Origin: a virus
Taxonomy: Duplodnaviria; Heunggongvirae; Uroviricota; Caudoviricetes
Direction: 5' to 3' (one strand)
Length of the DNA stretch: 61,023 nt
IMG/VR virus record: IMGVR_UViG_2740892440_000003
This document shows, one piece after another, positions 1 through 61,023 of the stretch (positions are counted from its first letter, which is position 1; each line of letters opens with the position of its first letter). The notes beneath the pieces are model-generated. The model saw only the letters and a program-made list of their open reading frames with translations. It searched no databases and was not told where the DNA came from. The translations under genes were made by a program, and so were the position numbers.

Positions 1-4
1 TAGA

Positions 5-244
5 CTACGTGGTCCCTCCCTTTGGAGCAGGGGTTGATGAACCTCTTACAATGAAAATACGCGGAGATACCGGTAGCGGGATAGTTACGATAAATGCAAC
101 AATTACGATATTATAAAGCATAAACCTTACCGCGTAATTGTCCTCAGATTCCTCAAGTGCCAATGAGCCTGTACATCGATTTGTGTAATTGCTTGATTTT
201 GATACGTTCACTTTCACTATTAACATAGGTTGAATTATAGACAA
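5..244 (-). CDS. hypothetical small hydrophobic protein at the window edge
   Basis: 79-codon ORF from the supplied track; hydrophobic stretch; no recognisable motif. Confidence 0.15.
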   Translation of the reverse strand: MSIIQPMLIVKVNVSKSSNYTNRCTGSLALEESEDNYAVRFMLYNIVIVAFIVTIPLPVSPRIFIVRGSSTPAPKGGTT

Positions 245-440
245 AATAGGTACAGGCTCTGACTAATGAACAAACTAAAACTTCAAAGCCTTTGAAGACT
301 GTAGTGGTTTACTGGATTTGTCCACCTGCACAGAGGTGATACGCTCATTTCAGAACAACACTGATGCGTGAATGTTTTAGCCCAGAATACTAACGAGAAT
401 GCCGCTCAACTGATTGTTGAGCAGAACTATACTGTAGCGG

Positions 441-933
441 ATGAAGGTTATTACTCTGTTTCAATGCCCGGTTCGCCGGGCGTCGCATAATATGGCCACA
501 CTATCTGATACAATAAAACCGAATAAAACATATCTTGAGGCGGTACTCCGTACAGCGTTGTTAGGAAAGACAGAAGACGAATACGTTGATTTCTTCCTGT
601 CAGGGCTACGCGGGGGGATTACTGAAAAATCCCCACCTGTACCGCAGCTATGGCCCATACTGGCCGGAAATTAAAAAATTATTACTGGAACGCGGTTATG
701 GTAATTTCGGTCGTCTCGTTGACCGTGACGTTCGCAAAATTTACCGTTATGACCGCCCGGCGCTGACGCTCATAGCCGCGACGCGCTACAGCCAGGAGCG
801 TTTTGATAATGGTCAGATATACTCAGCCTGGCATTTACTGCCAGTGTCTGAAGAGGTTGACGACCAGGACTATGAGTTTGAGTCTTACGATTTGGGAGTT
901 GAAGCCTTAGCACAGGCTGGAGAGAAAACTTGA
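441..933 (+). CDS. hypothetical protein, reading frame split by a 1-nt shift at a G6 run (612-617)
   Basis: ORFs 441-674 and 586-933 overlap in different frames; adding one G to the run at 612-617 joins them into one product of about 165 aa. Confidence 0.3.
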
Positions 934-1178
934 AAAAGCGATACTACACAGTAAAGCATGGGACGCTACGAGCATTACAAGAGTTTGCTGACAAGCATAA
1001 CGTTGAGGTGCGCAGGGAAGGGGGGAGTAAAGCTCTGCGCATGTACCGTCCGGACGGGAAATGGCGGACGGTCGTCGATTTCAAAACTAACAGCGTTCCC
1101 CAGGGCGTCCGCGACCGGGCATTCGAAGAATGGGAGCAGATCATCATAGATAACGCATTGCTCCTGAATGCTGATTAA
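930..1178 (+). CDS. hypothetical protein (82 aa)
   Basis: ORF whose start overlaps the preceding stop (930/933), suggesting translational coupling; no motif recognised. Confidence 0.35.
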   Translation: MKKRYYTVKHGTLRALQEFADKHNVEVRREGGSKALRMYRPDGKWRTVVDFKTNSVPQGVRDRAFEEWEQIIIDNALLLNAD

Positions 1179-1182
1179 GAAC

Positions 1183-1210
1183 TCTCCGGCCTAGGGAGAT
1201 TAGGCCGGAG
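1183..1210. terminator. hairpin between convergent genes (possible bidirectional terminator)
   Basis: 9-bp inverted repeat ctccggcct/aggccggag between the 930-1178 (+) and 1220-2524 (-) genes, followed by AT-rich sequence. Confidence 0.4.
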
Positions 1211-1219
1211 ATAAATATA

Positions 1220-2524
1220 CTATATAAACTTAGATATAATATCGTGAATCTGTTGTAGCGGGATATCTTCCATCTTATTCTTAATAAGGGAGCGGTTAGA
1301 TGCTGTCAGTGAAGGCCATTTTGTTTTCCAGGCTAGATATGCTCGCCATGAGTAGCCTGTTTCGTAAGGTTTATTCATATAAGTCATTGAGTGTTCAACC
1401 GCATGCATGTATTTTTTCTCAAAGTTGGTTCCTTTTACTTCAAATAAACCACCGAAATAAATAAGCCATTTTGCCAGGTGTTCATACTGCTCCCATGCGC
1501 CAGACTCTTTAGTAAGTTCTATTTTTTTATCTATTATATCACAAAAAACATTTAATACCTTTTCATCATTCCAGCTATATCCAGATGATGAAATGGAGGA
1601 AATGATATGATAAAAAGAATCCTCTAGCTTCAAGAACTCTATTTTATACTCTCTTCCGTTTTTTATTACCGATTTGATTGAGTGCCTCAATTTGTCTTTT
1701 ATTTTTTTTGCTTCTGGAATTTTATCGTTAAGTTTTCTAAAGAAATCAGACACCTCTGTTTTATCTATAACCCTAATCCCAAAGCAGGAAAAATAGTAAT
1801 CTTTAATAGGTTGCAATAGTTCCCCTCGGGAAATAAGGAAAATATTGGAGGACATTACGTTGTCCCGTGAAAATACCTTATATTCATTTATAATAGCCTT
1901 GAGGTTCGCGTCACTTAGAGAATAGCCAAGGATAACAATAGTGTTTTCATGTAGAACTGTGCTTAGTTTATTAGAAAAGTAAGAATTACCATTTATAAAT
2001 CTGAAATAATCCTCGCTAGTAACAACCATGTCTGATGGGGAGTCTATAGAACCGTGAACATGGTAGACTTTAACCTCACAATTATATTTTGGAATTGGCA
2101 GGCCGGGGGTGATTGTACACGTTCGGTTCTCTCCAGCCAGTTTTTCTGCTAACTTGTCATAATTTGTCGTAATTACTTTGAATGTGTTTTCTTTGAAAAA
2201 GTCTTGAATATATTCAATTGATGGATCAAGTTCGATTGAGGCTATGATTTTCTCAATCTCCTGGTAAATATTTTTCCCCGAAAGTATAAATTTTAGTGCA
2301 ATAACCTGAGCAGCCTCTTCAAGGCTAAGGTCTTTTGCTTTCCCAGCAGGAAATAATTCCTCTTTGAGTGAGTCACCATCCTTCAATAAACCGCACAGTT
2401 GCTCCAATAAAGATTGCCAACTTGGGGCTTTATCATCAGAAACAGCCTTTGAAAATCCAGTGCCTGTAAGAAAGCACAGCCTATGTGTAGCCGCTGCATA
2501 GGCAATTTCTATATACTCGCTCAT
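1220..2524 (-). CDS. SIR2-family (sirtuin-like) protein with a C-terminal helical domain; candidate defence effector
   Basis: 434 aa. N-terminal half carries the SIR2 hallmarks FLTGTGFS (glycine-rich NAD loop), VITTNYD and HVHGS (catalytic His). C-terminal ~180 aa has no recognised motif. Gene is AT-rich relative to its neighbours; GGAG RBS 7 nt upstream. Confidence 0.75.
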   Translation of the reverse strand: MSEYIEIAYAAATHRLCFLTGTGFSKAVSDDKAPSWQSLLEQLCGLLKDGDSLKEELFPAGKAKDLSLEEAAQVIALKFILSGKNIYQEIEKIIASIELDPSIEYIQDFFKENTFKVITTNYDKLAEKLAGENRTCTITPGLPIPKYNCEVKVYHVHGSIDSPSDMVVTSEDYFRFINGNSYFSNKLSTVLHENTIVILGYSLSDANLKAIINEYKVFSRDNVMSSNIFLISRGELLQPIKDYYFSCFGIRVIDKTEVSDFFRKLNDKIPEAKKIKDKLRHSIKSVIKNGREYKIEFLKLEDSFYHIISSISSSGYSWNDEKVLNVFCDIIDKKIELTKESGAWEQYEHLAKWLIYFGGLFEVKGTNFEKKYMHAVEHSMTYMNKPYETGYSWRAYLAWKTKWPSLTASNRSLIKNKMEDIPLQQIHDIISKFI

Positions 2525-2580
2525 TACTTACTCCATTTACTTATAGTTCTACGGAGAAGTATACCCTAATGCATTGACGT

Positions 2581-3222
2581 TTATAGATAATTTCCGTTTC
2601 CTGTTAATACTCCCTTAGGCACTTGTTTTTGCGCCAGTGTTTGAGTGCCGCGAATTATGTTAATCAGAGGACTTAGTAACGATGATTCCTGGCGGGCATC
2701 AACTTCCTCTGCCATTGCCCTGATGTAGTCTGCGCTTGCAACGTTGTTGTATTCCGTTGCGAAGCAGCATAACAACGTCAGAACATGCTCTGTCGTTATT
2801 TCACTCCAGTTGATGTTGAAAAACTCATCGCCTTTTTTATCGTGTTCGGAATCGAAGATGCTTTGGTGGAGGATGTATTTGCCGGATTCCTTGCGCGGTA
2901 ACTTGATCGCTTTCTGGCGTTCCAACTCCTTGTAAATCTGCATTGCTTCAATTAGTACCGGCCTGCCGTTCATGAAGGGATCACGCAACCTTACACGCTG
3001 GCCAACTCGACCGGTAATAAAGCTGTTTTCCTCTTCCACCAGCACGATAAAACCCTTTTCCTCTTTTTCTCGCAATTCGCGCAGCAGCTGGAGTTCCATA
3101 TCGCGGCGGCGTTCAGGGTAGCTGGTCCGCTCAGCCATTATCAGCTCATTGTTGATCCATGCAGCAGTCATTGACGCCGGTTTGCCGACGCTCATTGAAA
3201 CAACGCATATTTTCTTATCCAT
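2581..3222 (-). CDS. hypothetical protein immediately upstream of and co-oriented with the SIR2 gene (operon partner, or an equivalent of P1 mat)
   Basis: ATG at 3222 (the track ORF begins at an upstream GTG, 3249); 213 aa; 56-bp gap to the SIR2 start. Contains a deviant P-loop-like VSMSVGKP and an acidic hhhhEEE stretch (FIVLVEEEN). No confident family assignment. Confidence 0.5.
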   Translation of the reverse strand: MDKKICVVSMSVGKPASMTAAWINNELIMAERTSYPERRRDMELQLLRELREKEEKGFIVLVEEENSFITGRVGQRVRLRDPFMNGRPVLIEAMQIYKELERQKAIKLPRKESGKYILHQSIFDSEHDKKGDEFFNINWSEITTEHVLTLLCCFATEYNNVASADYIRAMAEEVDARQESSLLSPLINIIRGTQTLAQKQVPKGVLTGNGNYL

Positions 3223-3503
3223 AGCGCCCCTACAAAAAAGAAAAGCCACCAGCGGCGGCTTAGCAATACAACTGAAGGTAGCGCCCGGTACTCAGACTGT
3301 GCCGTCCATGGAATATTTGAAAAGGGATCCATCCGTACCGGGCTTGATGTGATTTTGGCAGAAGTAATTTGTCAGATGTCAATTTTTTTATCTGTAAAAA
3401 TGCTATAAACCAATATTTTTATTATTTTTATATGGTTGTAGTAGTAGAGTCTGGGCTATTCCTGCGTCCGGTCTTGATGACCACAAATCACGGAGATTGA
3501 TTA

Positions 3504-3953
3504 ATGAAAAATCGTAGTTTCAACATTATCGCTTCTATTGCTATGGCTCTAATGTTAACTGGGTGTAAACAGTCAGAGATTGATAAACTCTCACTTATCG
3601 GTGAAGACAAGAGTTATCTTGAAGAACAGGACGAAGCCACTTTTGAAAAACGGACTCCAGACATAGAACTTTTTGCATTATACGATAAATCGTCACCTGA
3701 CGCTCAGGAACCACATACCACAGGAATGTTGATTAATGGCAAGGTTGAGTTGAGCATGACAACAAAAGTTGGCAAATATACCTTTATGCAATTAGATGAA
3801 ATGCTTACAAAAGAGTATGGGAAACCTGTTGCGACGAAGGACCATATCTTTGATAAGGCTGCAATCTCTGGTTTGGACTGCATTGAAACTAAAACCTGTG
3901 GTGCTGGTAAGTATTATGAAGTATTCCGAGGAAGGATCGGTTTGTATTATTGA
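3504..3953 (+). CDS. lipoprotein (149 aa)
   Basis: Signal peptide ending in lipobox LTGC; divergent from the SIR2 operon across an AT-rich promoter region. Confidence 0.55.
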   Translation: MKNRSFNIIASIAMALMLTGCKQSEIDKLSLIGEDKSYLEEQDEATFEKRTPDIELFALYDKSSPDAQEPHTTGMLINGKVELSMTTKVGKYTFMQLDEMLTKEYGKPVATKDHIFDKAAISGLDCIETKTCGAGKYYEVFRGRIGLYY

Positions 3954-4103
3954 TTAATGGAGCTGGTTATTTGTACGAAAAAGAAGGGGTTGCATTGCTT
4001 ACTATCACGGAAAAACAATTAAAAGTTGCTCGTCTGGAAGAGGACAAAAAACATTAACAAACAGGGGCATACGCGCCCCAATATTTTAAAAATAATAAAT
4101 ATA

Positions 4104-4664
4104 TTAGTGCATGATATTTGCCATCTCATAGGCGTCAGCCAGCAACCCCATCTCTGACTTGTTCAGCAGGGTGAATTCTTTCTTGCCTCCAACCACGCCA
4201 TCGGCATGAACAGGGACCAGCCAGGGGTATTTTTCTCTTACTTCAGCCGGTGCTGCATGCTGGTGGTGCCATCTACAAAGGGGCAATTGCTTTTTGTGAC
4301 AACCAGGCGTGGTACGACCGGAGATATGGTGCAGGGACACCTCTTCAGATATTACTCCATGCATATAGCAGGCAATGCAGGGGAGAGCGCCAAGAGCATT
4401 GGCTATGCGCCGTTCCTCTGCCGTCGGTGTTCGCCCCTTCAAGCCACGAGATTTTATTTTTACCGCACTTTTCCGCTTTTTACTGGCTGGTGGGCGCTCT
4501 TTCTGTTTAGCGATACGGCGTTCGATAGGATCCCGCATTTTCTGATATTGCGATTCTCGCCAGGCGGGGTCAGCCAACTTTTCCCGTTGCCGAGCGATCG
4601 CTCGTTCTCTGGCTGCCTTCTGCCACTCGCGGCGCTGTTCAAGTTTTTGTTCGATTGTTTTCAT
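4104..4664 (-). CDS. ref: Ref, recombination enhancement function (HNH-type endonuclease)
   Basis: Translation from the internal Met (MKTIEQKLEQRREWQKAARERAIARQ...) matches P1 Ref as I recall it; about 186 aa; Cys/His-rich HNH region (CIACYMHG...HHISGR...CHKKQ). Confidence 0.85.
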   Translation of the reverse strand: MKTIEQKLEQRREWQKAARERAIARQREKLADPAWRESQYQKMRDPIERRIAKQKERPPASKKRKSAVKIKSRGLKGRTPTAEERRIANALGALPCIACYMHGVISEEVSLHHISGRTTPGCHKKQLPLCRWHHQHAAPAEVREKYPWLVPVHADGVVGGKKEFTLLNKSEMGLLADAYEMANIMH

Positions 4665-4907
4665 ATGGCAAAAAAAAGGCGGCCTAATGGCCGCCAATGA
4701 TGTCAAGGAGTGAAGTAATGGCAACGTCTTCGTAGTTGACAAAAACTGCGGCTAAATTATATCAACAAATTAGAGCAATAAAAGATATTTCACTTCATGC
4801 TTGTAACGTTTTTACTTCAATACCTATGTGCTATACTCCTTTTTGATTGATTGGATGCGGAATACAATCCCGCTCTTTTGTGCAGCCTGGCATCTTGCCA
4901 GGCTTTT

Positions 4908-5219
4908 TTATTTCATCATGGAAGCTGTTAACGCTTTGGATCTTGCTGAACTGATTGAAAGGGCATTGTTTACCTTACCCAGGAGTTCGCCAAATTCCGC
5001 CATCACTCTAGTAAGCCCGCGCCGCGCTTCCTCCTCCGTTGCATTCATCACAAAATGTTCAGCACTCCGCATGCTTTTAACGGGGAACGCAACAGATATC
5101 GAGTCGATATCAGGCATCCTGTCGCTCAACTTTACGGTGACAATGACAGATGGTGACTGAATTTGAGAGCTTACGGACAGCACCACATATTTTCCGTCTA
5201 TTTTGAAATCCTTCCGCAT
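4908..5219 (-). CDS. hypothetical protein in the P1 cra/c8 position between cre and ref
   Basis: 103-codon ORF co-oriented with cre and ref; position corresponds to the small cra/c8 genes of P1; sequence not recognised. Confidence 0.3.
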   Translation of the reverse strand: MRKDFKIDGKYVVLSVSSQIQSPSVIVTVKLSDRMPDIDSISVAFPVKSMRSAEHFVMNATEEEARRGLTRVMAEFGELLGKVNNALSISSARSKALTASMMK

Positions 5220-5269
5220 GTGTCACCATAAATATTAAATAATTAGAGCAAACAAGCGCAAATGAGCGG

Positions 5270-6301
5270 CTAATCGCCATCTTCCAGCAGGCGCACCATT
5301 GCACCCGTTTCACTATCCAGGTTACGAATGTAGTTCATGACAATATTTACGTTGGTCCAGCCACCAGCTTGCATGATCTCCGGTATTGAAACTCCGGCGC
5401 GGGCCATATCTCGCGCGGCACCGACACGGGCACTATGTCCAGACCAGGCCAGGTATCGCTGACCAGAGTCATCTTTTGCCCCGTAAATCAATCGGTGAGT
5501 TGCTTCAAAAATCCCTTCCAGGGCGCGAGTTGATAGCTGGCTGGTGGATGATGGCGCGGCAACACCATTTTTTCTGACGCGGCAAAACAGGTAGTTATTC
5601 GGATCATCAGCTACACCAGAGACAGAAATCCATCGCTCAACCAGTTTAGTTACCCCCAGGCTAAGTGCCTTCTTTACACCAGCGGTGCTAACCAGCGTTT
5701 TCGTTCTGCCAATATGGATTAACATTCTCCCACCGTCAGTACGTGAGATATCTTTAACCCTGATCCTGGAAATTTCGGCTATACGTAACAGGGTGTTATA
5801 AGCAATCCCCAGAAATGCCAGATTACGTATATCCTGGCAGCGATCGCTATTTTCCATGAGTGAACGAACCTGGTCGAAATCAGTGCGTTCGAACGCCAGC
5901 GCCTGTTTTGCACGCTCACCGGCATCAACGTTTTCTTTTCGGATCCGTCGCATGACCAGTGAAACAGCATTGCTGTCACTTGGTCGTGGCAGCCCGGACC
6001 GACGATGAAGCATATTTAGCTGGCCCAAATGTTGCTGGATAGTTTTCACTGCCAGACCGCGCGCCTGAAGATATAGAAGATAATCTCGAACATCTTCAGG
6101 TTCTGCGGGAAACCACTTCCGGTTATTCAACTTGCACCATGCCGCCCACGACCGGCAAACGGACAGAAGCATTTTCCAGGTATGCTCAGAAAACGCCTGG
6201 CGATCCCTGAACATGTCCATCAGGTTCTTGCGAACCTCATCACTCGTTGCATCGACCGGTAATGCAGGCAAATTTTGGTGTACGGTCAGTAAATTGGACA
6301 T
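5270..6301 (-). CDS. cre: Cre site-specific tyrosine recombinase
   Basis: 343-aa translation (MSNLLTVHQNLPALPVDATSDEVRKNLMDMFRDRQAF...MVRLLEDGD) is, to my recollection, essentially identical to P1 Cre. Confidence 0.97.
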   Translation of the reverse strand: MSNLLTVHQNLPALPVDATSDEVRKNLMDMFRDRQAFSEHTWKMLLSVCRSWAAWCKLNNRKWFPAEPEDVRDYLLYLQARGLAVKTIQQHLGQLNMLHRRSGLPRPSDSNAVSLVMRRIRKENVDAGERAKQALAFERTDFDQVRSLMENSDRCQDIRNLAFLGIAYNTLLRIAEISRIRVKDISRTDGGRMLIHIGRTKTLVSTAGVKKALSLGVTKLVERWISVSGVADDPNNYLFCRVRKNGVAAPSSTSQLSTRALEGIFEATHRLIYGAKDDSGQRYLAWSGHSARVGAARDMARAGVSIPEIMQAGGWTNVNIVMNYIRNLDSETGAMVRLLEDGD

Positions 6302-6719
6302 TTAACACTCAGATGATGGTTTTAAGTAAAGTGTACAGGATCGGCTCTGCCTTTACCTGTTTATGGTTCTCGTCATAGAAACGCCAGCGACCGCGCGTGC
6401 GTTCTATTTTCTCTTCACCGCGCGATAATGACAGTTGGCAACTATCACGATCAAACCCTTTTGCCCGCCAGTAACCACGGTTTTTCTCAAGCTCAAGATG
6501 AGTGGACACTTTAGCAGTTGAATATCCCATTTTTCACCTCTGATTGGTTGGTGGTGCTAAGTGCGCTACGCGAAATCTGTAGGACTAACACCGCCAACTT
6601 TGCACAGATTTTACGTAGCGCAACCTTGATCAAATGATCAAGTGATCACTATTTGACCTGCTAAAGTATTGAACTGTATGGATTTACAGGTAAATTGATC
6701 ATATTCAATAACCCTTAAT

Positions 6720-6753
6720 ATAACTTCGTATAATGTATGCTATACGAAGTTAT
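6720..6753. other. loxP: loxP recombination site
   Basis: Exact 34-bp match ATAACTTCGTATA-ATGTATGC-TATACGAAGTTAT (13-bp inverted repeats around the 8-bp spacer), about 420 bp upstream of the cre start, as in P1. Confidence 0.97.
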
Positions 6754-6796
6754 CAGGTCCGAAGAGGAGTTTACGTCCAGCTGCGCACAAAAATCA

Positions 6797-6813
6797 AGAA
6801 TTATTAGAGCAAT
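6797..6813 (-). promoter_or_regulatory. C1 operator (Op99-type), 14/17 match to consensus
   Basis: Reverse-complement match to the P1 C1 operator consensus ATTGCTCTAATAAATTT; lies between loxP and coi/c1. Confidence 0.5.
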
Positions 6814-6879
6814 AAATTTTGAGAGAAAAATCCCACTCCACCAGCTAAAAACTGGATTGTTTTTCATAGTTGTTTGACA

Positions 6880-6896
6880 ATTGCTCTAATAAATTA
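6880..6896 (+). promoter_or_regulatory. C1 operator (Op99-type), 16/17 match
   Basis: attgctctaataaatta upstream of coi/c1, consistent with autoregulation of the c1 operon. Confidence 0.65.
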
Positions 6897-7134
6897 TAGT
6901 TTTGCCGCCGTTACGTAATACGACTTTGGATTCACTATTTAATGTGTCTTCAGCGTTGTAGAGCGGCTCAGAAGGAAATGAGCAAACAGGGAAACCTTAT
7001 ACAACGGCATTACAGCTATGCATTGCTCATCTTACACACAGCGCAATGTTGTTAGATTACCCCAGCATGGATCATGGGTGAAACAGTAGGTCAGAGCTTC
7101 AGGCTCTGTGTTGTCAATACAGTGAGGCATAATT

Positions 7135-7344
7135 ATGGCTTTCATTCAACCAACCATCGACGACGTTAGACATTGCTCTAACGCTTTATCTGTAGACCCT
7201 GCCGAAACCGACGCTGCCCGCGCCATTGCTGAACACTACTCAAAGATATCCAATCAGGAGTACCGCATCACCCAAGACGACCTGGATGACCTCACTGACA
7301 CAATCGAATATCTCATGGCAACTAACCAGTTAGACTCACAATAA
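7135..7344 (+). CDS. coi: Coi, C1 inactivator
   Basis: 69-aa ORF immediately upstream of c1, same size and position as P1 coi. Confidence 0.75.
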   Translation: MAFIQPTIDDVRHCSNALSVDPAETDAARAIAEHYSKISNQEYRITQDDLDDLTDTIEYLMATNQLDSQ

Positions 7345-7454
7345 ATGCACTAATAAATCTATTATTTTTGTTTGATCCCTCTATAATATAGGTCAGTAAT
7401 GACCGGTTTTCTCAGCCGGGCGTTATTGACCATGTCAATTCTGGAGGAGGATCA

Positions 7455-8306
7455 ATGATAAATTATGTCTACGGCGAACAACTGTACCAGGAGTTCGTCA
7501 GCTTCAGGGATCTCTTTCTAAAAAAAGCTGTTGCACGCGCCCAACACGTTGATACCGCCAGCGACGGTCGTCCTGTACGCCCGGTTGTCGTTCTACCGTT
7601 CAAAGAAACGGACAGCATTCAGGCTGAAATTGATAAATGGACTTTAATGGCGCGGGAACTGGAACAGTACCCAGACCTCAATATCCCAAAGACTATTTTA
7701 TATCCAGTGCCTAACATCCTTCGCGGTGTGCGTAAGGTTACAACTTATCAGACAGAAGCTGTGAACAGCGTCAACATGACCGCTGGCCGCATTATTCACC
7801 TGATTGATAAGGACATTCGCATCCAGAAAAGCGCGGGGATCAATGAGCACAGTGCGAAATACATAGAGAACCTGGAAGCAACAAAAGAGCTAATGAAGCA
7901 GTACCCGGAGGATGAAAAATTCCGTATGCGTGTACACGGCTTTAGCGAAACAATGCTGCGCGTCCATTACATTTCCAGTAGCCCTAACTACAATGATGGT
8001 AAATCAGTTAGTTACCATGTGCCGCTGTGTGGTGTGTTTATCTGCGATGAAACTCTCCGTGATGGAATCATCATCAACGGTGAATTCGAGAAAGCAAAAT
8101 TTAGCCTTTATGACTCTATAGAACCGATCATCTGCGACCGCTGGCCGCAGGCAAAAATATATCGCCTGGCAGATATTGAAAATGTAAAAAAACAAATTGC
8201 CATCACTCGCGAAGAGAAAAAGGTCAAATCAGCCGCATCAGTTACGCGCAGCCGTAAAACCAAGAAGGGGCAGCCAGTAAACGACAACCCCGAAAGCGCG
8301 CAATAA
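7455..8306 (+). CDS. c1: C1 repressor of lysogeny
   Basis: 283-aa translation (MINYVYGEQLYQEFVSFRDLFLKKAVARAQHVD...NDNPESAQ) matches P1 C1 as I recall it; divergent from cre across loxP, as in P1. Confidence 0.95.
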   Translation: MINYVYGEQLYQEFVSFRDLFLKKAVARAQHVDTASDGRPVRPVVVLPFKETDSIQAEIDKWTLMARELEQYPDLNIPKTILYPVPNILRGVRKVTTYQTEAVNSVNMTAGRIIHLIDKDIRIQKSAGINEHSAKYIENLEATKELMKQYPEDEKFRMRVHGFSETMLRVHYISSSPNYNDGKSVSYHVPLCGVFICDETLRDGIIINGEFEKAKFSLYDSIEPIICDRWPQAKIYRLADIENVKKQIAITREEKKVKSAASVTRSRKTKKGQPVNDNPESAQ

Positions 8307-8338
8307 ATTATGCCCGGCATCAACCGGGCATTCTTCCA

Positions 8339-9457
8339 TTATTCAGCCGCCACCGGTTTTAACAAGCCAGCATCGAGCAGTTTACGCGTCAACCACTGCT
8401 GGCCTTTACCCGTTAATTGAGGCGTCAACCGTATCTGGTAGCCATCTTCATCATCCAGCACCACTTCTTTCACCGTGAAATACCCCGCGTTGATGTACTG
8501 CTGGAACGGCACATTTTTACGTCCACCGGACGCTATCAGGATGCCGTTCTCCCGTAACCAGGCAAACAGCGCGTTTTGCTTAAGTCCAACAACCTTTGCA
8601 AAATTCCCAATCAGGATCCCTTTAGCTACTGATACCCGGTCGGCAAAATCGACCTTAGGAGCGGCGGCCACCAGCTGCTGATTGAGCTGGTGGGCTTTCT
8701 GTTCCAGAAGCTGCTTTTGTTCAGCCAGTTCGGCAGCCAGGCGTAGGGCTTCAGGAAGCGTCTGGGGGATTGCGATCGGTTGCTGTTCTTTTTGTCGGAA
8801 GTAGCTGTCTTCCAGTTTTTCAAAGAATGCCCATGCCTGATCGGTTTCGAGCATTTTAGCGTGGCGGGCTGCGCCGCGTTCTGTCCAGAGGGTGAGTGAG
8901 CGAACATTGCGAGCAATTTTTACAGAGTAGTTTAAAGCTACTCTGTGCTTCAACTCGCGCAATGATTCTCCTTCAACTTTGAAAAAGTGCTTCCCTTCAA
9001 CAAAGCGTACTTTGTTCTCATGATGATTTTGGCGAATACGGATTGTTTCTGTCCCATACCCTCTAGCAAGAGTCTCGGTTGTCACTACACGCGCTCCCTG
9101 CCATTCCAGAACGGGAATTTCATCAGACTGATTCTGAACAACCACCAGCTCCGATTCCTGAACTGAAGGTGCATGAATTTTTTCTGATTTAACGTTAGTT
9201 GCTTTCATTCTGTGTGCCTCCTTGCGTGCTTCGGCTGCGACGGTTGCGTAATTCAGATGACCCTGTTCGAGCAGGTATTCGCGGATATCAGACAACAGGA
9301 TACGGTGAACCGAGTTCTTGTCCTTTCTCCGGTAAAGTTGTTTGGTGATCATGAAGTAGTTGGCAATAACGCCTGGTATATCCCTGGTACTGATACAGGC
9401 AGTGTGCTGTTCAATTGCCTCGATCATCTCTTCACGGGTGACTAATGACGTTCTCAT
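8339..9457 (-). CDS. antirepressor-like protein (Ant/KilAC C-terminal domain), paralog of the gene at 57393-58427
   Basis: 372 aa. N-terminus (TREEMIEAIEQHTACISTRDIPGVIANYFMIT) and C-terminal ~130 aa (PKVDFADRVS...GILIGNFAKVVGLKQNALFAWLRENGIL...QIRLTPQLTGKGQQWLTRKLLDAGLLKPVA) are nearly identical to the 57393-58427 product. Start overlaps the upstream icd-like stop. Confidence 0.7.
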   Translation of the reverse strand: MRTSLVTREEMIEAIEQHTACISTRDIPGVIANYFMITKQLYRRKDKNSVHRILLSDIREYLLEQGHLNYATVAAEARKEAHRMKATNVKSEKIHAPSVQESELVVVQNQSDEIPVLEWQGARVVTTETLARGYGTETIRIRQNHHENKVRFVEGKHFFKVEGESLRELKHRVALNYSVKIARNVRSLTLWTERGAARHAKMLETDQAWAFFEKLEDSYFRQKEQQPIAIPQTLPEALRLAAELAEQKQLLEQKAHQLNQQLVAAAPKVDFADRVSVAKGILIGNFAKVVGLKQNALFAWLRENGILIASGGRKNVPFQQYINAGYFTVKEVVLDDEDGYQIRLTPQLTGKGQQWLTRKLLDAGLLKPVAAE

Positions 9458-9675
9458 AGTCCCTCCTGAGCAGAAGCGTTAACAGGGAGGCACCAGTAAC
9501 TGAGAGAATTGCGTGAATCAGTGGAAAAACGGGCAGAGAAAATACATGGGGCGTCAGGAAGCTGAGAGCGGGCCTCATCTTCTGTTGGTGCAATAACGAA
9601 GTGATAGTGACGTTTTTGGCAGGAGTAAAAGCGCCAGATAAATTCAGGATGAGTTGGGGTAGGGATAGTAGCCAT
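9454..9675 (-). CDS. Icd-like small protein, second copy
   Basis: 73-aa segment MATIPTPTHPEFIWRFYSCQKRHYHFVIAPTEDEARSQLPD... closely parallels the 58424-58645 product. The long 9454-10017 track ORF is probably an uninterrupted leader fused in frame. Confidence 0.5.
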   Translation of the reverse strand: MATIPTPTHPEFIWRFYSCQKRHYHFVIAPTEDEARSQLPDAPCIFSARFSTDSRNSLSYWCLPVNASAQEGL

Positions 9676-9993
9676 ATTGGCAGCCTCCTTAGACGTTGGT
9701 ATGTAACCACCGCAGAAGAGACCAATCTTGCTGGCGGTGGACTGTACGGAGTTGGCCTTACTGGCGTCCAAGGTAACCAGCCTACCCGAAGGTAGCCCCA
9801 TACAGCCCACCATTGTAGAGGTGTGCGTGTACGCCGATACAAAAAAAGACGCGAGCGGCGTCTGTATCGCCTTAGACTTAAGCGGGAGGCCAATCCCGGC
9901 ACCCGTTTTAATGAGGTGCCTGATAAGCATAAACCGAAAATGCCTCAAGGCGCAAGAGGTCAGGTTCAATGTAACATCGGTAGTTAAAAAACA

Positions 9994-10010
9994 CAATTCA
10001 TTAGAGCAAA
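9994..10010 (-). promoter_or_regulatory. C1 operator-like site (14/17) upstream of the second icd/ant module
   Basis: caattcattagagcaaa; same position relative to the icd/ant module as the operator at 58950-58966. Confidence 0.45.
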
Positions 10011-10013
10011 TGT

Positions 10014-11498
10014 TCATTCATTAAGCCATGCCAGAGCTTCATCAACCTGCGCTTCGTCTTCGACGCTAAGCACTTCATCCTGGGGAACATAATCCGCCAG
10101 CATAGCGAAACAATATGTATCCCAATGGTCTGGTGAGTGCAGGTTGAGTTTTTTCTTCATATCCTCCTTACTCATCACCTTCCATTGACCTGCGGAGTTA
10201 ATCCCTACAGGGATTTTCGACGCTTCCTCAATAGTTTCATTACCCTTATCCAGTCTCATACGACCTGATTTTACGGCCTCTGCGGCTTGAACGTTGGCAT
10301 AAGCACGTTTATCAAAGTACAGGCTCTTATCTTCACGGCTATGCATCTTTTTACCCCAGCGTATACGCTGTACGGTAATACCATAATACTCGTACATCAG
10401 ATCCGCCGTTGCTTTACCCAGCCCATCGCCGTCTATCGCTATGGTGATATTTGGGAATCGCTCAGGATTACATTCTGCGAAAATTTTGGCGGCAAGCTGC
10501 GTTTCTGTAACGTCTGTGTATTCCAGCATTCGATAGTTGATTACACGGCGTTTATTTCTCTGGCCGGACACCATCATGATATTGATAACGGACTTATCCC
10601 GTCCCGTACCACCAGCAACGTCCACACATGCAAGCCAGCCCCATCCTTTGGCAATCTTGACTTTCCGCCGCGTCGCACGTTCAACCTCATCACGTCCAAG
10701 AAGGAAGCCATCCTGTGATTTAGGGAATAGTCCGCGTACCTTAATCATGTACATAGGGTTATCACGCCCGCCGTACTCCGCCAGCTTCATTTTGATAAAT
10801 GCTGGCGTTACCAGCGGTGATTCCTCACTGTTAAGCGTGATCGCCGTATAAACGCCATCAGGGTTACCAGGACGCTTGGCCAGTTTATGGTGAGTATCGT
10901 AGAAATAGCCGCTTGGGCGTGTAGGCTGTGACAGTAATAAGATGCGGTTATCCTGTCCGGTAAGAGCACCAGTGATGATACCGAAAGCTCTATCACTGAC
11001 ACCGGAGGCTTCATCGATAATATACAGAAGATGATCTGCGTGTTCACCGGCGAGAGCTTCTTCACTTCCCAGACGAAAGCCCTTCGGTACTACAGTCCAT
11101 ACACCTTTACCAGTAACCTCATAGAAAGCGGTTTCTGTCAGAACAAAATAATCAGCAAGCCATGGAAAACGGCTGGTGGCAGTAGCCCAGTTTATCTTGA
11201 TGTACTTGAATATACCGGTCATTACCTGCTGAATTTTGTTCGCAACGATAATGGCGCGGGCACCGGGATACATGATTATGAACAACATGATCATGATAGA
11301 AGTCATGTCTGATTTCCCGGTACCGTGACCAGACGAAACAGATGTCTTGCTACCCTGTTCCTGCACAGACTCAATAATCAGATCCTGCTGCCAGGTAGGT
11401 GTTTTGCCGAACAAAACATCAGCGGCAGCAATCCAGTCATAACGATATAGCGCCACCAGCTCGCGCCAACGTGGATCCGTTACGCAACTTCTGGCCAT
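10014..11498 (-). CDS. pacB: PacB, terminase large subunit
   Basis: 494 aa, the size of P1 PacB; lies downstream of pacA with a 1-nt overlap. Confidence 0.85.
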
Positions 11499-12691
11499 TA
11501 ATCATCATCCCCGTATAGCTTGCGGGTAACTTCTTCGTCTTCCTCCTCGTCTTCGTCCAGGTCTTGTTCCAGCCATGGGTCGTTTGATACACCTTCAGTA
11601 TCAACATCTCCATAACCGCCTGTATCAACGATATCGGCGATTTCTTCCCTACGCTGCTCAATCCACAATGCGGCATCGGCGCGGCGGTTGGCGGCCCGTT
11701 CTCGCGCAACTTTGTCCAGATCTTCAAGAGAAGGGCCACCGACGGCTGTTTGCCTTTCCTCATCATCGGTATTGGTCTTAGGAGCACGCAGATCGGCTTT
11801 GATTTGCTCCAGCATCAGGGGCGGCACTTTTCCGCCATGCGCCTCGATGAATTCAGCTGCTTCCAGCACTGACCAGTTATTTTCACGCTTTCGTTCGTAT
11901 GCCAGCTTAACAATGCCAGCTTGCCCCATAGATAAAGCGTGCTTTTCCGCCTCCCGGCTTTCTTTTCGATAGTTATTCCGGATGCTGTAAATGGTGTTGA
12001 TCAGGCTGCTTATCTGCGCGGAACAGCTGTTTAGCATGCTCGCGATACGATATTCAGGCGGAGTCCCTTCATCATCGTCTTTTTGCTGATCGCGCATTTC
12101 CTGCACCAGACGAATACACGTATCCCTGGCGTTCTCCAGCATAAGGAGATGAGAAAGAGACTTTTCCAGAAGAGTGGTTTCCAGAACATCGGCCCCGGAC
12201 CGACGCAACATAGCGCGAGCGGCCTTCCGCGCTTCAACGTTATCTATCAGGTAATCGCCAGCTTCGAATTCAAAGCGTTCACCATCATCATCCAGGGTGT
12301 CGCGTTCCAGGCGATCACGTAAGGTCCGGTGGGCGCGGGTGATCACGTCATGATCATCTGAACGATCATTTATGCGCTTATTTTGGCGCTTCGCATTCTC
12401 GACTGCGGCACTGACAACGGCATTAACTCTCTGTTTTTCCGCTATTTCAGCCGCAATATGATCACCTGCATGTTGATCATTAGAGTGATCAATGATCATG
12501 CTTTTTAGTGGCTTCCTGACTGGCTTATTTGGCTTGCGGCTGTCCGCAGTCCTGGTGTCTTCTTTGAAGGCACGGAGATAACGACGTGCAGTATTAGGGT
12601 TAAGATTAAACTCGGCGGCATACTGTGCGATGGTGTAACCACCATCTCGCGCCAGGCGAGCAAAATTCTTCTTGTGATCGTCCCAGGTCAC
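11498..12691 (-). CDS. pacA: PacA, terminase small subunit (pac recognition)
   Basis: 397 aa, the size of P1 PacA; acidic C-terminus; contains the pac-type GATC hexamer clusters. Confidence 0.85.
12340..12500. other. pac: pac packaging site (two clusters of TGATCA/G hexamers)
   Basis: GATC-containing hexamers clustered at 12341-12370 and 12459-12497 inside pacA, as described for the Dam-regulated P1 pac site. Confidence 0.6.
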
Positions 12692-12776
12692 TTATGCTTC
12701 CTTTCGTAAAAACTCTTTTTGACGCGAGGGTAACGAAAGTCACATGTCAAAAGGCCCGGAACGGGCAAGCAATCAA

Positions 12777-13199
12777 TCAGATACGTGCGGATGTGGCATT
12801 ACCGTAATGACGGTGCTGACGGGCCACCTTATTGAAAAGTTGACGCGCCATTACCCAAGGCTGGTGCTCCCGGCGTTCCTTTTCGTCCTGCGTCATATAG
12901 AGTTCGTTCTGGAGTTTTTCATCAAACCGGCGCGGCGCGCGGCTGCGGCGAAAGAATTCAGGATTTAGAGAGTGGATCTGAAATCGACGTGGGCGTGTAC
13001 TGTCATCAATCAAAACAGACGAATACTTAGACACAGCGATAGCCTTTAAGCGCAGATAAACGTCGCGCTTATCGACATCCAGATGCGGGTATTCCTTTTC
13101 AAGGATTGCTGCGAGTTCTTTCGCTGATAGAAGAGATTTAGTGCGGATCATGTAATCCGCAATCTCATACGATGTTATTCGTGAGTGATTTATTTCCAT
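12777..13199 (-). CDS. lpa: Lpa-like late promoter activator (tentative)
   Basis: About 140 aa from MEINHSRITSYEIADYMIR; position immediately after pacA as in P1; sequence identity not verified. Confidence 0.45.
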   Translation of the reverse strand: MEINHSRITSYEIADYMIRTKSLLSAKELAAILEKEYPHLDVDKRDVYLRLKAIAVSKYSSVLIDDSTRPRRFQIHSLNPEFFRRSRAPRRFDEKLQNELYMTQDEKERREHQPWVMARQLFNKVARQHRHYGNATSARI

Positions 13200-13299
13200 G
13201 AAGTGGCGTCCCTGCCAGTTAAGTAACATCCTGTCACCTACTGATTAGCCCATGTCAACTAATCAACGTGGAATATAATACCCTCGATTAAATAAATAT

Positions 13300-13316
13300 C
13301 AATACATTAGAGCAAT
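13300..13316 (-). promoter_or_regulatory. C1 operator-like site (14/17)
   Basis: caatacattagagcaat between the 13318-14361 gene and lpa. Confidence 0.4.
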
Positions 13317-13317
13317 T

Positions 13318-14361
13318 TTATCTATCGCTCGACGAATGACTTGTGATAGCGCCGACTCCAAGCGCGTAATCAAAGAACAATCGTTGATGCATCGCCAGCC
13401 TGCCGTGCGTCTTCTCCCAATTATCGCGGTCACGCTCAATATCACGCTGGCATGACTGGCACAGAGGAATTGCGTAAATGTCATGCGCGCATAATCGACT
13501 ATGACGAACGATATAAGGCGTAATGTGAGCGCCAGCTCCCGCCGCTCCACACCCACAGCATGGACGGGAAGCAACAAAGTCCATGTACTCAGGTAATTTT
13601 AGCGATTGCAGTTTTGGTATTTTGAAATGCGCCATGCCAGGGTCGGAGTCAACATCCACAGGGCATACTTTTGCACGCATCGGCGCGGCGCGTTCTTCCA
13701 TCATCTGAACATATGCTGTAGCGCGATCGTCATACGGGCGAATATCCGCCTCTTTCAGAGGTCCGCTATCCTGCGTTGCGGCTTTCATCTTATTTATTGA
13801 TATACGGCAAACTTCTTCCGGCATCAGGTGCATCATGTTGCGCATGAAAGCCCACCAGCACAGTTCCTGAATACTTAAATCATGGCCATCTGAAAGCCCC
13901 ATTTCCTGACGGGCGACATCCAGTATCCAGTTAACGCGATTATTATGCAGCGTTTCTTTCAGCTCATTAAAACCACGCATCCGGTAATGGTTATCGTGAT
14001 GCCAGCACAACAACACCGCGCTATTGTCTCGTTCTGCGTGGACAATATGGTTGTCACACCAGCTACGATCTGCGGCCTGGCATTGCCCCTCTTTCCTGCG
14101 CAACCACGCCACCAGCGCGTCAATTCCACCAATACGGCGAAACAGTTCATCGCTGTTAAAAAACGGCTGCAACGCCTCATTTGTTGCCATAGTTTGCTCG
14201 GAAACAACGAGGCCGTCGTCCATGTGCTCGATTAACTCACGCGGCACCGGCTCCATAATAAATTTACGGCCAGCCTCCACCAGCTTTCTGACTTCCTGAT
14301 CCACTTTGAATGTGGCGACGCCAAGCTCTTTTTGTACAAAGGGAGTAATTACGGCTTTCAC
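13318..14361 (-). CDS. hypothetical protein with a C-terminal Cys-rich zinc-ribbon-like region
   Basis: 347 aa; C-terminal CCGCG...CAHD...CQSCQ cluster; sits between doc and lpa. Confidence 0.45.
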
Positions 14362-14572
14362 ATCACACCTTTCATCACTGATTGGGCTTTATCTGCTGCC
14401 CGGCATTCTCTGTTTAAGCACAACCATTTCCTGACGGCATAACACAGCAATAGCGGTCCTGGCACCAATTTGCTTACCAACCAGGTATTGCTTTACCTCG
14501 CGGCGACTCACACCATCAAGAAGCATCTTTAACGCTTTATGGGACAATTTGTTGCATTTGCGTGCCATTAAT

Positions 14573-14953
14573 CTACTCCGCAGAACCATACAATCTACGT
14601 AACGTGGCGGCGACAGAAGATACAGATATCTCTCCGGTCGCAGCCCCTACGGTAAGGTCTGCCAGTTCAGGTGAATCAAATACCTGCACCCCGTTACGGC
14701 GTAGAAATAACAGCGCACTGTTTAGCGCGGTACGCTTATTGGCATCATTGAATATATGCCCTCTCGCTGTAGCCACCAGGTAGGTGGCGGAGACTTCGAA
14801 AAGGTCGGTAATCTCTTCGTACACAACTCTGGCCTGGACTCTCCCGATAATGGCCTCTGCCCTGCCCGGATCTGACATGCCAGGCAGGCCGCCGTAGCGG
14901 CTTATATTCGCATCATGAAGCGCTATCAGTTCTTCCGGTGATATATGCCTCAT
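14573..14953 (-). CDS. doc: Doc toxin (Fic-fold kinase) of the phd-doc addiction module
   Basis: 126-aa translation ([25 protein letters not shown]...) matches P1 Doc as I recall it. Confidence 0.95.
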
Positions 14954-15174
14954 TATCGGTTAACCAGTTCCTTGTTGGTGGAGTCCAGGGTGTCAAACAG
15001 GGATGCAAATTCAGCATCCAGCGCCGCTTTTTTGTAGGCTTCGAAAGTAGCCTTGCTGACAATTACTGCTGGCTCACGGCCTCTGCGGGTGATTTCAACC
15101 TCTTCCCCGGCCTCAACATTGTTGAGCACTTCAGAAAGGTTGCCGCGCGCGGTACGGAAGTTAATGGATTGCAT
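14953..15174 (-). CDS. phd: Phd antitoxin
   Basis: 73 aa from [41 protein letters not shown]..., matching P1 Phd; stop overlaps the doc start. Confidence 0.95.
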
Positions 15175-15350
15175 AAACACCTCGTGTACTCGTTATGTGT
15201 ACACAATTATAAACTTCACAGGCATAAAGCACCAGCACTTTGCGTCTTAACAAACCTCTAGGCAGATCATTCGTAACCTAATGTCCGAACTGCTAAAGCA
15301 TCCAAGTTGCTGTAGAATCACCGCCAATTACATAAGCCTGAAATAAGTGG

Positions 15351-16909
15351 ATGAAAATGACAAGTATTCAACAACGTGCAGAGCTTCATCGTCAAATCTG
15401 GCAAATTGCTAACGATGTCAGGGGTTCGGTCGATGGATGGGATTTTAAGCAATACGTTCTGGGCGCACTTTTCTACCGTTTTATCAGCGAAAATTTTTCC
15501 AGTTATATTGAAGCCGGTGATGACAGTATCTGTTATGCGAAACTGGATGACAGCGTAATTACTGATGACATTAAAGACGATGCCATCAAAACTAAAGGCT
15601 ACTTCATCTACCCCAGTCAGCTTTTCTGCAACGTAGCTGCGAAAGCAAATACTAATGACAGACTGAATGCAGATTTAAACAGCATCTTCGTTGCTATCGA
15701 AAGTTCTGCTTACGGTTATCCTTCAGAAGCTGACATCAAAGGTTTGTTTGCTGATTTCGATACCACCAGTAACCGCCTGGGTAACACCGTTAAAGATAAA
15801 AATGCCCGCCTGGCTGCGGTTCTGAAAGGGGTTGAAGGGTTAAAACTTGGTGACTTCAACGAACATCAGATTGACCTGTTCGGTGATGCCTATGAGTTCC
15901 TGATTTCTAACTATGCGGCAAATGCCGGTAAGTCAGGCGGTGAGTTCTTTACACCGCAGCACGTCTCCAAGCTGATTGCACAACTGGCTATGCACGGGCA
16001 GACCCACGTTAACAAAATCTACGACCCGGCAGCGGGTTCCGGCTCACTGTTGTTGCAGGCGAAAAAACAGTTTGATAACCATATCATCGAAGAAGGCTTT
16101 TTCGGTCAGGAAATCAACCATACGACCTATAACCTGGCGCGTATGAACATGTTTTTGCACAACATCAACTACGACAAGTTTGATATCAAGCTGGGCAATA
16201 CGCTGACTGAACCGCACTTCAGAGATGAAAAACCGTTTGATGCCATCGTTTCTAACCCGCCGTATTCGGTGAAATGGATTGGCAGCGATGACCCGACGCT
16301 GATTAACGATGAGCGTTTTGCCCCGGCTGGCGTTCTGGCCCCCAAATCCAAAGCTGACTTCGCCTTTGTACTACATGCGCTGAACTATCTTTCGGCCAAA
16401 GGTCGCGCTGCGATTGTTTGCTTCCCGGGTATTTTTTACCGTGGCGGCGCAGAGCAGAAAATCCGTCAGTATCTGGTCGACAATAACTATGTCGAAACCG
16501 TGATTTCACTGGCACCGAACCTATTCTTTGGCACCACCATTGCCGTCAATATTCTGGTGTTGTCTAAACATAAAACGGATACCAAAGTTCAGTTTATTGA
16601 TGCCAGCGAATTGTTCAAAAAAGAGACTAACAACAATATCCTGACCGATGCCCATATCGAACAGATTATGCAGGTATTTGCCAGCAAGGAAGATGTTGCC
16701 CATCTGGCGAAATCTGTCACGTTCGAAGCCGTTGTCACTAATGGCTATAACCTGTCGGTGAGCAGCTATGTGGAAGCGAAAGATAACCGCGAAATTATCG
16801 ATATCGCTGAGTTGAATGCAGAGCTGAAAACCACGGTCAGCAAAATAGACCAGTTGCGCAAAGATATTGATGCGATTGTAGCTGAAATTGAAGGCTGCGA
16901 GGTACAGAA

Positions 16910-16913
<4 letters not shown>
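15351..16913 (+). CDS. hsdM: type I restriction-modification methyltransferase subunit HsdM (type IC, EcoR124-like)
   Basis: 520 aa; N6-adenine methyltransferase motif NPPYSV; SAM-binding region [10 protein letters not shown]. Confidence 0.9.
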
Positions 16914-18109
<1,196 letters not shown>

Positions 18110-18230
18110 TTGACCATTGCTACCGATCGGGCCACCTTAACACCCGGTCAGTATATAGACTATTTTTTACGCGCCGGAAGTCACTCTTAACGCCCTTCCG
18201 GCTCTTGCCAGGCGGCACAAAGGATGCGCT

Positions 18231-20858
18231 ATGACTCATCAAACACACACCATTGCTGAATCCAATAACTTTATCGTCCTTGATAAGTACATCAAAGCTG
18301 AGCCAACAGGCGACAGCTACCAGAGCGAATCGGACCTGGAACGTGAACTGATTCAAGACCTGCGGAATCAGGGCTATGAATTTATATCCGTAAAATCACA
18401 GTCGGCGATGCTGGCCAATGTTCGGGAACAGCTTCAGAACCTCAATGGTGTGGTGTTTAATGACAGCGAGTGGCGGCGTTTCACGGAGCAGTATCTGGAT
18501 AACCCGAGCGATGGCATTCTGGATAAGACCCGTAAAATCCATATCGACTATATTTGCGACTTTATTTTTGATGACGAGCGTCTTGAGAACATCTATTTGA
18601 TAGATAAAAAGAATCTCATGCGCAATAAGGTGCAGATTATCCAGCAGTTTGAACAGACGGGTTCTCATGCTAACCGTTATGACGTCACGATCCTGGTTAA
18701 TGGTTTACCGCTGGTGCAAATCGAACTAAAAAAACGCGGGGTGGCGATTCGTGAGGCTTTCAACCAGATACATCGTTACAGTAAAGAGAGTTTTAACAGC
18801 GAAAATTCCCTGTTTAAGTATCTGCAACTGTTTGTCATTTCTAACGGCACCGATACCCGTTATTTTGCCAACACGACAAAGCGCGATAAAAACAGTTTTG
18901 ACTTCACCATGAATTGGGCGAAATCAGACAACACGCTGATTAAAGACCTCAAAGACTTTACCGCTACCTTTTTCCAGAAACATACTCTGCTGAATGTTCT
19001 GGTGAACTACAGCGTTTTTGACAGTAGTCAGACGCTACTGGTGATGCGACCGTACCAGATTGCCGCCACCGAGCGCATTCTGTGGAAAATTAAGAGTTCC
19101 TTTACAGCGAAGAACTGGTCAAAACCGGAAAGCGGTGGGTATATCTGGCACACTACCGGTTCTGGTAAAACCCTCACCAGCTTTAAAGCCGCGCGTCTGG
19201 CAACAGAGCTGGACTTTATTGATAAAGTCTTCTTTGTGGTCGACAGGAAAGACCTCGATTACCAGACCATGAAGGAATATCAGCGTTTTTCGCCAGACAG
19301 CGTCAACGGCTCGGAAAATACCGCAGGCCTTAAACGAAATCTGGATAAGGACGATAACAAAATTATCGTCACTACTATTCAGAAACTCAATAACCTGATG
19401 AAAGCAGAAAGCGACCTGCCTGTATATAATCAGCAAGTGGTGTTTATATTTGATGAATGCCACCGCAGCCAGTTTGGAGAAGCGCAGAAAAACCTGAAGA
19501 AGAAATTCAAACGCTATTATCAGTTTGGTTTTACCGGCACACCTATTTTCCCGGAAAACGCCTTAGGCTCAGAAACGACCGCCAGCGTATTTGGTCGTGA
19601 ATTGCATTCGTATGTAATTACCGATGCGATTCGTGATGAAAAAGTGCTCAAATTCAAGGTGGACTACAACGATGTGCGGCCACAGTTTAAGTCTTTAGAG
19701 ACAGAAACTGACGAGAAAAAACTAAGTGCGGCTGAAAATCAGCAGGCGTTTCTTCATCCCATGCGTATACAGGAAATTACGCAATATATTCTGAATAACT
19801 TCCGCCAGAAGACGCACCGTACTTTCCCTGGCGCAAAAGGTTTTAATGCTATGTTGGCAGTGAGCAGCGTGGATGCTGCAAAAGCCTATTACGCGGCGTT
19901 TAAACGGTTACAAGAGGAAGCCGTTAATAAATCTGCAACTTATAAACCGCTGCGTGTTGCGACAATCTTCTCCTTTGCCGCTAATGAAGAACAAAATGCC
20001 ATTGGTGAAATTTCCGATGAAACTTTTGATACCAGCGCAATGGACAGCAGTGCTAAAGAGTTTCTTGACGCTGCAATTCGTGAGTATAACAGCTATTTTA
20101 AAACTAACTTCAGCACCGACGGTAACGGTTTTCAGAACTACTATCGCGATTTAGCCCAACGGGTTAAAAATCAGGATATCGATCTGTTAATTGTCGTGGG
20201 GATGTTTTTAACTGGCTTCGATGCTCCAACATTGAACACGCTATTCGTCGATAAAAACCTGCGTTTTCACGGCTTGATGCAGGCATTTTCCCGCACCAAC
20301 CGTATTTATGATGCAACTAAAACCTTCGGTAATATCGTCACTTTCCGGGATCTGGAACGCTCAACTATTGATGCCATAACGCTGTTTGGTGACAAAAACA
20401 CCAAAAATGTGGTTTTAGAAAAGAGTTATGCAGAGTATATGGAAGGCTTTACTGATGCTGCCACTGGTGAAGCTAAGCGCGGCTTTATGGCAGTAGTTTC
20501 AGAACTGGAACAACGGTTCCCTGACCCTGCCAGTATTGAAAGTGAAAAAGAGAAGAAAGACTTCGTTAAACTGTTTGGTGAATACCTGCGTGCCGAGAAC
20601 ATCCTGCAAAACTATGATGAATTTGCCACGCTGAAAGCCCTGCAACAAATCGATCTTAGCGATCCTGTTGCGGTAGAAAAATTCAAAGAAGAACATTATG
20701 TGGATGATGAAAAGTTCGCTGAATTGCAAACGATTCGTCTCCCTGCTGAACGCAAGATTCAGGATTATCGTTCTGCCTATAACGATATTCGTGACTGGCA
20801 GCGCCGCGAGAAAGAAGCTGAGAAAAAAGAGAAATCAACACTGACTGGGACGATGTAG
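18231..20858 (+). CDS. hsdR: type I R-M restriction subunit HsdR, N-terminal 875 aa (frame broken at the A6 run 20824-20829)
   Basis: Superfamily 2 helicase motifs (TGSGKT Walker A, DECH box); ends prematurely. One extra A in the run at 20824-20829 would join it to the 20873-21346 frame, giving about 1030 aa. Confidence 0.8.
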
Positions 20859-20872
20859 TTTTTGAGGTCGAT

Positions 20873-21346
20873 TTGCTGAAGTCTCAGGAAATAAACCTGG
20901 ATTATATCCTTGGACTGATTTTCGAACACAACAGACAAAATAAAGGCAAGGGCGAAATGATCGAAGAGGTCAAACGCTTAATTCGTTCAAGCCTGGGAAA
21001 CCGGGCGAAAGAGGGCCTGGTGGTCGATTTTATTCAGCAAACGAACCTGGATGATTTACCAGACAAAGCCAGTATCATTGAGGCATTCTTTACGTTTGCT
21101 CAACGCGAACAGCAACGTGAAGCAGAAGCATTGATAAAAGAAGAAAACCTCAATGAAGAAGCAGCAAAACGCTATATTCGCACGTCTTTAAAACGCGAAT
21201 ACGCCACCGAAAATGGCACAGAATTAAACGAAACATTACCAAAACTTAGTCCGTTGAATCCGCAATATAAAACGAAAAAACAGGCAGTTTTCCAGAAAAT
21301 CGTCTCGTTTATTGAGAAGTTTAAAGGCGTAGGCGGAAAAATATAG
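20873..21346 (+). CDS. hsdR: HsdR C-terminal domain fragment (downstream frame)
   Basis: The same frame reads ...[20 protein letters not shown]... upstream of the annotated start, continuous with HsdR if the A-run is 7 nt long. Confidence 0.6.
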
Positions 21347-21425
21347 CCCAATTCGTGTTTTTCTTGCGGGTTCTTAATTAAACCCGCAAGAGACCGTGGG
21401 GTTCCAAATGGCTAATATACTCCCC

Positions 21426-21512
21426 TTACCCATGCGCAACGATGCCGCCAAAAATGATAGAGAACAGCCAGAAATAGATCGCGGCCATAATGATTTTGAA
21501 TGCCGTGTTCAT
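21426..21512 (-). CDS. small hydrophobic peptide (28 aa, single predicted transmembrane helix)
   Basis: MNTAFKIIMAAIYFWLFSIIFGGIVAHG, with an AGGAG RBS 8 nt upstream of the ATG; lies in the hsdR/ppp-block intergenic region. Confidence 0.35.
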   Translation of the reverse strand: MNTAFKIIMAAIYFWLFSIIFGGIVAHG

Positions 21513-21540
21513 ATTTTCAGCTCCTGTGATTGATTGGATA

Positions 21541-21572
21541 CATGCCGCGCCTTGCGGCATGTTTTTATTTTC
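21541..21572 (+). terminator. rho-independent terminator (plus strand)
   Basis: 8-bp GC-rich stem catgccgc/gcggcatg with a 5-nt loop, followed by tttttattttc. Confidence 0.6.
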
Positions 21573-21594
21573 ACTTTCTCTGTTTTAAAAATCA

Positions 21595-21611
21595 ATATTT
21601 ATTAGAGCAAT
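21595..21611 (-). promoter_or_regulatory. C1 operator (16/17)
   Basis: atatttattagagcaat, overlapping the stop of the 21611-22117 gene and upstream of the small peptide ORF. Confidence 0.6.
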
Positions 21612-22117
21612 TATTGTTGATGAAGAAGCGCATTTTCATACTCCCTGACCATTAACGTAAGTACGCCGTGACTCCTGAAAACACGCGCTACTTCAATCTT
21701 ATCTTCCAGCGCGAACGCAATTTTACTTAGACCAATTTTCTTCAGGAGATCAATCTTTGCTGGACCGTCATTTCTGTCATCGGTGGCAGGACGCATAGAT
21801 AGCAAAGGCTCAGCCCCGTTTGTTACGTGCTTCCGCAGCCAGGCTCGTGTTTTATCCCTTGCGATCTCACAGCGCCCGGTTACAAACCAGACCGTGTAAA
21901 CGTTAAATAACTGGCGCACAATATCAATAACTGGAGTTATGGGAGTATCAGTGTCACAGGCGAGATTAAACTCGTTCCAGTTCTTTGTTAATGCACCTTT
22001 ACCTGGTGGCGGAAGCAAATGCAGTCTGTCTTCCGTTGCCTCCGATATTGTTCCATCAATATCGACTATGACGATATACGGACGTTCCTGGTGTGCGTGT
22101 TTATTGAAAATACTCAA
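21611..22117 (-). CDS. HAD-superfamily phosphatase-like protein
   Basis: 168 aa; N-terminal DIDGT (the DxDGT nucleophile motif of HAD phosphatases). Confidence 0.5.
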   Translation of the reverse strand: MSIFNKHAHQERPYIVIVDIDGTISEATEDRLHLLPPPGKGALTKNWNEFNLACDTDTPITPVIDIVRQLFNVYTVWFVTGRCEIARDKTRAWLRKHVTNGAEPLLSMRPATDDRNDGPAKIDLLKKIGLSKIAFALEDKIEVARVFRSHGVLTLMVREYENALLHQQ

Positions 22118-22190
22118 ATGCCCTCCTCATTGGACGAAAAAAATGCTGGTGGGACGCACTCCACCAGCATTAAAAGTGACACTGTAACTA

Positions 22191-36681: not shown

Positions 36682-36756
36682 CGGTAAGGGTACTTCGTAG
36701 GGATTCGAACCCTCTGCCAAGCACGGCGATCTCCGACGTCGCAAAATACCCTTACC
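36682..36756 (-). ncRNA. tRNA-like element (acceptor-like 10-bp stem enclosing a perfect T-arm), not a canonical tRNA
   Basis: Minus strand GGTAAGGGTA...AGGGTTCGAATCCCT...TACCCTTACC, 75 nt, directly upstream of tRNA-Thr; no anticodon arm could be folded. Confidence 0.3.
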
Positions 36757-36764
36757 TGTTGTGT

Positions 36765-36840
36765 TGGTGCCGGTTAACGGACTCGAACCGCTGACATCCT
36801 GCTTACAAGGCAGACGCTCTACCAACTGAGCTAAACCGGC
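36765..36840 (-). tRNA. trnT: tRNA-Thr (anticodon UGU)
   Basis: GCCGGTTTAGCTCAGTTGGTAGAGCGTCTGCCTTGTAAGCAGGATGTCAGCGGTTCGAGTCCGTTAACCGGCACCA; canonical cloverleaf with encoded CCA. Confidence 0.85.
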
Positions 36841-36842
36841 AT

Positions 36843-36918
36843 TGGCGATGGTGGATGGATTTGAACCATCGACCCGTTGATTAACAGTCAACCGCTCTAA
36901 TCGCTGAGCTACACCATC
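36843..36918 (-). tRNA. trnA: tRNA-Asn (anticodon GUU)
   Basis: GATGGTGTAGCTCAGCGATTAGAGCGGTTGACTGTTAATCAACGGGTCGATGGTTCAAATCCATCCACCATCGCCA; perfect 7-bp acceptor stem, GUU anticodon. Confidence 0.85.
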
Positions 36919-37583
36919 ACTTGCCGGGTACGTCTCCGGCGAGGGCTTCCACCTCCGTATGCTTTTCGGCGCACCGCGCCCTGGCTGCAATTCGGTAACA
37001 GGGGATGCATAACCCTGGCTTCCAGCGTGATTAGCGCTTTCAGCATGACGGGATATACCCGTAAATTCGTGGAACTGTACCCAAAGTGCTGTTAAGCACC
37101 GCTGTTACGCTGAAAAGAAGACGCAACAGGAAAGGACGCTGACCAACAGATGGCCCCTTCTCGTTCATCTGGTTAATCACACCAGCGCCCTTACCTGTTG
37201 TGCCTCCCCGTTCCCTAATACACAGACGGGGACACTCTGCGGTCGATTTTTTGACGGGGGACGACTCATACCCCGTGGCGTCTGGCTTCTTAGGCCGCTA
37301 CCATCATCAGATCATCGTTTGCATTTACTTTAATGGTCAGTTTCTAAACCGCCGCAAAGTCGCTAACCATGACGAAAACCCTGAAAAAAACGCCCACCCG
37401 AAGATGGGCAAACTGGAAGCTCGTAACGCACTTCGGCGTTGCCACTTAGGCGCATGGTCAACCTGGCAACTCGGTGGTTTGTCTGGGAGGACTATGCCCA
37501 GCCATGCTTACCGCCGCGCCTGTCGCGGCTAACAGCTAAATCGCTCTATAAATCACGATTCATTGAGGCGATATTACACTAAT

Positions 37584-37600
37584 AAATTTATTAGAGCAAT
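37584..37600 (-). promoter_or_regulatory. C1 operator, perfect 17/17 match
   Basis: aaatttattagagcaat is the exact reverse complement of ATTGCTCTAATAAATTT; overlaps the dmt stop codon, upstream of the tRNA cluster. Confidence 0.8.
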
Positions 37601-40600
37601 ATACCTAAAACGTCATGAGCAACACCTCGAGTGTCCCCCTTACAAGACACAGAACGTCTGGCAAAAAGAGGTTCCACTCTGAAGCCATTGTCATGATAAA
37701 GCTCTCTGATGTTTGGCGCGCCACTGTTAGTAATGAGAACCTTTGCACCTCGGCGATGAGCATCCGTCAACAGAGACACCAGGCGTTTTTGCTCTTCAAA
37801 CTTAAAGTCATGACCGGAATAGTTCGTGAATCCCTCTGTATTTGGAAGCGGTTCATATGGCGGATCGCAAAAAATGACATCTCCTTCTCCGGCAGCTTCA
37901 ATCACCGCAGCAAAATCACCACATACAAACTCAGAACGACCTTCCGCACCGAGGAAGGCTTCCATCTCCTGTAATGGGAAATACGGAGTTTTATACTTCC
38001 CATAACCGACATTGAACTCACCGGCCTGGTTGTAACGCGTCAATCCGTTAAAACAATGTCGGTTCAGGAACAAAAACGCCGCTGCGCGATGTAAATCATC
38101 ATAGACTTGTTTGTTAAACGCATTCCGTACTGCCAGGTATCCTTCCTGTGTGTTGTAGTCCTGGAAAAACTGATGCGCCAGTGTGATAAGTGAATGCGCC
38201 TCGCGTTGCAGAGTCTTGTAAAAGTTAATCAGGTCAGCATTCACATCATTTAGCAGATTTTCCTGGTATCCGGCATTCATGAAGACAGCTCCGCCACCGA
38301 CGAAAGGTTCAATCAGGCGCTTCCCTTCTGGCAAATAGCGAAAGATTTGTTCCAGAACACCAAATTTTCCACCAGCCCATTTGAATATGGACCGTTCGAA
38401 TTCTGCCGCTGGTTTAACTTTTCGCTCTTTTGTTTCACGCCCTTCATTCTGCCGACATGCAGCCTTGGTTATCCGCTCGCCAATCCAGCGCATTACTGGT
38501 ATCGCCATACTATTGCCGATCGCTTTGTAACGCGGTCCGCCAGCTGCAAGCATCGCGGCCTCTTCTTCGCTTAAATCTGGATAGTGATTGTGCAGATATG
38601 CCAGTTCATCTGAATTAACTTTTTTACGCTTTTCCGTAGGGATCAACGTATGCCCATCAGGAAAACCTTGAAGTCTCTCACATTCGACAGGGGTAAGACG
38701 GCGGACAGCTACTTCTTCGTTTCTTACTTCATAGCAAACAGCAGTTGGATTTTGAGCCATTAGAGATGGTGAAGTATTCTTAGTTGCTGCATGTTGTGTA
38801 CCACTCATACGCTCAGGAAAAGCCAATGTAACAAGATGCTCATGGCTTTCTTGCTCACGCGCCCGCAATGTACCATGCCCTTCTGACCAAAAACCTGCTC
38901 CAGTGCTGCTAAAAACGGCAAGGTCAGTGGCATCTTTAAAGTCTCTTGCCTTTACTGTCGATGCGGTTTCATCGTCAATATATTCCCCAAATGCCGCCAT
39001 CCTGAAACCGTTTACGGCTTTCGTCGATTTCATACCGGGAGACATGCCAGCGTGTAGGCATGGATTTAGGCTTTCGCCACTGATTGCAGCGCCATTTGCA
39101 GTAATGGCGGAAGCGATTTCCTTCTTTTTCGGCTCGGCGCAATATTCCGGCGCACGCCTTCGAACTCAAAAAGTACCGTTGCGGGATCGAGGTCTGTTCG
39201 AGCACTTGCGACAACAAACACGCGTCGGCGTCGTTGTGCCACTCCGAAGTATTGGGCATCAAGGATTCTCCAGGCCACCTTTCTCTGCGGTCCATAAATA
39301 CAACCACACTGCGGCCACTTTGGAACATGGCAACCGGTTTTGACATCCCACCGCCAGAACGCGTTACTTTTTCCTGATTCAGGTCGATCACCTGGTTCGA
39401 ATAGCGCATCTTCTCCAGCCAATCCGGCAAGGAAACATCCGAAGGCGTTATCTGCCGATGACAAGACTCCTGGGACATTTTCCCAGACGATAACGGCTGG
39501 TTTGAGAAATGACTCAGCCCGTTTGTCGTCAATTGCATTTGCAAGCTCCACATACTTTAAAGTTAGCGCGCCACGCTCATCATCAAGCCCACCACGTAAT
39601 CCAGCGATACTGAATGCCTGACAGTTATGGACCACCGCACCATTGAGGATATAGGAATGATCACCTTCGACTTCTATGTTGTATACAGTATCTAGGCCTA
39701 CCGATTTAAACTCTTTGACTGTTCGTAAAAGCATTCCATGAGCCAATCTTGATTTACGTGACAATTTCTGCGGGCAGATTGTTACCTGATAATAATTCCG
39801 TTGATTTACCACGCGATCCTCAATCACTTTTTTGGGCTCAACTTCAATAAAGCTGACCGAAGAAACATAACCACAAGTCTGTGACAACTCCGCAACGCCC
39901 CAAGCAAGCGCAGGACTAACACTATTAATTCTAAATCCCGCTTTACCACTTGGTGTCCCATCAGTATCAAGATAGCCTTGTAAAAACACATGACGCAATG
40001 GATGCGACATCACCCATGCAGGGATACGCTTAGCATGGCTTAACTCGCCAAAATGTTCATTAAGCCAATTGGCATAACACGTATCATTCAAGGTTACTTT
40101 GATGCTCCCTCGGATTTCGCTTGCCACGGAAAATATGTTTTCTGGTATGCGGCAATGAAACTTTCTCAATTTCTGGCAATTTATGCCAAAAACAACCGCC
40201 TTCTTAGATTTACCTCTCCATCTCCTAATATATCCATCGCCAACATAAGCGCCCGCAAGATACATAGCCTGTTCTTCAGACAAGAACCGAGAACAAATAT
40301 CTGGAGATGCAATATTGAAATTAGTTAGAGCACACCATTGATATCCCGGCATATCACATGCTGCTCGCCATTCCGGTTCAGACAACAACTCTCTCTTAAA
40401 ATATGTGCCATTTTTCCGGGTGTTTTGGGCTTTCCACCGAACCGCCAGGAAGGGATGGTCATTGGTTGTTCTTATACCTAAAGGCTGCCCAACGGCATTA
40501 AGTAACCCCGTATTAGCTATTTTTGAACCAACTCTTTTTACTTGTTGTAACCGCCCGAGATGACTGACTACGTAATCGCCAGGGCAAACATCTTCTATTG

Positions 40601-40877
40601 GTTTATAACCATTTTTACAAAGAACCATATGCCCCGCGGTAAAACATGGTGTCCCTCCCACCAGCACATCAGGGGCTTCAATTTCTCCAGCCTGGACTTT
40701 TTGGGCGAGTTTTGTCATGTCGCCAAGGTTGGCGACATGGGGCCAGTGGTACGCAAGAACGGCAGATGGAAAAGGCTCGATTTCAGCAAACCACGCCGGA
40801 CGCATACCCAACGGTTCCCAGGCAATACTCGCGGCTTCAATTCCACTGCAAACAGATCCATAGCACAGCTCTTTCAC
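37591..40877 (-). CDS. dmt: Dmt, bifunctional DNA methyltransferase (N-terminal C5-cytosine MTase, C-terminal Dam-like N6-adenine MTase), interrupted by an intein and by a 1-nt frame break at the A5 run 39125-39129
   Basis: C5-MTase motifs I ([11 protein letters not shown]), IV (GGTPC...QAFSIAG), VI (ENVPG), VIII (QRRRRVFVV), IX ([19 protein letters not shown]) and X ([12 protein letters not shown]), followed by Dam motifs (FKWAGGK ... DPPY). Track ORFs 39066-40877 and 37591-39045 join if the A-run has 6 A (...[17 protein letters not shown]...). Confidence 0.85.
39624..40646 (-). mobile_element. intein (341 aa) with a LAGLIDADG homing-endonuclease domain, inserted at the catalytic Cys of motif IV of Dmt
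   Basis: The N-extein ends GGTP; the intein begins CFTAGHMVL and ends [10 protein letters not shown]; the C-extein resumes CQAFSIAG, restoring [12 protein letters not shown]. Two LAGLIDADG blocks ([25 protein letters not shown]). Confidence 0.8.
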
Positions 40878-41779
40878 TGCTTAGCCTCTCCGCCAAGGGC
40901 ATTTACCAGAGCATCAACCAGGCACGAAATTTCACTGGTCAACAGGAAGAAATCTGCGTCCAGTCGCTGCGCAACATCTTCACTATCAATATCAGAGTTC
41001 TGCTCAAGCAATTCATCCGCAAAATTGACGCTGGTAATGCTGAAGTTATGGTCCAGTGTAAATTTAATGCGGTTCTGCCAGTCGAGTGCCAACTTAGTGA
41101 CGAGCTTGCCAGCTTCCAGGTGTGTGGAAATTTCATCGCTTCCCAAATCCTGCTTTTTCACTCGGGCGATACCGCCATCCTCAAGCACTGCCTTAAGTTC
41201 TGCCGCATCCCCCATTTGAAATCCCTGTGGAGCACTAGCATCACGTACCCAGTCGGTCAGCGTTAACTCAATGGGATTTTCAACACTTAGTGGCACAACA
41301 GGAAGAGAACCCAGAGACTTACGCATAAGCGCGAGCATATCCTCTGCCTGCCGCGCGCTGGCATTGATATAGATGCGTTTAGTTGAACCGTCGTAGATCG
41401 CCTGGATAACAGAAAACTTTGAAAAAGCCCGTGGCAGAAGAGAATGTAGAACTTCGTCTTTCAGGAAGTCCTTCTCTGTTTTCTTCAGTTTACGCGCTTG
41501 TTCTTGCTCAAGTTTTTCAATTTTTTCTTGAATAGCTCGCTGAATAACCGGCGGGGGAAGAATTTTTGTTTCGCGCTTTGCTTCAACAAGGATAAAACCA
41601 TTTCCATGCATAGCGATAACTTCGGAATTATCACCAAATGGCGATACAAAACCGAACTTGGCCATATCCTGACTACCGCATGGCGTGAAAAGGATCATTT
41701 TCTTTTTATCTTCTAAGTCGGTCAGATCCGCCTCACGAGAAAGTTTATAAATAGTAATGTTTTTCCAGTGCTTAAACAT
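40874..41779 (-). CDS. hrdC: RdgC-family recombination-associated protein
   Basis: About 301 aa from [13 protein letters not shown], resembling the RdgC N-terminus (MLWFKNLMVYRL); P1 encodes an rdgC homologue at this position. Confidence 0.75.
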
Positions 41780-42128
41780 GTTGTAACCCTTGAATATCAA
41801 CCACAGAAAGCTCGTCTTTGTAGAAAAATGCCAGGTTGTGGCACCCCCTCGTTTGAGCGTATGAGCTGGGACCAATTTCGTTCTTCCAGACAAATGGCTT
41901 CAAATCCGTACGGCGAAGCATAAAAACGCGATTTGTTCCGCTCTGATTCCCAATGAGGCAAAAGCCTTCTTTCACCTTGATAGCCTGCAAGTTGTCGAGT
42001 TCACCGCTGGTTACACGGCTATCGAACTCTTTGCGACTTATTAGCTCCATCTGCATCTGACGACTCCAAACAAATGCCCATTGAAGGGCGATGGCTGAAT
42101 GGTACCGAAAACACGACACAAAAAACAA
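41772..42128 (-). CDS. hypothetical protein upstream of hrdC
   Basis: ORF overlapping the hrdC start; the true start may be the internal Met ([11 protein letters not shown]). Confidence 0.35.
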
Positions 42129-42144
42129 TATTTATTAGAGCAAT
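42128..42144 (-). promoter_or_regulatory. C1 operator (16/17)
   Basis: atatttattagagcaat in the divergent intergenic region between the hrdC operon and the PAAR gene. Confidence 0.6.
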
Positions 42145-42225
42145 TTTGAAATATATAAACGCCATGTAGACCACAAAAAACCTAAGTTAAAATAACGAAA
42201 ATTAGAGCAAATTATTGGTGATTAG

Positions 42226-42510
42226 GTGGCAAGTATTGCAACAAAAGACAGCATTTGTTCGGGGCACGGAGGATTCCCATCCAGGCCTCCGGTAGAGAGC
42301 GAACCACTACTTAAAGTCAACGGAGTCGAAGTGTTAGTTGATGGTAAGCAATATGCACAGCATACCGATGGGAACAGCACGCACGGCGGGCAAGCTATAT
42401 CAACCAGGGCATGGTTTACCGTCAACGGGAAAGGGATCGTATGCGTTGGTGATCCTGTTTCATGCGGTTCTATCGTTGCAACCGGAGACGGCCTGGTTCA
42501 GGTAAGTTAG
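42226..42510 (+). CDS. PAAR-repeat protein (spike-tip protein)
   Basis: 94 aa from a GTG start; C-terminal GIVCVGDPVSCGSIVATGDGLVQV fits the PAAR fold. Confidence 0.6.
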   Translation: MASIATKDSICSGHGGFPSRPPVESEPLLKVNGVEVLVDGKQYAQHTDGNSTHGGQAISTRAWFTVNGKGIVCVGDPVSCGSIVATGDGLVQVS

Positions 42511-42518
42511 GAGATATC

Positions 42519-43307
42519 ATGCTGGAAAAAGACTACCAGTTATCCGCATATAAAAAATTGGCCGCCGCCGGTGGGATGAAAACACCTGGTGCCATAACAT
42601 CGGCACGAAACAGTGCTAACACAGCAAAACTGCTTGCAGAAGAATTGACCGGATTAATTCTGGATACAATTGTCTATCCCGACACTATTACCAGCTATGT
42701 TTCAACGCTCAGAACAACCGCAACCGGTTTAACGAATATTGGAGGGCTGGCAACTCAGCACGCGGACCTGTTGGCTGGTTATGCTGATCTGTCAATGCTC
42801 CTTCAACTCGATATTGGTTGGGATGTTTACTGTCGTGCTAATGAGCGAGAAGTTTCAGAACTGCCGATCTCTATTGCCATTGGTGACGCGACTACAACGA
42901 AATCGCTTGAGGACGCTGTAAATGCGCTTAATACGTCGAGTTTAGTCGCTGCTATGGAGGACATTAACCAGACCCTTAACACAGGCTCAGGAAGCTCGTC
43001 AGGCTCTGATTCAGGTGGCGGCGCAGTCACTCCCCCACCAGCACTGACAGAACAACAAGTTGAAGCACTGAAGGAAGCTACTGAACAATTTGGTGCTTTT
43101 TTCGACCAGACAACAGTACCGGTAGCAGCATTGCAACAGCAGTATGAACGAGCGAAGGAAAGCGCCAGCGTAGCCATAACTGCTTATAACCATGCTATCG
43201 GTACCGCGCTTGCGGAAGCATCAGCAAATAAGGCCAGCACAGCCAGCGCAGTTGCCGCTTTGGTTCCTGATTCTGTTCTTGATGAATTAAACAAAGCGGC
43301 ACAGTAA
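42519..43307 (+). CDS. hypothetical protein (262 aa)
   Basis: ATG at 42519 preceded by GGAG; Ala/Thr/Ser-rich. Confidence 0.45.
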   Translation: MLEKDYQLSAYKKLAAAGGMKTPGAITSARNSANTAKLLAEELTGLILDTIVYPDTITSYVSTLRTTATGLTNIGGLATQHADLLAGYADLSMLLQLDIGWDVYCRANEREVSELPISIAIGDATTTKSLEDAVNALNTSSLVAAMEDINQTLNTGSGSSSGSDSGGGAVTPPPALTEQQVEALKEATEQFGAFFDQTTVPVAALQQQYERAKESASVAITAYNHAIGTALAEASANKASTASAVAALVPDSVLDELNKAAQ

Positions 43308-43346
43308 CAAAGGACTTCATTGATAATTTTTCTTCAGGAGGAAGAC

Positions 43347-43769
43347 ATGTCATTCTTTTCTACGTTAAAAACAGCTTTGTCTTTGAAGGAGAAACTTGCT
43401 GCTACTGGTGTTCTTGTTCTGATTTGCGCACTTGTTGGTGCTGGGTTTGCATGGGAACGTCATCAGCTAAAGCAAGCCATAGAGAAAATTGGCAGTCTTG
43501 ATCAGGCTGTTAAGGAACGTGATAAGTCAATAATGGATCTTAACCAGACCATTGAGACGATGAACAAAGCAGAGCAACATTTTCACAGCCAGGAAGTGAA
43601 AAATGAATCAGAACAAGCCAAGTATGCTGACAGGCAAATGGAACGAAAAGCTGAAGTTCAGAAACAACTGGTTGCGGCGGGTAATGTTCGCCAGCGTATT
43701 CCTGCTGACACTCAGCGGTTGCTCCGGGAGTCGATCAGCGAATTTAACGCCGACGCCGACAAAGGTTAA
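43347..43769 (+). CDS. i-spanin-like protein (N-terminal TM helix, periplasmic coiled coil)
   Basis: AGGAGG RBS 7 nt upstream of the ATG; one TM helix (GVLVLICALVGAGFAW) followed by a charged coiled coil. Confidence 0.45.
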   Translation: MSFFSTLKTALSLKEKLAATGVLVLICALVGAGFAWERHQLKQAIEKIGSLDQAVKERDKSIMDLNQTIETMNKAEQHFHSQEVKNESEQAKYADRQMERKAEVQKQLVAAGNVRQRIPADTQRLLRESISEFNADADKG

Positions 43770-43935
43770 CCACCCTGCCCCCAAAAGTGCATTTATGTGC
43801 AGGATGCCAGAGTTTAGCAGTGAATATTTTGATGATCTGCCAGCGTATATCCTCGATACAGAAACGATGCTGATGGGGATTAACAGGAAGAATCGCAACG
43901 TTAATGATTACAACGGAGCTATTAGCGGTAACTAA
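43624..43935 (+). CDS. o-spanin-like outer-membrane lipoprotein, partly embedded out of frame in the preceding gene
   Basis: Signal peptide with lipobox LTLSGC and a Pro-rich mature region; overlaps 43624-43769 of the upstream gene in the +1 frame, like overlapped Rz/Rz1 pairs. Confidence 0.4.
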   Translation: MLTGKWNEKLKFRNNWLRRVMFASVFLLTLSGCSGSRSANLTPTPTKVNHPAPKSAFMCRMPEFSSEYFDDLPAYILDTETMLMGINRKNRNVNDYNGAISGN

Positions 43936-43946
43936 AAGGGATTTTT

Positions 43947-44339
43947 ATGTCTGATAAAGTAACAGTAAAGCAAACTATCAACAAAGCGACTTCAATCTAC
44001 AAAATTGAGCAAATCACTGTTGGCAAGCCAGGATCAGAACAATACCGTCGTGCTTTCGAGCTTGCCGATCAGCTTGGTTTAAAACACCCGGATTGCATTG
44101 AGCATGTATTTCCGACCTATGCTGATGAGCAATGTACTCATGTTCTTATCGAAGAGGATTTTTTCAGCACTGAAGAACGAGAAGGCGTTGATCGCTGCAT
44201 TGGTGTGATTTGTTCTTCGGTAAGTGATGAGTTATTCCCTAATGTGCCTGAATATGGTGGTATTGGATACCAATTCCTGTACGAGGGCGATGAGCTTAAA
44301 TGCTATGAACATGGTCTTCTCATCGAAAGCGTAGAATAA
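43947..44339 (+). CDS. hypothetical protein (130 aa)
   Basis: ORF immediately upstream of oriR. Confidence 0.45.
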   Translation: MSDKVTVKQTINKATSIYKIEQITVGKPGSEQYRRAFELADQLGLKHPDCIEHVFPTYADEQCTHVLIEEDFFSTEEREGVDRCIGVICSSVSDELFPNVPEYGGIGYQFLYEGDELKCYEHGLLIESVE

Positions 44340-44380
44340 TACGACTCCCTTCCAACCGGCTACGTTGGCCGGTTTTTCAC

Positions 44381-44458
44381 TTATCCACATTATCCACTGG
44401 ATAGATCCAATAATCAGGTCCATACAGATCCCAATTAGATCCATATAGATCCCTGATC
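44381..44458. other. oriR: oriR origin core: tandem DnaA boxes plus five GATC sites
   Basis: TTATCCACA and TTATCCACT in tandem (44381-44398), then five GATC sites in repeated (t/c)agatcc units (44404-44458); a further DnaA box TATCCACA at 44632-44639. Confidence 0.8.
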
Positions 44459-44497
44459 GTTGCAGGCCGCGCCACGTCTGGCTTAGAAGTGCATCGC

Positions 44498-44602
44498 GAT
44501 GTGTGCTGGAGGGAAAACGATGTGTGCTGGAGGGATAAAAATGTGTGCTGACGGGTTGCTAATGTGTGCTGGCGGGATATAGGATGTGTGCTGACGGGAA
44601 AG
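44498..44602 (+). repeat. incC: incC iterons (5 x 19 bp, 21-bp period)
   Basis: gatgtgtgctggagggaaa and four variants, directly upstream of repA. Confidence 0.9.
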
Positions 44603-44657
44603 CCTGGGTAGTTATCACCACTTATAAAAACTATCCACACAATTCGGAAAAAGTAAT

Positions 44658-45518
44658 ATGAATCAATCATTTATCTCCGATATTCTTTACGCAGACATTG
44701 AAAGTAAGGCAAAAGAACTAACAGTTAATTCAAACAACACTGTCCAGCCTGTAGCGTTGATGCGCTTGGGGGTATTCGTTCCGAAGCCATCAAAGAGCAA
44801 AGGAGAAAGTAAAGAGATTGATGCCACCAAAGCGTTTTCCCAGCTGGAGATAGCTAAAGCCGAGGGTTACGATGATATTAAAATCACCGGTCCTCGACTC
44901 GATATGGATACTGATTTCAAAACGTGGATCGGTGTCATCTACGCGTTCAGCAAATACGGCTTGTCCTCAAACACCATCCAGTTATCGTTTCAGGAATTCG
45001 CTAAAGCCTGTGGTTTCCCCTCAAAACGTCTGGATGCGAAACTGCGTTTAACCATTCATGAATCACTTGGACGCTTGCGTAACAAGGGTATCGCTTTTAA
45101 GCGCGGAAAAGATGCTAAAGGCGGCTATCAGACTGGTCTGCTGAAGGTCGGGCGTTTTGATGCTGACCTTGATCTGATAGAGCTGGAGGCTGATTCGAAG
45201 CTGTGGGAGTTGTTCCAGCTTGATTATCGCGTTCTGTTACAACACCACGCCTTGCGTGCCCTTCCCAAGAAAGAAGCTGCACAAGCCATTTACACTTTCA
45301 TCGAAAGCCTTCCGCAGAACCCGTTGCCGCTATCGTTCGCGCGAATCCGTGAGCGCCTGGCTTTGCAGTCAGCTGTTGGCGAGCAAAACCGTATCATTAA
45401 GAAAGCGATAGAACAGCTTAAAACAATCGGCTATCTCGACTGTTCAATTGAGAAGAAAGGCCGGGAAAGTTTTGTAATCGTCCATTCTCGCAATCCAAAG
45501 CTGAAACTCCCCGAATAA
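44658..45518 (+). CDS. repA: RepA plasmid replication initiator
   Basis: 286 aa, flanked by iteron arrays on both sides (P1 R-replicon architecture). Confidence 0.9.
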   Translation: MNQSFISDILYADIESKAKELTVNSNNTVQPVALMRLGVFVPKPSKSKGESKEIDATKAFSQLEIAKAEGYDDIKITGPRLDMDTDFKTWIGVIYAFSKYGLSSNTIQLSFQEFAKACGFPSKRLDAKLRLTIHESLGRLRNKGIAFKRGKDAKGGYQTGLLKVGRFDADLDLIELEADSKLWELFQLDYRVLLQHHALRALPKKEAAQAIYTFIESLPQNPLPLSFARIRERLALQSAVGEQNRIIKKAIEQLKTIGYLDCSIEKKGRESFVIVHSRNPKLKLPE

Positions 45519-45519
45519 G

Positions 45520-45830
45520 TGTGTGCTGGAGGGCAGCTGCATTCAAAAAATGTGTGCTGCCGGGAAGGCTTGTCCAGTTTCCCGTTTTTGATGTGCGCTG
45601 GAGGGTTGCGCCACGCAGTTTGCCCAGACATTCCCTCCAGCACACATCTAACCATCCAAGTTTCCCTCCAGCGCACATCTAATCTTCTATCTTTCCCTCC
45701 AGCACACATATTTGATACCAGCGATCCCTCCACAGCACATAATTCAATGCGACTTCCCTCTATCGCACATTCTGGTCCTGCATCATCCCTCCAGCACACA
45801 TCTAATAGCCTCATCGCCATTTCTTTACGT
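45520..45830. repeat. incA: incA iterons (about nine copies, both orientations)
   Basis: Repeated tgtgtgctggaggg / ccctccagcacaca units downstream of repA. Confidence 0.85.
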
Positions 45831-45912
45831 GCAATAATTGACGCACGAATCAAAAAAAAGTTGCACGTAGCAGAATCAAACGTACAATTCACTCATACGA
45901 AATGATAAGGAG

Positions 45913-47124
45913 ATGATGATGAAACGCGATTACGGCGGTGTCGGCACCATAGCTCTTCGTGCAAGCGCATTACTTAAGGCCATGAGTCAGGATATTGAAG
46001 ATCAGCGCAAAGAGTTCAATCAGACCGAGTATTATCAGACGTTCACTCGTAACGCTGTGGCAAAGTTGCCGAAGCTGAGCCGCCGCATTGTGGAGCAGGC
46101 CATCAAAGAGATGGAAGATGATGGGTACCAGTTCAACAAGAAACAGGTCGGTAACGTTGAACAGTACGCGCTGACCATCCAGAACGTCATTGATATCTAT
46201 GCCCACCGTAAGATCCCCAAATATCGCGACATTCACAAATCGCCTTACGTTATTTTTGTCGTAAACCTGAAGGGTGGCGTATCCAAAACGGTTTCCACAG
46301 TCACGTTGGCGCACGCTCTGCGTGTGCATCAGGATTTACTGCGTCACGATCTGCGCATTCTGGTAATTGACCTTGACCCTCAGGCATCCAGCACAATGTT
46401 CCTCGACCATACTCACAGTATTGGTTCCATCCTGGAAACCGCCGCGCAGGCGATGCTGAACGACCTGGACGCGGAGACGCTACGCAAAGAGGTGATTCGT
46501 CCGACCATCGTTCCTGGCGTAGACGTGATTCCAGCCTCTATCGACGATGGCTTTGTTGCCAGCCAATGGAAAGAGCTGGTTGAAGAGCATCTTCCCGGAC
46601 AAAATCAGTACGAAATCCTTCGACGCAATATCATTGATCGTGTTGCGGATGATTATGACTTTATCTTTATTGATACCGGTCCACACCTGGATCCGTTCCT
46701 GCTCAACGGTCTGGCGGCCAGCGATTTGCTGCTTACCCCTACCCCACCAGCCCAGGTTGACTTCCACTCAACACTGAAATATCTCACCCGTCTGCCAGAA
46801 ATGCTGGAGCAACTGGAGGAGGAAGGCGTAGAACCGCGTTTAAGCGCCAGCATTGGTTTTATGTCGAAGATGACCGGCAAGCGCGATCACGAGACATCAC
46901 ACAGCCTTGCGCGTGAGGTTTACGCCAGCAACATTCTGGACTCTTCTCTGCCTCGTCTGGATGGATTTGAGCGATGCGGCGAGTCTTTCGACACCGTAAT
47001 CAGTGCCAACCCGCAATCGTATCCAGGCAGTGCAGAGGCGCTGAAGAAGGCACGAACCGAGGCCGAGCGTTTCACTAAGGCTGTGTTTGATCGAATTGAG
47101 TTTGTTAGGGGTGAGGCGGCATGA
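45913..47124 (+). CDS. parA: ParA partition ATPase (type Ia)
   Basis: Deviant Walker A NLKGGVSKT; long N-terminal regulatory domain; substantial similarity to P1 ParA but clearly diverged from it. Confidence 0.9.
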   Translation: MMMKRDYGGVGTIALRASALLKAMSQDIEDQRKEFNQTEYYQTFTRNAVAKLPKLSRRIVEQAIKEMEDDGYQFNKKQVGNVEQYALTIQNVIDIYAHRKIPKYRDIHKSPYVIFVVNLKGGVSKTVSTVTLAHALRVHQDLLRHDLRILVIDLDPQASSTMFLDHTHSIGSILETAAQAMLNDLDAETLRKEVIRPTIVPGVDVIPASIDDGFVASQWKELVEEHLPGQNQYEILRRNIIDRVADDYDFIFIDTGPHLDPFLLNGLAASDLLLTPTPPAQVDFHSTLKYLTRLPEMLEQLEEEGVEPRLSASIGFMSKMTGKRDHETSHSLAREVYASNILDSSLPRLDGFERCGESFDTVISANPQSYPGSAEALKKARTEAERFTKAVFDRIEFVRGEAA

Positions 47125-48086
47125 AAAAAATAGTTTCCCGTGGACGAGTGCTGGGCAAGAATAGCTCCGAGTTTGCTCGCATGCTTGAAGGCAGTGAAGG
47201 CACCAAAACCTTTACCCTAAAATCTGGCCGCCAGGCTAAATTTTTGCTTACCGTTGTGCTGAGTGGTGAGATTGAGTCGCGCACGTTCGTTGACCCGGCA
47301 GTTAACGGCCGCGATCAGTCTCTGCTCACCCCTGAGTCGGTAAGCGATATTTCCCGCACCATTAAATTGCAACAGTTCTTCCCGGCTATCGGTCGTATGG
47401 TTGGGGAGCGCATTGAGGTATTGGACGGATCACGTCGCCGCGCTGCGTGTATCTTCAATGAAACGAAATTTGAGATTCTGGTGACGAAAGATGAGATCAG
47501 CCTGGCGGATGCACGCCAGCTGGCCATTGATATCCAGACAGCCCGCGAACACACCCTGCGCGAACTGGGTAAACGCTTCGAGGTTATGTATGGTAAGGGC
47601 ATGACCAAAGAAGAGATCGCCCGCGCTGAGAACATTTCAAAGGCTAAAGTTACGCGCGCGTTCCAGGCGGCAGCGGTGCCGGATGAGATGATTGCTGTCT
47701 TCCCTGTTGCCAGCGATCTCGCCCTGCCAGATTACCAGTTACTGCTCCAGATCTCCGAGGATGCCAACGCTAAAAGCGTGCCTATTGAAGAGCTGGTTGA
47801 TACGGTGCGCGAACGAATTGCAGAGACTGAGGGCGCGAAAGAGGATAAAGCGAAGATACTGGCTATCTTCAAAGCGGAAAGCAAAAGCCTGAAGCCCGCG
47901 CCGGTTAAATCTGTGGTGGTTGAGAAGCTGCGAGACTTCTCTGACCGTCGCCAATATGCCCGAAAGAAGTCCGATCCGAAAAAACGGGTTGTCGCCTACG
48001 AGTTCTCCAGACTCCCGTCTGAAGTGCAAACTGAAATTGACGAAGCAATAAAAAAAATCATTGGGAAAATGTCTGCTGGGGAATAA
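47121..48086 (+). CDS. parB: ParB partition protein
   Basis: 321 aa immediately downstream of parA with overlapping stop/start. Confidence 0.85.
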   Translation: MKKIVSRGRVLGKNSSEFARMLEGSEGTKTFTLKSGRQAKFLLTVVLSGEIESRTFVDPAVNGRDQSLLTPESVSDISRTIKLQQFFPAIGRMVGERIEVLDGSRRRAACIFNETKFEILVTKDEISLADARQLAIDIQTAREHTLRELGKRFEVMYGKGMTKEEIARAENISKAKVTRAFQAAAVPDEMIAVFPVASDLALPDYQLLLQISEDANAKSVPIEELVDTVRERIAETEGAKEDKAKILAIFKAESKSLKPAPVKSVVVEKLRDFSDRRQYARKKSDPKKRVVAYEFSRLPSEVQTEIDEAIKKIIGKMSAGE

Positions 48087-48099
48087 TCCCGCTGGTGGG

Positions 48100-48300
48100 A
48101 GGCGGCTTTAGCCCCCTCCCCTGTCTAAAATGTCCCGCGCCTATTTCATGTATAAATATATGATATATATAGATATTCATGAAAAATTTCAGACTGAAAT
48201 TCCCACGGTTTCACGCCTATTTTACTTGCCCCCCTCCCCCGCACAAAAAATTTAAAAAATTACTTTTAGCGAGAAAGTCAACAAGTGACTTTCAATAAAA
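48100..48300. other. parS: parS centromere (approximate)
   Basis: AT-rich IHF-like core flanked by heptamer motifs TGAAAT/ATTTCA and an inverted unit TGAAATTCCCACGGTTTCAC; the hexamer between the heptamers is TCCCAC rather than the P1 TCGCCA. Confidence 0.5.
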
Positions 48301-48331
48301 TCTCTTCCGAAAAGGGATTCACACAAGTGCC

Positions 48332-50059
48332 TTGTGTTTAAGGAAGAGTAAATTGAGTAACTTACGCGAATACCAGAATCGTATTGCAGATATCGCAAAA
48401 CGCTCTAAAGCTGTGCTTGGCTGGGCAAGCACTGCGCAGTTCGGTACTGATAACCAATTCATTAAAGATGATGCCGCGCGTGCCGCATCTATCCTTGAAG
48501 CTGCACGTAAAGACCCGGTTTTTGCGGGTATCTCTGATAATGCCACCGCTCAAATCGCTACAGCGTGGGCAAGTGCACTGGCTGACTACGCCGCAGCACA
48601 TAAATCTATGCCGCGTCCGGAAATTCTGGCCTCCTGCCACCAGACGCTGGAAAACTGCCTGATTGAGTCCACCCGCAATAGCATGGATGCCACTAATAAA
48701 GCGATGCTGGAATCCGTCGCAGCAGAGATGATGAGCGTTTCTGACGGTGTTATGCGTCTGCCTTTATTCCTCGCGATGATCCTGCCTGTTCAGTTGGGGG
48801 CAGCTACCGCTGATGCGTGTACCTTCATTCCGGTTACGCGTGACCAGTCCGACATCTATGAAGTCTTTAACGTGGCAGGTTCCTCTTTTGGTTCTTATGC
48901 TGCTGGTGATGTTCTGGACATGCAATCCGTCGGTGTGTACAGCCAGTTACGTCGCCGCTATGTGCTGGTGGCAAGCTCCGATGGCACCAGCAAAACCGCA
49001 ACCTTCAAGATGGAAGACTTCGAAGGCCAGAATGTACCAATCCGAAAAGGTCGTACTAACATCTACGTTAACCGTATTAAGTCTGTTGTTGATAACGGTT
49101 CCGGCAGCCTACTTCACTCGTTTACTAATGCTGCTGGTGAGCAAATCACTGTTACCTGCTCTCTGAACTACAACATTGGTCAGATTGCCCTGTCGTTCTC
49201 CAAAGCGCCGGATAAAGGCACTGAGATCGCAATTGAGACGGAAATCAATATTGAAGCCGCTCCTGAGCTGATCCCGCTGATCAACCACGAAATGAAGAAA
49301 TACACCCTGTTCCCAAGTCAGTTCGTTATCGCGGCTGAGCACACGGTACAGGCGGCGTATGAAGCACAGCGTGAATTTGGTCTGGACCTGGGTTCCCTAC
49401 AGTTCCGCACCCTGAAGGAATACCTGTCTCATGAACAGGATATGCTGCGTCTTCGCATCATGATCTGGCGCACTCTTGCGACCGACACCTTTGACATCGC
49501 TCTGCCGGTTAACCAGTCCTTTGATGTATGGGCAACCATCATTCGTGGCAAATTCCAGACTGTATATCGCGACATTATTGAGCGCGTTAAATCTTCTGGT
49601 GCGATGGGGATGTTTGCTGGTGCTGATGCAGCATCTTTCTTCAAACAGTTGCCGAAGGATTTCTTCCAGCCAGCCGAAGACTATATCCAGACTCCGTATG
49701 TTCACTACATCGGTACCCTGTTCGGTAACGTGAAAGTGTACGAAGTACCTGCTGGTATTTGTAAGAACTTAACGACAGAGAACATTCAGTTCAGCTCGAT
49801 GGATGTGCTGTGCTACGTCCGTGATGAAAATCCGGGTAAAGCAGGCTTCGTGACTGGTGATGCTGTCCCGGCCATCCCGTTCCAGCATCCGACCACTCCG
49901 GCGCTGGTCAACCGTACCACGCTGTGGGGTTCGGCTATCAACGATATGCACCCACGCAACGGCGCTGATTACTTCACTCGTGTAACGCTGACAATGGCCA
50001 AAAAAGGCGGGCTTAACTTCATAAGCGGCGACACGATTGATGCCGGTGACTCTGAGTAA
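48332..50059 (+). CDS. major head protein (P1 gp23-like), tentative
   Basis: 575 aa (about 62 kDa) next to the par locus as in P1; the start may be the TTG at 48353 after an AGGAAG RBS. Confidence 0.5.
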   Translation: MCLRKSKLSNLREYQNRIADIAKRSKAVLGWASTAQFGTDNQFIKDDAARAASILEAARKDPVFAGISDNATAQIATAWASALADYAAAHKSMPRPEILASCHQTLENCLIESTRNSMDATNKAMLESVAAEMMSVSDGVMRLPLFLAMILPVQLGAATADACTFIPVTRDQSDIYEVFNVAGSSFGSYAAGDVLDMQSVGVYSQLRRRYVLVASSDGTSKTATFKMEDFEGQNVPIRKGRTNIYVNRIKSVVDNGSGSLLHSFTNAAGEQITVTCSLNYNIGQIALSFSKAPDKGTEIAIETEINIEAAPELIPLINHEMKKYTLFPSQFVIAAEHTVQAAYEAQREFGLDLGSLQFRTLKEYLSHEQDMLRLRIMIWRTLATDTFDIALPVNQSFDVWATIIRGKFQTVYRDIIERVKSSGAMGMFAGADAASFFKQLPKDFFQPAEDYIQTPYVHYIGTLFGNVKVYEVPAGICKNLTTENIQFSSMDVLCYVRDENPGKAGFVTGDAVPAIPFQHPTTPALVNRTTLWGSAINDMHPRNGADYFTRVTLTMAKKGGLNFISGDTIDAGDSE

Positions 50060-50119
50060 TCAGGGGAAGTTCTCCGTTTAACATAGCGCCCCCGTGCGGG
50101 GCGCATAACAGGGAAAGTT

Positions 50120-51709
50120 ATGTCTCAATATTCAATTCAACAGTCATTAGGTAATGCATCCGGCGTCGCGGTTAGCCCGATCAATGCCGATGCGACGTTA
50201 TCTACCGGTGTTGCATTAAATAGCAGCTTGTGGGCTGGTATTGGCGTATTTGCGCGTGGCAAGCCGTTTACTGTTCTTGCGGTTACTGAGTCCAATTACG
50301 AAGATGTTCTCGGCGAACCGCTGAAGCCGTCTTCCGGCTCACAGTTCGAACCAATTCGCCATGTATACGAAGCTATTCAGCAAACGTCTGGTTATGTTGT
50401 TCGCGCTGTTCCGGATGATGCGAAGTTCCCGATTATTATGTTCGATGAATCAGGCGAACCGGCTTACAGTGCGTTGCCATACGGTTCTGAAATTGAACTT
50501 GATAGTGGCGAAGCCTTTGCTATCTACGTTGATGATGGTGATCCGTGTATTTCACCTACCCGTGAGTTAACCATCGAAACGGCAACAGCGGACAGCGCGG
50601 GTAATGAACGCTTCCTCTTAAAACTGACCCAGACGACTTCGCTCGGCGTGGTAACGACCCTGGAGACACACACTGTGTCTTTGGCGGAAGAAGCGAAAGA
50701 TGACATGGGCCGCTTGTGTTATCTGCCTACGGCTCTGGAAGCCCGTTCTAAATATCTGCGCGCGGTTGTTAATGAAGAGCTGATTTCGACAGCGAAAGTA
50801 ACAAACAAAAAATCGTTGGCGTTCACTGGCGGTACCAACGGCGATCAGTCGAAAATCTCAACCGCTGCGTACCTGCGTGCGGTGAAAGTGCTGAACAATG
50901 CGCCGTACATGTACACCGCTGTTCTCGGCCTGGGGTGCTATGACAATGCGGCGATCACTGCGTTAGGTAATATCTGTTCTGATCGCCTGATTGATGGCTT
51001 CTTTGATGTCAAACCGACATTGACGTACACGGAAGCGATCTCTGCTGTTGAAGATACCGGTTTACTTGGTACCGATTATGTAAGCTGTGCTGTCTATCAT
51101 TTCCCGTTCTCCTGCAAAGACAAATGGACCCAATCCCGCGTGGTCTTCGGTCTGTCTGGCGCGGCGTATGCGGCGAAAGCTCGTGGCGTCAAGAAAAACT
51201 CCGATGTCGGCGGTTGGCATTACTCACCGGCTGGTGAAGAACGTGCCGTCATTGCTCGTGCATCACTTCAGCCGCTGTATCCTGAAGACACCCCGGACGA
51301 AGAAGCTATGGTCAAGGGCCGACTCAATAAAGTATCTGTAGGTACTTCGGGCCAGATGATCATCGATGATGCTTTAACTTGCTGCACGCAGGACAACTAT
51401 CTGCATTTCCAGCACGTCCCATCCCTGATGAACGCAATCAGCCGTTTCTTTGTCCAGTTAGCCCGACAGATGAAGCATAACCCGGACGGCATTACTGAGT
51501 CTGGCCTGACTAAAGGGATGACCAAACTTTTGGATCGCTTTGTCGCCTCCGGCGCTCTGGTGGCTCCTCGTGATCCTGATGCTGACGGTACAGAACCGTA
51601 TGTGCTGAAAGTTACGCAGGCGGAATTCGATAAATGGGAAGTAGTCTGGGCCTGCTGCCCGACTGGCGTAGCCCGTCGTATCCAGGGCGTACCGCTGCTT
51701 ATTAAGTAA
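50120..51709 (+). CDS. tail sheath protein (P1 gp22-like), tentative
   Basis: 529 aa (about 57 kDa), following the head gene as in the P1 23-22-21 block. Confidence 0.45.
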   Translation: MSQYSIQQSLGNASGVAVSPINADATLSTGVALNSSLWAGIGVFARGKPFTVLAVTESNYEDVLGEPLKPSSGSQFEPIRHVYEAIQQTSGYVVRAVPDDAKFPIIMFDESGEPAYSALPYGSEIELDSGEAFAIYVDDGDPCISPTRELTIETATADSAGNERFLLKLTQTTSLGVVTTLETHTVSLAEEAKDDMGRLCYLPTALEARSKYLRAVVNEELISTAKVTNKKSLAFTGGTNGDQSKISTAAYLRAVKVLNNAPYMYTAVLGLGCYDNAAITALGNICSDRLIDGFFDVKPTLTYTEAISAVEDTGLLGTDYVSCAVYHFPFSCKDKWTQSRVVFGLSGAAYAAKARGVKKNSDVGGWHYSPAGEERAVIARASLQPLYPEDTPDEEAMVKGRLNKVSVGTSGQMIIDDALTCCTQDNYLHFQHVPSLMNAISRFFVQLARQMKHNPDGITESGLTKGMTKLLDRFVASGALVAPRDPDADGTEPYVLKVTQAEFDKWEVVWACCPTGVARRIQGVPLLIK

Positions 51710-51718
51710 GGAAATACA

Positions 51719-52534
51719 ATGAGCAAAAACTTTTTTCAATCCGGGGCATTTTTGGGGAATGGACTGTCCCGTTTCGCTTTGAACTCTGATCCTGTGCAGC
51801 TGATGGAGTCTGCCCGAGCAAGCGCCGAACCGCCAACAGATCCGGTTATTAATAATAATCCGGAACCGGCGGCACAGACTAACGATAACGTTCCATCTGC
51901 CCCGGCTCCTGAGCAAATCCTGGAAGGGAAAGACGGTAAAGAATGGACCGTCGAACAGGCGCACCAGATGATTCTGGAAGCTGCAAATCGAAGTGCTATG
52001 CAAAATGCGTTGAGTGATGCGGCCGACGCCGTTTTCGCCTGGGCTGATAGCGGTGATCTGACTTTCGACTCCCTTGATGGTTTCGTTCAGGCTATCGCTG
52101 GTATCTCTGATGACGACGACTCCGAAGTTACAGAAGAACAGGACGATGCCTATAACGAAGCATGGGCAAATATTGCTGACTTCCTCGCAGCATGCGGTGT
52201 AGATGATGACCTGATCGAAGCACTGGCTGACGATGAAGACGACGACGCAGCTGCTGATGTTGGTGCCTCTATCGCTGGTTTAGATAGCGACGACCGTGAT
52301 GAACTGGAAGCGGCGTTTGTTGTTGCTGGCACTTCTGATGAAATGCTGACTGAAGCATTTAAGAAGGTTGTTCGTAATGGTGAGATCAAACTCATCCGTA
52401 AACGCCTGCGTAAAAAACGTCTGACTGCGGCTCAAAAATCGGCGCTGAAAAAAGCGCGTCGAAAAGCCCAGACCGGCGCGGCAAAACTTGCCCGCAAAAA
52501 GTCAATGAAACTGCGCCGTAAGCGCCTTGGCTAA
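51719..52534 (+). CDS. hypothetical acidic protein with a basic C-terminal tail (271 aa)
   Basis: Strongly D/E-rich middle; K/R-rich C-terminus. Confidence 0.45.
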   Translation: MSKNFFQSGAFLGNGLSRFALNSDPVQLMESARASAEPPTDPVINNNPEPAAQTNDNVPSAPAPEQILEGKDGKEWTVEQAHQMILEAANRSAMQNALSDAADAVFAWADSGDLTFDSLDGFVQAIAGISDDDDSEVTEEQDDAYNEAWANIADFLAACGVDDDLIEALADDEDDDAAADVGASIAGLDSDDRDELEAAFVVAGTSDEMLTEAFKKVVRNGEIKLIRKRLRKKRLTAAQKSALKKARRKAQTGAAKLARKKSMKLRRKRLG

Positions 52535-52569
52535 AGGAGGAGGCCGGAGAACTCCGGCCTTTAACTTGA

Positions 52570-53150
52570 ATGGCACCTATACCTTATGGGGTTTACAGCC
52601 AGGCTGACGGTGTATCGCCATTTCTGAAAGTTACTTTAACGAACTCTCAGTACCAGGTTACCGGATATATCAGCCAGGGGGCAGCAATGAACATGGCCCA
52701 GAATTGGGAAGCGCCGTTTACCGGTATGTCCATGGGGTCTGTTGCTGGTGCTTTCAGTGGTTTTGCGCAGGTTGGTACTGAAACAACGTCGGTGGCCCGT
52801 TGGAACAGCTTAATGGTTTGGGAGGGGGAACACCGCCGACTTTCACGCTGCCAGTAACTTTCATCGCTTTGTTTGACCCATTCACGGAAGTTTCAGGAGC
52901 TATCGCCGCATTGTCAGCGATGATTAGCCCGGAACTTAAAGATGCCAGCATTGGTGGTCGAATCCCGGAGCGTGTGACGCTAAACATTGGTCGCCGGATC
53001 AACATCATTGATGTCGCTATCCAGGACATAAGTTTCGATCTCGATGCGCCCAGGGACAGTAATGGGCATTTCCTGAAAAACACCGTCAACCTCCAGTTGA
53101 CCGGTTCTTCGATATATAACAGCTCCGATATTGTTCGGGCGTTCCAGTAA
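52570..53150 (+). CDS. hypothetical structural protein, frame broken at the G5 run 52824-52828
   Basis: ORFs 52570-52857 and 52800-53150 join if the G-run has 6 G (...VARWNSLMVWEGGTPPTFTLPVTF...). Confidence 0.45.
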
Positions 53151-53161
53151 AAGGATCTTAT

Positions 53162-53671
53162 ATGGGGCACAATAACACTAAGGGAAACCGTAAATTTATT
53201 AAGGGCCGCTATACTGCCAACGCGGCCAAAGGCGAACGACTGGTATCTTCTGAATTCCAGCTCACTTTTGCAGGCTATGAAGATATCAGTGTACTTGTTC
53301 GTACGTCGCAAATCCCTGAAATGACTCGCGAGGATGTGGAGGACTATGGTCCGAATGGTGTGAAGTTCAACCAGCACGGTCCAATTCGAAACTCTGGGGA
53401 AATCCAGGTCCAGTGCGTGGAGACTATCGAAGGCGATATTCTTCAGTTCATTAAGGATCGCATTGCGGCGAAGGACTATGTTGATATCACGATGGCTGCT
53501 ACCCCTGAATCCAAATCTTCCGGGGTTAACGCTGTGACAAAAGCTGCTACAACAATTGAAATGTTGGACTGCAAAATCTACAGTGATGCAATCGACTTTA
53601 GTACCGAAGATGTGACTGCCGCTGTGCGCCCGTCACTTCGTATCGTCTACAACTGGATTGAGTGGGATTAA
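53162..53671 (+). CDS. hypothetical structural protein (169 aa)
   Basis: Last gene of the plus-strand structural block. Confidence 0.45.
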   Translation: MGHNNTKGNRKFIKGRYTANAAKGERLVSSEFQLTFAGYEDISVLVRTSQIPEMTREDVEDYGPNGVKFNQHGPIRNSGEIQVQCVETIEGDILQFIKDRIAAKDYVDITMAATPESKSSGVNAVTKAATTIEMLDCKIYSDAIDFSTEDVTAAVRPSLRIVYNWIEWD

Positions 53672-54215
53672 GAGTCATCCCTTGTATTTTAAAGCTCCTT
53701 CGGGAGCTTTTTTGTGCTTAAATCATGTCAATATAGCGAAATTTTGAGCATATTATGGAAATTGATTTTTCATACTCTCCTGAAACGATAGAACGAAGAT
53801 TCGAAATAATTGGATGCAAAACTATTTCCGAGGAGCATTATTGGATTCTCTATGATGCCAATACATGGTTATGTGCTTAGCAGAATGTCAGCCATCGTTA
53901 TGTGTAGGGGAGGGGGCTTTTCGACATAAGGTGCTGGCTACACTTGAAGTGAACACGTTACGATATTGGTGTGTAGAAATACTTAGTGATAACAAAGAAT
54001 TGCACTTATTATTGCTGAATAAGTGTGCTTCTCTGCGCAGAAAAGCATGAAAAAACCCAACCGCTCTCCCGGAATTATCAGAAGAATATGTGCGGAAAGT
54101 TATAGCTAGCTATTGAAAAGCTAAAGTAGATCGGTTAGATTTGCATTACTCATCTACCATGTGTAGAAAGAGCGATCGAACCCGATACATAGCAATATGT
54201 GTCGGGTTCAGCTTT

Positions 54216-54695
54216 TTATGTCCCAAATGCTCTTTTTCTGCTTTGTTTGAGTGTTCTGATTTTACTGTCATAGGTTACAACATAGGCTGTTTTGAGAAGC
54301 CAATAGTCTCTACGTGCGGATAGCACAACAACGTAGTTTTCACACTCATTCCAGATTACCCACTCTTCAGTTGGTCCTCGTCTTTCAGACCAACATGATA
54401 TATCGCAATGGTTATAATTCCTTATCATGTGCGCGATCCAGCGAATTCGCTTGCACCGTTCAAGATCGGGTATACGTTCTTCTTCTATTTTTCCCTCTGA
54501 TACTAAATGCCAAAATCCGAATTCTTTCCCATTATATTCCGGTGAATAACGTAATCGAACAGGGAGACCCTTAAACGTTATATTAGATATTAAAATATCT
54601 TCTCTAACAACATCATATACATCGTCTATATACTCTTGCCAACTTCCATTGAAGTACAATAAATCTGGCATTTGAAGCATCAGCGAGCCTCCCAC
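54216..54695 (-). CDS. hypothetical protein (159 aa), second gene of an AT-rich two-gene module
   Basis: Overlaps the upstream gene by 16 nt; Cys/His-containing (CKRIRW...HCDISCW). Confidence 0.4.
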   Translation of the reverse strand: MGGSLMLQMPDLLYFNGSWQEYIDDVYDVVREDILISNITFKGLPVRLRYSPEYNGKEFGFWHLVSEGKIEEERIPDLERCKRIRWIAHMIRNYNHCDISCWSERRGPTEEWVIWNECENYVVVLSARRDYWLLKTAYVVTYDSKIRTLKQSRKRAFGT

Positions 54696-55384
54696 ACAAA
54701 AATATTAAATTTACTTTCTGTTGGAAGAGTGCTTTTTAGTAACTCCCTGTTTGTATGTGATTTTATCCTGTTTATGACTTGGATTTTTCCCGCGTTGCTA
54801 TTCATTCCTCGATGAACGTAGCCTAACGCGCCAATGAAAAGATCCGTTAGCTGCAATTGCTGCACTTCATGAGATCGTATATGTTGAATTCTGTTTATCG
54901 ACTCATGATTGTAATCATAGCGATCATTGTGAAGAACCCCTCTTAATTTCTCAATTTTTTCAATACCTAAAGTATCTTTTATATCTAGGTAGATATTGTA
55001 TGTGTTGTTACTTTCTATTATGTTTTTTAAGACATAAAAAAACATCTTATAATAGAAAGTATTATGATCTTGATGGAATCGAGCATGGTCCAGTTGCTCT
55101 TTATCAGGAACAACAACACCTCTAAAGCGCAATGCAGGGTTGCTGAAGAAGTAATCTACGACATCTAAGTAAAATTCAACTTTGGACGCAGATACTTTAG
55201 TCCACTTGATTTCGAAATCAGGTTTTAGATTGTGTTTTAATTTTAATTCCTTGATGTCTCTAGCAATTTTTTTTGTGATAGTGCCGGGACACCAAAGCGC
55301 ACCCAATACCATGACTTTATTATGATCATTTAGTAGGTGACAGGATTCATCGCAGAATACATTAAATGTTCTTCGGTTCAACAT
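54680..55384 (-). CDS. hypothetical protein (234 aa) with an N-terminal CDES motif
   Basis: N-terminal FNVFCDESCHLL; AT-rich codon usage distinct from the flanking structural and replication genes. Confidence 0.4.
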   Translation of the reverse strand: MLNRRTFNVFCDESCHLLNDHNKVMVLGALWCPGTITKKIARDIKELKLKHNLKPDFEIKWTKVSASKVEFYLDVVDYFFSNPALRFRGVVVPDKEQLDHARFHQDHNTFYYKMFFYVLKNIIESNNTYNIYLDIKDTLGIEKIEKLRGVLHNDRYDYNHESINRIQHIRSHEVQQLQLTDLFIGALGYVHRGMNSNAGKIQVINRIKSHTNRELLKSTLPTESKFNIFVWEAR

Positions 55385-55552
55385 GTTAACTCCACTTATT
55401 GTTAGGTAGAATTGTCCGTTAGTTGTTTATTAATTGCAATAATGGGGCGTCCAGTTTTGGCAACAGTGTCCTCTTACCAGGACACCTATGAGTTTGCCTC
55501 ATGGCAAACTAGAGGTGTTGAAAGTATGCATGGTTATAATTAGAGCAATTCA

Positions 55553-56398
55553 TTACCCTCTGAATCCTGCCGGTATACCCCATTGTTCGTTATCTTTATT
55601 TTTGGCTAAAACCGCATTAAGAGCTTCGTTTACCGTCATGCAATGCGGCAGATTATCGAAGTTTGATATCCCGCCAATATCAGGAGAACGCTTGTTCTTC
55701 AGGTAAGTATATTTCCGCGCTGCCGCCTCTACTTTCTGCTTGAACTCATGTTTTTGAGCGCGTTTTTTGGATAACCGCAGATTGTCAGCCTTTGCTTTTG
55801 CCTCAGCGATCCATGAAGTCAATTTTTTGAGTCTGCTCGTTCCGGCACCGCCGGAAACTGATCTTTTTGTTTTTTTAACTTGTGACTTCTTATTCTTTAT
55901 TGCCACGTCATCCTGACAGGGGGAGGGGGTATCATTTTGACATGGGGGTGTGGATAAAAAATTAAATAAAGCCAATGTCTTAGCGAGAACCGCTTTAACT
56001 TTGGTTGCCGCTGAAGAGATCTTTAATTTGCTTTCAATCAGCGCATTTTTGGCTTGTTGTGCGAAGGCCAAAAAGGATGGTGTAAACCGGTACAGGTTAG
56101 CGCGACGTTCACGGTGATCGCCGATAACAATCTCTACCGTCAGGATTCCTTTGTTTACAGCTTCACGGAATGCACGAACGACGGTTGATTGGCTATAACC
56201 AGTTTCTGCCGCGATCATGCGGTGAGGCTTGTGAATGAAGTATTCACTGGTTGTTGCCGCAAGATTTGCACATTGCGACAGGATATGCCCGGCGCTACGG
56301 GATAGACCGGAGTGTGTTACAAAGCAGGCCAATTCATAGCCAGAAAAAGTAAAATCGCTCATCGTTATACAGCTCAGGAAAGTGACTTTAGCCAGCAT
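55553..56398 (-). CDS. repL: RepL-like lytic replicon initiator
   Basis: 281 aa directly downstream of kilA; HTH-like GYSQSTVVRAFREAVNKGIL. Confidence 0.6.
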   Translation of the reverse strand: MLAKVTFLSCITMSDFTFSGYELACFVTHSGLSRSAGHILSQCANLAATTSEYFIHKPHRMIAAETGYSQSTVVRAFREAVNKGILTVEIVIGDHRERRANLYRFTPSFLAFAQQAKNALIESKLKISSAATKVKAVLAKTLALFNFLSTPPCQNDTPSPCQDDVAIKNKKSQVKKTKRSVSGGAGTSRLKKLTSWIAEAKAKADNLRLSKKRAQKHEFKQKVEAAARKYTYLKNKRSPDIGGISNFDNLPHCMTVNEALNAVLAKNKDNEQWGIPAGFRG

Positions 56399-56427
56399 TA
56401 CAATGCTGGTGGTTCTTACTACGTCTG

Positions 56428-57228
56428 TTAGCGCGTCGCCGCGACAGGCACCAGCACACCAGCATCAAGCAATCGCTTCATCAGCCACTGCTGACCTTTG
56501 CCGGTTATACGAGTCGTGAAAGAAATCCTGCTTCCATTGCTTGTATCGATCACGGTTTCTTTAAGGGTGAAATACCCACGGGATATGTATTCTTGTTTGG
56601 GGACGTTCCTGCGTTCACCGGTTGCGATCAGAATTCCGTTATCACGCAACCAGGTGAAGAGATAGTTTTGGCCCAGGCCGAGGACTTTGGCATAGTTGCC
56701 GATTAGAACCCCGCTGGCGGTAGCAACGCGTTCGGCGAATTCGACTTTAGGTGCATCCATCAGCATTTTTTGCTCCAGCCGTTGCTTTTGCTCTGCCAGG
56801 TCGGCAGCCAAACGGAGAGCTTCAGGGAGACTCTGCGGAATAGCAGGTTGTAATCTTCCAGCTCGATAGTCGATAAATGTCTGGTTTACCTTCAGCCGAA
56901 ACGCGGGAGAAATCCAACCAGCGTACTCCACTGCGAGCAATTCATGGGCAAAAGAGCCGCCGCCACGGCCTTCGAACGAAACTATGCAATTCTGCATAGT
57001 TTCTTTTTCAAGCTCTTCGATGAGCTGTTTAGCTGACAGCGTTCTTAGCCATTGAGCTGGCGCTTTATGGGCACCGAGTCCGCTCGCTCTGTGTAGAGCA
57101 TTAAGGTTGTAACGGCCAGCGCGGTCGGTCGTAATTTCAACACCACAAATAACAGGCAGAGTGGTTGAAGGATCGACATTTTGATGAAGGTTTGATATAT
57201 TCATATCCGCATTGAATGTTTGTTGCAT
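56428..57228 (-). CDS. kilA: KilA (KilA-N DNA-binding domain plus antirepressor-type C-terminal domain)
   Basis: 266 aa; N-terminal KilA-N-like region; C-terminal domain shared with the two Ant-like proteins. Confidence 0.7.
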   Translation of the reverse strand: MQQTFNADMNISNLHQNVDPSTTLPVICGVEITTDRAGRYNLNALHRASGLGAHKAPAQWLRTLSAKQLIEELEKETMQNCIVSFEGRGGGSFAHELLAVEYAGWISPAFRLKVNQTFIDYRAGRLQPAIPQSLPEALRLAADLAEQKQRLEQKMLMDAPKVEFAERVATASGVLIGNYAKVLGLGQNYLFTWLRDNGILIATGERRNVPKQEYISRGYFTLKETVIDTSNGSRISFTTRITGKGQQWLMKRLLDAGVLVPVAATR

Positions 57229-57297
57229 TTTTTCTCCAAATTTGCATCAACCTTCAATCACCAGCTCGAAATGGTGATTCTTTGCACTTAGAAAACA

Positions 57298-57314
57298 AAA
57301 TTTATTAGAGCAAA
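57298..57314 (-). promoter_or_regulatory. C1 operator (16/17), Op53-type upstream of kilA-repL
   Basis: aaatttattagagcaaa. Confidence 0.65.
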
Positions 57315-57392
57315 TTTTTCTGACCCGATCCAGATCGGGTTGGTCGAACTGCTCAGAAACCTGCCAGTTTGCTGGCAGGTTTTTTTCTTTTG

Positions 57393-58427
57393 TTAACCTA
57401 TTGCTACTGGTTTTAACAAACCAGCATCAAGTAGCTTGCGAGTTAACCACTGCTGGCCTTTACCCGTTAATTGGGGCGTCAGCCGTATCTGGTAGCCATT
57501 TTCATCATCCAGCACCACTTCTTTCACCGTGAAATACCCGGCGTTGATGTACTGTTGGCGCGGTACGTTTTTGCGCGTTCCAAAAGCCATGAGAATGCCG
57601 TTCTGGCGCAACCATGAGAACAGGGCGTTTTGCTTAAGTCCAACGACCTTTGCAAAGTTCCCGATCAGGATTCCATTAGCCGCTGATACCCGGTCGGCAA
57701 AATCGACTTTAGGGGCTGCGGCCACCAGCTGTTGTTCCAACTGCATTTTCTGTTCTGCTAACTTGGCAGCCAGGCGTAGGGCTTCTGGTAATGTTTGGGG
57801 GATCGATGGGGTAGGGGAGTTTGCCTGCTGCAATTCTTCCAGTTTGTCGATCAGCGAACGGCGGACCGCTTTTGACTCGCGCGCGGCAACTCGCAGAGCT
57901 TGTTTGTAGGTCATGGTTATAATATCTATTTCTGCGCCGTTTTTTTGACCTACGAAAATTTCGTAGGTTTCTCCTTCAAGCTCATCCTTAACTCTGGCAA
58001 TGAAATCATTGTTGCGAACTGGTTTTTCGCTACATAATTTCCGTGCCTCATTGACCATCTTCAACAATGTTTGGCTGTCGATTGTGTCTCCGGTGTTGGG
58101 GATGACATTCAGGGCTGGTGCTGGCGTAGCTGAAGCAACAGGTGCTGGTTTTTCAACATTTAAATTATTACCGGTCATTCTATGTGCCTCCTTTCTCATT
58201 TCTGCTGCCACTGTTGCGTAACGTAGACGTCCTTGTTCAATCAAATAATCCCTGATCTCGGCTATCAGTAGCTTGTTGATCACAGCCTTATCTGTTCGGG
58301 TATAAAAACGTCTGGTTATCATGAAATAGTTGGCAATTGCGCCGGGGATCTCCCGTGTCGGCATACAGGCAGTATGCAGGGCGATCGCTTCGGCTATGTC
58401 ATTACGGGTGACGAGAGGTTTTTTCAT
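57393..58427 (-). CDS. ant1: antirepressor Ant (immunity I region)
   Basis: 344 aa, downstream of icd with overlapping stop/start; antirepressor C-terminal domain. Confidence 0.75.
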   Translation of the reverse strand: MKKPLVTRNDIAEAIALHTACMPTREIPGAIANYFMITRRFYTRTDKAVINKLLIAEIRDYLIEQGRLRYATVAAEMRKEAHRMTGNNLNVEKPAPVASATPAPALNVIPNTGDTIDSQTLLKMVNEARKLCSEKPVRNNDFIARVKDELEGETYEIFVGQKNGAEIDIITMTYKQALRVAARESKAVRRSLIDKLEELQQANSPTPSIPQTLPEALRLAAKLAEQKMQLEQQLVAAAPKVDFADRVSAANGILIGNFAKVVGLKQNALFSWLRQNGILMAFGTRKNVPRQQYINAGYFTVKEVVLDDENGYQIRLTPQLTGKGQQWLTRKLLDAGLLKPVAIG

Positions 58428-58645
58428 AAACCCCCCTGAACGTCGGCAGAGAAGGGGAGGTTCCAGTAACTAAGTGAATTGCGCGAGTTAGTTGAAAAAC
58501 GGGCAGTAAAAATGCAGGGTCCATCAGGCAATTGAGAGCGTGCTTCGTCTTCTGTTGCTGCGATAACGAAGTGATAGTGGTGTTTTTTACAGGAATAGAA
58601 ACGCCAGATGAATTCTTGGCGTGCGCAAGGATTGGCATTAACCAT
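58424..58645 (-). CDS. icd: Icd (interference with cell division), small protein upstream of ant
   Basis: 73 aa in the canonical position of P1 icd. Confidence 0.65.
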   Translation of the reverse strand: MVNANPCARQEFIWRFYSCKKHHYHFVIAATEDEARSQLPDGPCIFTARFSTNSRNSLSYWNLPFSADVQGGL

Positions 58646-58649
58646 AGTT

Positions 58650-58900
58650 ACGGCCTCACAATCAGGTTTAACAACCTGCTACCCGCTGCTAAACAGGTGG
58701 CAGGACGTGACGGGGTTAGCAGACTGGCGATTGTGATACCAGCAGGCCGAAGCCTCCCCATCACGCCCCACCATAATTTGGGCGTAACGCGGTTTTACGG
58801 ACACAAAAATACCGCAATATCAGATATCTGCGGCTGTCCGCACAATCATTCAGGCTGCTAAACCCGGTCGCAGAATTTGCTACGACGGCGGAACTATAAG
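58650..58900 (-). ncRNA. c4: c4 antisense RNA / leader region (boundaries approximate)
   Basis: Structured GC-rich leader between the Op51-type operator and icd, where P1 encodes c4; exact ends not determined. Confidence 0.3.
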
Positions 58901-58949
58901 CCTGAACGATTAAAAGGTCAATATGATGCGAAAAGATAGCATTCGCGAC

Positions 58950-58966
58950 TTAAAAATACAAATTTA
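58950..58966 (-). promoter_or_regulatory. C1 operator (16/17), Op51-type upstream of the c4-icd-ant operon
   Basis: aaatttattagagcaac. Confidence 0.65.
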
Positions 58967-59265
58967 TTAGAGCAACATGCTGTTGGTATAGGTTTCCATA
59001 TATGCGCATATAAAATTGGAAATTGTATATAATTAGAGAGTGAGTTAGTGTCAATATTAAACCAACTCAACTAAATCAAGTGTAAATTATTAGCAGAGCA
59101 TATAATGTCGATAGTTGATTTTTTTTAGACTTAATATAACGCAGCTTCAGCAATGAAGATCGTATTTTTTATAATAATTGATATACATCAATAGGATTAA
59201 TCTTGTTTGTATTTGGCTTATGTGATAGATTTTCTTGGATTATATTTTTTTCTGGGATGATTCTA

Positions 59266-59778
59266 ATGGCTAAAATTTCTTCTTTATGCGTCATGGTTGT
59301 TTCTGCAATTTTTCTCTCAGGGTGTCAGTCTAATGGTGCTGAATATGCGGCAGATGTGTACGACACAGCCCAACTTAATTCAAAACAAGAAACAAGAGTA
59401 GTAAATATAATCTCTGTTCTCCCAGCCAAAGTAAAAGTTGATAATACAGCTAATAAACAAGCAGCTCAGACTTTCGGTGCTGTTCTCGGTGCAGTAGCTG
59501 GTAGTGTTGCTGGATATAATATTAAAGGAACTTCTACCTTGGGTGCAGTTGCTGGTGGTGCTGGCGGTGGAGCTCTTGGCGCAGCTGCTGGTTCTATGGT
59601 AAGTGATAAATCAATTGTTGAAGGTGTATCTCTTACTTACAAGGAAGGTACTAAAGTCTATACATCTACACAGGTTGGTAGAGCTTGCCAATTTGCCCCT
59701 GGAATCGCGGCTTTGATTTCAACGAAAGAAAACGAAACGCGCATTCAACCTAATGCTACATGTCCTGATAAAAAATAA
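59266..59778 (+). CDS. glycine-zipper outer-membrane lipoprotein (SlyB/PCP-like)
   Basis: Lipobox LSGC; G/A-rich zipper AVLGAVAGSVAG...GAVAGGAGGGALGAAAGS; AT-rich codon usage. Confidence 0.55.
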   Translation: MAKISSLCVMVVSAIFLSGCQSNGAEYAADVYDTAQLNSKQETRVVNIISVLPAKVKVDNTANKQAAQTFGAVLGAVAGSVAGYNIKGTSTLGAVAGGAGGGALGAAAGSMVSDKSIVEGVSLTYKEGTKVYTSTQVGRACQFAPGIAALISTKENETRIQPNATCPDKK

Positions 59779-59789
59779 CTCAATAAGAT

Positions 59790-60329
59790 ATGAAGAAAAT
59801 TATTTGTTATTTATGTTTGGCTGCTTTGAATACAGGCAATGTATTTGCTAATTCATTGCAGAGTCAAATAGCTGCTATTGCCCAGGCAGAAAGTGAAGGT
59901 CGAGCAAGAGAACAGCAGCTGGAGGATGCCAGACTAGAGCAAATTCGCAAGCAAGAAAATGCTGAACGTTTAAGAAGAGAGAGGGCTGCGGCAGCTGCAA
60001 ATGCCCGCGAGAAAGCTCGTATAGCGGCGGAAAATGAGCGCAGAGCGAAGCGTGAAGCTGAATTGACCGCAGAGAAAAAGCGAAATCAGGCTTATGAAGA
60101 TGAGCTTCGTAAATTAGAACTTGAGAAAATGAAGCTTGAGCTACAAGCGAAAGCTGCTCGAGTTAAGAGAGAAAACGATTTCATTGAGCAGGAGCTAAAG
60201 GAAAGGGCTGCAAGAACTGATGTGATTCAGTCTGAAGCTGATGCAAATCGTAACATCTCTTCAGGGAGTAAGGATTTATTGCAAAGCGAAGGTAAAGCAA
60301 GGGAGAAAAAAGCCAGTAGCTGGTGGTAA
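59790..60329 (+). CDS. secreted coiled-coil protein (E/R/A/K-rich, TolA-like composition)
   Basis: N-terminal signal peptide, then a long charged helix. Confidence 0.5.
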   Translation: MKKIICYLCLAALNTGNVFANSLQSQIAAIAQAESEGRAREQQLEDARLEQIRKQENAERLRRERAAAAANAREKARIAAENERRAKREAELTAEKKRNQAYEDELRKLELEKMKLELQAKAARVKRENDFIEQELKERAARTDVIQSEADANRNISSGSKDLLQSEGKAREKKASSWW

Positions 60330-60644
60330 TTTCCGTTGAACCATCCTCTCTTATTACACTCTATGTAGCAAATGGCAACCCGTAGAATCGATTGTTAATA
60401 TCAATTCTACAAGGTTGCCAATGATTTTTTTAAATTTTGGTGTAATAGTCATCTTGTAGAGCTGTATATTCTCTGTAAAAATATCATTTTTAAATTAGCA
60501 TAATCAATCAATTGTGATGGCGATATTAAGTGTTAATGTATATTAGTTTAGAGTGTGATTTCCGTTGGTGTTGGTTATCTTTTATTTCGGGCATGTGATT
60601 TGATTATATAAGCCAGTCCCCTTTATTGATGCAAAGAGTTTGGT

Positions 60645-61023
60645 ATGCGGAAGAAGTTAACATTTTTTGGGACTATTGTTCTATTACTGTTGTGTTACGT
60701 GATTTATCCATGTGTATGGCCTGTTGCAGGCATGATGCTATATGTAGCATATATAACTATCGTAGGTTTTGATAAAAAAAACAAATCATCATCTAAACCA
60801 CCGATTGAGTCGTCAAATAGACCGTCAATCAAACCATTAAATAAATCGTTATTAAATTCGTTAAATAAGCCGTTATTTAAGCCGTTATTAAAGCCGTTAA
60901 ATGAACCCTTAGTTAAACCGTTAACAAAGCCATTAACAAAACCGTCAGATGAACGATTATATGGACACCGACGTGGACTGTTAGCATGGTGGCAAACTGT
61001 TGACGCTGACGCAGAAAACTGGC
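60645..61023 (+). CDS. membrane protein with KPL(x) tetrapeptide tandem repeats, 3'-truncated by the window end
   Basis: ATG at 60645 after an AAGAG RBS; N-terminal TM helices; 12-bp periodic DNA repeats at about 60790-60950; the frame is open to the window end. Confidence 0.45.
   Translation, partial: MRKKLTFFGTIVLLLLCYVIYPCVWPVAGMMLYVAYITIVGFDKKNKSSSKPPIESSNRPSIKPLNKSLLNSLNKPLFKPLLKPLNEPLVKPLTKPLTKPSDERLYGHRRGLLAWWQTVDADAENW

Follow-up and report, generated by a model that had tools for sequence, protein, structure and literature searches.

DSR2 of Bacillus subtilis is a single polypeptide of ~1000 aa, in which an N-terminal SIR2 NADase domain is followed by a middle domain and by a long C-terminal sensor domain that binds the tail tube protein. 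One report (PMC11850899) describes this C-terminal domain as an alpha-solenoid. ThsA of type I Thoeris combines SIR2 with a SLOG/STALD domain and depends on the TIR protein ThsB, while KomC of the Kongming system is a SIR2-only protein of ~270 aa that works with KomA and KomB. Single-gene SIR2 candidates are PDC-S25 of PADLOC and the 'SIR2' system pFR88, a single SIR2_2 gene in the P4 hotspot of mobile elements (Rousset et al. 2022, PMC9122126). In P1 and P7, defence cargo is located between the backbone genes mat and lxc, in the slot termed 'variable region 1' (PMC9603915), which holds the res-mod genes of the type III restriction-modification systems EcoP1I and EcoP7I. No SIR2 system is among those listed by a DefenseFinder survey of ~850 P1-like elements. 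In the literature we found nothing specific on PDC-S25 or on SIR2 in P1-like elements, and no experiment on the SIR2 family described here.

Here, we analysed a stretch of 61,023 nt from a virus of the Caudoviricetes, IMG/VR record IMGVR_UViG_2740892440_000003 (the window), which represents a P1-like phage-plasmid and in which a gene for a SIR2-domain protein occupies the mat-lxc interval. With a probability of roughly 0.6, we regard this gene as a self-contained one-protein anti-phage defence candidate that is carried as exchangeable cargo in this slot. A first-pass annotation had described an AT-rich 434-aa ORF with SIR2 motifs and a helical, non-SLOG C-terminal domain, preceded by a 213-aa ORF, in the position of the P1 res/mod locus and without a TIR or HerA partner. 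Both ORFs are present on the minus strand, and the remainder of that description agrees with the results given below. The features of the locus are:

930..1178, plus strand: lxc, encoding a modulator protein (phrog_2160; RCS47 and JL22 have it annotated under this name), conserved and bordering the variable slot on the right
1183..1211, no strand assigned: GC-rich 11-bp stem-loop from the terminator scan (RNA fold -20.8 kcal/mol, z -5.0)
1220..2524, minus strand: gene of the 434-aa SIR2 and C-terminal-domain protein (ORF, Pfam SIR2_2, full-length phrog_7567 match, AF2 model); the whole candidate system is this single gene
1223..1759, minus strand: all-helical C-terminal domain (alpha-solenoid, HEAT-like), residues 256-434, family-specific, presumed to be sensory or regulatory
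1760..2524, minus strand: SIR2 domain (NADase-type), residues 1-255, with the motifs GTGFS, TTNYD and HVHGS
2525..2580, minus strand: spacer of 56 nt from the mat stop to the SIR2 start, from direct reading of the sequence and the terminator scan
2580..2607, minus strand: candidate sigma-70 promoter of the SIR2 gene, recognized by eye
2581..3222, minus strand: mat (maturation control), a P1 backbone gene by its identity to P1/RCS47 Mat, upstream of the SIR2 gene and probably co-transcribed with it

The GC content is 0.32-0.39 across positions 1200-2400, compared to 0.47-0.50 in the flanks. In the 434-aa protein, the strings LCFLTGTGFSK, KVITTNYDKL and VYHVHGSIDS contain the SIR2 residues G21-T-G-F-S (dinucleotide-binding loop), T119-T-N121-Y-D123 and H155-V-H157-G-S. 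GTGFS, N121, D123 and H157 are invariant among 35 aligned homologues, and H157 aligns to H171 of DSR2, the residue mutated in inactive DSR2 structures. Pfam SIR2_2 (PF13289) matches residues 117-251 above the gathering threshold (84 bits versus a cut-off of 24.5, E 1.4e-23). Structure comparison placed the SIR2 fold nearest to the defence NADases KomC, ThsA, DSR2 and Avs5. The hallmarks of a defence-type SIR2 NADase were all found (GxG loop, Asn and Asp of TTNYD, catalytic His, a fold nearer to this group than to deacylase sirtuins), whereas the combination of closest fold and Zn-binding Cys4 module that marks a canonical sirtuin deacylase was not. Judged by these features, the 434-aa protein is a SIR2-domain protein of the defence-NADase type, for which NAD+ hydrolysis itself is predicted. 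As an annotation the gene is already known, namely as 'SIR2 family protein' in >120 P1-like plasmids.

An AF2 model of the full-length protein was obtained with a pLDDT of 83 and a pTM of 0.81, the latter indicating a fixed arrangement of the SIR2 and C-terminal domains. The C-terminal domain of ~180 aa was confidently modelled as an all-helical alpha-solenoid, and its matches in the fold search were solenoids. This domain was seen only in the SIR2 plus C-terminal-domain architecture or as fragments, and it evolves faster than the SIR2 half.

Among the described systems, DSR2 is the best match of the 434-aa protein both in Foldseek (E 1e-12) and among PDB sequence profiles (8.5e-11). The two proteins share the organization as a single polypeptide, the N-terminal SIR2 domain with aligned TTNYD and catalytic His, and the C-terminal alpha-solenoid. 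However, DSR2 shows no similarity in sequence to the C-terminal domain of the window protein. The NCBIfam Dsr2 equivalog NF041819 reached 30.8 bits against a cut-off of 1400, matching only residues 117-212, and the DSR1 equivalog NF041818 reached 21.4 bits against 1400. The PADLOC ThsA models matched only residues 117-235, within the SIR2 part, and in place of SLOG/STALD the window protein is helical. The adjacent genes are lxc and mat instead of a TIR-domain ThsB gene, and the window contains no HerA (DUF87) gene as in SIR2-HerA (Nezha). Unlike KomC, the SIR2 gene is without partner genes. LmuA of Lamassu (PADLOC) matched residues 20-218, with family members covering at most profile positions 13-255 of 433, and no conserved SMC neighbour (LmuB) was found at the SIR2 homologues. 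Regarding Avs5 (SIR2-STAND), Pfam finds no NTPase domain, and the protein ends at residue 434 with its helical domain. PDC-S25 was the best PADLOC match (E 5.9e-24), but only profile positions 127-277 of 517 were matched by the window protein and ~24-326 at most by any of six scanned family members; in their C-terminal halves the proteins are unrelated. Thus, membership in DSR1, DSR2, ThsA, LmuA or PDC-S25 was rejected, as only the SIR2 half matches. The pFR88 protein was rejected as a different protein as well: the available N-terminal fragment of 92 residues matched over 43 residues with 26% identity, at the GxG loop only. The res-mod genes of P1 and P7 share the slot and the backbone, but they are other genes with another mechanism and are located on the opposite strand to the SIR2 gene.

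The search for homologues of the SIR2 gene yielded 664 sequences, of which the best 120 are full-length with 52-61% identity. This family of ~430 aa occurs in hosts across the Proteobacteria, at prophage ends, in a P4-like satellite and in defence islands, and ~16 non-P1 viral contigs carry it. In an E. coli prophage the homologue is located at the integrase end, and in K. oxytoca between the primase/integrase genes and the P2-capsid-family gene of a P4-like satellite, a type of element for which a defence hotspot has been described (PMC9122126). One homologue adjoins Gabija-like genes, another an HD-domain gene resembling dGTPase, and a third belongs to an island of Halomonas that also contains HNH, HSDR_N and DUF87 genes. 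The DUF87 gene of this island lies 2.6 kb downstream, where it follows its own 401-aa gene, and it does not recur at the other loci. All-against-all BLASTP of the genes within 3.5-4 kb detected no neighbour common to unrelated contexts among 11 non-P1 loci. Upstream neighbours of ~180-207 aa at the Halomonas and Pseudoalteromonas loci were considered as a conserved partner and rejected, being unrelated to each other and to Mat.

In the window, cre, c8 and ref are located at 4104-6301, and the SIR2 gene fills the mat-lxc interval, the site of res-mod in P1 and P7. In RCS47 the slot is empty and mat abuts lxc, while vB_EcoM-673R5 contains a split PDC-S33/RelA-SpoT gene (CapRel-like). Two SIR2 alleles that are only 58% identical occupy this slot on P1-like backbones that are ~95% identical; in PLSDB, the window-type allele is present in 66 plasmids and the second type in 57. 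This divergence suggests variable specificity and is read as a signature of conflict in favour of a defence role. The stem-loop, on which the stop codons of lxc (1178) and the SIR2 gene (1220) converge, stands in place of the 39-bp lxc-mat spacer of RCS47. It likely terminates transcription in both directions and marks the left cassette end.

The protein is most likely a DSR-like sensor-NADase, predicted to abort infection. The N-terminal SIR2 domain, which groups by fold and catalytic residues with the NAD+-hydrolysing proteins KomC, ThsA, DSR2 and Avs5, would be the effector, and the alpha-solenoid, predicted to pack against it, the sensor or regulator. The gene would be expressed during lysogeny and its product would stay inactive in the uninfected lysogen. 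A component of the infecting phage, most likely a protein as in the case of DSR2, would then engage the C-terminal domain, upon which the SIR2 domains may be released or oligomerize. The resulting NAD+ depletion would abort the infection and so protect the plasmid-prophage in sister cells. A further, tentative suggestion is that the family represents a minimal immune sensor of ~430 aa, the solenoid of which reads a phage cue by a mode unlike that of DSR2, ThsA, Kongming or Avs5, with the 58% identical alleles having different phage specificities; we consider this possible rather than probable.

If active, the gene would amount to an immune gene in about every sixth P1-like phage-plasmid (123 of the 694 mat-bearing PLSDB plasmids) from E. 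coli, Salmonella and Klebsiella. As no SIR2 system appears in the survey mentioned above, current defence finders apparently do not call it. An active protein would be a small self-contained SIR2 sensor-effector, with DSR1 and DSR2 each more than twice as long. P1-like elements also spread resistance genes, and an active SIR2 gene could influence which phages, therapeutic ones among them, are able to infect the hosts of these elements. Moreover, the alleles on near-identical backbones would constitute a natural allelic series for studying specificity and the gating of a SIR2 NADase by a solenoid, if these assignments are true. If the gene is inactive, what remains is an accessory gene, already annotated, in a variable region that was known before.

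The trigger might alternatively be a small molecule, e.g. an alarm signal derived from a nucleotide and produced by a host or phage enzyme encoded elsewhere, which is bound by the C-terminal domain in the manner of SLOG in ThsA or KomB in Kongming. KomC and ThsA, whose SIR2 folds are the closest, are activated by ligands and assemble into filaments, and the family is highly conserved across distant hosts. The invariant positions of the C-terminal domain (W344, Q346, Y347, W353, S379, M380, G390, S392, W393, W399, W403, N410, R411) include a W/Y/Q/N/R cluster that could form a pocket. Many aromatic residues are invariant across distant hosts, which an unchanging ligand pocket or interface would explain no less well than a fast-evolving receptor for phage proteins. 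However, a signal-producing gene is not conserved near the homologues, solenoids typically bind proteins and are not a known nucleotide-sensor fold, and the deep allelic divergence within P1 points to variable specificity. We therefore judge activation by a small molecule to be unlikely, and keep the phage-protein sensor as the preferred reading.

Slightly less weight is given to a role outside anti-phage defence, as a deacylase or ADP-ribosyltransferase in P1 or host physiology, or as an effector in mobile-element competition or plasmid addiction. Such a role is consistent with the RefSeq name of the protein, 'NAD-dependent protein deacylase', and with the position of the gene downstream of a phage late promoter. 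Yet in structure the protein matches canonical sirtuins and SirTM much less well than it does the defence NADases. Moreover, no gene resembling an antitoxin is conserved in the neighbourhood, and the gene is found in defence hotspots of unrelated elements.

Expression bears directly on the proposed protection of lysogens. The only clear promoter upstream of the SIR2 gene is the conserved Pmat/LPmat region upstream of mat, a promoter that in P1 is late and repressed by C1. Without expression in lysogens, the SIR2 gene could give them no protection. A C1 operator (Omat) upstream of mat was not detected in the window, and the sequence TTAACA (2607-2602), 16 nt, TATAAA (2585-2580), overlapping the mat stop codon, weakly suggests a candidate promoter of the SIR2 gene itself. 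The sigma-70 scan reported no promoter for this gene, as it demands T as the last base of the -10 hexamer and hence missed TATAAA. A Shine-Dalgarno sequence, GGAG, is located at 2531-2534, six nt ahead of the SIR2 ATG. If the gene depends on Pmat/LPmat, this counts against defence in lysogens, whereas the undetected Omat and the weak candidate promoter count the other way. The location behind LPmat, together with the richness of P1-like elements in anti-defence genes, would also accommodate a service to the P1 lytic cycle, by late superinfection exclusion or by destroying NAD-derived host immune signals as a counter-defence. This is improbable: the family also occurs in chromosomal islands and in a satellite without a phage late operon, and the protein resembles no known anti-defence fold.

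The 213-aa protein had been taken for a member of an unknown family and for the upstream partner of the SIR2 protein in a possibly undescribed SIR2 configuration. No named system matches over the full length, but the pairing falls, since comparison with P1 Mat identified the 213-aa protein as its orthologue. Its identity is 94% to residues 38-250 of P1 Mat and 97% to RCS47 Mat, and its gene is syntenic, as it follows the conserved Pmat region and lies on the side of the slot that faces ref. In PLSDB, mat occurs in 694 plasmids, ~10 times more than the window-type SIR2 allele, and ~570 of them carry neither allele type; P1, P7 and RCS47 likewise possess mat without the SIR2 gene. Among the 11 non-P1 contexts, no Mat-like neighbour was found beside the SIR2 homologues. 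A two-gene system with Mat as sensor and the SIR2 protein as effector is hence hardly tenable, even though mat and the SIR2 gene share their orientation, are only 56 nt apart and are probably co-transcribed, read-through from mat being likely as no terminator was predicted in the spacer. Mat as a functional partner is refuted by its P1 identity, its plasmid distribution and the lack of co-occurrence elsewhere, and the SIR2 gene is cargo that stands alone, as one gene, in the variable mat-lxc slot. The Pmat region and ref are separated by an inserted 149-aa gene, and the mat ORF comprises 213 aa from its ATG or 222 aa from an upstream GTG.

Positions 1-7000 of the window are the end of a P1-like phage-plasmid that carries its immunity and recombination genes, with the following features.

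Features at the left end of the window (coordinates, strand, identity)
493/586-933, plus strand, ulx
930-1178, plus strand, lxc
1183-1211, GC-rich stem-loop of the SIR2 cassette (-20.8 kcal/mol, z -5.0)
1220-2524, minus strand, 434-aa ORF (SIR2 gene)
between the SIR2 gene and the mat stop codon, 56-nt spacer of the SIR2 cassette carrying a GGAG ribosome-binding site
2581-3222, minus strand, 213-aa ORF (mat)
3504-3953, plus strand, 149-aa lipoprotein-like ORF
4104-4742, minus strand, ref
4908-5219, minus strand, c8
5270-6301, minus strand, cre
6309-6530, minus strand, cra

The first-pass annotation had described an AT-rich gene with SIR2 motifs at the position of the res-mod locus, and this description holds. 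The SIR2 gene fills the interval between mat and lxc, which in P1 and P7 contains the type III res-mod genes; in RCS47 the mat and lxc stop codons are only 39 bp apart. The quoted motifs are present, the GC content is 0.32-0.39 vs ~0.48 in the flanks and the protein matches Pfam SIR2_2 with 84 bits (cut-off 24.5), hence the 434-aa ORF is genuine rather than a product of chance. The gene is located in a cassette of its own, which spans from 1179, just past the lxc stop, to the mat stop codon at 2580 and replaces the sequence seen in P1, P7 and RCS47. The last ~15 codons of mat (window 2581-2625) differ from those in RCS47 (L002 3752-3795), with the rest of the gene ~97% identical, which places the recombination junction of the cassette inside the mat 3' end.

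The 213-aa protein encoded upstream had been regarded as a member of an unrecognised family and as the partner in a two-gene configuration. Upon comparison with P1 Mat it turned out to be simply the P1 mat orthologue, with 94% identity to residues 38-250 of the 250-aa annotation and 97% identity to the 213-aa Mat of phage RCS47; the Pmat/LPmat region upstream of mat is conserved as well. This is the outcome that the first-pass annotation had itself listed as counting against its reading. Among PLSDB plasmids, mat was found in 694 and the window SIR2 gene in 66. Mat is a backbone gene whose position upstream of the SIR2 gene is incidental. A terminator-like hairpin with a T-run (AAGCCGCCGCTGGTGGCTT TTCTTTTTTG) is located at 3243-3261 on the minus strand, downstream of Pmat and ~20 nt 5' of the mat ATG, in sequence that the P1 annotation assigns to an N-terminal extension of Mat (250 aa in total). 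Possible readings are an attenuator or evidence in favour of the 213-aa start as the true one.

AlphaFold2, run on a 35-sequence alignment, yielded a confident two-domain model of the SIR2 protein (pLDDT 83, pTM 0.81). Residues 1-255 form a SIR2 Rossmann domain, in which G21-T-G-F-S, T119-T-N-Y-D123 and H155-x-H157-G-S are invariant in the family alignment. The best match both by Foldseek and by PDB sequence profile was DSR2, and H157 aligns with DSR2 H171, the residue mutated in inactive DSR2 structures. The rest of the protein, residues 256-434, was modelled separately (pLDDT 81) as an all-helical solenoid, in line with the earlier remark that this domain is not SLOG, and had no match in Pfam. 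A profile of this domain yielded 94 matches among 1.84 billion representative proteins. These were fragments, proteins of ~406-480 aa that have the domain C-terminally, and a single repetitive protein that we considered spurious. All distant full-length matches that were checked possess an N-terminal SIR2_2, so that the domain is confined to this architecture. It varies more than the SIR2 half does (mean pairwise identity 57% vs 70%) and nevertheless retains an invariant W/Y/Q/S/N/R set.

Database searches returned 664 matches to the SIR2 protein. The best 120 of these are all 405-465 aa long, nearly all 431-444 aa, share 54-61% identity with the query over 90-100% of its length and come from Vibrio, Halomonas, Xenorhabdus, Pseudoalteromonas, Marinobacter, Klebsiella, Pantoea, Pseudomonas, Delftia, Stenotrophomonas and an E. 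coli chromosome; one further match is the protein's own cluster (98% identical). The protein belongs to a tight family. We inspected the neighbourhoods of eleven independent non-P1 members. The E. coli homologue lies at the integrase end of a lambdoid prophage, that of K. oxytoca in a P4-like satellite between primase/integrase genes and a P2-capsid-family gene, the kind of element for which a defence hotspot was described (Rousset et al., PMC9122126). The P. putida homologue adjoins Gabija-like OLD/UvrD genes, the Pantoea homologue an HD/HD_assoc gene resembling dGTPase, and the Halomonas homologue lies in an island with HNH, HSDR_N and DUF87 genes; the remaining ones are at other prophage edges or in isolated insertions. 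When all ORFs within 3.5-4 kb of these homologues were compared with one another by BLASTP, no protein was common to unrelated contexts, which also speaks against the two-gene configuration. Two similar-sized upstream neighbours, in Halomonas and Pseudoalteromonas, were considered as partners and are related neither to each other nor to Mat. The SIR2 protein thus stands alone, as a one-gene unit. The Halomonas island (L007 8700-11667) also contains a 401-aa gene ~1.4 kb and then a DUF87 (HerA-like) gene of 591 aa ~2.6 kb downstream from the SIR2 homologue; these two probably form a HerA-type defence system of their own.

The gene itself is known to databases and hence not unseen, as RefSeq names it "SIR2 family protein" or "NAD-dependent protein deacylase". 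The NCBIfam equivalogs scored 30.8 bits for Dsr2 and 21.4 bits for Dsr1 (cut-offs 1400), and the PADLOC models PDC-S25 (a candidate system), ThsA, LmuA, Dsr1/2 and SIR2 matched only the SIR2 half of the protein and of five relatives. The SIR2 gene lacks partner genes of the TIR, HerA, SMC, STAND or Argonaute type. The single-gene "SIR2" system pFR88, which Rousset et al. cloned from a P4 hotspot, is a different protein. A DefenseFinder survey of ~850 P1-like elements reported type III RM, dGTPase, PrrC and CapRel, with a SIR2 system absent, and our literature search, whose limited coverage makes it no proof of absence, found no paper on this family. The gene represents an uncharacterised SIR2 family, compact and stand-alone, in a defence hotspot, and would plausibly act in the manner of the known single-protein SIR2 sensor-effectors.

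Best supported, with a probability that we put at roughly 0.6, is the reading as a DSR-like abortive-infection system made up of one protein. A phage cue would be sensed by the solenoid, upon which the SIR2 domains would become active, probably by oligomerisation as in ThsA, KomBC and Avs5, the structures of which are all helical or filament assemblies, and NAD+ depletion would follow. The closest rival retains this scheme with a small molecule as trigger instead of a phage protein. A non-defence enzymatic role, to which the deacylase name would correspond, is a less likely rival, with the location of homologues in defence hotspots counting against it. Expression is the weakest point of the DSR-like reading and the point at which a lytic-cycle function enters as a further rival. 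The scan found no terminator between mat and the SIR2 gene and reported no promoter for the latter, which may therefore depend on Pmat/LPmat, in P1 C1-repressed and active late. The Omat operator was not detectable upstream of mat (3223-3520, 6797-6896), with no match at up to three mismatches between 3200 and 6797, and 14 C1 operators were present in other parts of the window. The P1 Omat was lost here through the insertion of the lipoprotein-like gene. Therefore, mat and read-through into the SIR2 gene may escape C1 repression. Together with a candidate promoter noticed by eye, TTAACA-16 nt-TATAAA, which overlaps the mat stop codon, this softens the concern about expression of the DSR-like system. 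A partnership with Mat is the weakest rival, given the plasmid counts and the unrelated neighbours.

P1-like plasmids are known to vary in the res-mod region (PMC9603915). In vB_EcoM-673R5 (L018 2275-3374) the slot carries a RelA/SpoT protein of 182 aa next to an ORF of 180 aa; the former matches the first half of a single PADLOC profile, PDC-S33 (349 positions), and the latter the second half. The pair looks like a CapRel-like single-gene defence candidate that has been split or frameshifted. The mat gene of this phage looks fragmented. Three P1-like contigs from an IMG/VR scan (L036, L050, L051) share the mat-SIR2-lxc layout, with the match at ~4001-5302 and a SIR2 protein only 58% identical to that of the window. 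This second allele type was found at ≥80% query coverage in 57 PLSDB plasmids, seven of them at ≥99% nucleotide identity and the rest mostly at ~88%, the latter apparently a third allele class. In total, SIR2 family members occupy the slot in about 123 of the 694 mat-bearing plasmids (~18%). The backbones are ~95% identical despite the deep divergence of the SIR2 alleles, the pattern expected of conflict-driven replacement.

The AT-rich 149-aa ORF inserted between the mat promoter region and ref is found in neither P1 nor RCS47. It encodes a lipoprotein signal (…ALMLTGC) and matches phrog_15156 (function not assigned). Its likeness to Cor-type exclusion lipoproteins is limited to the signal peptide; it may be a second cargo gene, e.g. 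for surface exclusion. At the other side, ulx (493-933, plus strand) has one extra G compared to RCS47 in a G-run at ~611-616, which yields two frames with ORFs at 441-674 and 586-933. Either the gene for this anti-restriction component, Ulx, has decayed into a pseudogene or the extra G is a sequencing error in the homopolymer. Only from window position 466 onwards is there homology to P1, RCS47 and other P1-like phages, and positions 1-465 (GC 0.40) are not the darB region that precedes ulx in RCS47.

Follow-up and report, generated by a model that had tools for sequence, protein, structure and literature searches.

Does a P1-like phage-plasmid carry a single RNA-locked antirepressor, or can it hold two whose locks do not recognise each other? 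In the textbook account, P1 immunity has three parts (immC, immI and immT), and the C4 RNAs, in which P1 and P7 differ, provide the classic example of an immunity specificity encoded in RNA. The question is raised by a 61,023-nucleotide stretch of a P1-like phage-plasmid (hereafter the window), in which the spacing between c1 and pacB, 1.67 kb, is occupied by a second immI-type module. A first-pass annotation had described this locus as a diverged icd/ant module with an operator-like site and a structured leader, and had proposed that it implies two antisense-RNA specificities and possibly dual immunity.

The module between c1 and pacB

Every feature of the first-pass annotation was found where it had been placed, including the 372-aa and 73-aa reading frames of the ORF list flanked by c1 and pacB. 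The genes of the locus are as follows:

7455-8306, plus strand: c1, repressor gene
8310-8331, no strand assigned: GC-rich hairpin within the 32 bp that separate the convergent ant-like gene and c1 (terminator scan)
8339-10013, minus strand: second immI-type module, flanked by c1 and pacB
8339-9457, minus strand: ant-like gene, 372 aa, with an Ant1-type N-terminus, an ORF6N middle and a KilAC C-terminus
9454-9675, minus strand: icd-like ORF, 73 aa
10014-11498, minus strand: pacB, packaging

The module thus lies away from the canonical immI position (sim / kilA-repL), having pacB and c1 as neighbours; that position is taken in the window by the canonical immI (57393-58976). The hairpin at 8310-8331 is terminator-like for the ant-like transcript and is kept in RCS47 and JL22. 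In P1 itself, which lacks the module, the stop codons of c1 and pacB are just 24 bp apart, and genome comparison revealed that P7, SJ46 and phiW39 lack it as well. The P1 spacer and the module ends share short similarities only (CCGGCAT, AATG), and the difference may reflect either an insertion in the window or a deletion in P1.

The two Icd proteins are 81% identical (E 1e-39) and both match NCBIfam phage_ICD_like, with 49.8 bits for the Icd-like protein of the second module. The proposed close paralogy holds only in part: from one module to the other, icd has reached saturation at synonymous sites (dS ~1.8), and Ant has a mosaic make-up. Overall, the Ant-like protein (Ant-2) is 55% identical to the canonical Ant (BLASTP), the approximately 95 N-terminal residues and the KilAC domain being similar and the middle diverged: Pfam assigns ORF6N plus ANT/KilAC to the second copy and ANT only to the canonical one. 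In Ant-2 the ANT (KilAC, PF03374) match scores 109.9 bits at residues 260-361, and phrog_63, "anti-repressor Ant", covers residues 1-372 with 442.7 bits. The KilAC domain recurs in KilA, with 60% identity along 164 aa, which, as had been noted, brings the KilAC proteins of the window to three. The stop codon of the icd-like ORF overlaps the start of the ant-like gene (ATGA, 9454-9457), predicting translational coupling, and an internal in-frame ATG (9206-9208, Met84) preceded by AAGGAGG falls on the same codon as the annotated P1 ant2 start, so that nested ant1/ant2-type products are predicted.

The ORF6N middle, unlike canonical Ant, and the label "Roi" carried by homologs in databases would suit an Ant-2 that targets repressors of other prophages or satellites, or that acts as a Roi-like DNA-binding regulator, in which case the module would serve cross-talk and not P1 immunity. 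We consider this unlikely, as the N-terminus (residues 1-95, ~65% identical) and KilAC (~90%), both compared by eye, remain close to canonical Ant, and the middles of both Ant proteins match phrog_1726. A PDB sequence search with Ant-2 returned no homolog.

The module is less unusual than the first-pass annotation assumed: it is common, and its insertion is not new. Of 606 complete E. coli genomes with pacB, about 259 had it between pacB and c1, which corresponds to some 40% of P1-like elements, and about half of the carriers have the window's own allele. RCS47, JL22 and 673R5 carry it at this locus, and the RCS47 record (FO818745) annotates an ant gene between pacB and c1. Venturini et al. 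2019 (PMC6906374) note in passing that RCS47 and pTZ20_1P have an ant insertion at the pacB-c1 junction, described only as "two short hypothetical orfs and an antirepressor gene", with no RNA genes, operator or specificity; that one sentence is all that a literature search for functional study of the second module returned, and the JL22 paper has no mention of pacB, icd or antirepressors. What is new here is the reading of the module as a second, orthogonal and allelically diversifying C4 lock.

Operator-like site, leader and C4-type RNA

Upstream of the icd-like ORF, the following elements were identified:

9994-10010, minus strand: C1-operator-like site TTTGCTCTAATGAATTG, with 3 mismatches to the consensus ATTGCTCTAATAAATTT
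9968-9996, minus strand: promoter-like site, homolog of P1 P2c4 (P51a), with -35 TTGTGT (9991-9996) and -10 TACATT (9968-9973)
9926-9955, minus strand: promoter-like site, homolog of P1 P1c4 (P51b), with -35 TTGCGC (9950-9955) and -10 TATGCT (9926-9931)
9842-9919, minus strand: IsrK-type leader RNA (Rfam isrK RF01394, 60.8 bits, gathering score 50, model positions 1-77)
9887-9893, minus strand: a1, TTGGCCT, in the loop of leader hairpin 2
9870-9877, minus strand: b1, GTCTAAGG, in the IsrK-type leader
9847-9863, minus strand: stem of the leader intrinsic terminator, followed by a T-run (terminator scan)
9733-9811, minus strand: C4-type antisense RNA of 79 nt, as delimited by homology with P1 C4 (77 nt)
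9766-9773, minus strand: b', CCTTGGAC, in a hairpin loop of the C4-type RNA
9752-9758, minus strand: a', AGGCCAA, in a single-stranded junction of the C4-type RNA
9684-9725, minus strand: mRNA target region, with a2 and b2 upstream of the icd-like ORF
9719-9725, minus strand: a2, TTGGTCT, pairing with a' by 6 Watson-Crick and 1 G-U of 7 pairs
9687-9694, minus strand: b2, GTCTAAGG, pairing with b' by 7 Watson-Crick and 1 G-U of 8 pairs

The operator-like site reported earlier is present as a putative C1 site that begins 4 nt past the pacB stop codon, matches at 14 of 17 positions and aligns with the annotated P1/P7 Oc4 (P1 Op51/Oc4), of which it is the positional homolog. It is kept as TTTGCTCTAATAAATTG in RCS47 and JL22, and sites with at most three mismatches number 14 in the whole window versus 0.30 expected. 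A C1-operator-like site at the homologous position also counts against a module directed at repressors other than C1. The P51a-like site has a 17-nt spacer, overlaps the operator-like site and aligns position for position with the annotated P1 P2c4 (TTGTAT/TATCTT), while the P51b-like site aligns with the annotated P1 P1c4 (TTGACC/TATAGT) and predicts a transcription start at ~9919. Both candidate promoters, assigned solely by alignment with annotated P1 promoters, are weak, with at most 8 of 12 consensus positions, and a consensus promoter scan upstream of the second leader found no promoter.

The "structured leader" of the first-pass annotation turned out to be more specific than described, comprising both an isrK and a C4 element above their Rfam gathering scores. 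According to the fold and the terminator scan, the IsrK-type leader consists of two hairpins, a1, b1 and an intrinsic terminator; a weak Rfam c4-a1b1 match was also found at 9879-9932. The C4 match (RF01695, 9730-9817, minus strand) is full-length over model positions 1-87 and scores 75.9 bits against a gathering score of 45. The predicted fold (MFE -41.6 kcal/mol, z -3.5) agrees with the Rfam model, has its long closing stem around two hairpins and leaves a' and b' unpaired; in a set of 40 unique relatives, compensatory, double-sided changes occur at 17 of the 27 stem pairs. The target b2 overlaps the icd-like Shine-Dalgarno sequence (AAGGAGG, 9684-9690), a layout as in the annotated a2/b2 of P1. 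With one G-U in the a2 pairing and one in b1/b2, the matches are slightly weaker than the perfect ones of P1 and P7. Besides those of the two modules' leaders, no further paired a/b sites were found in the 61-kb window.

A protein-coding leader, which would specify an "Ash family" protein ahead of Icd or joined to it, with RNA motifs of no significance, is scarcely credible, even though in the window the icd frame stays open over the preceding 114 codons, its translation matches Pfam Phage_ASH (PF10554, 44.5 bits, cut-off 26) and PGAP places the label "ash family protein" over the leader. In seven homologous leaders (the canonical immI leader of the window and those of RCS47, JL22, pSJ_98, LR-48, P1 and P7) the same frame runs into a stop 6-11 codons before icd, and the sequence variation obeys RNA pairing rules; the leader was consequently not assigned to the Ash family.

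From operator through ant1/ant2, the module and the immI of P1 and P7 have the same alignable order of parts, sharing two promoters, a1/b1, C4, a2/b2 over the icd ribosome-binding site, the ATGA overlap and the Ant2 start at codon 84. It differs in being an extra copy, located at pacB-c1 beside a canonical immI, in its a and b recognition sequences, in a leader that scores as isrK and not as c4-a1b1 and has a stronger terminator, and in the ORF6N middle of its Ant. A close parallel for the leader is isrK-orf45-anrP of Salmonella Gifsy-1 (PMC4825925), where a terminated IsrK leader is complementary to a processed RNA of ~80 nt from further downstream and a short upstream ORF is translationally coupled to the antirepressor. 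IsrK, the processed RNA and the antirepressor are all expressed there, which gives an experimental precedent. Gifsy-1 orf45 overlaps the RNA element and the locus has no Icd homolog, whereas the second module has a separate Icd-like ORF after C4 and, unlike Gifsy-1, a C1 operator-like site. In the published model IsrK activates the antirepressor, and the framing by P1 C4 is absent from that paper (Hershko-Shalev et al. 2016, PMC4825925).

This parallel allows a different purpose for the module, namely that of a Gifsy-1 IsrK-type induction switch in the first place and not an immunity determinant, with a terminated a1/b1 leader that would accumulate on a signal or on loss of C1 and offer a second, SOS-independent route of derepression. 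It overlaps with our main explanation and departs from it as to the purpose of the module. We regard this as possible but doubtful. The isrK score above the gathering threshold and the strong terminator are in its favour, as is the ~140-fold increase in antirepressor translation caused by IsrK in trans (PMC4825925), an effect demonstrated for Gifsy-1 only. The validated Gifsy-1 pairs G28:C162 and G31:C159 likewise have the spacing expected for a1:a', a putative mapping based on Rfam consensus numbering and the text of the paper and not on the Gifsy-1 sequence, because a 19-mer scan of genome contigs with the leader did not retrieve the Gifsy-1 locus (nearly all matches were chance matches in GC-rich genomes, Citrobacter braakii alone being relevant). 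On the other hand, this layout of a1/b1 and a terminator-like element is shared by the canonical P1/P7 leader (43.7 bits with the isrK model), which yet belongs to a known immunity locus.

Recognition sites, alleles and selection

The recognition sites of the second module were compared with those of the window's canonical immI, which comprises:

56428-57228, minus strand: kilA, a KilAC protein
57393-58427, minus strand: canonical ant, a KilAC protein
58424-58645, minus strand: canonical icd
58640-58976, minus strand: canonical immI leader, of P7-type specificity
58656-58663 and 58686-58692, minus strand: b2 and a2
58696-58772, minus strand: C4, with a' at 58716-58722 and b' at 58729-58736
58840-58847 and 58855-58861, minus strand: b1 and a1
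58960-58976, minus strand: Op51

In Rfam the canonical leader scores 67.6 bits as C4 and 55.5 bits as c4-a1b1, and its recognition sites (a TTAGCAG, b GATTGTGA) are identical in alignment to those of P7. When both leaders were aligned to those of P1 and P7, they proved to differ where c4 lies, as had been claimed. The second module has a TTGGCCT/TTGGTCT with AGGCCAA and b GTCTAAGG/CCTTGGAC, each fitting the loops of its own C4. Orthogonality was measured as in-register pairing of the defined a/b sites, with P1 versus P7, whose heteroimmunity is ascribed in the literature to immI differences, as calibration: cross-pairing between the modules leaves 2-3 mismatches in a and 3-4 in b, compared to 1 in a and 2 in b between P1 and P7. 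Full-length RNAduplex energies of C4 with target were discarded as uninformative, being large for all pairs and ignoring intramolecular structure.

The locus also varies among its carriers. The RCS47 cassette has the same genes at the same locus, with 92% identity across 91% of the module length, but represents another specificity allele (a TTGAGAC, b GTCAAAGG); the JL22 allele, again at this locus, has a TTGAGAC and b GCAAAAGG, and in both the C4 loops match. The three sequenced alleles (window, RCS47 and JL22) therefore have three different b sites, with three-way compensatory changes in a1-a'-a2 and b1-b'-b2. In viral contigs at least three a alleles occur at the pacB-c1 locus, and among 103 unique IsrK-type leaders the a1-a'-a2 triple was present in 88, compared to 0.13 in a swap control, with ~30 distinct a/b combinations. 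Among alleles, dN/dS is 0.02-0.17 for the icd-like and 0.13-0.37 for the ant-like gene, indicating purifying selection.

Because the covariation among alleles of one locus is three-way and comes with purifying selection, we argue that the second module is functional. An inert passenger, decaying duplicate or recombination scar is very improbable: P1, P7 and SJ46 are viable without the module, which is thus dispensable, and IS-disrupted and truncated versions exist, but its ORFs are intact and under purifying selection, every regulatory element is kept, compensatory changes preserve, in the different alleles, the match among the three occurrences of each recognition site, and 259 complete genomes carry it. 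The diversity of sites and their covariation also resemble a diversification of specificity, for which an internal induction switch alone would have no need. At the sequence level, own-site complementarity, cross-pairing worse than between P1 and P7, covariation and purifying selection support the two antisense specificities that had been suggested; the dual immunity drawn from them we infer.

Related cassettes place the module in a wider family. It resembles the CI RNA immunity of satellite P4 (seqA-CI-seqC), where a processed leader RNA pairs with repeated sites up- and downstream; the mechanism of P4 CI is transcription termination. In P4-like chromosomal islands (E. coli ACN001, O157:H7) the leader/C4 is 85-88% identical with the same a site, although the b site differs and an Icd-like ORF is followed by a primase gene with no KilAC Ant directly downstream. 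That the nearest leader/C4 relatives (87%) lie in chromosomal integrase-HTH-AntA/B...Icd-primase islands, with a common a site and a different b, lends some weight to a role in cross-talk with other elements. Against such a role, the same type of cassette serves as the sole immI in pSJ_98 (E. coli Sanji, NZ_CP011063), at the canonical position by kilA: it has an ORF6N-type Ant, the same Icd type, an IsrK-type leader and a C1 operator-like site, is 89% identical over ant and icd (70% of the query covered) and differs in its recognition sites (a TTGGAAC, b GCAAAAGG).

A probable second C4 lock and its implications

Taken together, architecture, part families, complementarity, the lack of complementarity between modules, allele covariation and purifying selection are features of the sequence itself, and the best explanation for them, which we consider probable, is that the 1.67 kb form a complete, selectively maintained second immI-type operon whose antirepressor is locked by its own C4. 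Transcription, processing, repression in trans, an action of Ant-2 on C1 and the immunity phenotype are predicted as follows. Transcription would start from one or two promoters beside the C1 operator, and the leader terminator would halt most transcripts, yielding an IsrK-like RNA with a1 and b1. Read-through transcripts would contain the C4-type RNA, which would probably be excised as in P1, by RNase P as expected of the C4 family. Pairing of its a' and b' loops with a2 and b2, across the icd ribosome-binding site, would block translation of icd and, through the ATGA coupling, also that of the Ant1/Ant2-like antirepressor. Since the P7-type C4 of the same genome has other recognition sequences, each C4 should lock its own antirepressor only. 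A lysogen would thus silence incoming phages of either lock type, while on infection of a P1- or P7-type lysogen without the second C4, Ant-2 would be expressed and C1 immunity escaped; immunity would therefore be asymmetric. According to its annotation, P1 Ant antagonises C1 in an Ant1/Ant2/C1 complex. The three mismatches of the operator, the weak promoter-like sites and the ORF6N middle of Ant-2 speak against this explanation, and the target may not be C1. By analogy with the Gifsy-1 leader RNA, which is an activator, the net logic could also be induction control instead of superinfection immunity.

The module also joins two literatures that have been kept apart. The Salmonella IsrK sRNA resembles the a1/b1 leader of a C4 cassette, which would provide a simple base-pairing account of its published activity and validated pairs for the family. 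The orthogonal and easily reprogrammed a/b sites are a possible toolkit of non-cross-reacting translational repressors. More tentatively, the accumulation of orthogonal C4 locks by P1-like phage-plasmids might be the product of an arms race, with a diversifying locus and a network of C4 cross-regulation in the cell. Such a network may exist because the same a site is found in chromosomal P4-like islands, and C4 RNAs may then connect, within one cell, satellites with both plasmid and integrated prophages. A two-key phage would be dominant over its single-lock relatives, escaping their immunity while staying immune to them. If roughly 40% of P1-like elements in complete E. coli genomes do carry a second cassette with a different key, immI and c1 alone would be insufficient to predict superinfection exclusion, co-residence and induction among these phage-plasmids, many of which carry resistance genes.

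Gene order and leader architecture at the pacB-c1 locus

The window represents a P1-like phage-plasmid (Punavirus); its region 7000-12000 is best matched by vB_EcoM-673R5 (99.1% identity). The first-pass annotation had proposed a second, diverged icd/ant module between c1 and pacB; P1 has only 24 bp between the two stop codons at this place, and homology between the window and P1 ends exactly at both. All parts of the module are members of known families. The tRNA trio of the window is ordinary among P1-like phages.

Genes and leader elements (window coordinates, strand, description)
5270-6301 (-) cre
7135-7344 (+) coi
7455-8306 (+) c1
8310-8331 hairpin where the ant-like gene and c1 converge (consensus scan)
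8339-9457 (-) 372-aa ant-like ORF
9454-9675 (-) 73-aa icd-like ORF
9687-9694 (-) b2, GTCTAAGG, overlapping the icd Shine-Dalgarno AAGGAGG
9719-9725 (-) a2, TTGGTCT
9730-9817 (-) C4 antisense RNA (Rfam, 75.9 bits; gathering score 45)
9752-9758 (-) a' in C4, AGGCCAA
9766-9773 (-) b' in C4, CCTTGGAC
9842-9919 (-) isrK (Rfam, 60.8 bits; gathering score 50)
9847-9863 (-) leader terminator stem, with T-run (consensus scan)
9870-9877 (-) b1, GTCTAAGG
9887-9893 (-) a1, TTGGCCT
9950-9955 and 9926-9931 (-) promoter-like P1c4/P51b counterpart (alignment only)
9991-9996 (-35) and 9968-9973 (-10) (-) promoter-like P2c4/P51a counterpart (alignment only)
9994-10010 (-) C1 operator Oc4/Op51 counterpart, TTTGCTCTAATGAATTG (alignment; 3 mismatches)
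10014-11498 (-) pacB
11498-12691 (-) pacA
34889-34961, 36768-36840, 36846-36918 (-) three tRNA genes (Rfam)
55553-58976 (-) canonical immI/kilA/repL block
58693-58778 (-) C4, canonical immI (Rfam, 67.6 bits)
58847-58899 (-) c4-a1b1, canonical immI (Rfam, 55.5 bits)

Aligned with the annotated P1 and P7 leaders, the second leader has a counterpart for every annotated P1 feature. The operator-like site occupies the position homologous to P1 Oc4/Op51, and 14 such sites with at most three mismatches were found in the window against 0.30 expected. Neither promoter-like site was called by the consensus promoter scan, so both assignments are alignment-based. No terminator was found between the pacB stop and the module operator/promoter (10011-10016), so late pacAB transcription could enter the leader. 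At the other end the convergent ant-like and c1 genes share one hairpin (within 8307-8338), so that read-through from a derepressed module would run antisense to c1.

Rfam matches in the window leaders were called at curated thresholds. Only at relaxed thresholds did isrK match the canonical P7-type leader (58805-58886, -; 43.7 bits, slightly under 50) and c4-a1b1 the second leader (20.5 bits); since the models cross-match, the names “IsrK” and “a1b1 leader” describe homologous elements. The canonical isrK match includes a terminator-like hairpin and T-run between b1 and c4 (58805-58840), where the P1 GenBank annotation gives no terminator. Rfam clan CL00128 contains c4-a1b1 and C4, not isrK, and a 2025 review gives IsrK and c4 as separate entities.

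Recognition sites and allelic variation

The predicted fold of the second C4 (MFE -41.6 kcal/mol, z -3.5) places b' in the loop of a hairpin and a' in a single-stranded junction, an arrangement shared with P1 C4. The sites of the canonical immI are exactly those of P7 (a TTAGCAG, b GATTGTGA). Specificities were compared by in-register pairing of C4 against a and b targets.

In-register pairing of C4 RNAs with their targets
Cognate pairs: a 7/7; b 8/8
P1 versus P7: a 1 mismatch and 1 G-U; b 2 mismatches
Window P7-type C4 versus second-module targets: a 2 mismatches and 2 G-U; b 4 mismatches
Second-module C4 versus immI targets: a 3 mismatches; b 3 mismatches and 3 G-U

Cross-pairing between the modules is thus poorer than between P1 and P7, which at the sequence level bears out the two antisense-RNA specificities first suggested. 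As small immI differences are the reported basis of P1/P7 heteroimmunity, the two C4 RNAs of the window should not cross-react. Elsewhere in the 61 kb, no paired a/b target sites were found beyond each module's own leader.

Alleles at the pacB-c1 locus differ in their recognition sites, the three copies of each site changing together. Both RCS47 and JL22 carry a TTGAGAC/GTCTCAA, and their b sites are GTCAAAGG/CCTTTGAC and GCAAAAGG/CCTTTTGC, respectively. Among 103 unique leaders in viral contigs, collected by a 15-mer from the first hairpins, the a1-a'-a2 triple was present in 88, against 0.13 with a1 swapped between sequences; about 30 a/b combinations occurred, with b1-b'-b2 matched in nearly all. 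In a separate set of 40 unique relatives, compensatory changes were found at 17 of 27 C4 stem pairs. Relative to the window allele, 21 nt are inserted between terminator and C4 in RCS47 and JL22 (alignment A1 columns 219-239), and their first C4 hairpin loop is GAAA instead of TTCG, with stems fully compensated.

Pfam Phage_ASH (PF10554) matches the translated IsrK, C4 and a2/b2 leader (9640-9915, -), a stretch labelled “ash family protein” by PGAP, often as a pseudogene; such labels also occur in pSJ_98 (4813-4932), pLR-48_1 (4853-4972) and a further record, L131 (2562-2879). The long icd-frame ORF through the leader is peculiar to the window. An Ash protein gene was rejected, as the frame is not kept among homologs and the variation obeys RNA pairing; since seven homologous leaders have the icd frame shut 6-11 codons before icd, the labels at these loci appear to sit on non-coding RNA.

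Icd and Ant proteins of the second module

The two Icd-type ORFs share 81% identity, and each is matched by NCBIfam phage_ICD_like. A dS of about 1.8 separates icd-2 from the icd of the canonical immI, so the second module is not a recent duplication. Identity between the 372-aa Ant-like protein and the canonical Ant (344 aa) is 55%; the two are alike over the first ~95 residues and in the KilAC domain at the C-terminus, and hardly align in the middle. Each gives a full-length match to phrog_63 (“anti-repressor Ant”), and because both middle regions match phrog_1726 these may be distant homologs. Pfam assigns ORF6N and ANT/KilAC to the second copy, ANT only to the canonical Ant, and KilA-N and ANT to KilA, in agreement with the three copies of the C-terminal domain noted earlier. 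An Ant2-type internal start in ant-2 (Met84, AAGGAGG upstream) is conserved. Among alleles, dN/dS was 0.02-0.17 for icd-2 and 0.13-0.37 for ant-2. This purifying selection, the conserved internal start, and the co-varying recognition sites and C4 stems all speak for a functional module.

Distribution, proposed mechanism and significance

The module is absent from P1, P7, SJ46 and phiW39 and present in RCS47, JL22 and 673R5. A junction-specific query (leader, operator and pacB end) was covered to at least 80% in 259 of 606 complete E. coli genomes with any match, and the whole module, at the same cut-off, in 290 PLSDB plasmids and 279 genomes. There are 134 records with the window's leader allele (≥99% identity), and 966 of 5426 genomes have leaders of this family, for the most part on chromosomes. 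Between loss in P1 and gain in the window lineage, the spacer comparison favours neither.

The only immI of plasmid pSJ_98 (NZ_CP011063; 3485-5150) adjoins kilA and is an icd/ant cassette of the ORF6N type, with a leader of the IsrK type, an operator-like site for C1 (ATTGCTCTAATTATTTT) and sites a TTGGAAC and b GCAAAAGG; nothing lies between its pacB and c1. Judged by sequence, the second module is therefore an immI allele occurring also at a second locus. The nearest chromosomal leader relatives (85-88% identity) lie in P4-satellite-like islands of E. coli ACN001 and O157:H7 G5295 (integrase, HTH regulator, AntA/AntB antirepressor, Icd-like, primase; leader/C4 at about 2985-3260), with the same a site (TTGGCCT/AGGCCAA) and different b sites; in the O157 island b2 is one mismatch from b'. 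IS5 or ISVsa5 insertions lie at or inside the module in some P1-like plasmids (pLR-48_1, NZ_AP027544, 5141-6109; H65, NZ_CP027199), and in pLR-48_1 IS5 replaces the pacB side of the leader, so that the operator/promoter region is gone.

By homology with the annotated P1 immI, we propose that C4-2 would pair with a2/b2 and block icd-2 translation and, through coupling, Ant-2, while the C1 operator would link module transcription to the repressor. With its a1/b1 sites, the terminated leader could titrate C4 in cis or trans, by analogy with Gifsy-1, in which IsrK in trans raises the coupled antirepressor ~140-fold and is followed downstream by STnc1160, a processed RNA of ~80 nt (PMC4825925). STnc1160 looks like a C4 homolog (window C4 9733-9811, leader 9842-9919). 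The spacing of the validated pairs G28:C162 and G31:C159 (PMC4825925) fits a1:a' pairing in antiparallel orientation provided that IsrK 26-32 reads UUGGCGU, which we infer from the Rfam consensus and from the a type that is most frequent among viral contigs. That paper likens the system to P4 CI RNA, not P1 C4 (PMC4825925).

The RCS47 annotation already includes the insertion, to which Venturini et al. (PMC6906374) gave one sentence; our literature search found no account of the module's RNA genes or operator, nor of its orthogonal specificity and the diversification of its alleles. The module is predicted to confer an additional immunity specificity, independent of the first, and to make outcomes against relatives with a single lock asymmetric. 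In a system that is well understood in outline, this second lock is a common but unstudied feature that lends itself to direct tests.

Follow-up and report, generated by a model that had tools for sequence, protein, structure and literature searches.

The region downstream of pap in the DNA analysed here is best read as the head of a C1-repressed early unit, Op88/OpmgT-PpmgT, whose mRNA would be capped by a hairpin and whose first product would be an early, single-pass inner-membrane peptide. We put the probability of this reading at about 0.72. The 28-codon ORF that encodes the peptide is a real gene, under-annotated and mis-started where it is annotated, and it founds a small orphan family. 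Its operator and promoter are already known from P1.

Genomic setting

The window, by which we mean the whole stretch of 61,023 nt that was analysed, is a P1-like phage-plasmid (Punavirus). Positions 21000-22200 showed 94-98% identity to P1, P7, SJ46, RCS47 and others, and two phages, vB_EcoM-673R5 and phi456, matched this segment over its full length. A search of genome contigs with PmgS returned only two near-identical loci. On the minus strand, pmgS (23453-22191), pap (22117-21611) and the 28-codon module follow one another, and beyond them lies the 3′ end of a type I hsdR in convergent orientation. The GenBank annotation of the homologous P1 DNA lists OpmgT (formerly Op88), the predicted promoters P1pmgT and P2pmgT, and then pmgT-pmgU-pmgV. 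P1 Op88/OpmgT is the same element, with DNA 96-98% identical over window positions 21422-22200. P1 and P7 also carry the operator, hexamers, stem-loop, ribosome-binding site and ORF of the window, and the 28-aa ORF has no annotation in either record. In P1 and P7 the unit runs on into pmgT-pmgU-pmgV or into upf86.8 and the genes that follow it, whereas the window has a convergent hsd cassette instead. The features of the region are listed below in the direction of the minus strand.

21595-21611, minus strand: C1 repressor operator ATTGCTCTAATAAATAT, equivalent to P1 Op88/OpmgT by homology to the 17 bp annotated in P1
21610-21605 and 21587-21582, minus strand: alternative predicted promoter P2pmgT of the P1 GenBank record, with -35 TTGCTC and -10 TAAAAC
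21567-21595, minus strand: predicted sigma-70 promoter, equivalent to P1pmgT, with -35 TTGATT (21595-21590), a 17-nt spacer and -10 GAAAAT (21572-21567)
21540-21562, minus strand: stem-loop; the sense RNA forms 9 bp around the loop AAGGC, the plus strand 10 bp
21513-21560, minus strand: 16-codon upstream extension that would give a 44-aa form; non-coding, with stops and frameshifts in relatives
21513-21539, minus strand: leader CCAATCAATCACAGGAGCTGAAAAT, including AGGAG at 21525-21521, conserved across lineages
21426-21512, minus strand: 28-codon gene for the single-helix membrane peptide MNTAFKIIMAAIYFWLFSIIFGGIVAHG, with ATG at 21512 and stop codon TAA at 21428-21426
21421/21422, no strand: cassette junction; P1, P7 and SJ46 are homologous up to 21422, 4 nt past the stop codon
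20873-21346, plus strand: 3′ fragment of hsdR (type I, convergent), whose 5′ part lies at 18231-20858; outside the conserved module

Coding evidence for the 28-codon ORF and its family

We scanned the window for ATG-started ORFs of 25-60 aa that had a Shine-Dalgarno sequence 5-12 nt upstream and a 19-residue stretch with a mean Kyte-Doolittle hydropathy of at least 2.0. A strong Shine-Dalgarno was found in four of the 476 ORFs, and only the 28-aa ORF combined it with a membrane-grade hydrophobic stretch (mean hydropathy 2.37 over residues 7-25). Its hydrophobic helix spans approximately residues 3-25, and the spacer from AGGAG to ATG is 8 nt. The initial annotation had described an AGGAG site ahead of a 28-aa ORF with one predicted membrane helix; AGGAG lies at 21525-21521, and the ORF proved to be a genuine small gene. 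An AlphaFold2 model, computed with the family alignment for the 48-aa L092-type homologue P0022 and not for the window's own peptide, showed a helix from residue 3, with pLDDT values of 81-89 over residues 1-20.

The conservation of the ORF was assessed in 84 P1-type loci, comprising 80 IMG/VR contigs retrieved via Pap, reference phages and the window. The ORF was exactly 87 nt long, free of stops and indels, in 82 loci, and the remaining two were recombinants that break inside it. Variation within the P1-type amounted to 8 synonymous variant types over 18.3 sites and 10 nonsynonymous ones over 62.7 sites, giving a pN/pS of 0.37 (binomial P = 0.033). Minor-allele counts were 52 for synonymous and 18 for nonsynonymous variants; the nonsynonymous variants were rare, and the common ones were synonymous. 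Judged from these sequences, the signal of selection within the P1-type is marginal. At residue 20, the window and one other locus (L079) carry I, and T20 is the majority allele.

A longer, 44-aa form is annotated in SJ46 (gp098, 'membrane protein'), phi456 (Orf75) and JL22 (hypothetical protein). These annotations share the locus and frame of the window ORF, but their start lies 16 codons too early, inside the stem-loop. Of the 84 loci, 12 had stop codons in the extension, which overlaps the stem-loop and the ribosome-binding site, and 4 had frameshifts there. The 44-aa start was therefore rejected, as the extension is broken in 16 of 84 loci while the 28-aa form behind AGGAG stays intact in 82, which makes the latter the conserved ORF.

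A first search of a large protein database returned only near-identical P1-type peptides. A tblastn search with Pap led to Cronobacter phage JK004, whose Pap is approximately 70% identical. The sequence 3′ of JK004 pap contains an identical operator, TTGTTT-17-AATAAT, a different GC-rich stem-loop, CCAATCAATCACCGGAGCC and a 53-aa ORF beginning with MHLIFKLAITAFYAWMLTVV. Three further sublineages were found using the JK004 peptide and the leader motif. Salmonella plasmids without pap carry a 46-aa homologue (389 contigs), the IMG/VR L092 and Logan L102 homologues have 48 and 65 aa, respectively, and the Logan L099-L101 homologue has 53 aa and a one-base operator variant, so that the homologues of the four non-P1 sublineages range from 46 to 65 aa. 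The five diverged sublineages (P1-type, two Salmonella/IMG-VR types, the type of Cronobacter phage JK004 and the Logan type) keep the same module in the same order, namely operator, TTGATT-17-xAxAAT promoter, stem-loop, GGAG ribosome-binding site and an ORF with an N-terminal membrane helix. The leader motif CAATCA(ATCA)YNGGAGC is nearly invariant among them.

In the family alignment, M1, K6, A11 and W15 were invariant, and position 13 was either Y or F. In a Nei-Gojobori analysis of the 25 shared codons, pN was lower than pS for every pair and synonymous divergence was mostly saturated (P1 versus L092: pS 0.83, pN 0.23); in close pairs, synonymous and nonsynonymous changes numbered 2:0, 4:0 and 5:2. 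A chance ORF was rejected on the basis of this cross-lineage conservation and of pN/pS. By these sequence comparisons, the ORF is a protein-coding gene confined to P1-like elements. The P1-type peptide lacks a hydrophilic tail of 20-30 residues that is conserved in the other lineages and reads SFKPDANM[KR]AS..SYDCDQQ in JK004 and L099-L101.

No significant match for the peptide was found in Pfam, NCBIfam, PHROGs or PADLOC. In Rfam nothing rose above noise, the only match being a 20-bit GcvB-like one on the terminator hairpin. An exhaustive HMMER profile search of 1.84 billion representative proteins gave 14 hits, of which all with E ≤ 1e-7 were family members, and revealed no relatives beyond P1-like elements. 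With so few members and no remote homologues, the family gives no basis for inferring the function of the peptide by homology. Our searches of the literature on Op88, pmgT and P1 transcription start sites turned up nothing on the 28-codon ORF, its transcript or start site, its translation or a phenotype.

C1 operator and promoter

The operator ATTGCTCTAATAAATAT matches 16 of 17 positions of the asymmetric 17-bp pattern ATTGCTCTAATAAATTT, which we take to be the C1 operator consensus and with which the window was searched. With up to two mismatches allowed, the window contained 9 matches to this pattern versus 0.02 expected. The homologous 17 bp in the P1 record are given as a monovalent C1-controlled operator, and the P7 name for the same operator is Op(hea). 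The window allele ends in ..AAATAT, compared with ..AAATCT in P1. The first base of the operator is the last base of the pap stop codon, and the distance from its near edge to the ATG is 82 nt; the 16/17 operator reported earlier is therefore present, and the 85 bp given for its distance was about right. The operator sequence recurs unchanged in JK004, the Salmonella plasmids, L092 and L102, and L099 and L101 depart from it at one base.

Both predicted promoters meet the operator: TTGATT-17-GAAAAT shares 1 nt with it, and TTGCTC lies inside it. The hexamers of the sense promoter scored 8/12, where the threshold of the promoter scan was 9/12. All five lineages have a TT(G)xTT-17-xAxAAT arrangement between -54 and -59 relative to the ATG. 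Since the operator is the Op88/OpmgT annotated in P1 and overlaps the predicted P1pmgT and P2pmgT, the sequence makes it very likely that the 28-codon gene is under C1 control. This supports the earlier suggestion that the ORF may be repressed in the prophage.

A stem-loop at the predicted start of the mRNA

On the plus strand, the 10-pair stem at 21540-21562 is followed by TTTTTATTTT (21563-21572), and 9 of the next 10 nt are T. The hairpin folds at -16.3 kcal/mol (z = -4.9). The initial annotation had proposed a strong plus-strand terminator at 21541-21572; the terminator-like stem and the T-run are indeed there, but the T-run occurs in the P1-type only, as the complement to GAAAATAAAAA, which comprises the A-rich -10 and discriminator of the sense promoter. 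The other four lineages have 3-5 T in the 10 nt past the stem by our own count.

The stem starts 5 nt past the -10 in the window and 5-8 nt past it in all lineages. This spacing from a positionally conserved predicted promoter suggests that the stem-loop forms the 5′ end of the mRNA. If P2pmgT were the active promoter, approximately 12 nt would stand unpaired before the stem-loop. All lineages have a stem-loop at this place, each with a different sequence, and the stem arms are as follows.

P1-type: ACATGCCGC/GCGGCATGT
Salmonella type and L092: (A)AGGCCAC/GTGGCCT(T)
JK004: GGCCGC/GCGGCC
L099: UUGGCGGUCGC/GUGACCGCCGA
L101: UUGGCAGUCAC/GUGACUGCCAA

Covariation was counted on the five non-P1 lineages only, because MAFFT could not register the P1-type hairpin, with its 5-nt loop, with the hairpins that have 9-nt loops. 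Compensatory changes were found in 6 of 11 pairs, and 87% of cells in these five lineages paired, compared with 16-45% when the partner was slid. Two P1-type substitutions, 21554 C>T in 9 loci and 21547 C>T in 1, preserve a G.U pair in the sense RNA and would give A.C in the plus-strand RNA, and the L099 stem likewise contains a G.U pair in the sense RNA only. The change 21541 G>A, seen in 1 locus, preserves base pairing in the plus-strand RNA alone. GGAG was unpaired in the minimum-free-energy folds of five other lineages (L087, L086, L092, L099 and L101); in the fold of the window, three weak pairs (21538-21536 with 21524-21522) overlap AGGAG. A sense-strand attenuator was rejected, as in every lineage the minus strand lacks a U-run past the stem.

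The stem co-varies, it sits at the predicted 5′ end, and the T-run is restricted to the P1-type. On these grounds, the stem-loop is most likely a 5′-terminal element of the sense mRNA that here also resembles a convergent terminator, and its conserved role would most likely be that of a transcript stabiliser. In the P1-type, particularly beside hsdR, it probably also terminates convergent transcripts. We regard it as rather unlikely that the stem-loop is primarily a plus-strand intrinsic terminator insulating pap and pmgS from convergent transcription, which would come from hsdR here and from lxr or antisense transcripts in P1. Such a role would suit the canonical terminator form on the plus strand of all P1-type loci (10 pairs, 9 T in the next 10 nt) and the rare 21541 G>A, which pairs only in plus-strand RNA. 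However, no T-run follows the stem in JK004, the Salmonella type, L092/L102 or L099/L101, the neighbouring genes in P1 share the direction of the ORF, and the variants of ten loci, together with the sense-only G.U of L099, fit pairing in the sense RNA only.

Downstream junction and hsd cassette

The junction falls inside GGGTAAGGGG, a Shine-Dalgarno-like sequence that precedes pmgT/upf86.8 in P1, P7 and SJ46. The Shine-Dalgarno of these genes overlaps the end of the ORF. Enough downstream sequence was available for 85 P1-type loci. In 62 of them the ORF is followed, 9 nt downstream, by pmgT/upf86.8-type genes, in 20 (plus the window) by an hsd cassette and in 1 by other sequence, and 2 break inside the ORF. 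The hsd insertion is secondary and affects about a fifth of the sampled P1-type loci. TAA>TAY read-through alleles fuse the peptide to unrelated tails. Outside the P1-type, the stop codon of the ORF overlaps the start of the next gene (ATGA or TGATG). In every lineage, the peptide gene is the first cistron of a repressor-controlled operon. A conserved downstream partner was rejected, since PmgT, Upf86.8 and a 105-aa TrmB/MarR-like protein are mutually unrelated.

In the window, the hsd cassette has replaced everything past the stop codon, so that the peptide gene is left an orphan at the head of the unit, with a transcript that would read antisense into hsdR, itself frameshifted in the window. 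The converse layout is also as described earlier, in that a plus-strand hsdR transcript would cross the ORF antisense before reaching the stem-loop. The same junction has also been carried with type I hsd cassettes onto IncF plasmids.

P1-like phage-plasmids are known to have a variable region that stretches from pmgT to humD (PMC9603915). Because the loci diverge downstream into pmgT/upf86.8, the hsd cassette or fused tails, the ORF marks the fixed edge of this hypervariable region. A CRISPRi study of P1 found pap, pmgT, pmgU and pmgV to be non-essential, with the small ORF outside the targets of the assay (PMC10695390); the non-essentiality of these four genes indicates that the unit is accessory at best.

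Discussion

We propose the following course of events. In a lysogen, C1 bound at 21595-21611 would cover the -35 regions and keep the unit off. Upon infection or induction, sigma-70 RNA polymerase would start approximately 7 nt past the -10, giving an mRNA that opens with the stem-loop. The stem-loop would most likely protect the transcript from 5′-end-dependent decay in the manner of ompA, and the largely unpaired AGGAG would drive translation of the peptide, whose single helix would insert into the inner membrane and act early in lytic growth. In most relatives, translation would then pass to the next cistron via the overlapping stop and start codons or across the 9-nt gap.

As to what the peptide does, the conservation of K6, A11, W15 and Y/F13 prompts our best guess, namely that helix-helix contacts allow it to modulate or perturb a membrane function of the host. 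It is possible, though we would not expect it, that the peptide founds a family of early-lytic membrane effectors restricted to P1-like phage-plasmids, with a hairpin-stabilised mRNA and with the 28-aa form active. If so, the peptide would be made within minutes of C1 inactivation and would have the host inner membrane as its site of action; it might, for instance, depolarise that membrane, block superinfection or a defence effector bound to the membrane, or modulate some membrane protein of the host. The P1-type peptide could also be a functionally dead remnant, given that it has lost the hydrophilic tail of the other lineages.

The main rival to our reading develops this last point and appears unlikely to us. 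It holds that the 28 codons of the P1-type are the truncated N-terminus of an ancestral 46-53-aa protein, a relic kept for translational coupling and functionless in the window. On this view, the codons survive only because expression of the downstream cistron depends on the promoter, the leader and the passage of ribosomes. The missing tail, the cassette junction at the stop codon with its TAA>TAY fusions to unrelated tails, the overlap of the pmgT/upf86.8 Shine-Dalgarno with the ORF end and the tolerated break inside the ORF in two loci would all be expected of such a relic. Coupling, however, needs no amino-acid conservation of the helix, and the amino acids of the helix are kept across saturated synonymous divergence, which argues against a pure coupling device. 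All 82 of the 82 unrecombined ORFs are intact, with the pN/pS of 0.37 and the excess of synonymous minor alleles (52 versus 18) given above, and the ORF is likewise intact in the 20 sampled hsd loci and in the window, where nothing is left for it to couple to.

The initial annotation had likened the layout to a type I toxin-antitoxin locus. On that reading, the peptide would be a membrane toxin whose mRNA is countered by an antisense plus-strand RNA (a dedicated small RNA or hsdR read-through) ending at the 21540-21572 terminator. We reject this reading as very improbable. In its favour, the gene is short, its product is hydrophobic and its ribosome-binding site is strong, the P1-type plus-strand terminator lies just past the ORF start so that a plus-strand RNA would cover the ribosome-binding site and ATG, and type I toxin mRNAs typically have a structured 5′ UTR. 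However, the scan found no plus-strand promoter-like site in or near the P1-type ORF and no antisense promoter conserved across lineages (the sole recurrent hexamer pair, scoring 8/12 in other lineages and absent from the P1-type, is forced by the conserved sense ATG region), four of the five lineages have no T-run whereas covariation marks the stem as a sense structure, the ribosome-binding site has no stable occlusion and is unpaired in the predicted folds of five other lineages, the gene is a repressor-controlled first cistron whose stop, outside the P1-type, overlaps the start of the next gene, hsdR is a secondary and here frameshifted neighbour, and Pfam, NCBIfam, PHROGs, PADLOC and Rfam gave no match to a toxin, antitoxin or defence family. 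The stem-loop and the A/T-rich promoter region probably stop hsdR read-through as well, as a by-product and not as a toxin-antitoxin design.

P1 has long served as a classic model phage and as a genetic tool, and resistance genes are commonly carried by P1-like phage-plasmids. The P1 reference annotation misses a conserved first cistron of a C1-controlled unit, and adding the 28-codon start would provide a testable candidate for a small membrane protein of the lysogeny-to-lysis switch. The locus also gives the exact left boundary of the hypervariable cargo region from pmgT to humD, with the break 4 nt past the stop codon. General concepts are unchanged by the finding.

Among known systems, the type I loci hok/sok, ldr/rdl, ibs/sib, tisB/istR-1, shoB/ohsC, zor/orz and dinQ/agrB share with the window family a single-helix peptide of less than 60 aa and a structured 5′ leader. 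In contrast to them, the family's locus has no antisense RNA gene and no sequestered ribosome-binding site, and its gene belongs to a repressor-controlled operon. The leader resembles the ompA-type 5′ hairpin of E. coli, which guards the mRNA from 5′-end-dependent decay. Both have a stable hairpin followed by an unstructured ribosome-binding site; in the window family the hairpin would lie 0-2 nt from the predicted 5′ end, and the stem is kept by compensatory change. For the peptide itself, the likeness is to MgrB, MgtS, AcrZ, SafA and KdpF, small regulatory membrane proteins of enterobacteria: like the window peptide, these proteins, of 28-53 aa, have one membrane helix and a few conserved polar or aromatic positions, which would fit helix-helix recognition. 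The window peptide differs from this group in having no sequence similarity to it, in being phage-encoded and in its predicted expression only once C1 is removed.

Origin of pap and additional C1 operators

The interval between pmgS and pap carries a strong terminator-like site on the minus strand (22142-22171), consisting of 11 pairs followed by TTTTT. In the Salmonella-type and L092 lineages (L092 is a locus outside the P1-type), pap is missing and the operator comes directly after pmgS; pap therefore looks, from this gene order, like a separately acquired unit. Searching the window for C1 operators with at most two mismatches revealed eight additional matches:

6797, 6880, 27361, 37573, 37584, 42128, 57298 and 58960, C1-operator matches

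The matches at 37573-37600 form an overlapping divergent pair, and the match at 42128-42144 is identical to the Op88-type site.

Peptide alleles and downstream genes

At residue 20 of the small membrane peptide (window 21454), the window and the P1-type locus L079 encode isoleucine (I20, ATT). Among the 82 P1-type loci with an intact ORF, 80 encode threonine (T20, ACT). Some P1-type peptide alleles (P0009-P0013, P0016 and P0019) have the stop codon TAA changed to TAY or a shifted junction, which joins the helix to unrelated C-terminal tails, one of them a DUF551 fragment.

At loci outside the P1-type, the peptide gene is followed by a gene for a conserved protein of ~105 aa:

L086, 3745-4059
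L087, 2647-2918
L092, 1956-2273
L099, 3159-3473

This protein gave weak matches to TrmB/MarR-type winged-helix proteins, and a conserved 161-aa protein comes next; both are absent from P1, P7 and the window.

hsdR reading frame and the hairpin beyond it

The type I hsdR gene of the window (18231-21346, plus strand) is split into two pieces, 18231-20858 and 20873-21346. We compared it with the intact 1038-aa genes of phi456 and plasmid pCTXM15_005784, and the results showed that the split is caused by a 1-nt deletion after 20839 (AACCACT to AAC-ACT). The gene is thus a pseudogene, unless the deletion is an error of sequencing. Directly past the hsdR stop lies a perfect 10-11-bp hairpin, which is part of the hsd cassette:

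21365-21392, hairpin arms and loop, CTTGCGGGTT-cttaatt-AAACCCGCAAG

No T-run adjoins this hairpin on either strand.

The hsd cassette and the P1 junction on IncF plasmids

On many IncF plasmids, hsdS-hsdR leads into a stretch equivalent to window 21380-21505, as at 4001-4126 of NZ_CP028576.1. The small ORF is represented there by its 3' 80 nt; IS1A interrupts the plasmid copy ahead of the start codon. The IncF remnant is the footprint of a type I hsd cassette that moved jointly with the P1 junction. Such small-ORF/hsd remnants account for about one third of the 869 matching plasmids, as estimated from an evenly spaced sample. The same homology is noted in the P1 record, downstream of hsdR in R124/3 and EcoDXXI.

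What the first reader, a model, noticed from the sequence alone, without database searches (positions are those of the whole stretch)
39624..40646. LAGLIDADG intein inserted at the catalytic PCQ cysteine of the Dmt C5-methyltransferase domain
The C5-MTase motif IV is split: the N-extein ends GGTP, then a 341-aa insert begins CFTAGHMVL and ends VVHN, and the C-extein resumes CQAFSIAG, so that excision recreates the canonical [12 protein letters not shown]. The insert carries two LAGLIDADG blocks ([25 protein letters not shown]) and a Hint-type C-terminus ([13 protein letters not shown] followed by Cys +1). Without the intein, and with the A-run frame break corrected, the gene codes for about 754 aa, the size I recall for P1 Dmt. 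The insertion sits at the active-site nucleophile, so methyltransferase activity would depend on splicing. I am not aware of an intein described in a P1-family dmt.
Basis: partly seen in the sequence, partly recalled or inferred. Interest (0 to 1): 0.8.

Follow-up and report, generated by a model that had tools for sequence, protein, structure and literature searches.

The report
Intein in P1-type dmt methyltransferase
The DNA methyltransferase gene dmt of this P1-like phage-plasmid is interrupted, exactly at the codon of its catalytic cysteine, by a self-splicing protein element (an intein) that carries its own homing endonuclease; the element is real, common in E. coli plasmids, unannotated, and one of a large family that always sits at this site.

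Summary
On the minus strand, window 39624-40646 encodes a 341-aa in-frame insert (CFTAGH...VVHN). It lies between GGTP and CQAFSIAG of motif IV in the C5-methyltransferase domain of dmt. Reference P1 Dmt (754 aa) lacks exactly these 1023 nt.

The insert matches intein and LAGLIDADG profiles. Its AlphaFold model (pLDDT 93.7) matches PI-SceI, VMA inteins and PI-PfuI. All splicing residues and both endonuclease aspartates are present.

It is not unique to this window. The same intein (at least 99% identical) is in phages RCS47 and vB_EcoM-Ro157c2YLVW and in one P1 isolate. It is also in 133 PLSDB plasmids and 152 of 5426 complete E. coli genomes, about 31% of P1-type dmt alleles. It is always annotated only as a Dam-family methyltransferase.

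The intein is far less diverged (0.9%) than its flanks (about 6%) and is lower in GC, which fits spread by homing.

It belongs to a large family. Of 140 full-length relatives, 125 sit at the same Pro|Cys junction of C5 methyltransferases.

The downstream A-run frame break is probably a sequencing error.

Verdict: a new, undescribed member of a known kind. I found no paper describing it.

The parts
37591..40877 (-). dmt gene. It encodes an N-terminal C5-cytosine methyltransferase domain (interrupted by the intein) fused to a C-terminal Dam-type N6-adenine methyltransferase domain. In this window it is broken into two ORFs by a 1-nt deletion.
   Evidence: ORFs 40877..39066 (603 aa) and 39045..37591 (484 aa). 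Pfam DNA_methylase and MethyltransfD12 hits. 97.5% nt identity over the full length to the intact 1095-aa dmt of RCS47 and Ro157c2YLVW.
40647..40877 (-). N-extein: 77 codons containing motif I ([11 protein letters not shown]) and ending in GGTP, the first half of motif IV. Pro is the -1 residue.
   Evidence: Translation and alignment to P1 Dmt residues 1-77.
39624..40646 (-). The intein: 341 aa, Cys1 to Asn341, absent from reference P1.
   Evidence: Exact 1023-nt indel against P1. Profile hits. AlphaFold pLDDT 93.7 and pTM 0.90. Foldseek top hits PI-SceI, TliVMA, PhoVMA, PI-PfuI and PI-PkoII.
40317..40646 (-). N-terminal lobe of the Hint (splicing) domain, intein residues 1-110. Contains block A (Cys1, CFTAGHMVL, 40620-40646) and block B (T61-x-x-H64, TTNDHPF, 40449-40469).
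   Evidence: Pfam Hint_2 covers residues 1-49. Beta-strand architecture in the model. Across 141 family members Cys1 is 141/141, T61 137/141 and H64 141/141. The domain limits are approximate, taken from the model.
39837..40292 (-). LAGLIDADG homing-endonuclease domain, roughly intein residues 119-270. Motif 1 is [12 protein letters not shown] (40227-40262, Asp137). Motif 2 is [13 protein letters not shown] (39948-39986, Asp229). Conserved Lys206 lies at 40014-40037.
   Evidence: Pfam LAGLIDADG_3 E=6e-9. Helices 124-137 and 218-229 in the model. Foldseek hits to I-DmoI and I-SceI. D137 is 132/141 (plus 2 Glu), D229 139/141 and K206 139/141.
39624..39836 (-). C-terminal lobe of the Hint domain, intein residues 271-341. 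Block F is [14 protein letters not shown] (39645-39686) and block G is NGAVVHN (39624-39644), ending in His340-Asn341.
   Evidence: NCBIfam TIGR01443 intein_Cterm above cut-off. PDB sequence hit to blocks F/G of the Spl DnaX mini-intein. N341 is 141/141, H340 127/141 and D329 131/141.
39621..39623 (-). Codon TGT for the +1 cysteine. It is both the C-extein nucleophile for splicing and the catalytic cysteine of motif IV (PCQ).
   Evidence: The spliced sequence aligns PCQAFS with PCQAFS of M.HhaI. Assigning the M.HhaI cysteine as the catalytic nucleophile rests on established knowledge, not on a test here. +1 Cys is present in 136/140 relatives.
39125..39129 (-). A5 run (T5 on the + strand) where relatives have A6. 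This is the frame break that separates the 603-aa and 484-aa ORFs.
   Evidence: Alignment with RCS47, Ro157c2YLVW and P1. The nearest plasmid has 3288 nt against 3287 nt here. It is one of several isolated homopolymer indels in the window.
38638..38769 (-). C5-methyltransferase motifs IX-X ([15 protein letters not shown] ... GNSMAIPV), in the second ORF.
   Evidence: Pfam DNA_methylase profile positions 259-297.
37681..38379 (-). Dam-type (D12 class) N6-adenine methyltransferase domain, including the DPPY motif.
   Evidence: Pfam MethyltransfD12 E=2.9e-57.

Best explanation
Window 39624-40646(-) is a full-length class-1 intein: a Hint splicing domain with a LAGLIDADG homing endonuclease nested inside it. 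It is inserted between Pro77 and the catalytic Cys78 of motif IV in the C5-cytosine methyltransferase domain of the bifunctional P1-type Dmt.

Inferred mechanism:
1. The gene is translated as a 1095-aa precursor.
2. Cys1 performs an N-S acyl shift at the Pro-Cys bond.
3. The +1 Cys attacks the thioester.
4. Asn341 cyclises, assisted by His340.
5. An S-N shift rebuilds [12 protein letters not shown]. This yields a 754-aa Dmt with an intact active site plus a free 341-aa endonuclease.
6. That endonuclease is inferred to cut intein-less dmt alleles at the GGNACNCCT|TGTCAGGC junction when two P1-like genomes meet in one cell. Repair from the intein-bearing copy then spreads the element (homing).

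Until splicing occurs the C5 domain cannot work, because its nucleophile is separated from the rest of motif IV by 341 residues. The C-terminal Dam domain may not depend on splicing.

What is shown: the precise in-frame insertion, the intein and endonuclease sequence motifs and predicted fold, the presence/absence polymorphism, and the horizontal-spread signature.

What is inferred: splicing, endonuclease activity and target, and the dependence of C5 activity on splicing.

In this particular window a 1-nt deletion downstream breaks dmt. It is most likely a sequencing error, and in any case it lies after the intein and would not prevent intein expression.
For: - Exact 1023-nt in-frame indel against P1, with both motif IV halves flanking it.
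- Profile hits: LAGLIDADG_3 6e-9, Hint_2 2e-6, and TIGR01443 above its cut-off. There are also partial hits to the intein segments of intein-containing RNR, GyrA, RFC, DnaB and RtcB models and to an intein-bearing phage RNR PHROG.
- AlphaFold pLDDT 93.7; Foldseek E=1e-16 to 1e-9 against PI-SceI, TliVMA, PhoVMA, PI-PfuI and PI-PkoII.
- All canonical residues are present and conserved across 141 relatives: C1 141/141, T61 137/141, H64 141/141, H340 127/141, N341 141/141, D137 132/141, D229 139/141, K206 139/141.
- The spliced sequence aligns with motif IV of M.HhaI.
- Intact 1095-aa genes occur in RCS47, Ro157c2YLVW and the nearest plasmid. Most of the 152 E. coli genomes and 133 plasmids carrying the intein show a single CDS under the match.
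- Spread signature. Intein divergence between the window and RCS47 is 9/1023 (0.9%), against 17/300 (5.7%) in the upstream flank. Intein GC is 42.8% against 49% for the exteins. The flank haplotype of intein-bearing alleles also exists intein-free (L005, L006), differing only at the last base before the site.
- Of 140 full-length relatives, 125 occupy the same P|C junction. In 9 of 9 sampled, the C5-MTase profile resumes at position 71.
Against: - No experiment shows splicing or cleavage.
- The -1 residue is Pro. One paper's abstract states that natural and engineered inteins had previously failed with Pro at -1 (PMC6486613). Against this, 128 of 140 relatives also have Pro at -1 and keep all splicing residues.
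- Pfam Intein_splicing scores below its gathering threshold (22 against 35.8 bits). Sequence similarity to solved inteins is weak.
- Among four near-identical copies, variation is 7 synonymous to 7 non-synonymous codons. This is only weak evidence of purifying selection at this short time scale.
- The biological role of the Dmt C5 domain is itself unproven. The P1 record says 'perhaps at C5 cytosine', so selection for splicing could be weak.
- In this window the host gene is frameshifted.
Confidence: 0.9

Rival explanations
1. The insert is an intein by descent but no longer splices, or splices poorly. It then acts as a permanent disruption of a dispensable C5 domain, while the C-terminal Dam domain still works within the 1095-aa protein.
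For: - Pro at -1 is reported as a non-permissive context (PMC6486613).
- The C5 function of Dmt is uncertain (P1 annotation). The documented role of dmt is Dam methylation for packaging (PMC12707154).
- The 7:7 synonymous to non-synonymous ratio among close copies is only weak evidence of constraint.
Against: - Every splicing residue is intact here and nearly invariant in 141 relatives.
- The same -1 Pro context is retained in 128/140 relatives, whose host methyltransferases keep their downstream motifs (ENV within 90 aa in 115/140). Such long-term coexistence would not be expected without splicing.
- The C5 motifs of the intein-bearing alleles are intact.
Confidence: 0.1
2. In this particular element dmt is a true pseudogene. 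The A5 run is a real mutation, so only a truncated C5 fragment plus the intein would be made, and no functional methyltransferase is restored whatever the intein does.
For: - The window has A5 where all four compared alleles and the nearest plasmid have A6.
- A few database copies of intein-bearing dmt are also split or unannotated.
Against: The window carries several other isolated 1-2 nt homopolymer indels relative to its nearest relative. These give net frameshifts in at least four conserved genes, including an hsdR homologue. That pattern is typical of homopolymer sequencing error rather than independent inactivation of many genes.
Confidence: 0.25
3. The insert is not an intein. It is either a free-standing or intron-borne homing endonuclease gene that happens to be in frame, or an inserted domain tolerated as a surface loop (as proposed for the ShiLan insertion in an actinophage methylase).
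For: Such in-frame endonuclease insertions in phage methylases exist (PMC11855218).
Against: - A complete Hint fold surrounds the endonuclease, with Cys1, TxxH, HN and +1 Cys.
- The endonuclease reads in the host frame.
- The position splits the catalytic PC dipeptide, which cannot be a tolerated loop.
- No alternative-frame ORF is needed to explain the insert.
Confidence: 0.01
4. The intein has been co-opted as a post-translational switch. Splicing would be conditional (on redox state, temperature or DNA damage), so that C5 methylation by Dmt is turned on only in certain phases of the phage-plasmid life cycle.
For: - The insertion at the active-site nucleophile makes activity strictly splicing-dependent (inference).
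- The intein has cysteines near Cys1 (C10, C21).
- The intein is kept in about 31% of alleles.
Against: - C10 is not conserved in relatives, where it is mostly Thr.
- The presence/absence polymorphism, low GC and low divergence are fully explained by selfish homing.
- No data bear on conditionality.
Confidence: 0.07

Closest known systems
PI-SceI (Sce VMA1 intein) and the archaeal VMA, PI-PfuI and PI-PkoII inteins: full-length class-1 inteins with a nested LAGLIDADG homing endonuclease
   Same: - Same two-part architecture and predicted fold (Foldseek E=1e-16 to 1e-9, TM about 0.55-0.63).
- Cys1, block B TxxH, terminal His-Asn, +1 Cys, and two LAGLIDADG motifs with catalytic Asp.
- Inserted in a conserved active-site motif of the host protein.
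   Different: - Only 11-17% sequence identity.
- Smaller, at 341 aa against 360-540 aa.
- Different host protein (a DNA C5-methyltransferase) and Pro at -1.
- No biochemical data.
Mycobacteriophage DNA methylase inteins (DNMT-1 and DNMT-2; Kelley et al. 2016, PMC5050341)
   Same: They are inteins inside orphan phage DNA methyltransferases, with patchy presence/absence among related phages.
   Different: Their hosts are N6/N4 (N6_N4_Mtase) enzymes of actinophages, not C5 enzymes. The insertion site, the host family and the bacterial phylum all differ.
Uncharacterised database relatives at the same site. Examples are the Mannheimia haemolytica 'Hint domain-containing protein / DOD-type homing endonuclease domain-containing protein' (P0011), metagenomic phage C5 methyltransferases (P0007-P0012, P0055-P0201), and actinobacterial ones (P0018, P0021).
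   Same: - Same insertion point (..P|C...HN|C[Q/T]xxS) in 125 of 140 full-length relatives.
- 28-57% identity across the whole intein, with the same conserved residues.
- P0055 is also a C5+Dam fusion like Dmt.
   Different: They are diverged at least 43% from the P1-type copy and sit in other host organisms and elements. None is characterised, and they carry only automatic names.
Intein-less P1 Dmt (AF234172, 754 aa)
   Same: Same gene, same flanks and the same bifunctional C5+Dam architecture, about 97% nt identity outside the insert.
   Different: It lacks the 1023 nt. It has CCT instead of CCA for Pro(-1), different synonymous codons at -2 and -3, and Trp instead of Gly at -4.

Membership tests
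Intein (class 1, canonical four-step splicing) | In-frame insertion in a host protein whose intein-less homologues are contiguous across the site, so that removing the insert restores the conserved host sequence | tested here: met
   P1 and six other intein-less alleles read [12 protein letters not shown] uninterrupted. The insert is exactly 1023 nt. The spliced sequence aligns to motif IV of M.HhaI.
Intein (class 1, canonical four-step splicing) | N-terminal nucleophile (Cys/Ser/Thr at position 1) and block B TxxH | tested here: met
   Cys1 and T61-N-D-H64 are present. They are conserved 141/141, 137/141 and 141/141 among relatives.
Intein (class 1, canonical four-step splicing) | C-terminal His-Asn followed by a Cys/Ser/Thr +1 extein residue, plus block F | tested here: met
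   ...VVHN|C is present. TIGR01443 scores 25.9 bits against a cut-off of 15.6. N341 is 141/141, H340 127/141, +1 Cys 136/140 and D329 131/141.
Intein (class 1, canonical four-step splicing) | Hint fold | tested here: met
   This rests on a predicted structure only: pLDDT 93.7 and pTM 0.90. Best matches are solved inteins (PI-SceI, TliVMA, PhoVMA, PI-PfuI, PI-PkoII, Prp8 and DnaB mini-inteins). Pfam Hint_2 is just above its gathering score (28.5 against 28.4), while Intein_splicing is below its own (22 against 35.8).
Intein (class 1, canonical four-step splicing) | Autocatalytic protein splicing that yields ligated exteins and a free intein | not testable with these tools
   This needs expression plus western blot or mass spectrometry. 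One caveat is Pro at -1 (PMC6486613).
LAGLIDADG (DOD) homing endonuclease, single-chain two-motif type | Two LAGLIDADG helices, each ending in a catalytic acidic residue, within an alpha-beta-beta-alpha-beta-beta-alpha pseudo-dimer fold | tested here: met
   Motifs lie at residues 129-140 (Asp137) and 221-233 (Asp229). Pfam LAGLIDADG_3 E=6e-9. The model has helices at 124-137 and 218-229, and Foldseek hits I-DmoI and I-SceI. D137 is 132/141 and D229 139/141.
LAGLIDADG (DOD) homing endonuclease, single-chain two-motif type | Site-specific cleavage of the intein-less allele, and homing | not testable with these tools
   Only indirect evidence is available. The intein is about 6 times less diverged than its upstream flank. 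It has lower GC. It is present in about 31% of alleles. The same flank haplotype occurs with and without the intein.
C5 DNA-cytosine methyltransferase (host domain, Pfam PF00145) | Conserved motifs I, IV (PCQ), VI (ENV), VIII (QRR), IX and X in order | tested here: met
   Pfam DNA_methylase E=2e-22 for the first ORF and 3.9e-6 for the second. The motifs are visible in translation and align to M.HhaI and M.HaeIII. Motif IV is complete only after in-silico splicing.
P1 Dmt (bifunctional C5 + Dam methyltransferase of Punavirus) | Orthology: same locus (between hrdC/rdgC and the tRNA/ban region) and high identity over the full length | tested here: met
   97% nt identity to P1 dmt outside the insert, with rdgC/hrdC upstream and tRNA-Thr and tRNA-Asn downstream, as in P1.

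The most novel reading that the evidence does not exclude
The P1-type dmt intein may be the E. coli-resident, currently homing representative of a large and so far undescribed intein family. At least 125 clusters at 50% identity sit at the same site. The family always splits the Pro-Cys dipeptide at the catalytic centre of C5 DNA methyltransferases and therefore splices natively with proline at -1. Inteins have been reported to fail in that context. If so, this would be a natural source of Pro(-1)-tolerant inteins, and a tractable P1/E. coli system for watching intein homing among phage-plasmids.
Probability: 0.45. Interest if true: 0.6.

Novelty: new member of a known kind. Interest (0 to 1): 0.5.

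Why it matters
1. Annotation. A widespread gene of P1-like phage-plasmids is labelled only as a Dam-family methyltransferase, although a third of it is a selfish element. It is found in about 3% of complete E. coli genomes, and also in Salmonella, Shigella, E. fergusonii and E. albertii. The 1095-aa and 754-aa size classes are currently clustered together without explanation.

2. Biology. E. coli and its classic phage P1 are the most tractable hosts imaginable for studying a natural intein. Intein-free and intein-bearing alleles coexist at roughly 2:1, and the flank polymorphism suggests ongoing homing. Invasion, co-conversion and resistance of target sites could therefore be measured directly.

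3. Function. Because the +1 nucleophile is the catalytic cysteine of the methyltransferase, any C5 methylation by these Dmt alleles is contingent on splicing. This is relevant for anyone studying P1 anti-restriction or the methylomes of strains carrying these plasmids.

4. Tools. The family-wide Pro at -1 suggests inteins that tolerate a junction considered non-permissive.

None of this changes what inteins are understood to be. It adds a well-placed new example and a new insertion-site family.

Tried and rejected
- Literature. Follow-up reading found no description of an intein in Dmt or in any C5 methyltransferase. Only N6/N4 methylase inteins of mycobacteriophages turned up. Absence from this library is not proof of absence.
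- Sequence search of the PDB with the intein gave only marginal hits (1.5e-3 to blocks F/G of the Spl DnaX mini-intein). The fold comparison was needed.
- Pfam Intein_splicing stayed below its gathering score, so I did not rely on it.
- I considered a programmed frameshift at the A-run and rejected it. Relatives have an uninterrupted frame with A6, and the window shows similar indels in other genes.
- I considered that the 76-nt partial intein hits (H57, H58) might be a second intein variant. H57 is an IS1 truncation, and H58 simply runs across the record start.
- My first codon-variation count used a wrong frame offset caused by alignment ambiguity at the repeated TGT. It was redone.
- I looked for papers stating the -1 proline problem. 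Two were irrelevant and one supplied the statement.
- dN/dS on exteins as a test of post-invasion selection was not attempted. Extein divergence predates the very recent intein spread and would be uninformative.
Full report
**1. Observation**

The feature lies on the minus strand.
- ORF 40877..39066(-) (603 aa) reads [17 protein letters not shown]...[17 protein letters not shown] ... [12 protein letters not shown] ... [13 protein letters not shown] ... [25 protein letters not shown]...VWENVPG...QRRRRVFVV.
- A second ORF, 39045..37591(-) (484 aa), carries C5-methyltransferase motifs IX-X and a complete Dam-type domain (Pfam).
- Window 39624-40646(-) translates to 341 residues without a stop codon, from Cys1 to Asn341.
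- The window is a P1-like phage-plasmid. It is collinear with plasmid NZ_CP143628.1 and with P1, RCS47 and related phages. The gene is dmt.
- Aligned with reference P1 dmt (AF234172, 754 aa), the window, RCS47, vB_EcoM-Ro157c2YLVW and a P1 isolate (OP279344) carry exactly 1023 extra nucleotides. P1 reads ...[15 protein letters not shown]... across the site.

**2. What it is**

Three independent lines identify the insert as a full-length intein with a nested LAGLIDADG endonuclease.

(a) Profile matches.
- Pfam LAGLIDADG_3 (6e-9) and Hint_2 (2e-6).
- NCBIfam intein_Cterm above its curated cut-off.
- Partial hits to the intein segments of intein-containing RNR, GyrA, RFC, DnaB and RtcB models, and to an intein-bearing phage RNR PHROG.

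(b) Structure.
- An AlphaFold model built on 15 homologues has mean pLDDT 93.7 and pTM 0.90.
- Its best PDB matches are PI-SceI, the TliVMA and PhoVMA inteins, PI-PfuI and PI-PkoII (E=1e-16 to 1e-9).
- These are followed by the free LAGLIDADG enzymes I-DmoI and I-SceI, and by mini-inteins.

(c) Residues.
- Present in the window: Cys1, block B T61-x-x-H64, block F D329, His340-Asn341, +1 Cys, the two endonuclease aspartates D137 and D229, and K206.
- All are almost invariant in 141 family members.

The in-silico spliced protein aligns [12 protein letters not shown] with GFPCQAFSISG of M.HhaI. The +1 cysteine is therefore the motif IV cysteine. From established knowledge of M.HhaI, this is the catalytic nucleophile.

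**3. Distribution**

- The intein DNA is at least 99% identical in 133 PLSDB plasmids, from E. coli, E. fergusonii, E. albertii, Salmonella and Shigella.
- It occurs in 152 of 5426 complete E. coli genomes, with 148 places on plasmids and 5 on chromosomes.
- A query made of the joined flanks finds 494 genomes with a P1-type dmt junction. In 337 of them it is uninterrupted. About 31% of alleles therefore carry the intein.
- In PLSDB, 127 of 498 dmt-bearing plasmids carry it.
- Every source names the protein 'Dam family site-specific DNA-(adenine-N6)-methyltransferase' or 'DNA methyltransferase'. The 754-aa and 1095-aa forms sit in one 90%-identity cluster.

**4. Evidence for mobility**

- Between the window and RCS47, the intein differs at 9 of 1023 positions (0.9%). 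The 300 nt upstream differ at 17 (5.7%) and the N-extein at 15 of 230.
- The intein has 42.8% GC (GC3 36.7%), against 49% for the exteins and 54.5% for the N-extein.
- Intein-free alleles come in two junction haplotypes. One (L005, L006) is identical to the flanks of intein-bearing alleles, except that the last base before the site is T instead of A. All 4 intein-bearing alleles have CCA and all 7 intein-free alleles have CCT.
- This is the pattern expected from recent homing into diverged alleles with short co-conversion. It does not prove endonuclease activity.

**5. A large family at the same site**

- A full HMMER scan of 1.84 billion cluster representatives gave 193 hits at E<=1e-30.
- Of the 140 top hits aligned over the full length, 125 have the junction ...P|C...N|C[Q/T]xxS. 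Pro is at -1 in 128, Cys at +1 in 136, and the intein ends in HN in 126.
- Nine sampled members all contain Pfam DNA_methylase, with the profile resuming at position 71 right after the intein. One of them (P0055, 57% identical intein) is again a C5+Dam fusion.
- One homologue sits in a phage-like contig next to N6/N4 methylases, a Gp157-family gene and a dCMP deaminase. Others are in Mannheimia haemolytica, Rodentibacter, Pseudonocardia and Parvibaculum.
- The dmt intein is thus one member of a broad 'C5-methyltransferase motif IV' intein family.
- The family-wide Pro at -1 is notable. One paper's abstract says that natural and engineered inteins had previously failed with Pro at -1 (PMC6486613). 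Conservation of all splicing residues together with intact host motifs argues that this family does splice in that context. This is inference.

**6. The frame break**

- The window has A5 at 39125-39129 where RCS47, Ro157c2YLVW, P1 and the nearest plasmid have A6.
- Compared with the nearest plasmid, the window has other isolated 1-2 nt homopolymer indels. They cause net frameshifts in at least four conserved genes.
- I therefore regard the break as a probable sequencing artefact (about 75%).

**7. Mechanism (inferred)**

- The precursor would be 1095 aa. Canonical class-1 splicing would proceed through Cys1, +1 Cys and Asn341.
- The products would be a 754-aa Dmt with a rebuilt PCQ active site and a free 341-aa LAGLIDADG enzyme. 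That enzyme would target intein-less dmt when two P1-like genomes share a cell.
- C5 activity should be strictly splicing-dependent. Dam activity, the documented function of dmt in packaging (PMC12707154), may not be.

**8. Comparison and novelty**

- In architecture and predicted fold it is closest to PI-SceI and the archaeal VMA and Pol inteins.
- In biology it is closest to the mycobacteriophage N6/N4 methylase inteins (PMC5050341).
- In sequence it is closest to uncharacterised database proteins at the same site.
- It passes every computational membership criterion for a class-1 intein and for a two-motif LAGLIDADG endonuclease. The activity criteria are untestable here.
- No paper in the searchable library describes an intein in Dmt or in any C5 methyltransferase. 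The library omits much subscription literature and all intein databases.
- I classify it as a new, undescribed and unannotated member of a known kind. Interest is moderate, raised somewhat by three things: its prevalence in E. coli, the experimentally convenient host, and the Pro(-1) family.

Noticed in passing
window ~612, 3226, 4903, 20838, 21549, 22154, 29532, 37100, 39125-39129: Relative to the nearest plasmid (NZ_CP143628.1) there are isolated, uncompensated 1-2 nt indels at short homopolymers. They give net frameshifts in at least four conserved genes, including an hsdR homologue and dmt. This pattern suggests homopolymer sequencing or assembly error.
   Followed up: partly
L003 (OP279344.1, 'P1 del res del mod'), dmt 1592-4633: This P1 isolate carries the intein. 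It also has a different, shorter variable segment between C5 motifs VIII and IX, giving a 1013-aa Dmt. The C5 target-recognition region may therefore have been swapped, implying a different specificity.
   Followed up: no
L004 (AF234172 P1 reference), codon -4 relative to the splice site: Reference P1 has Trp (TGG) where all ten other alleles examined have Gly in the GGTPCQ motif (VLVWGTPC). This could affect C5 activity, or endonuclease recognition of the lab P1 allele.
   Followed up: no
window 40647-40649 (Pro -1 codon), compared with L001-L010: All 4 intein-bearing alleles use CCA for Pro(-1) and all 7 intein-free alleles use CCT. This is a possible co-conversion marker, or a determinant of the target site. 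The sample is small.
   Followed up: partly
window 9730-9817, 9842-9919, 58693-58778, 58847-58899: There are two C4 antisense RNA loci. One lies next to an isrK-like sRNA and the other next to the c4 a1/b1 target element, so the window holds two immunity-type antisense modules.
   Followed up: no
window 34886-34961, 36765-36840, 36843-36918: Three tRNA genes lie on the minus strand: anticodons CAT (called Met), TGT (Thr) and GTT (Asn). The Thr-Asn pair sits just downstream of dmt, as in P1.
   Followed up: no
window 33353-34510 (-): The DnaB-like (ban) ORF is only 385 aa, and the DnaB N-terminal domain match starts at profile position 27. The N-terminus may be cut off by another frame break.
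   Followed up: no
window 44310-48183 and 32038-36893: Two segments do not align to the nearest plasmid at megablast level. The first holds a Rep3-type initiator, ParA and ParB (44658-48086). The second holds a glycosyltransferase-like ORF, ban, an SPFH/Band 7 protein and the CAT tRNA. The replication/partition module thus differs from that of the closest dmt relative.
   Followed up: partly
L012 (NZ_CP070875.1, E. fergusonii plasmid pTB91P2) 3501-3576: Only the first 76 nt of the intein remain, followed by an IS1 element. This is an example of dmt and the intein being destroyed by IS insertion.
   Followed up: yes
P0011, P0042, P0044 (Mannheimia haemolytica), P0024 (Rodentibacter): Pasteurellaceae carry a 47%-identical intein at the same site. 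In P0011 the C-extein diverges right after CQ (VVHNCQSDKGG...), and gene calls are fragmented. These may be decaying copies, seen on 578 contigs.
   Followed up: no

Follow-up and report, generated by a model that had tools for sequence, protein, structure and literature searches.

The overlapping genes ppfA and mlp beside the replicon of P1-like phages: a probable two-component spanin, with a candidate late promoter and a possible second start of mlp

The overlapping genes ppfA and mlp, which an earlier note had singled out as resembling an i-spanin/o-spanin unit, lie on the plus strand of the window, by which we mean the whole stretch of 61,023 nucleotides that was analyzed (IMG/VR record IMGVR_UViG_2740892440_000003; Caudoviricetes). 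Over the 1.2 kb around the two genes, identity to phage P1 (NC_005856, positions 62889-64089, opposite strand) amounts to 99.7%, and identity to P7, SJ46, RCS47, and other P1-like phage-plasmids to 96-98%. The gene order ppfA, mlp, upfA, repA is also that of P1, whose record names the two genes P1_gp064 (ppfA) and P1_gp063 (mlp). On the 5′ side, ppfA is preceded by upfC, a PAAR-like tail-tip gene, and upfB, while mlp is followed by upfA, then oriR and repA. The pair adjoins the plasmid replicon (oriR/repA/parAB) and is unlinked to lyz, lydA/B, lydC, and lydD/E. A terminator-like hairpin between upfA and oriR likely marks the end of the ppfA-mlp transcription unit. The P1 record gives ppfA a “possible periplasmic function” and describes mlp as “membrane lipoprotein precursor, by homology,” with a possible part in lysis regulation, likewise by homology. 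The RefSeq product name of ppfA is still only “PpfA,” that of mlp is “Rz-like spanin,” and several P1-like GenBank records label the pair Rz/Rz1. The remark of the earlier note that the annotation of the P1 genes goes no further than a periplasmic function and a membrane lipoprotein is outdated.

The first gene encodes a product that is 100% identical to P1 PpfA (Table 1). The AGGAGG ribosome binding site that the earlier note had described is in place, at a spacing of 5 nt, and is kept in eight of nine aligned P1-like loci, with AGGGAGG in the ninth (L019). According to hydropathy prediction, residues 17-35 form the sole hydrophobic segment of the protein (Kyte-Doolittle 2.35 over 19 residues) and are preceded by a short, basic, presumably cytoplasmic tail with three K/R residues. 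The predicted topology is that of an i-spanin, that is, a single N-terminal transmembrane helix oriented N-in/C-out. The predicted periplasmic part comprises 104 residues, is rich in Glu, Lys, Gln, Arg, and Ala, and contains no cysteine. Heptad-like spacing is seen across residues 37-78, with hydrophobic residues at six to seven of the eight a/d positions within 37-71. An AlphaFold2 model calculated with 18 homologues (mean pLDDT 68.8) consists of a helix at residues 13-110, a loop at 111-119, and a second helix at 120-138. With moderate confidence, the model points to the helical periplasmic domain expected of an i-spanin, made of two helices and a linker. The N-terminal membrane helix and periplasmic coiled coil proposed beforehand agree with all of these predictions.

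The ATG of mlp stands 256 nt after that of ppfA, so the second gene is read in the +1 frame. The two genes overlap by 167 nt and mlp continues for 166 nt past the ppfA stop codon, which, together with the lipobox LTLSGC, reproduces what had been noted for the second gene. Where P1 has the Shine-Dalgarno-like AGGAAG before mlp, a divergent clade has AGGAGG. Mature Mlp would comprise 71 residues with Ser at position +2, a non-Asp residue that permits sorting to the outer membrane. The protein carries the signal peptidase II signal, lipobox cysteine, and non-Asp +2 residue expected of an o-spanin, and its Cys66, aligned with a cysteine of P2 LysC, supplies the expected periplasmic cysteine (at least one). 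The two genes are adjacent, as in two-component spanins generally, and their overlapped arrangement is conserved in the relatives. The mature protein had also been called proline-rich; this holds only moderately (6 Pro in 71 residues, four of them within the first 25) and was overstated, lambda Rz1 being far richer. A Tat-type signal, suggested by an “RR” in the Mlp leader, was rejected since the twin arginine varies among the relatives and is not conserved.

Table 1. Features at and around ppfA/mlp (positions in the window)
Feature	Position	Strand	Details
upfB stop codon TAA	43305-43307	+	5′ of the candidate promoter
Candidate Lpa-type late promoter	43309..43327	+	-22 box AAAGGACTT at 43309-43317, 4-nt spacer, -10 GATAAT at 43322-43327
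ppfA Shine-Dalgarno AGGAGG	43336..43341	+	5 nt before the ATG at 43347; read from the sequence
ppfA, probable i-spanin, 140 aa	43347..43769	+	Open reading frame; product 100% identical to P1 PpfA
PpfA predicted membrane helix, residues 17-35	43395-43451	+	Most hydrophobic 19-residue window
mlp Shine-Dalgarno-like AGGAAG	43591..43596	+	6 nt before the ATG, within ppfA codons Q-E-V
mlp, probable o-spanin precursor, 110 aa as annotated	43603..43935	+	Open reading frame, +1 frame
Possible alternative or true mlp start, TTG codon 24	43672..43674	+	16 codons before the lipobox Cys
Mlp lipobox L37-S38-G39-C40	43711-43722	+	Lipobox LTLSG/C; Cys40 codon at 43720-43722
Mlp Cys66, single conserved periplasmic Cys	43798-43800	+	Sequence
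upfA	43947-44339	+	3′ of mlp
Terminator-like hairpin followed by a T run	44354..44374	+	After upfA, before oriR; consensus scan only

The conservation of the second frame was examined in relatives whose PpfA is 59-96% identical to that of P1 (L002, L003, L005, L008, and L010-L013) and in two more distant ones, L019 and L021, from an exhaustive HMMER profile search. Relatives at 59-64% PpfA identity were Cronobacter phage JK004 and several contigs, among them some from Salmonella and Klebsiella samples. An open reading frame of about 110 codons with a lipobox, in the +1 frame and starting at the same place, is kept in all nine P1-like relatives that were read. It runs 151-166 nt past the stop codon of the i-spanin gene, and its C-terminal half is conserved. 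The lipoboxes of the relatives read LTLS[AG]C, LTLN[AG]C (L003 and L005), LILSAC, or LSLSSC. The second cysteine, Cys66, is invariant within the motif (A/S)(F/S)MC(R/T)(M/L)P. Outside the overlap, the Nei-Gojobori dN/dS of mlp codons 56-109, computed for the mlp frame, is 0.07-0.16 (several pairs are saturated in dS), and the amino acid identity of this part (74-81%) exceeds its nucleotide identity (72-77%). For ppfA, codons 1-85 give 0.12-0.26. Within the overlap, the first 27 codons of mlp drift freely while ppfA is conserved there, and the nucleotide identity of the region peaks, at 83-87%, in mlp codons 28-55, which encode the hydrophobic core, the lipobox, and the beginning of mature Mlp, as double coding predicts. 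Purifying selection acts on both frames, and the selection on the +1 reading frame and its conservation lead to the conclusion that mlp is translated and selected.

These data bear directly on the possibility that ppfA is a real gene and “mlp” an untranslated chance reading frame in the +1 register. Alternative-frame reading frames of about 100 codons do occur nearby, such as one of 116 aa on the minus strand in upfB, and gene callers omit mlp in several relatives. The selection analysis already refutes a chance origin, however, and the length, start codon, lipobox, and Cys66 of the frame are kept in all relatives read, its product resembles P2 LysC (E = 1e-7), and a correctly spaced Shine-Dalgarno sequence precedes it. 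We give this explanation practically no weight.

The family of PpfA is narrow. A tblastn search of the phage collection returned 19 records and a word-indexed protein search 76 proteins; in an HMMER scan of 1.84 billion representative proteins, 33 reached E ≤ 1e-3, and the matches come nearly all from P1-like phage-plasmids. A scan of genome contigs for the locus returned three near-identical loci only. Because of this narrowness, gene context in unrelated lysis cassettes could not be used as evidence.

Comparison with characterized phages places the pair closest to LysB/LysC of phage P2. PpfA matches phrog_89, “Rz-like spanin,” over its full length (5.1e-25), the family that P2 LysB matches at 5.8e-61. 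Mlp matches phrog_30284 (7e-78) and, weakly, the P2 LysC family phrog_456 (2.8e-5), and P2 LysC in turn matches phrog_456 (1.7e-31) and, weakly, phrog_30284. In a BLASTP alignment spanning 68 residues (E = 1e-7), Mlp residues 24-90 are 37% identical to LysC residues 1-67, and both cysteines are matched. The best NCBIfam matches are the corresponding P2 models, TIGR03495 (phage_LysB) for PpfA at 18.2 bits against a curated cut-off of 92.75, and NF038368 (P2_Rz1) for Mlp at 14.7 bits against 27, so that neither protein reaches the curated cut-off of its model. No significant similarity was found between PpfA and P2 LysB by BLASTP, or between the PpfA profile and LysB or lambda Rz by hhalign. Pfam at E ≤ 1 gave no Rz-family match, only sub-threshold coiled-coil noise for PpfA and a sub-threshold LPAM_1 match for Mlp, and a profile search of the PDB gave nothing relevant. 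A Foldseek search of BFVD with the PpfA model returned one meaningless match (E = 1) and is uninformative, because a long single helix offers no searchable fold. With PpfA lacking direct similarity to LysB, homology on the i-spanin side depends on the PHROG profile, whose members may include PpfA itself, and on the shared architecture. On these sequence comparisons, Mlp is a homolog of P2 LysC, and the homology of PpfA to LysB holds at the PHROG level.

The architecture of the two P2 genes is similar as well. In P2, lysC starts in the +1 frame within the 3′ part of lysB, overlaps it by 146 nt, and extends 145 nt beyond, and the proteins are of similar size (LysB 141 aa and PpfA 140 aa; LysC 96 aa and Mlp 110 aa). 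The P2 pair, however, stands within the lysis cassette after Y, K, and lysA, whereas the P1 pair is unlinked to lysis genes; annotated Mlp carries 23 additional basic N-terminal residues relative to LysC; and the family columns of Table S1 in Kongari 2018 (PMC6139136) give “P1” for both P1 proteins. With lambda Rz/Rz1 the likeness is one of functional class: a type II inner-membrane i-spanin with a helical periplasmic domain, and a +1-frame gene for the o-spanin, a small lipoprotein of the outer membrane, with at least one periplasmic cysteine for a homotypic disulfide. The lambda proteins differ in family (phrog_13 and phrog_3198, neither of them a family of the P1 pair), and PpfA has no Pfam match to Rz and an hhalign probability of only 1.6% against it. 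They differ in arrangement, with Rz1 wholly embedded in Rz whereas mlp reaches beyond ppfA, and also in detail, as Rz has two periplasmic cysteines and PpfA none, and mature Rz1 is shorter and far more proline-rich than mature Mlp. The T4 spanin genes pseT.3/pseT.2 are separated, without overlap, and the T4 o-spanin has two essential cysteines; like the P1 pair, they are unlinked to the holin and endolysin genes of their phage (Kongari 2018, PMC6139136). From the conserved features, the homology of Mlp to LysC, and the phrog_89 match, the overlapped two-component architecture recognized in the earlier note is supported, and ppfA/mlp is very probably the two-component spanin of P1, in overlapped arrangement and distantly related to P2 LysB/LysC.

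A close examination of the region between the upfB stop codon and the ppfA ribosome binding site revealed a candidate promoter of the late type. In P1 it reads AAAGGACTT-catt-GATAAT, followed by eight bases and AGGAGG (43309-43341). In the examined part of the P1 record, five late promoters are annotated, and they share the form AARTKAYTW-N4-TANNNT. No match to the strict P1 consensus with at most one mismatch was found upstream of upfC or ppfA, and the site emerged only from a relaxed or position weight matrix (PWM) search combined with comparison across clades. Two further matches to the relaxed pattern, at 56380 and 29107, fall within repL and gene 26 if the window is assumed to be collinear with NC_005856, and neither is annotated as a promoter. 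P1 and six diverged relatives share the identical geometry box-N4-(-10)-N8-AGGAGG but differ in the spacers, and the corresponding site of the diverged clade has the sequence AAGTGACTT-N4-GAGAAT or AAATGACCT-N4-(G/C)A(A/C)AAT. The -10 element never begins with T. The PWM was built only from P1 late promoters (training sites 17.9-22.8 bits) and both strands were scored. It ranked the site as the best of the whole locus in L002, L003, L010, L011, L012, and L013, with 13.6-18.7 bits in the five divergent loci and 10.1 bits in L013; of six diverged loci, five had it in first place and the sixth in second. The P1 site itself is weak, at 7.8 bits and rank 49 of 122,010 window positions. The element, 20 nt before the ppfA ATG, is thus strong in diverged relatives and weak in P1, and we regard it as a candidate promoter. 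It is absent from the RefSeq annotation, which gives two predicted sigma-70 promoters only at this locus.

The start of mlp also deserves attention. The annotated ATG at 43603 is conserved and preceded by a Shine-Dalgarno sequence, but gives a highly basic leader of 39 residues, an unusually long signal sequence; Table S1 of Kongari 2018 (PMC6139136), which lists LipoP cleavage of Mlp at residue 39, likewise remarks that the signal sequence is too long. With a start at codon 24, the signal peptide would be only 16 residues long, M-RRVMFASVFLLTLSG followed by the lipobox cysteine, and Met1 of P2 LysC aligns opposite the residue of this codon in BLASTP. Codon 24 is TTG in P1, L008, L013, and L019, and ATG in L003, L005, L010, L011, and L012, while two relatives have no start there (AGG in JK004, TTA in L021). 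The ppfA residue above it varies (V, D, or H), its codon being always GTT, GAT, or CAT. No Shine-Dalgarno sequence was found before codon 24 at 43672. Neither the late promoter upstream of ppfA nor a dual start of mlp is mentioned in the P1 RefSeq record or in the literature searched, to which Lobocka 2004 and Summer 2007 did not belong, and both may be undescribed features of the P1-type spanin unit. That ppfA-mlp has its own Lpa-dependent late promoter and mlp two conserved in-frame starts is a tentative proposal, to which we would give less than even odds.

Another spanin elsewhere in the genome, which the earlier note had raised as evidence to the contrary, was not seen: when the window and the other 35 kb of P1 (L006, with lyz and lydA-E) were scanned in six frames for lipoboxes, no spanin-like candidate besides mlp emerged. 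Three lipoprotein reading frames, at 3504-3953, 34989-35816, and 59257-59778, were rejected as spanins because their mature domains are large; they comprise a protein of the SPFH/Band 7 type, a protein similar to TraT or glycine-zipper proteins, and a protein of no known family.

Functional data for the two genes come from CRISPR interference with P1vir, in which the plating efficiency was 0.24 and 0.19 for mlp and 1.3 and 1.2 for ppfA, and both genes were scored non-essential for plaque formation (Piya 2023, PMC10695390). In the same study the “essential” score of lambda Rz is, according to its authors, confounded by polarity in the late operon (Piya 2023, PMC10695390). Spanins are dispensable for lysis in shaken laboratory cultures (Bednarek 2022, PMC9025707), and a non-essential score is what would be expected for spanins under ordinary plating, so that this result neither supports nor refutes the assignment.

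Two other explanations of the pair draw on this result. According to the first, ppfA and mlp form an envelope module expressed by the prophage, for example a Bor-, Cor-, or TraT-type lipoprotein for surface exclusion or host fitness and its partner in the inner membrane, with no role in lysis. Its position beside the replicon and away from the lysis genes would suit such a module, as would the presence of only predicted sigma-70 promoters in the P1 record and the dispensability of both genes for plaques. The T4 spanin genes are, however, just as unlinked to holin and endolysin (Kongari 2018, PMC6139136), and the genes upstream in the cluster, upfC and upfB, are not maintenance genes. Neither the homology of Mlp to LysC and the place of PpfA in the LysB PHROG family, nor the overlapped +1 architecture shared with P2 lysB/lysC, nor the conserved late-promoter-like element before ppfA fits this explanation, and we consider it quite improbable. 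According to the second, the pair would only modulate the timing of lysis and would not disrupt the outer membrane. Such a role is suggested by the note on lysis regulation in the P1 mlp record, by the notes in the P2 record that lysB and lysC are nonessential and affect lysis timing, and again by the CRISPR interference result. These notes are older wording for the same phenotype, as lysis in shaken culture is delayed or incomplete when spanins are defective, and P2 lysB/lysC is now a textbook overlapped spanin (Kongari 2018, PMC6139136). We see little chance that this second explanation is the correct one.

If ppfA/mlp is the spanin of P1, its action can be outlined by analogy with lambda Rz/Rz1 and T4 PseT.3/PseT.2, from which we infer the topology, the complex, the disulfide, and the membrane fusion. 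PpfA would insert into the inner membrane via its N-terminal helix and project a helical stalk of about 100 residues into the periplasm. Mlp would be lipidated at Cys40 and, with Ser at +2, sorted to the inner leaflet of the outer membrane, where it probably dimerizes via its single conserved Cys66; at least one homotypic disulfide is required in spanins (Kongari 2018, PMC6139136), a rule that Cys66 fits. In the periplasm the two proteins would join into bridges that pass through the peptidoglycan mesh. Triggering of the holin LydA and degradation of the wall by the SAR endolysin Lyz would free these bridges to collapse, and their collapse would fuse the inner and outer membranes and so remove the last barrier to virion release. 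ppfA-mlp may be expressed late, from the candidate Lpa-type promoter. If true, a late promoter of its own would account for the timing of this spanin with lysis despite its distance from the lysis genes, and two starts of mlp could yield isoforms that differ in the kinetics of export or lipidation, loosely like dual-start lysis genes.

P1 is reportedly one of the classic phages that lacked annotated Rz/Rz1 equivalents before the survey of Summer and colleagues in 2007. The comparison with a curated spanin set that the earlier note had proposed leads to exactly this pair: in Table S1 of Kongari 2018 (PMC6139136), P1 NC_005856 is entered as “ovl,” its overlapped i-spanin being gp064 and its overlapped o-spanin gp063, with the same sequences, ribosome binding sites AGGAGG and AGGA, respectively, and zero periplasmic cysteines in the i-spanin and one in the o-spanin. 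Bednarek 2022 (PMC9025707) also names ppfA and mlp as the predicted spanin genes of P1 and, in the statement concerned, credits their identification to Summer et al. 2007. Bednarek 2022 (PMC9025707) labels ppfA the o-spanin and mlp the i-spanin there; the sequence reverses these labels, with ppfA as the i-spanin gene and mlp as the o-spanin gene. As the pair already stands in a curated spanin set, the spanin reading is not new: it is supported as correct, and it was catalogued bioinformatically years ago.

The significance of the assignment is small beyond annotation tidiness. P1 is a classic model phage with unusually scattered lysis genes. The selection on both frames, the link to P2 LysB/LysC, the candidate late promoter, and the possible second start of mlp provide concrete hypotheses for work on the P1 spanin.

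A site between upfB and the i-spanin gene ppfA, of the form AAAGGACTT-N4-GATAAT, resembles in sequence the Lpa-dependent late promoters of P1 and is regarded here as a candidate of this type; the P1 RefSeq record carries no annotation of a late-promoter-like site at this position. Diverged P1-like elements share its place and geometry, and in them no other site of the locus scores as high with a matrix (PWM) built from the annotated P1 Lpa-dependent late promoters, except in locus L005. A second candidate site lies ~50 nt 5′ of upfC, a PAAR-like gene; ATGCGACAAGTCATAAAAT is one instance of its sequence. In five P1-like loci the site scores 10.5-12.6 bits, ranking next-best in four of them and first in L005. 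Its P1 counterpart, AAAAAACCTAAGTTAAAAT, is a poor late-promoter match.

Coordinates of promoter-like, operator, terminator-like, and lipoprotein features (window positions unless a locus is named)
Feature	Position	Strand	Remark
Lipoprotein-signal ORF	3504-3953	+	Not spanin-like
Lipoprotein-signal ORF	34989-35816	-	Not spanin-like
Lipoprotein-signal ORF	59257-59778	+	Not spanin-like
C1 operator Op68	42128-42144		Within dmt/upfC intergenic difference cluster
upfC-upstream site, window counterpart	about 42175-42193
upfC-upstream late-promoter-like site	L003:1840, L005:1845, L010:341, L011:341, L012:342		PWM
Candidate Lpa-type late promoter	43309-43327		Between upfB and ppfA
Terminator-like hairpin + T run	44354-44374		Directly 3′ of upfA, 5′ of oriR

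Between 42000 and 44700, the P1 DNA of the window differs from NC_005856 at 28 positions, 12 of which are clustered in the 107-nt dmt/upfC intergenic region (42119-42225). The ppfA gene shows no difference, and in the overlapping o-spanin lipoprotein gene mlp the codon for Cys66 is altered silently at 43800, with R105G (43915) being the single substitution in Mlp. A ppfA with 99% identity to that of P1 was also observed on a 5.9-kb contig (JAFAFU010000017.1) binned in a "Bacillota bacterium" MAG; the contig is most likely an enterobacterial P1-like fragment that was binned wrongly.

Bednarek et al. (PMC9025707, Introduction) labelled ppfA as the o-spanin and mlp as the i-spanin; the sequences show the reverse assignment, with the membrane helix in PpfA and the lipobox in Mlp. 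A start-capable codon (TTG or ATG) is present at mlp codon 24 (43672-43674) in 9 of 11 family members, and Met1 of P2 LysC aligns with it. A codon-24 start could be the reason for the remark "too long signal sequence" on Mlp in the curated spanin table (Kongari et al. 2018). Three further ORFs with good lipoprotein signals were considered as spanins and none is spanin-like: one belongs to phrog_15156, with no known family, another is an SPFH/Band 7 lipoprotein (PF01145, 1e-30), and the remaining one gives weak matches to TraT and glycine-zipper.

The hairpin 3′ of upfA is probably the end of an upfC-upfB-ppfA-mlp-upfA unit. Between mlp and the plasmid origin lies a variable slot, occupied in the window by upfA (43947-44339), which is missing from L003; L005, L010, L012, and L019 have a Phage_gp49_66-family gene in its place. 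Unlike this slot, ppfA-mlp is found in all loci read.

Follow-up and report, generated by a model that had tools for sequence, protein, structure and literature searches.

What do the two AT-rich, minus-strand genes between bplB/pmgF and repL do for the phage that carries them? A sequence-only reading of this 61,023-nucleotide stretch of DNA (the window) had described two overlapping open reading frames of 234 and 159 amino acids here, both of which are present, and had suggested that they could be positional equivalents of phage P1 rlfA and rlfB, possibly serving as defence or exclusion cargo. The identification was exact. Across 2.9 kb the DNA is 99.1% identical to P1 (NC_005856). RlfA shows 100% identity to P1 RlfA, and RlfB agrees with its P1 counterpart at 153 of 154 residues (99.4%), the sole change being L152F. 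Judged by this identity, the two genes are P1's own rlfA and rlfB and not mere equivalents. The gene order bplB-pmgF-rlfB-rlfA-repL-kilA also matches P1, with rlfA and rlfB co-oriented with kilA-repL. For two decades the pair has been labelled in the P1 genome as 'possibly associated with lytic replication', and both RefSeq and PHROG tag it 'replication protein'. Our literature searches on rlfA/rlfB, the defence candidate PDC-M04, DUF3800 proteins and the small RNA sequence described below returned no functional study.

The boundaries of the locus point away from a backbone function. The GC content of the module is 0.364 as compared with 0.467 for the window, which places it in the lowest 1% of 1169-bp windows and below its neighbors repL (0.453) and bplB (0.475). 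Low GC (0.31–0.42) extends across an entire 1.8-kb cassette (53714–55538), which can be exchanged as a whole in P1-like elements. Alignment of its breakpoints shows that P1-like elements without rlfAB match the window up to 53713 and again from 55539. The left breakpoint at 53714 lies just past the bplB terminator, and the right one falls within a C1 repressor operator, after ATTGCTCTAAT. The cassette contains pmgF (53755–54050, plus strand, convergent with rlfB), a small RNA gene, rlfB, rlfA and the leader of rlfA. Here pmgF has lost 1 nt near 53875, which disrupts its frame, and Pfam and PADLOC searches with it gave no match. The leader (55385–55538, minus strand), delimited by the P1 annotation, the sequence and the cassette boundary, moves with the cassette. 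It holds a predicted promoter, PrlfA (about 55411–55440), which scores as weak, and is predicted to fold so that the rlfA Shine-Dalgarno sequence is base-paired (fold z = -3.5).

Occupancy of this slot is variable. The rlfAB pair is present in 98–101 of 680 P1-like plasmids (about 15%) and in 121 of 5426 E. coli genomes. P1-like plasmids without it mostly carry Hok in the slot, and some carry other cargo; among the proteins of these alternative cassettes, only Hok was matched by Pfam or PADLOC. CRISPRi knock-down of rlfA and rlfB gives efficiencies of plating of 1.3 and 0.88. With values of about 1, the pair is dispensable for lytic growth. Based on the precise breakpoints, the occupancy of about 15% among the 680 plasmids and the CRISPRi non-essentiality, the assignment of rlfAB as accessory cargo is well supported. 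The earlier expectation of accessory cargo is thereby borne out, and the P1 orthologues are not backbone genes and have no established role.

RlfA (54680–55384, minus strand; N-terminus MLNRRTFNVFCDESCH) is a 234-amino-acid protein that matches the Pfam family DUF3800 (PF12686) over residues 8–189 with 54.2 bits against a cutoff of 21. Its invariant Asp12 and Glu13 form the N-terminal DE motif of DUF3800. RlfA adopts an RNase H fold in which four catalytic carboxylates follow the RNase HII order (DE...D...D); this invariant DEDD set, which we assign as the putative catalytic tetrad, consists of Asp12, Glu13, Asp134 and Asp181. The best structural matches are RNase HII and RNase HIII, not transposases. 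On the sequence level, no match to RNase HII was obtained in Pfam, NCBIfam or the PDB, and we therefore describe RlfA as RNase HII-like without filing it as an RNase HII. By its fold, RlfA would be a DUF3800-family nuclease of the RNase HII-like, DEDD type.

The second gene, rlfB, lies directly downstream on the same strand. Its longest frame (54216–54695, GTG start) encodes the 159 amino acids originally described, and that description holds as far as frame length is concerned. The start, on the other hand, is most likely the ATG at 54680, giving a 154-amino-acid protein (54216–54680). This ATG is favored because it is preceded by a GGGAGG Shine-Dalgarno sequence 7 nt upstream, takes part in a TGATG overlap with the rlfA stop codon and coincides with the starts of the P1 annotation and the PHROG profile. 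The TGATG overlap joins the rlfA stop to the rlfB start and couples their translation. This arrangement is general: RlfB directly follows RlfA in 80 of 80 loci, in genomes from many phyla, and a stop/start overlap of the pair is found in 64 of 77.

RlfB bears a weak resemblance to RNases of the RelE/colicin D type (BECR fold). In RlfB, His58 and Arg75 are invariant and Arg69, Phe56, Trp97 and Thr131 are nearly so. No match was found when RlfB was compared with Pfam, NCBIfam and PDB sequences, alone, as profiles or with 84 family members, and a Foldseek search of the PDB returned nothing significant. The two proteins differ in conservation, RlfA having a mean pairwise identity of 58% and RlfB of 40%. 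Slower evolution is the usual signature of an effector or toxin, and this observation about RlfA runs against RlfB as the toxin. Five loci and two further plasmid or genome records contain a disrupted rlfB beside an intact rlfA, an asymmetry that is biased by the retrieval of loci through intact RlfA. From these sequences, RlfB looks like the costlier partner.

The view of the locus as a two-gene operon overlooked a third component. Convergent with rlfB on the plus strand, we find a previously unannotated small RNA gene of about 70 nt (54147–54218), supported by a covariance model, a promoter and a terminator. Its sigma-70-type promoter (54113–54141) consists of a -35 element TTGAAA (54113–54118), a 17-nt spacer and a -10 element TAGATT (54136–54141). 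The predicted RNA has a 5' hairpin, P2 (ACUCAUCUACCAUGUGUAGAAAGAGC, 54148–54173), and an intrinsic terminator hairpin (54178–54209), the U tract of which overlaps the rlfB stop codon. Promoter elements at an equal distance upstream (TTGACt and TAtAaT) are conserved at 80 loci from many phyla, and the terminator is likewise conserved across modules. The RNA has one exact site in the window, where the covariance model scores 50.4 bits (E = 2.6e-15). With one match in the module of each of the 84 sources and no other in 1.24 Mb, the model links the two proteins and the RNA as a strict trio across phyla. Structure is further indicated by a folding z-score of -6.5 and by a covariation score of 0.240, as compared with a shuffled mean of 0.100; none of 500 shuffles reached this value. 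The plus strand is assigned because G.U wobbles are distributed asymmetrically (122 to 26) and because the promoter and terminator are conserved.

The third component of the rlfAB module is a small RNA gene absent from Rfam. Rfam searches gave no match for the 201-nt region at E-values up to 10, for 4 kb at E-values up to 5 or for 20 loci at the gathering score. ARAGORN, run on 40 loci, called the neighboring tRNAs and never the element itself, which argues against a tRNA or tmRNA, and no conserved mini-ORF was found within it. A 3'-UTR element of the rlfB strand is ruled out by the wobble asymmetry, the promoter, the terminator and the co-orientation with tRNAs. Among other candidates considered by eye, a hammerhead-like core (CUGAUGA/CGAAAC) differs at one invariant position and has no Rfam match; a mimic of 16S rRNA helix 45 and the anti-Shine-Dalgarno sequence would share only the hexamer CUCCUU; and an anticodon-loop mimic does not fit a loop of 5 nt that accepts insertions. 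An integron attC site and a boxA/nut site were likewise set aside. The nucleotide conservation of the RNA across phyla exceeds that of its protein partners, and the near-perfect conservation of the hairpin sequence is of a degree for which no tested model accounts.

The small RNA also occurs without the two proteins. At least 70 phage contexts, including SPβ, in its yonN-yonK unit, and Vibrio phages, carry orphan copies, and the whole model matches at all 73 orphan loci searched as well as in SPβ and a Vibrio phage (76 matches from 75 sources). tRNA genes are found in 25 of the 40 orphan loci scanned, with the RNA co-oriented with the tRNAs in 24 of 24. Tandem units are seen only in some of these orphan phage copies.

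The distribution of the complete module suggests a role in conflict between genetic elements. The adjacent, overlapping genes match the PADLOC profiles PDC-M04A and PDC-M04B with E-values of 1e-95 and 4e-52. Among 40 flanked loci, 18 have HsdM/HsdS/HsdR neighbors and about 8 have type III Mod/Res, and other flanking genes include AIPR, GmrSD, KwaB, nSTAND3 and Zeta toxin. About two thirds of the chromosomal copies lie within restriction-modification (R-M) operons of type I or type III, with cassette-like insertion directly after hsdS, frequently without intergenic space. In E. coli the pair adjoins the integrase of a NACHT-bearing island. The earlier suggestion of defence or exclusion has a strong case in guilt by association, in the form of the PDC-M04 match, the R-M operons and the integrase-adjacent islands found across phyla, and a defence phenotype is what it would predict. 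A Tn-seq study of Legionella scored an integrase-adjacent DUF3800 gene as essential and the downstream gene as non-essential; we found no L. pneumophila member of the rlfA subfamily, and a Legionella-labelled MAG contig proved to hold a Desulforamulus protein.

We propose that the rlfAB locus is a self-contained, mobile, three-part conflict system of the toxin or abortive-infection type, equal to the candidate PDC-M04, and place the probability of this reading at about 0.5. RlfB would be the effector, an RNase that arrests growth, and RlfA, the small RNA or both would restrain RlfB or determine what it acts on. The activity would be freed when another phage infects the cell or the element is lost, and orphan RNA copies in phage tRNA arrays could act as an antidote in trans. 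More tentatively, and with the odds against us, we suggest that the small RNA is a sequence-specific antidote or specificity factor of RlfA–RlfB that SPβ, Vibrio and tRNA-array phages may have captured for counter-defence, in some cases as tandem copies that are co-transcribed with the tRNAs.

The most serious rival, although an unlikely one, is that rlfAB and the small RNA form a toxin-antitoxin (TA) system for plasmid addiction, which would stabilize P1 or another carrier element by post-segregational killing and have no anti-phage role. In its favor, where rlfAB is missing the slot most often holds a Hok/Gef type I toxin gene, and rlfA and rlfB are themselves small genes that overlap and are coupled in translation. 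The convergent RNA runs at its 3' end over the rlfB stop, an arrangement known from 3'-overlapping type I systems; of the two partners it is rlfB that is seen broken, and rlfAB adjoins the integrases of mobile islands. However, about two thirds of the chromosomal copies reside in R-M operons and not on plasmids, P1 already carries phd/doc, and orphan RNAs in the tRNA arrays of lytic-type phages are better explained as counter-defence. Addiction and abortive infection are, moreover, compatible with each other. A cassette that is simply selfish is the least probable of the readings considered here. In it, the hairpin would be a DNA site for recombination or transposition, such as a transposon end or an attC-like integron site, on which RlfA would act as an RNase H/DDE-like recombinase. 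Insertion directly after hsdS is cassette-like, the swap junctions in P1 are precise, RNase H-like folds include transposases, and the hairpin is strand-specific. Yet the element is a gene, given its conserved sigma-70 promoter and U-tract terminator, its wobble asymmetry is that of RNA pairing, and its loop tolerates insertions. It also has a single end, with no inverted partner upstream of rlfA, the RlfA fold is closest to RNase HII/HIII, and copies stand in tRNA arrays.

Two other readings place the function of rlfAB in the P1 lytic cycle, and both draw on what lies upstream of rlfA. The C1 operator Orlf/Op55 (ATTGCUCUAAUUAUAAC, 55534–55550, minus strand; P1 annotation transferred by 99% identity, supported by the sequence and the breakpoint alignment) is located immediately past the repL stop, between repL and rlfA. 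Because of this operator and the weak predicted rlfA promoter, rlfAB may be expressed mainly in the lytic phase. Such expression would be poorly compatible with standing defence in lysogens. It is conceivable, though improbable, that rlfAB serves P1 together with kilA-repL in this phase, for instance through action against RNA-based host defences, host shut-off or the exclusion of phages that co-infect the cell. The position of Op55, the shared orientation and the reported induction of rlfA/B with early replication genes in P1vir infection agree with such a role, as does the small RNA that many phages carry without rlfAB. Against it, most family members reside in bacterial chromosomes, in R-M operons with no phage nearby, plaque formation is independent of the pair, and 85% of P1-like elements do without it. 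We consider it very improbable that the original annotation is right and that the proteins aid oriL-driven lytic replication, perhaps by processing an origin-activating transcript in the manner of RNase H. Adjacency to and co-orientation with repL/oriL, the intact catalytic residues of the RNase H-type fold and the database labels favor this idea, but the labels derive from position only and plating is unchanged upon CRISPRi knock-down. Likewise, the pair is not co-inherited with or needed for repL/oriL: about 85% of repL-bearing P1-like plasmids have the same repL without rlfAB, P1-derived cloning vectors use repL without it, and across many phyla homologous trios are found in unrelated settings other than replicons.

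Importantly, this analysis removes the replication label from rlfA and rlfB, ties the P1 pair to a widespread defence candidate, gives RlfA a structural identity and RlfB a tentative one, and shows that the module is tripartite. The free-standing RNA copies in phage tRNA clusters, including that of the model prophage SPβ, suggest a relation of defence and counter-defence. If true, there would be an RNA-level arms race across phyla, analogous to that of ToxI and pseudo-ToxI, with the P1 pair as its type example. P1, E. coli and B. subtilis are fully tractable for tests, which would also provide a functional entry point to the large DUF3800 family, known to recur in retrons and beside Cas12a2, Cas12a3 and Cas13.

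Among known systems, the closest is the PADLOC candidate PDC-M04, a predicted two-protein system (Payne et al., 2024, bioRxiv 10.1101/2024.01.29.577857). Both Rlf proteins match its profiles, and the type I R-M embedding that defines it was reproduced independently here. As published it comprises two proteins, to which the rlfAB module adds an RNA component; neither this component nor a link to P1 rlfA/rlfB was found in the literature searched. The motifs DUF3800-I to -XI (Weinberg et al., 2017, PMC5737381) are associated with proteins that share the Pfam domain, the N-terminal DE motif and the RNase H2-like fold, and likewise place a structured RNA with a Rho-independent terminator nearby, in either orientation. 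DUF3800 also occurs in type VII retrons and as an accessory at Cas12a2, Cas12a3 and Cas13 loci. The rlfAB module differs in that its RNA matches no Rfam family, in that the RlfB partner is always present and in that the RNA also occurs in phage tRNA arrays with no DUF3800 gene nearby.

PrrC and RloC resemble rlfAB as small nuclease modules between hsd genes, plausibly as RNA-targeting back-up defences, and the orphan RNAs in phage tRNA clusters raise a possible tRNA link. However, PrrC couples an ABC-ATPase to its nuclease and has no kinship in sequence or fold to RlfAB, and nothing was found to suggest that R-M proteins silence rlfAB, which is probably autonomous since it also occurs far from R-M systems (in P1 and integrase-adjacent islands).

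Among toxin-antitoxin systems, a type II assignment is not supported because neither protein has a recognizable DNA-binding antitoxin domain and RlfA, with 234 amino acids, is enzyme-like and highly conserved. The type I pairs bsrG/SR4, yonT/SR6 and txpA/RatA similarly have a convergent small RNA with a terminator that reaches into the 3' end of the protein-coding gene, and SPβ-type prophages figure in both cases. Unlike their toxins, which are hydrophobic peptides of short length, RlfB looks like a soluble protein and has 154 amino acids. The sequence of the rlfAB RNA is conserved across phyla, for which cis-antisense pairing creates no need, and its orientation is flipped in two loci. In type III systems such as ToxIN, ToxN processes a tandem-repeat RNA, ToxI, the array of which lies upstream of the endoribonuclease gene toxN and is co-transcribed with it from one strand, whereas rlfAB has two proteins and a single, convergent RNA gene downstream with its own promoter. 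What rlfAB would share with ToxIN and pseudo-ToxI is limited to the proposed scheme, in which a cognate structured RNA restrains an endoribonuclease and phage-borne copies of that RNA neutralize the enzyme.

Megablast against phage records aligned 2.9 kb of the window to phage P1 (NC_005856, 50624–53525) at 99.1% identity, in a region where the two minus-strand genes carry the names rlfA and rlfB (rapA/rapB in P7). RlfA matches its P1 counterpart at every residue (100% identity) and RlfB carries a single substitution, L152F, the remaining three substitutions in the module being synonymous; the sequence-only reading, which had suggested possible equivalents of P1 rlfA/rlfB, was therefore correct and even understated. 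The six-frame ORF list holds both of the minus-strand frames that it described, the 234-aa rlfA at 54680–55384 and a 159-aa frame for rlfB at 54216–54695, but the GTG start of the latter, which falls within the Shine-Dalgarno sequence itself, is the less likely one. We instead place the rlfB start at the ATG at 54680, which lies 7 nt downstream of GGGAGG, gives a product of 154 aa, shares one A with the rlfA stop codon (TGATG), and is both the start in the P1 record and the first position of the PHROG profile. By inspection, the rlfA ATG has GGAG 7 nt upstream. The markedly low GC content noted earlier is also evident: 0.364 for the module versus 0.467 for the window, in the lowest 1% among windows of equal size, with repL at 0.453 and bplB at 0.475.

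Alignment with P1-like elements that lack rlfAB shows that the bplB–repL interval is a precise swap site (loci L002, L087 and L088). Homology stops at 53713, directly past the bplB terminator hairpin, and restarts at 55539, 14 nt past the repL stop and within the C1 operator Op55 (ATTGCTCTAAT), which defines an exchangeable cassette at 53714–55538 containing pmgF, rlfB, rlfA and the rlfA leader, AT-rich throughout. Among 680 plasmid records matching the bplB–repL region, rlfAB is present in 98–101; the commonest other content of the slot is a Hok/Gef toxin gene with an 81-aa ORF, and a 198-aa ORF or Ail/Lom is found in further P1-like elements. The P1-type module occurs in 121 of 5426 complete E. 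coli genomes, nearly all on plasmids. Replacement of rlfA-rlfB-pmgF has been described in pSvP1 and pTZ20_1P (PMC6906374), and CRISPRi knock-down leaves P1 plating unaffected, with efficiencies of plating of 1.3 for rlfA and 0.88 for rlfB (PMC10695390). The swap edges, the occupancy and the knock-down together bear out the earlier proposal that the pair is accessory cargo. Because it lies inside the cassette, pmgF (53755–54050, plus strand) is probably cargo too and not a morphogenetic gene; in the window, a 1-nt deletion at ~53875 relative to the P1 reference leaves 41 aa before the frame is lost. The rlfA leader (55385–55552, minus strand; fold z = -3.5 against shuffles) is predicted to form an 8-bp hairpin (AGUUUGCC/GGCAAACU) as well as a helix in which the rlfA Shine-Dalgarno sequence is paired. 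In P1, the C1 operator separates repL from rlfA and only a weak promoter is predicted for rlfA, so expression in P1 lysogens is uncertain.

When one genome was scanned for each species, homologues turned up in more than 546 species. The best 80 loci, which were kept, come from Proteobacteria, Bacteroidota, Nitrospirota, Chloroflexota, Desulfobacterota, Acidobacteriota, Planctomycetota and Cyanobacteria. In all 80, an RlfB homologue lies immediately 3′ of RlfA on the same strand, and stop and start codons overlap in 64 of 77 (ATGA in 28; the 1-nt overlap of P1 in 15), from which we infer that the pair is obligate and translationally coupled. Where at least 4 kb could be surveyed on each side (40 loci), HsdM, HsdS or HsdR neighbours were present in 18, with the module typically abutting the hsdS end, and in about 8 the module lay between or beside type III mod and res; the remaining neighbours included AIPR, GmrSD, KwaB, nSTAND3, a PLD-SNF2 helicase and Zeta toxin. 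On E. coli chromosomes, a 67%-identical pair stands directly past the integrase of a guaA-adjacent integrative mobilisable island (loci L083–L086, 8736–20702). Besides the integrase and the pair, this island contains the small RNA, AlpA, RepA_C, a relaxase and TrbL, and either a 1900-aa NACHT protein or a DEAD helicase comes next. The PADLOC profiles PDC-M04A and PDC-M04B match RlfA (1e-95) and RlfB (4e-52), respectively. PDC systems are predicted candidates, picked out because they lie inside BREX, DISARM and type I restriction-modification loci, and the setting of the rlfAB homologues matches that origin.

RlfA scores 54 bits against Pfam DUF3800 (cutoff 21) and has more than 5000 relatives, 50–65% identical, across phyla. 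D12, E13, D134 and D181 are ordered as in RNase HII, each with a conservation of 97% or more among 78 sequences, while sequence comparison yielded no membership in RNase HII families. We therefore describe RlfA as a protein predicted to work like an RNase H2-type nuclease and not as a member of that family, a reading that agrees with published remarks on DUF3800 proteins that belong to type VII retrons or accompany Cas12a2, Cas12a3 and Cas13. RlfB belongs to a family of 1780 representatives at 50% identity and matched nothing in Pfam, NCBIfam or PDB sequences, either singly or as profiles of 25 and 84 members. Its model (pLDDT 92) has a beta-alpha-alpha-beta4-alpha topology that appears RegB/RelE-like, an assignment that is tentative because Foldseek returned no significant match; H58 and R75 are invariant, and R69, F56, W97 and T131 nearly so. 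The gene call for rlfB is often missed by PGAP. Names given to RlfB and its relatives, namely "replication protein" (PHROG 16230; RefSeq YP_006520), "oxidoreductase" (NCBI, for some of the homologues P0122, P0127, P0128, P0130 and P0136) and "Phage P1-related protein" (a UniRef entry for a Desulforamulus copy), have no supporting domain match, and the first two rest on nothing except position.

Comparison across loci revealed a third component. A stretch of 24–26 nt located 3′ of rlfB is shared at 100% identity by P1 and loci from groups such as Nitrospiraceae and Dehalococcoidia; in the window it reads GCTCTTTCTACACATGGTAGATGAGT on the minus strand (54173–54148) and is unique. A covariance model built from an RNA alignment with a two-helix structure gave exactly one hit per module in all 84 sources with sequence downstream of rlfB, with no further hit in 1.24 Mb; three P1-like loci without rlfAB likewise gave no hit. 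The covariation score, 0.240 versus a shuffled mean of 0.100, was reached by none of 500 shuffles, and slid controls gave at most 0.110. One covarying pair is UA in 41, AU in 15, CG in 9 and GC in 4, and another is CG in 67 and UA in 12; about ten loci carry extra hairpin insertions in the loop of the conserved hairpin. Rfam contains no matching family, the eleven DUF3800-associated motifs included, and a full-text literature search with the RNA sequence found nothing.

Four observations place this RNA on the strand opposite rlfAB. Wobble cells are asymmetric, A·C on the rlfB strand (G·U on the opposite one) outnumbering G·U by 122 to 26 in modules and by 75 to 17 in orphans, the copies without rlfAB beside them. 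Read in that opposite direction, 80 loci share a conserved sigma-70 promoter (TTGACt at about -37 to -32, TAtAaT at -14 to -9, then tAG and CUCAUC), and the variable GC-rich hairpin with the U tract behind it is an intrinsic terminator. Lastly, phage copies point the same way as the tRNA genes next to them, in 24 of 24 cases. On the plus strand of the window, the -35 element TTGAAA (54113–54118) and -10 element TAGATT (54136–54141) precede a start near 54147, the conserved hairpin (54148–54173) and a terminator (54178–54209) whose U tract overlaps the rlfB stop codon; the 73-nt RNA has a fold z of -6.5. At other loci the terminator starts between -52 and +26 nt relative to that stop, which makes the RNA and rlfAB convergent transcription units with overlapping 3′ ends. 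Two viral loci carry the RNA gene in the inverse orientation with respect to rlfAB, an arrangement that favours an independent gene acting in trans. The hairpin sequence is almost perfectly conserved, which suggests that a conserved partner recognises it sequence-specifically; the GGAG in the hairpin, taken with the RegB/RelE-like fold proposed for RlfB, is no more than a lead.

The RNA also travels alone. The exact core pattern is found in 117 IMG/VR contigs, only about 21 of which have rlfAB adjoining, leaving about 95 orphan copies in 70 distinct contexts. All 73 orphan loci searched (one or more representatives per context), together with SPβ and one Vibrio phage, align to the full model with scores of 32–66 bits, one locus (L097) giving two hits. 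Many orphans lie within phage tRNA arrays, directly 3′ or 5′ of a tRNA gene: tRNA genes are present in 25 of 40 orphan loci scanned, a sample partly chosen by eye, with up to 37 in 12 kb, and ARAGORN never called the element itself a tRNA in these 40. Annotated phages with orphans include two Vibrio phages and, in the yonN–yonK gap, SPβ (L206; NC_001884, record ~59.55–59.66 kb, locus 3001–3110), phi3T and Goe11-14 phages, with SPβ-family copies also at L112, L118, L141, L177, L188 and L197; none of these sites is annotated. In the SPβ family, a second related unit (CTCATGTACCATGATGTACAAGGAG plus terminator) follows in tandem.

Three parts thus make up the mobile module: a DEDD protein resembling RNase HII, a small protein translated together with it, and a small RNA gene convergent with the pair. 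They are strictly co-inherited and habitually found inside restriction-modification operons and mobile islands, and free copies of the RNA occur in phages. We propose, with a probability of about one half, that the trio is a conflict system that works as a toxin or through abortive infection. In such a system, RlfB would be an RNase effector that RlfA, the RNA or both restrain or direct, and the phage-borne orphans would serve as antidotes. That RlfB is the costly partner is supported by loci where rlfB is frameshifted, interrupted or truncated and rlfA is intact (L018, L056, L064, L085 and L086, plus two further plasmid or genome records), an asymmetry biased by the collection of loci via an intact RlfA. 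Within the E. coli island, two of four rlfB copies are frameshifted by a 7-nt insertion and rlfA is identical. In the Desulfobacterales locus L056 (7088–7151 and ~6650–6770) the entire trio may be decaying, with an insertion of ~100 nt interrupting rlfB and an RNA that has a long hairpin-loop insertion and scores only 14.5 bits. In L. pneumophila Tn-seq, an integrase-adjacent, strain-specific DUF3800 gene scores as essential and the downstream hypothetical gene as non-essential (HL77S_00078-00080; PMC7811196, supplementary table), the pattern that toxicity of the downstream product in the absence of its DUF3800 partner would produce, membership of these genes in the rlfAB subfamily being only putative. 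A separate contig labelled as a Legionella sp. MAG (L072) may be mis-binned or recently transferred, because its RlfB shares 100% identity with a protein of Desulforamulus profundi.

Counting against RlfB as effector, RlfA evolves more slowly (mean pairwise identity of 58% versus 40% for RlfB), which is the usual mark of an effector. The trio may also be a pure plasmid-addiction module, or may have a lytic-phase function serving the phage itself. An original role in replication, as the database label would have it, is contradicted by the dispensability of the genes, their 85% absence and the non-replicon contexts of their homologues. Likewise, the promoter, terminator and wobble asymmetry contradict a selfish cassette whose hairpin is a recombination site.

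Compared with what was already known, namely the genes as P1 rlfA/rlfB and as the PADLOC candidate PDC-M04, and in general a link between DUF3800 and non-coding RNAs, several elements appear to be new. Our literature search found no paper connecting PDC-M04 with P1 rlfAB, and equating the two appears to be new, as do the definition of the swap cassette and the folds assigned to the two proteins. The most important apparent novelty is that a conserved small RNA gene forms an integral third part of the system and has orphan copies in phage tRNA arrays.
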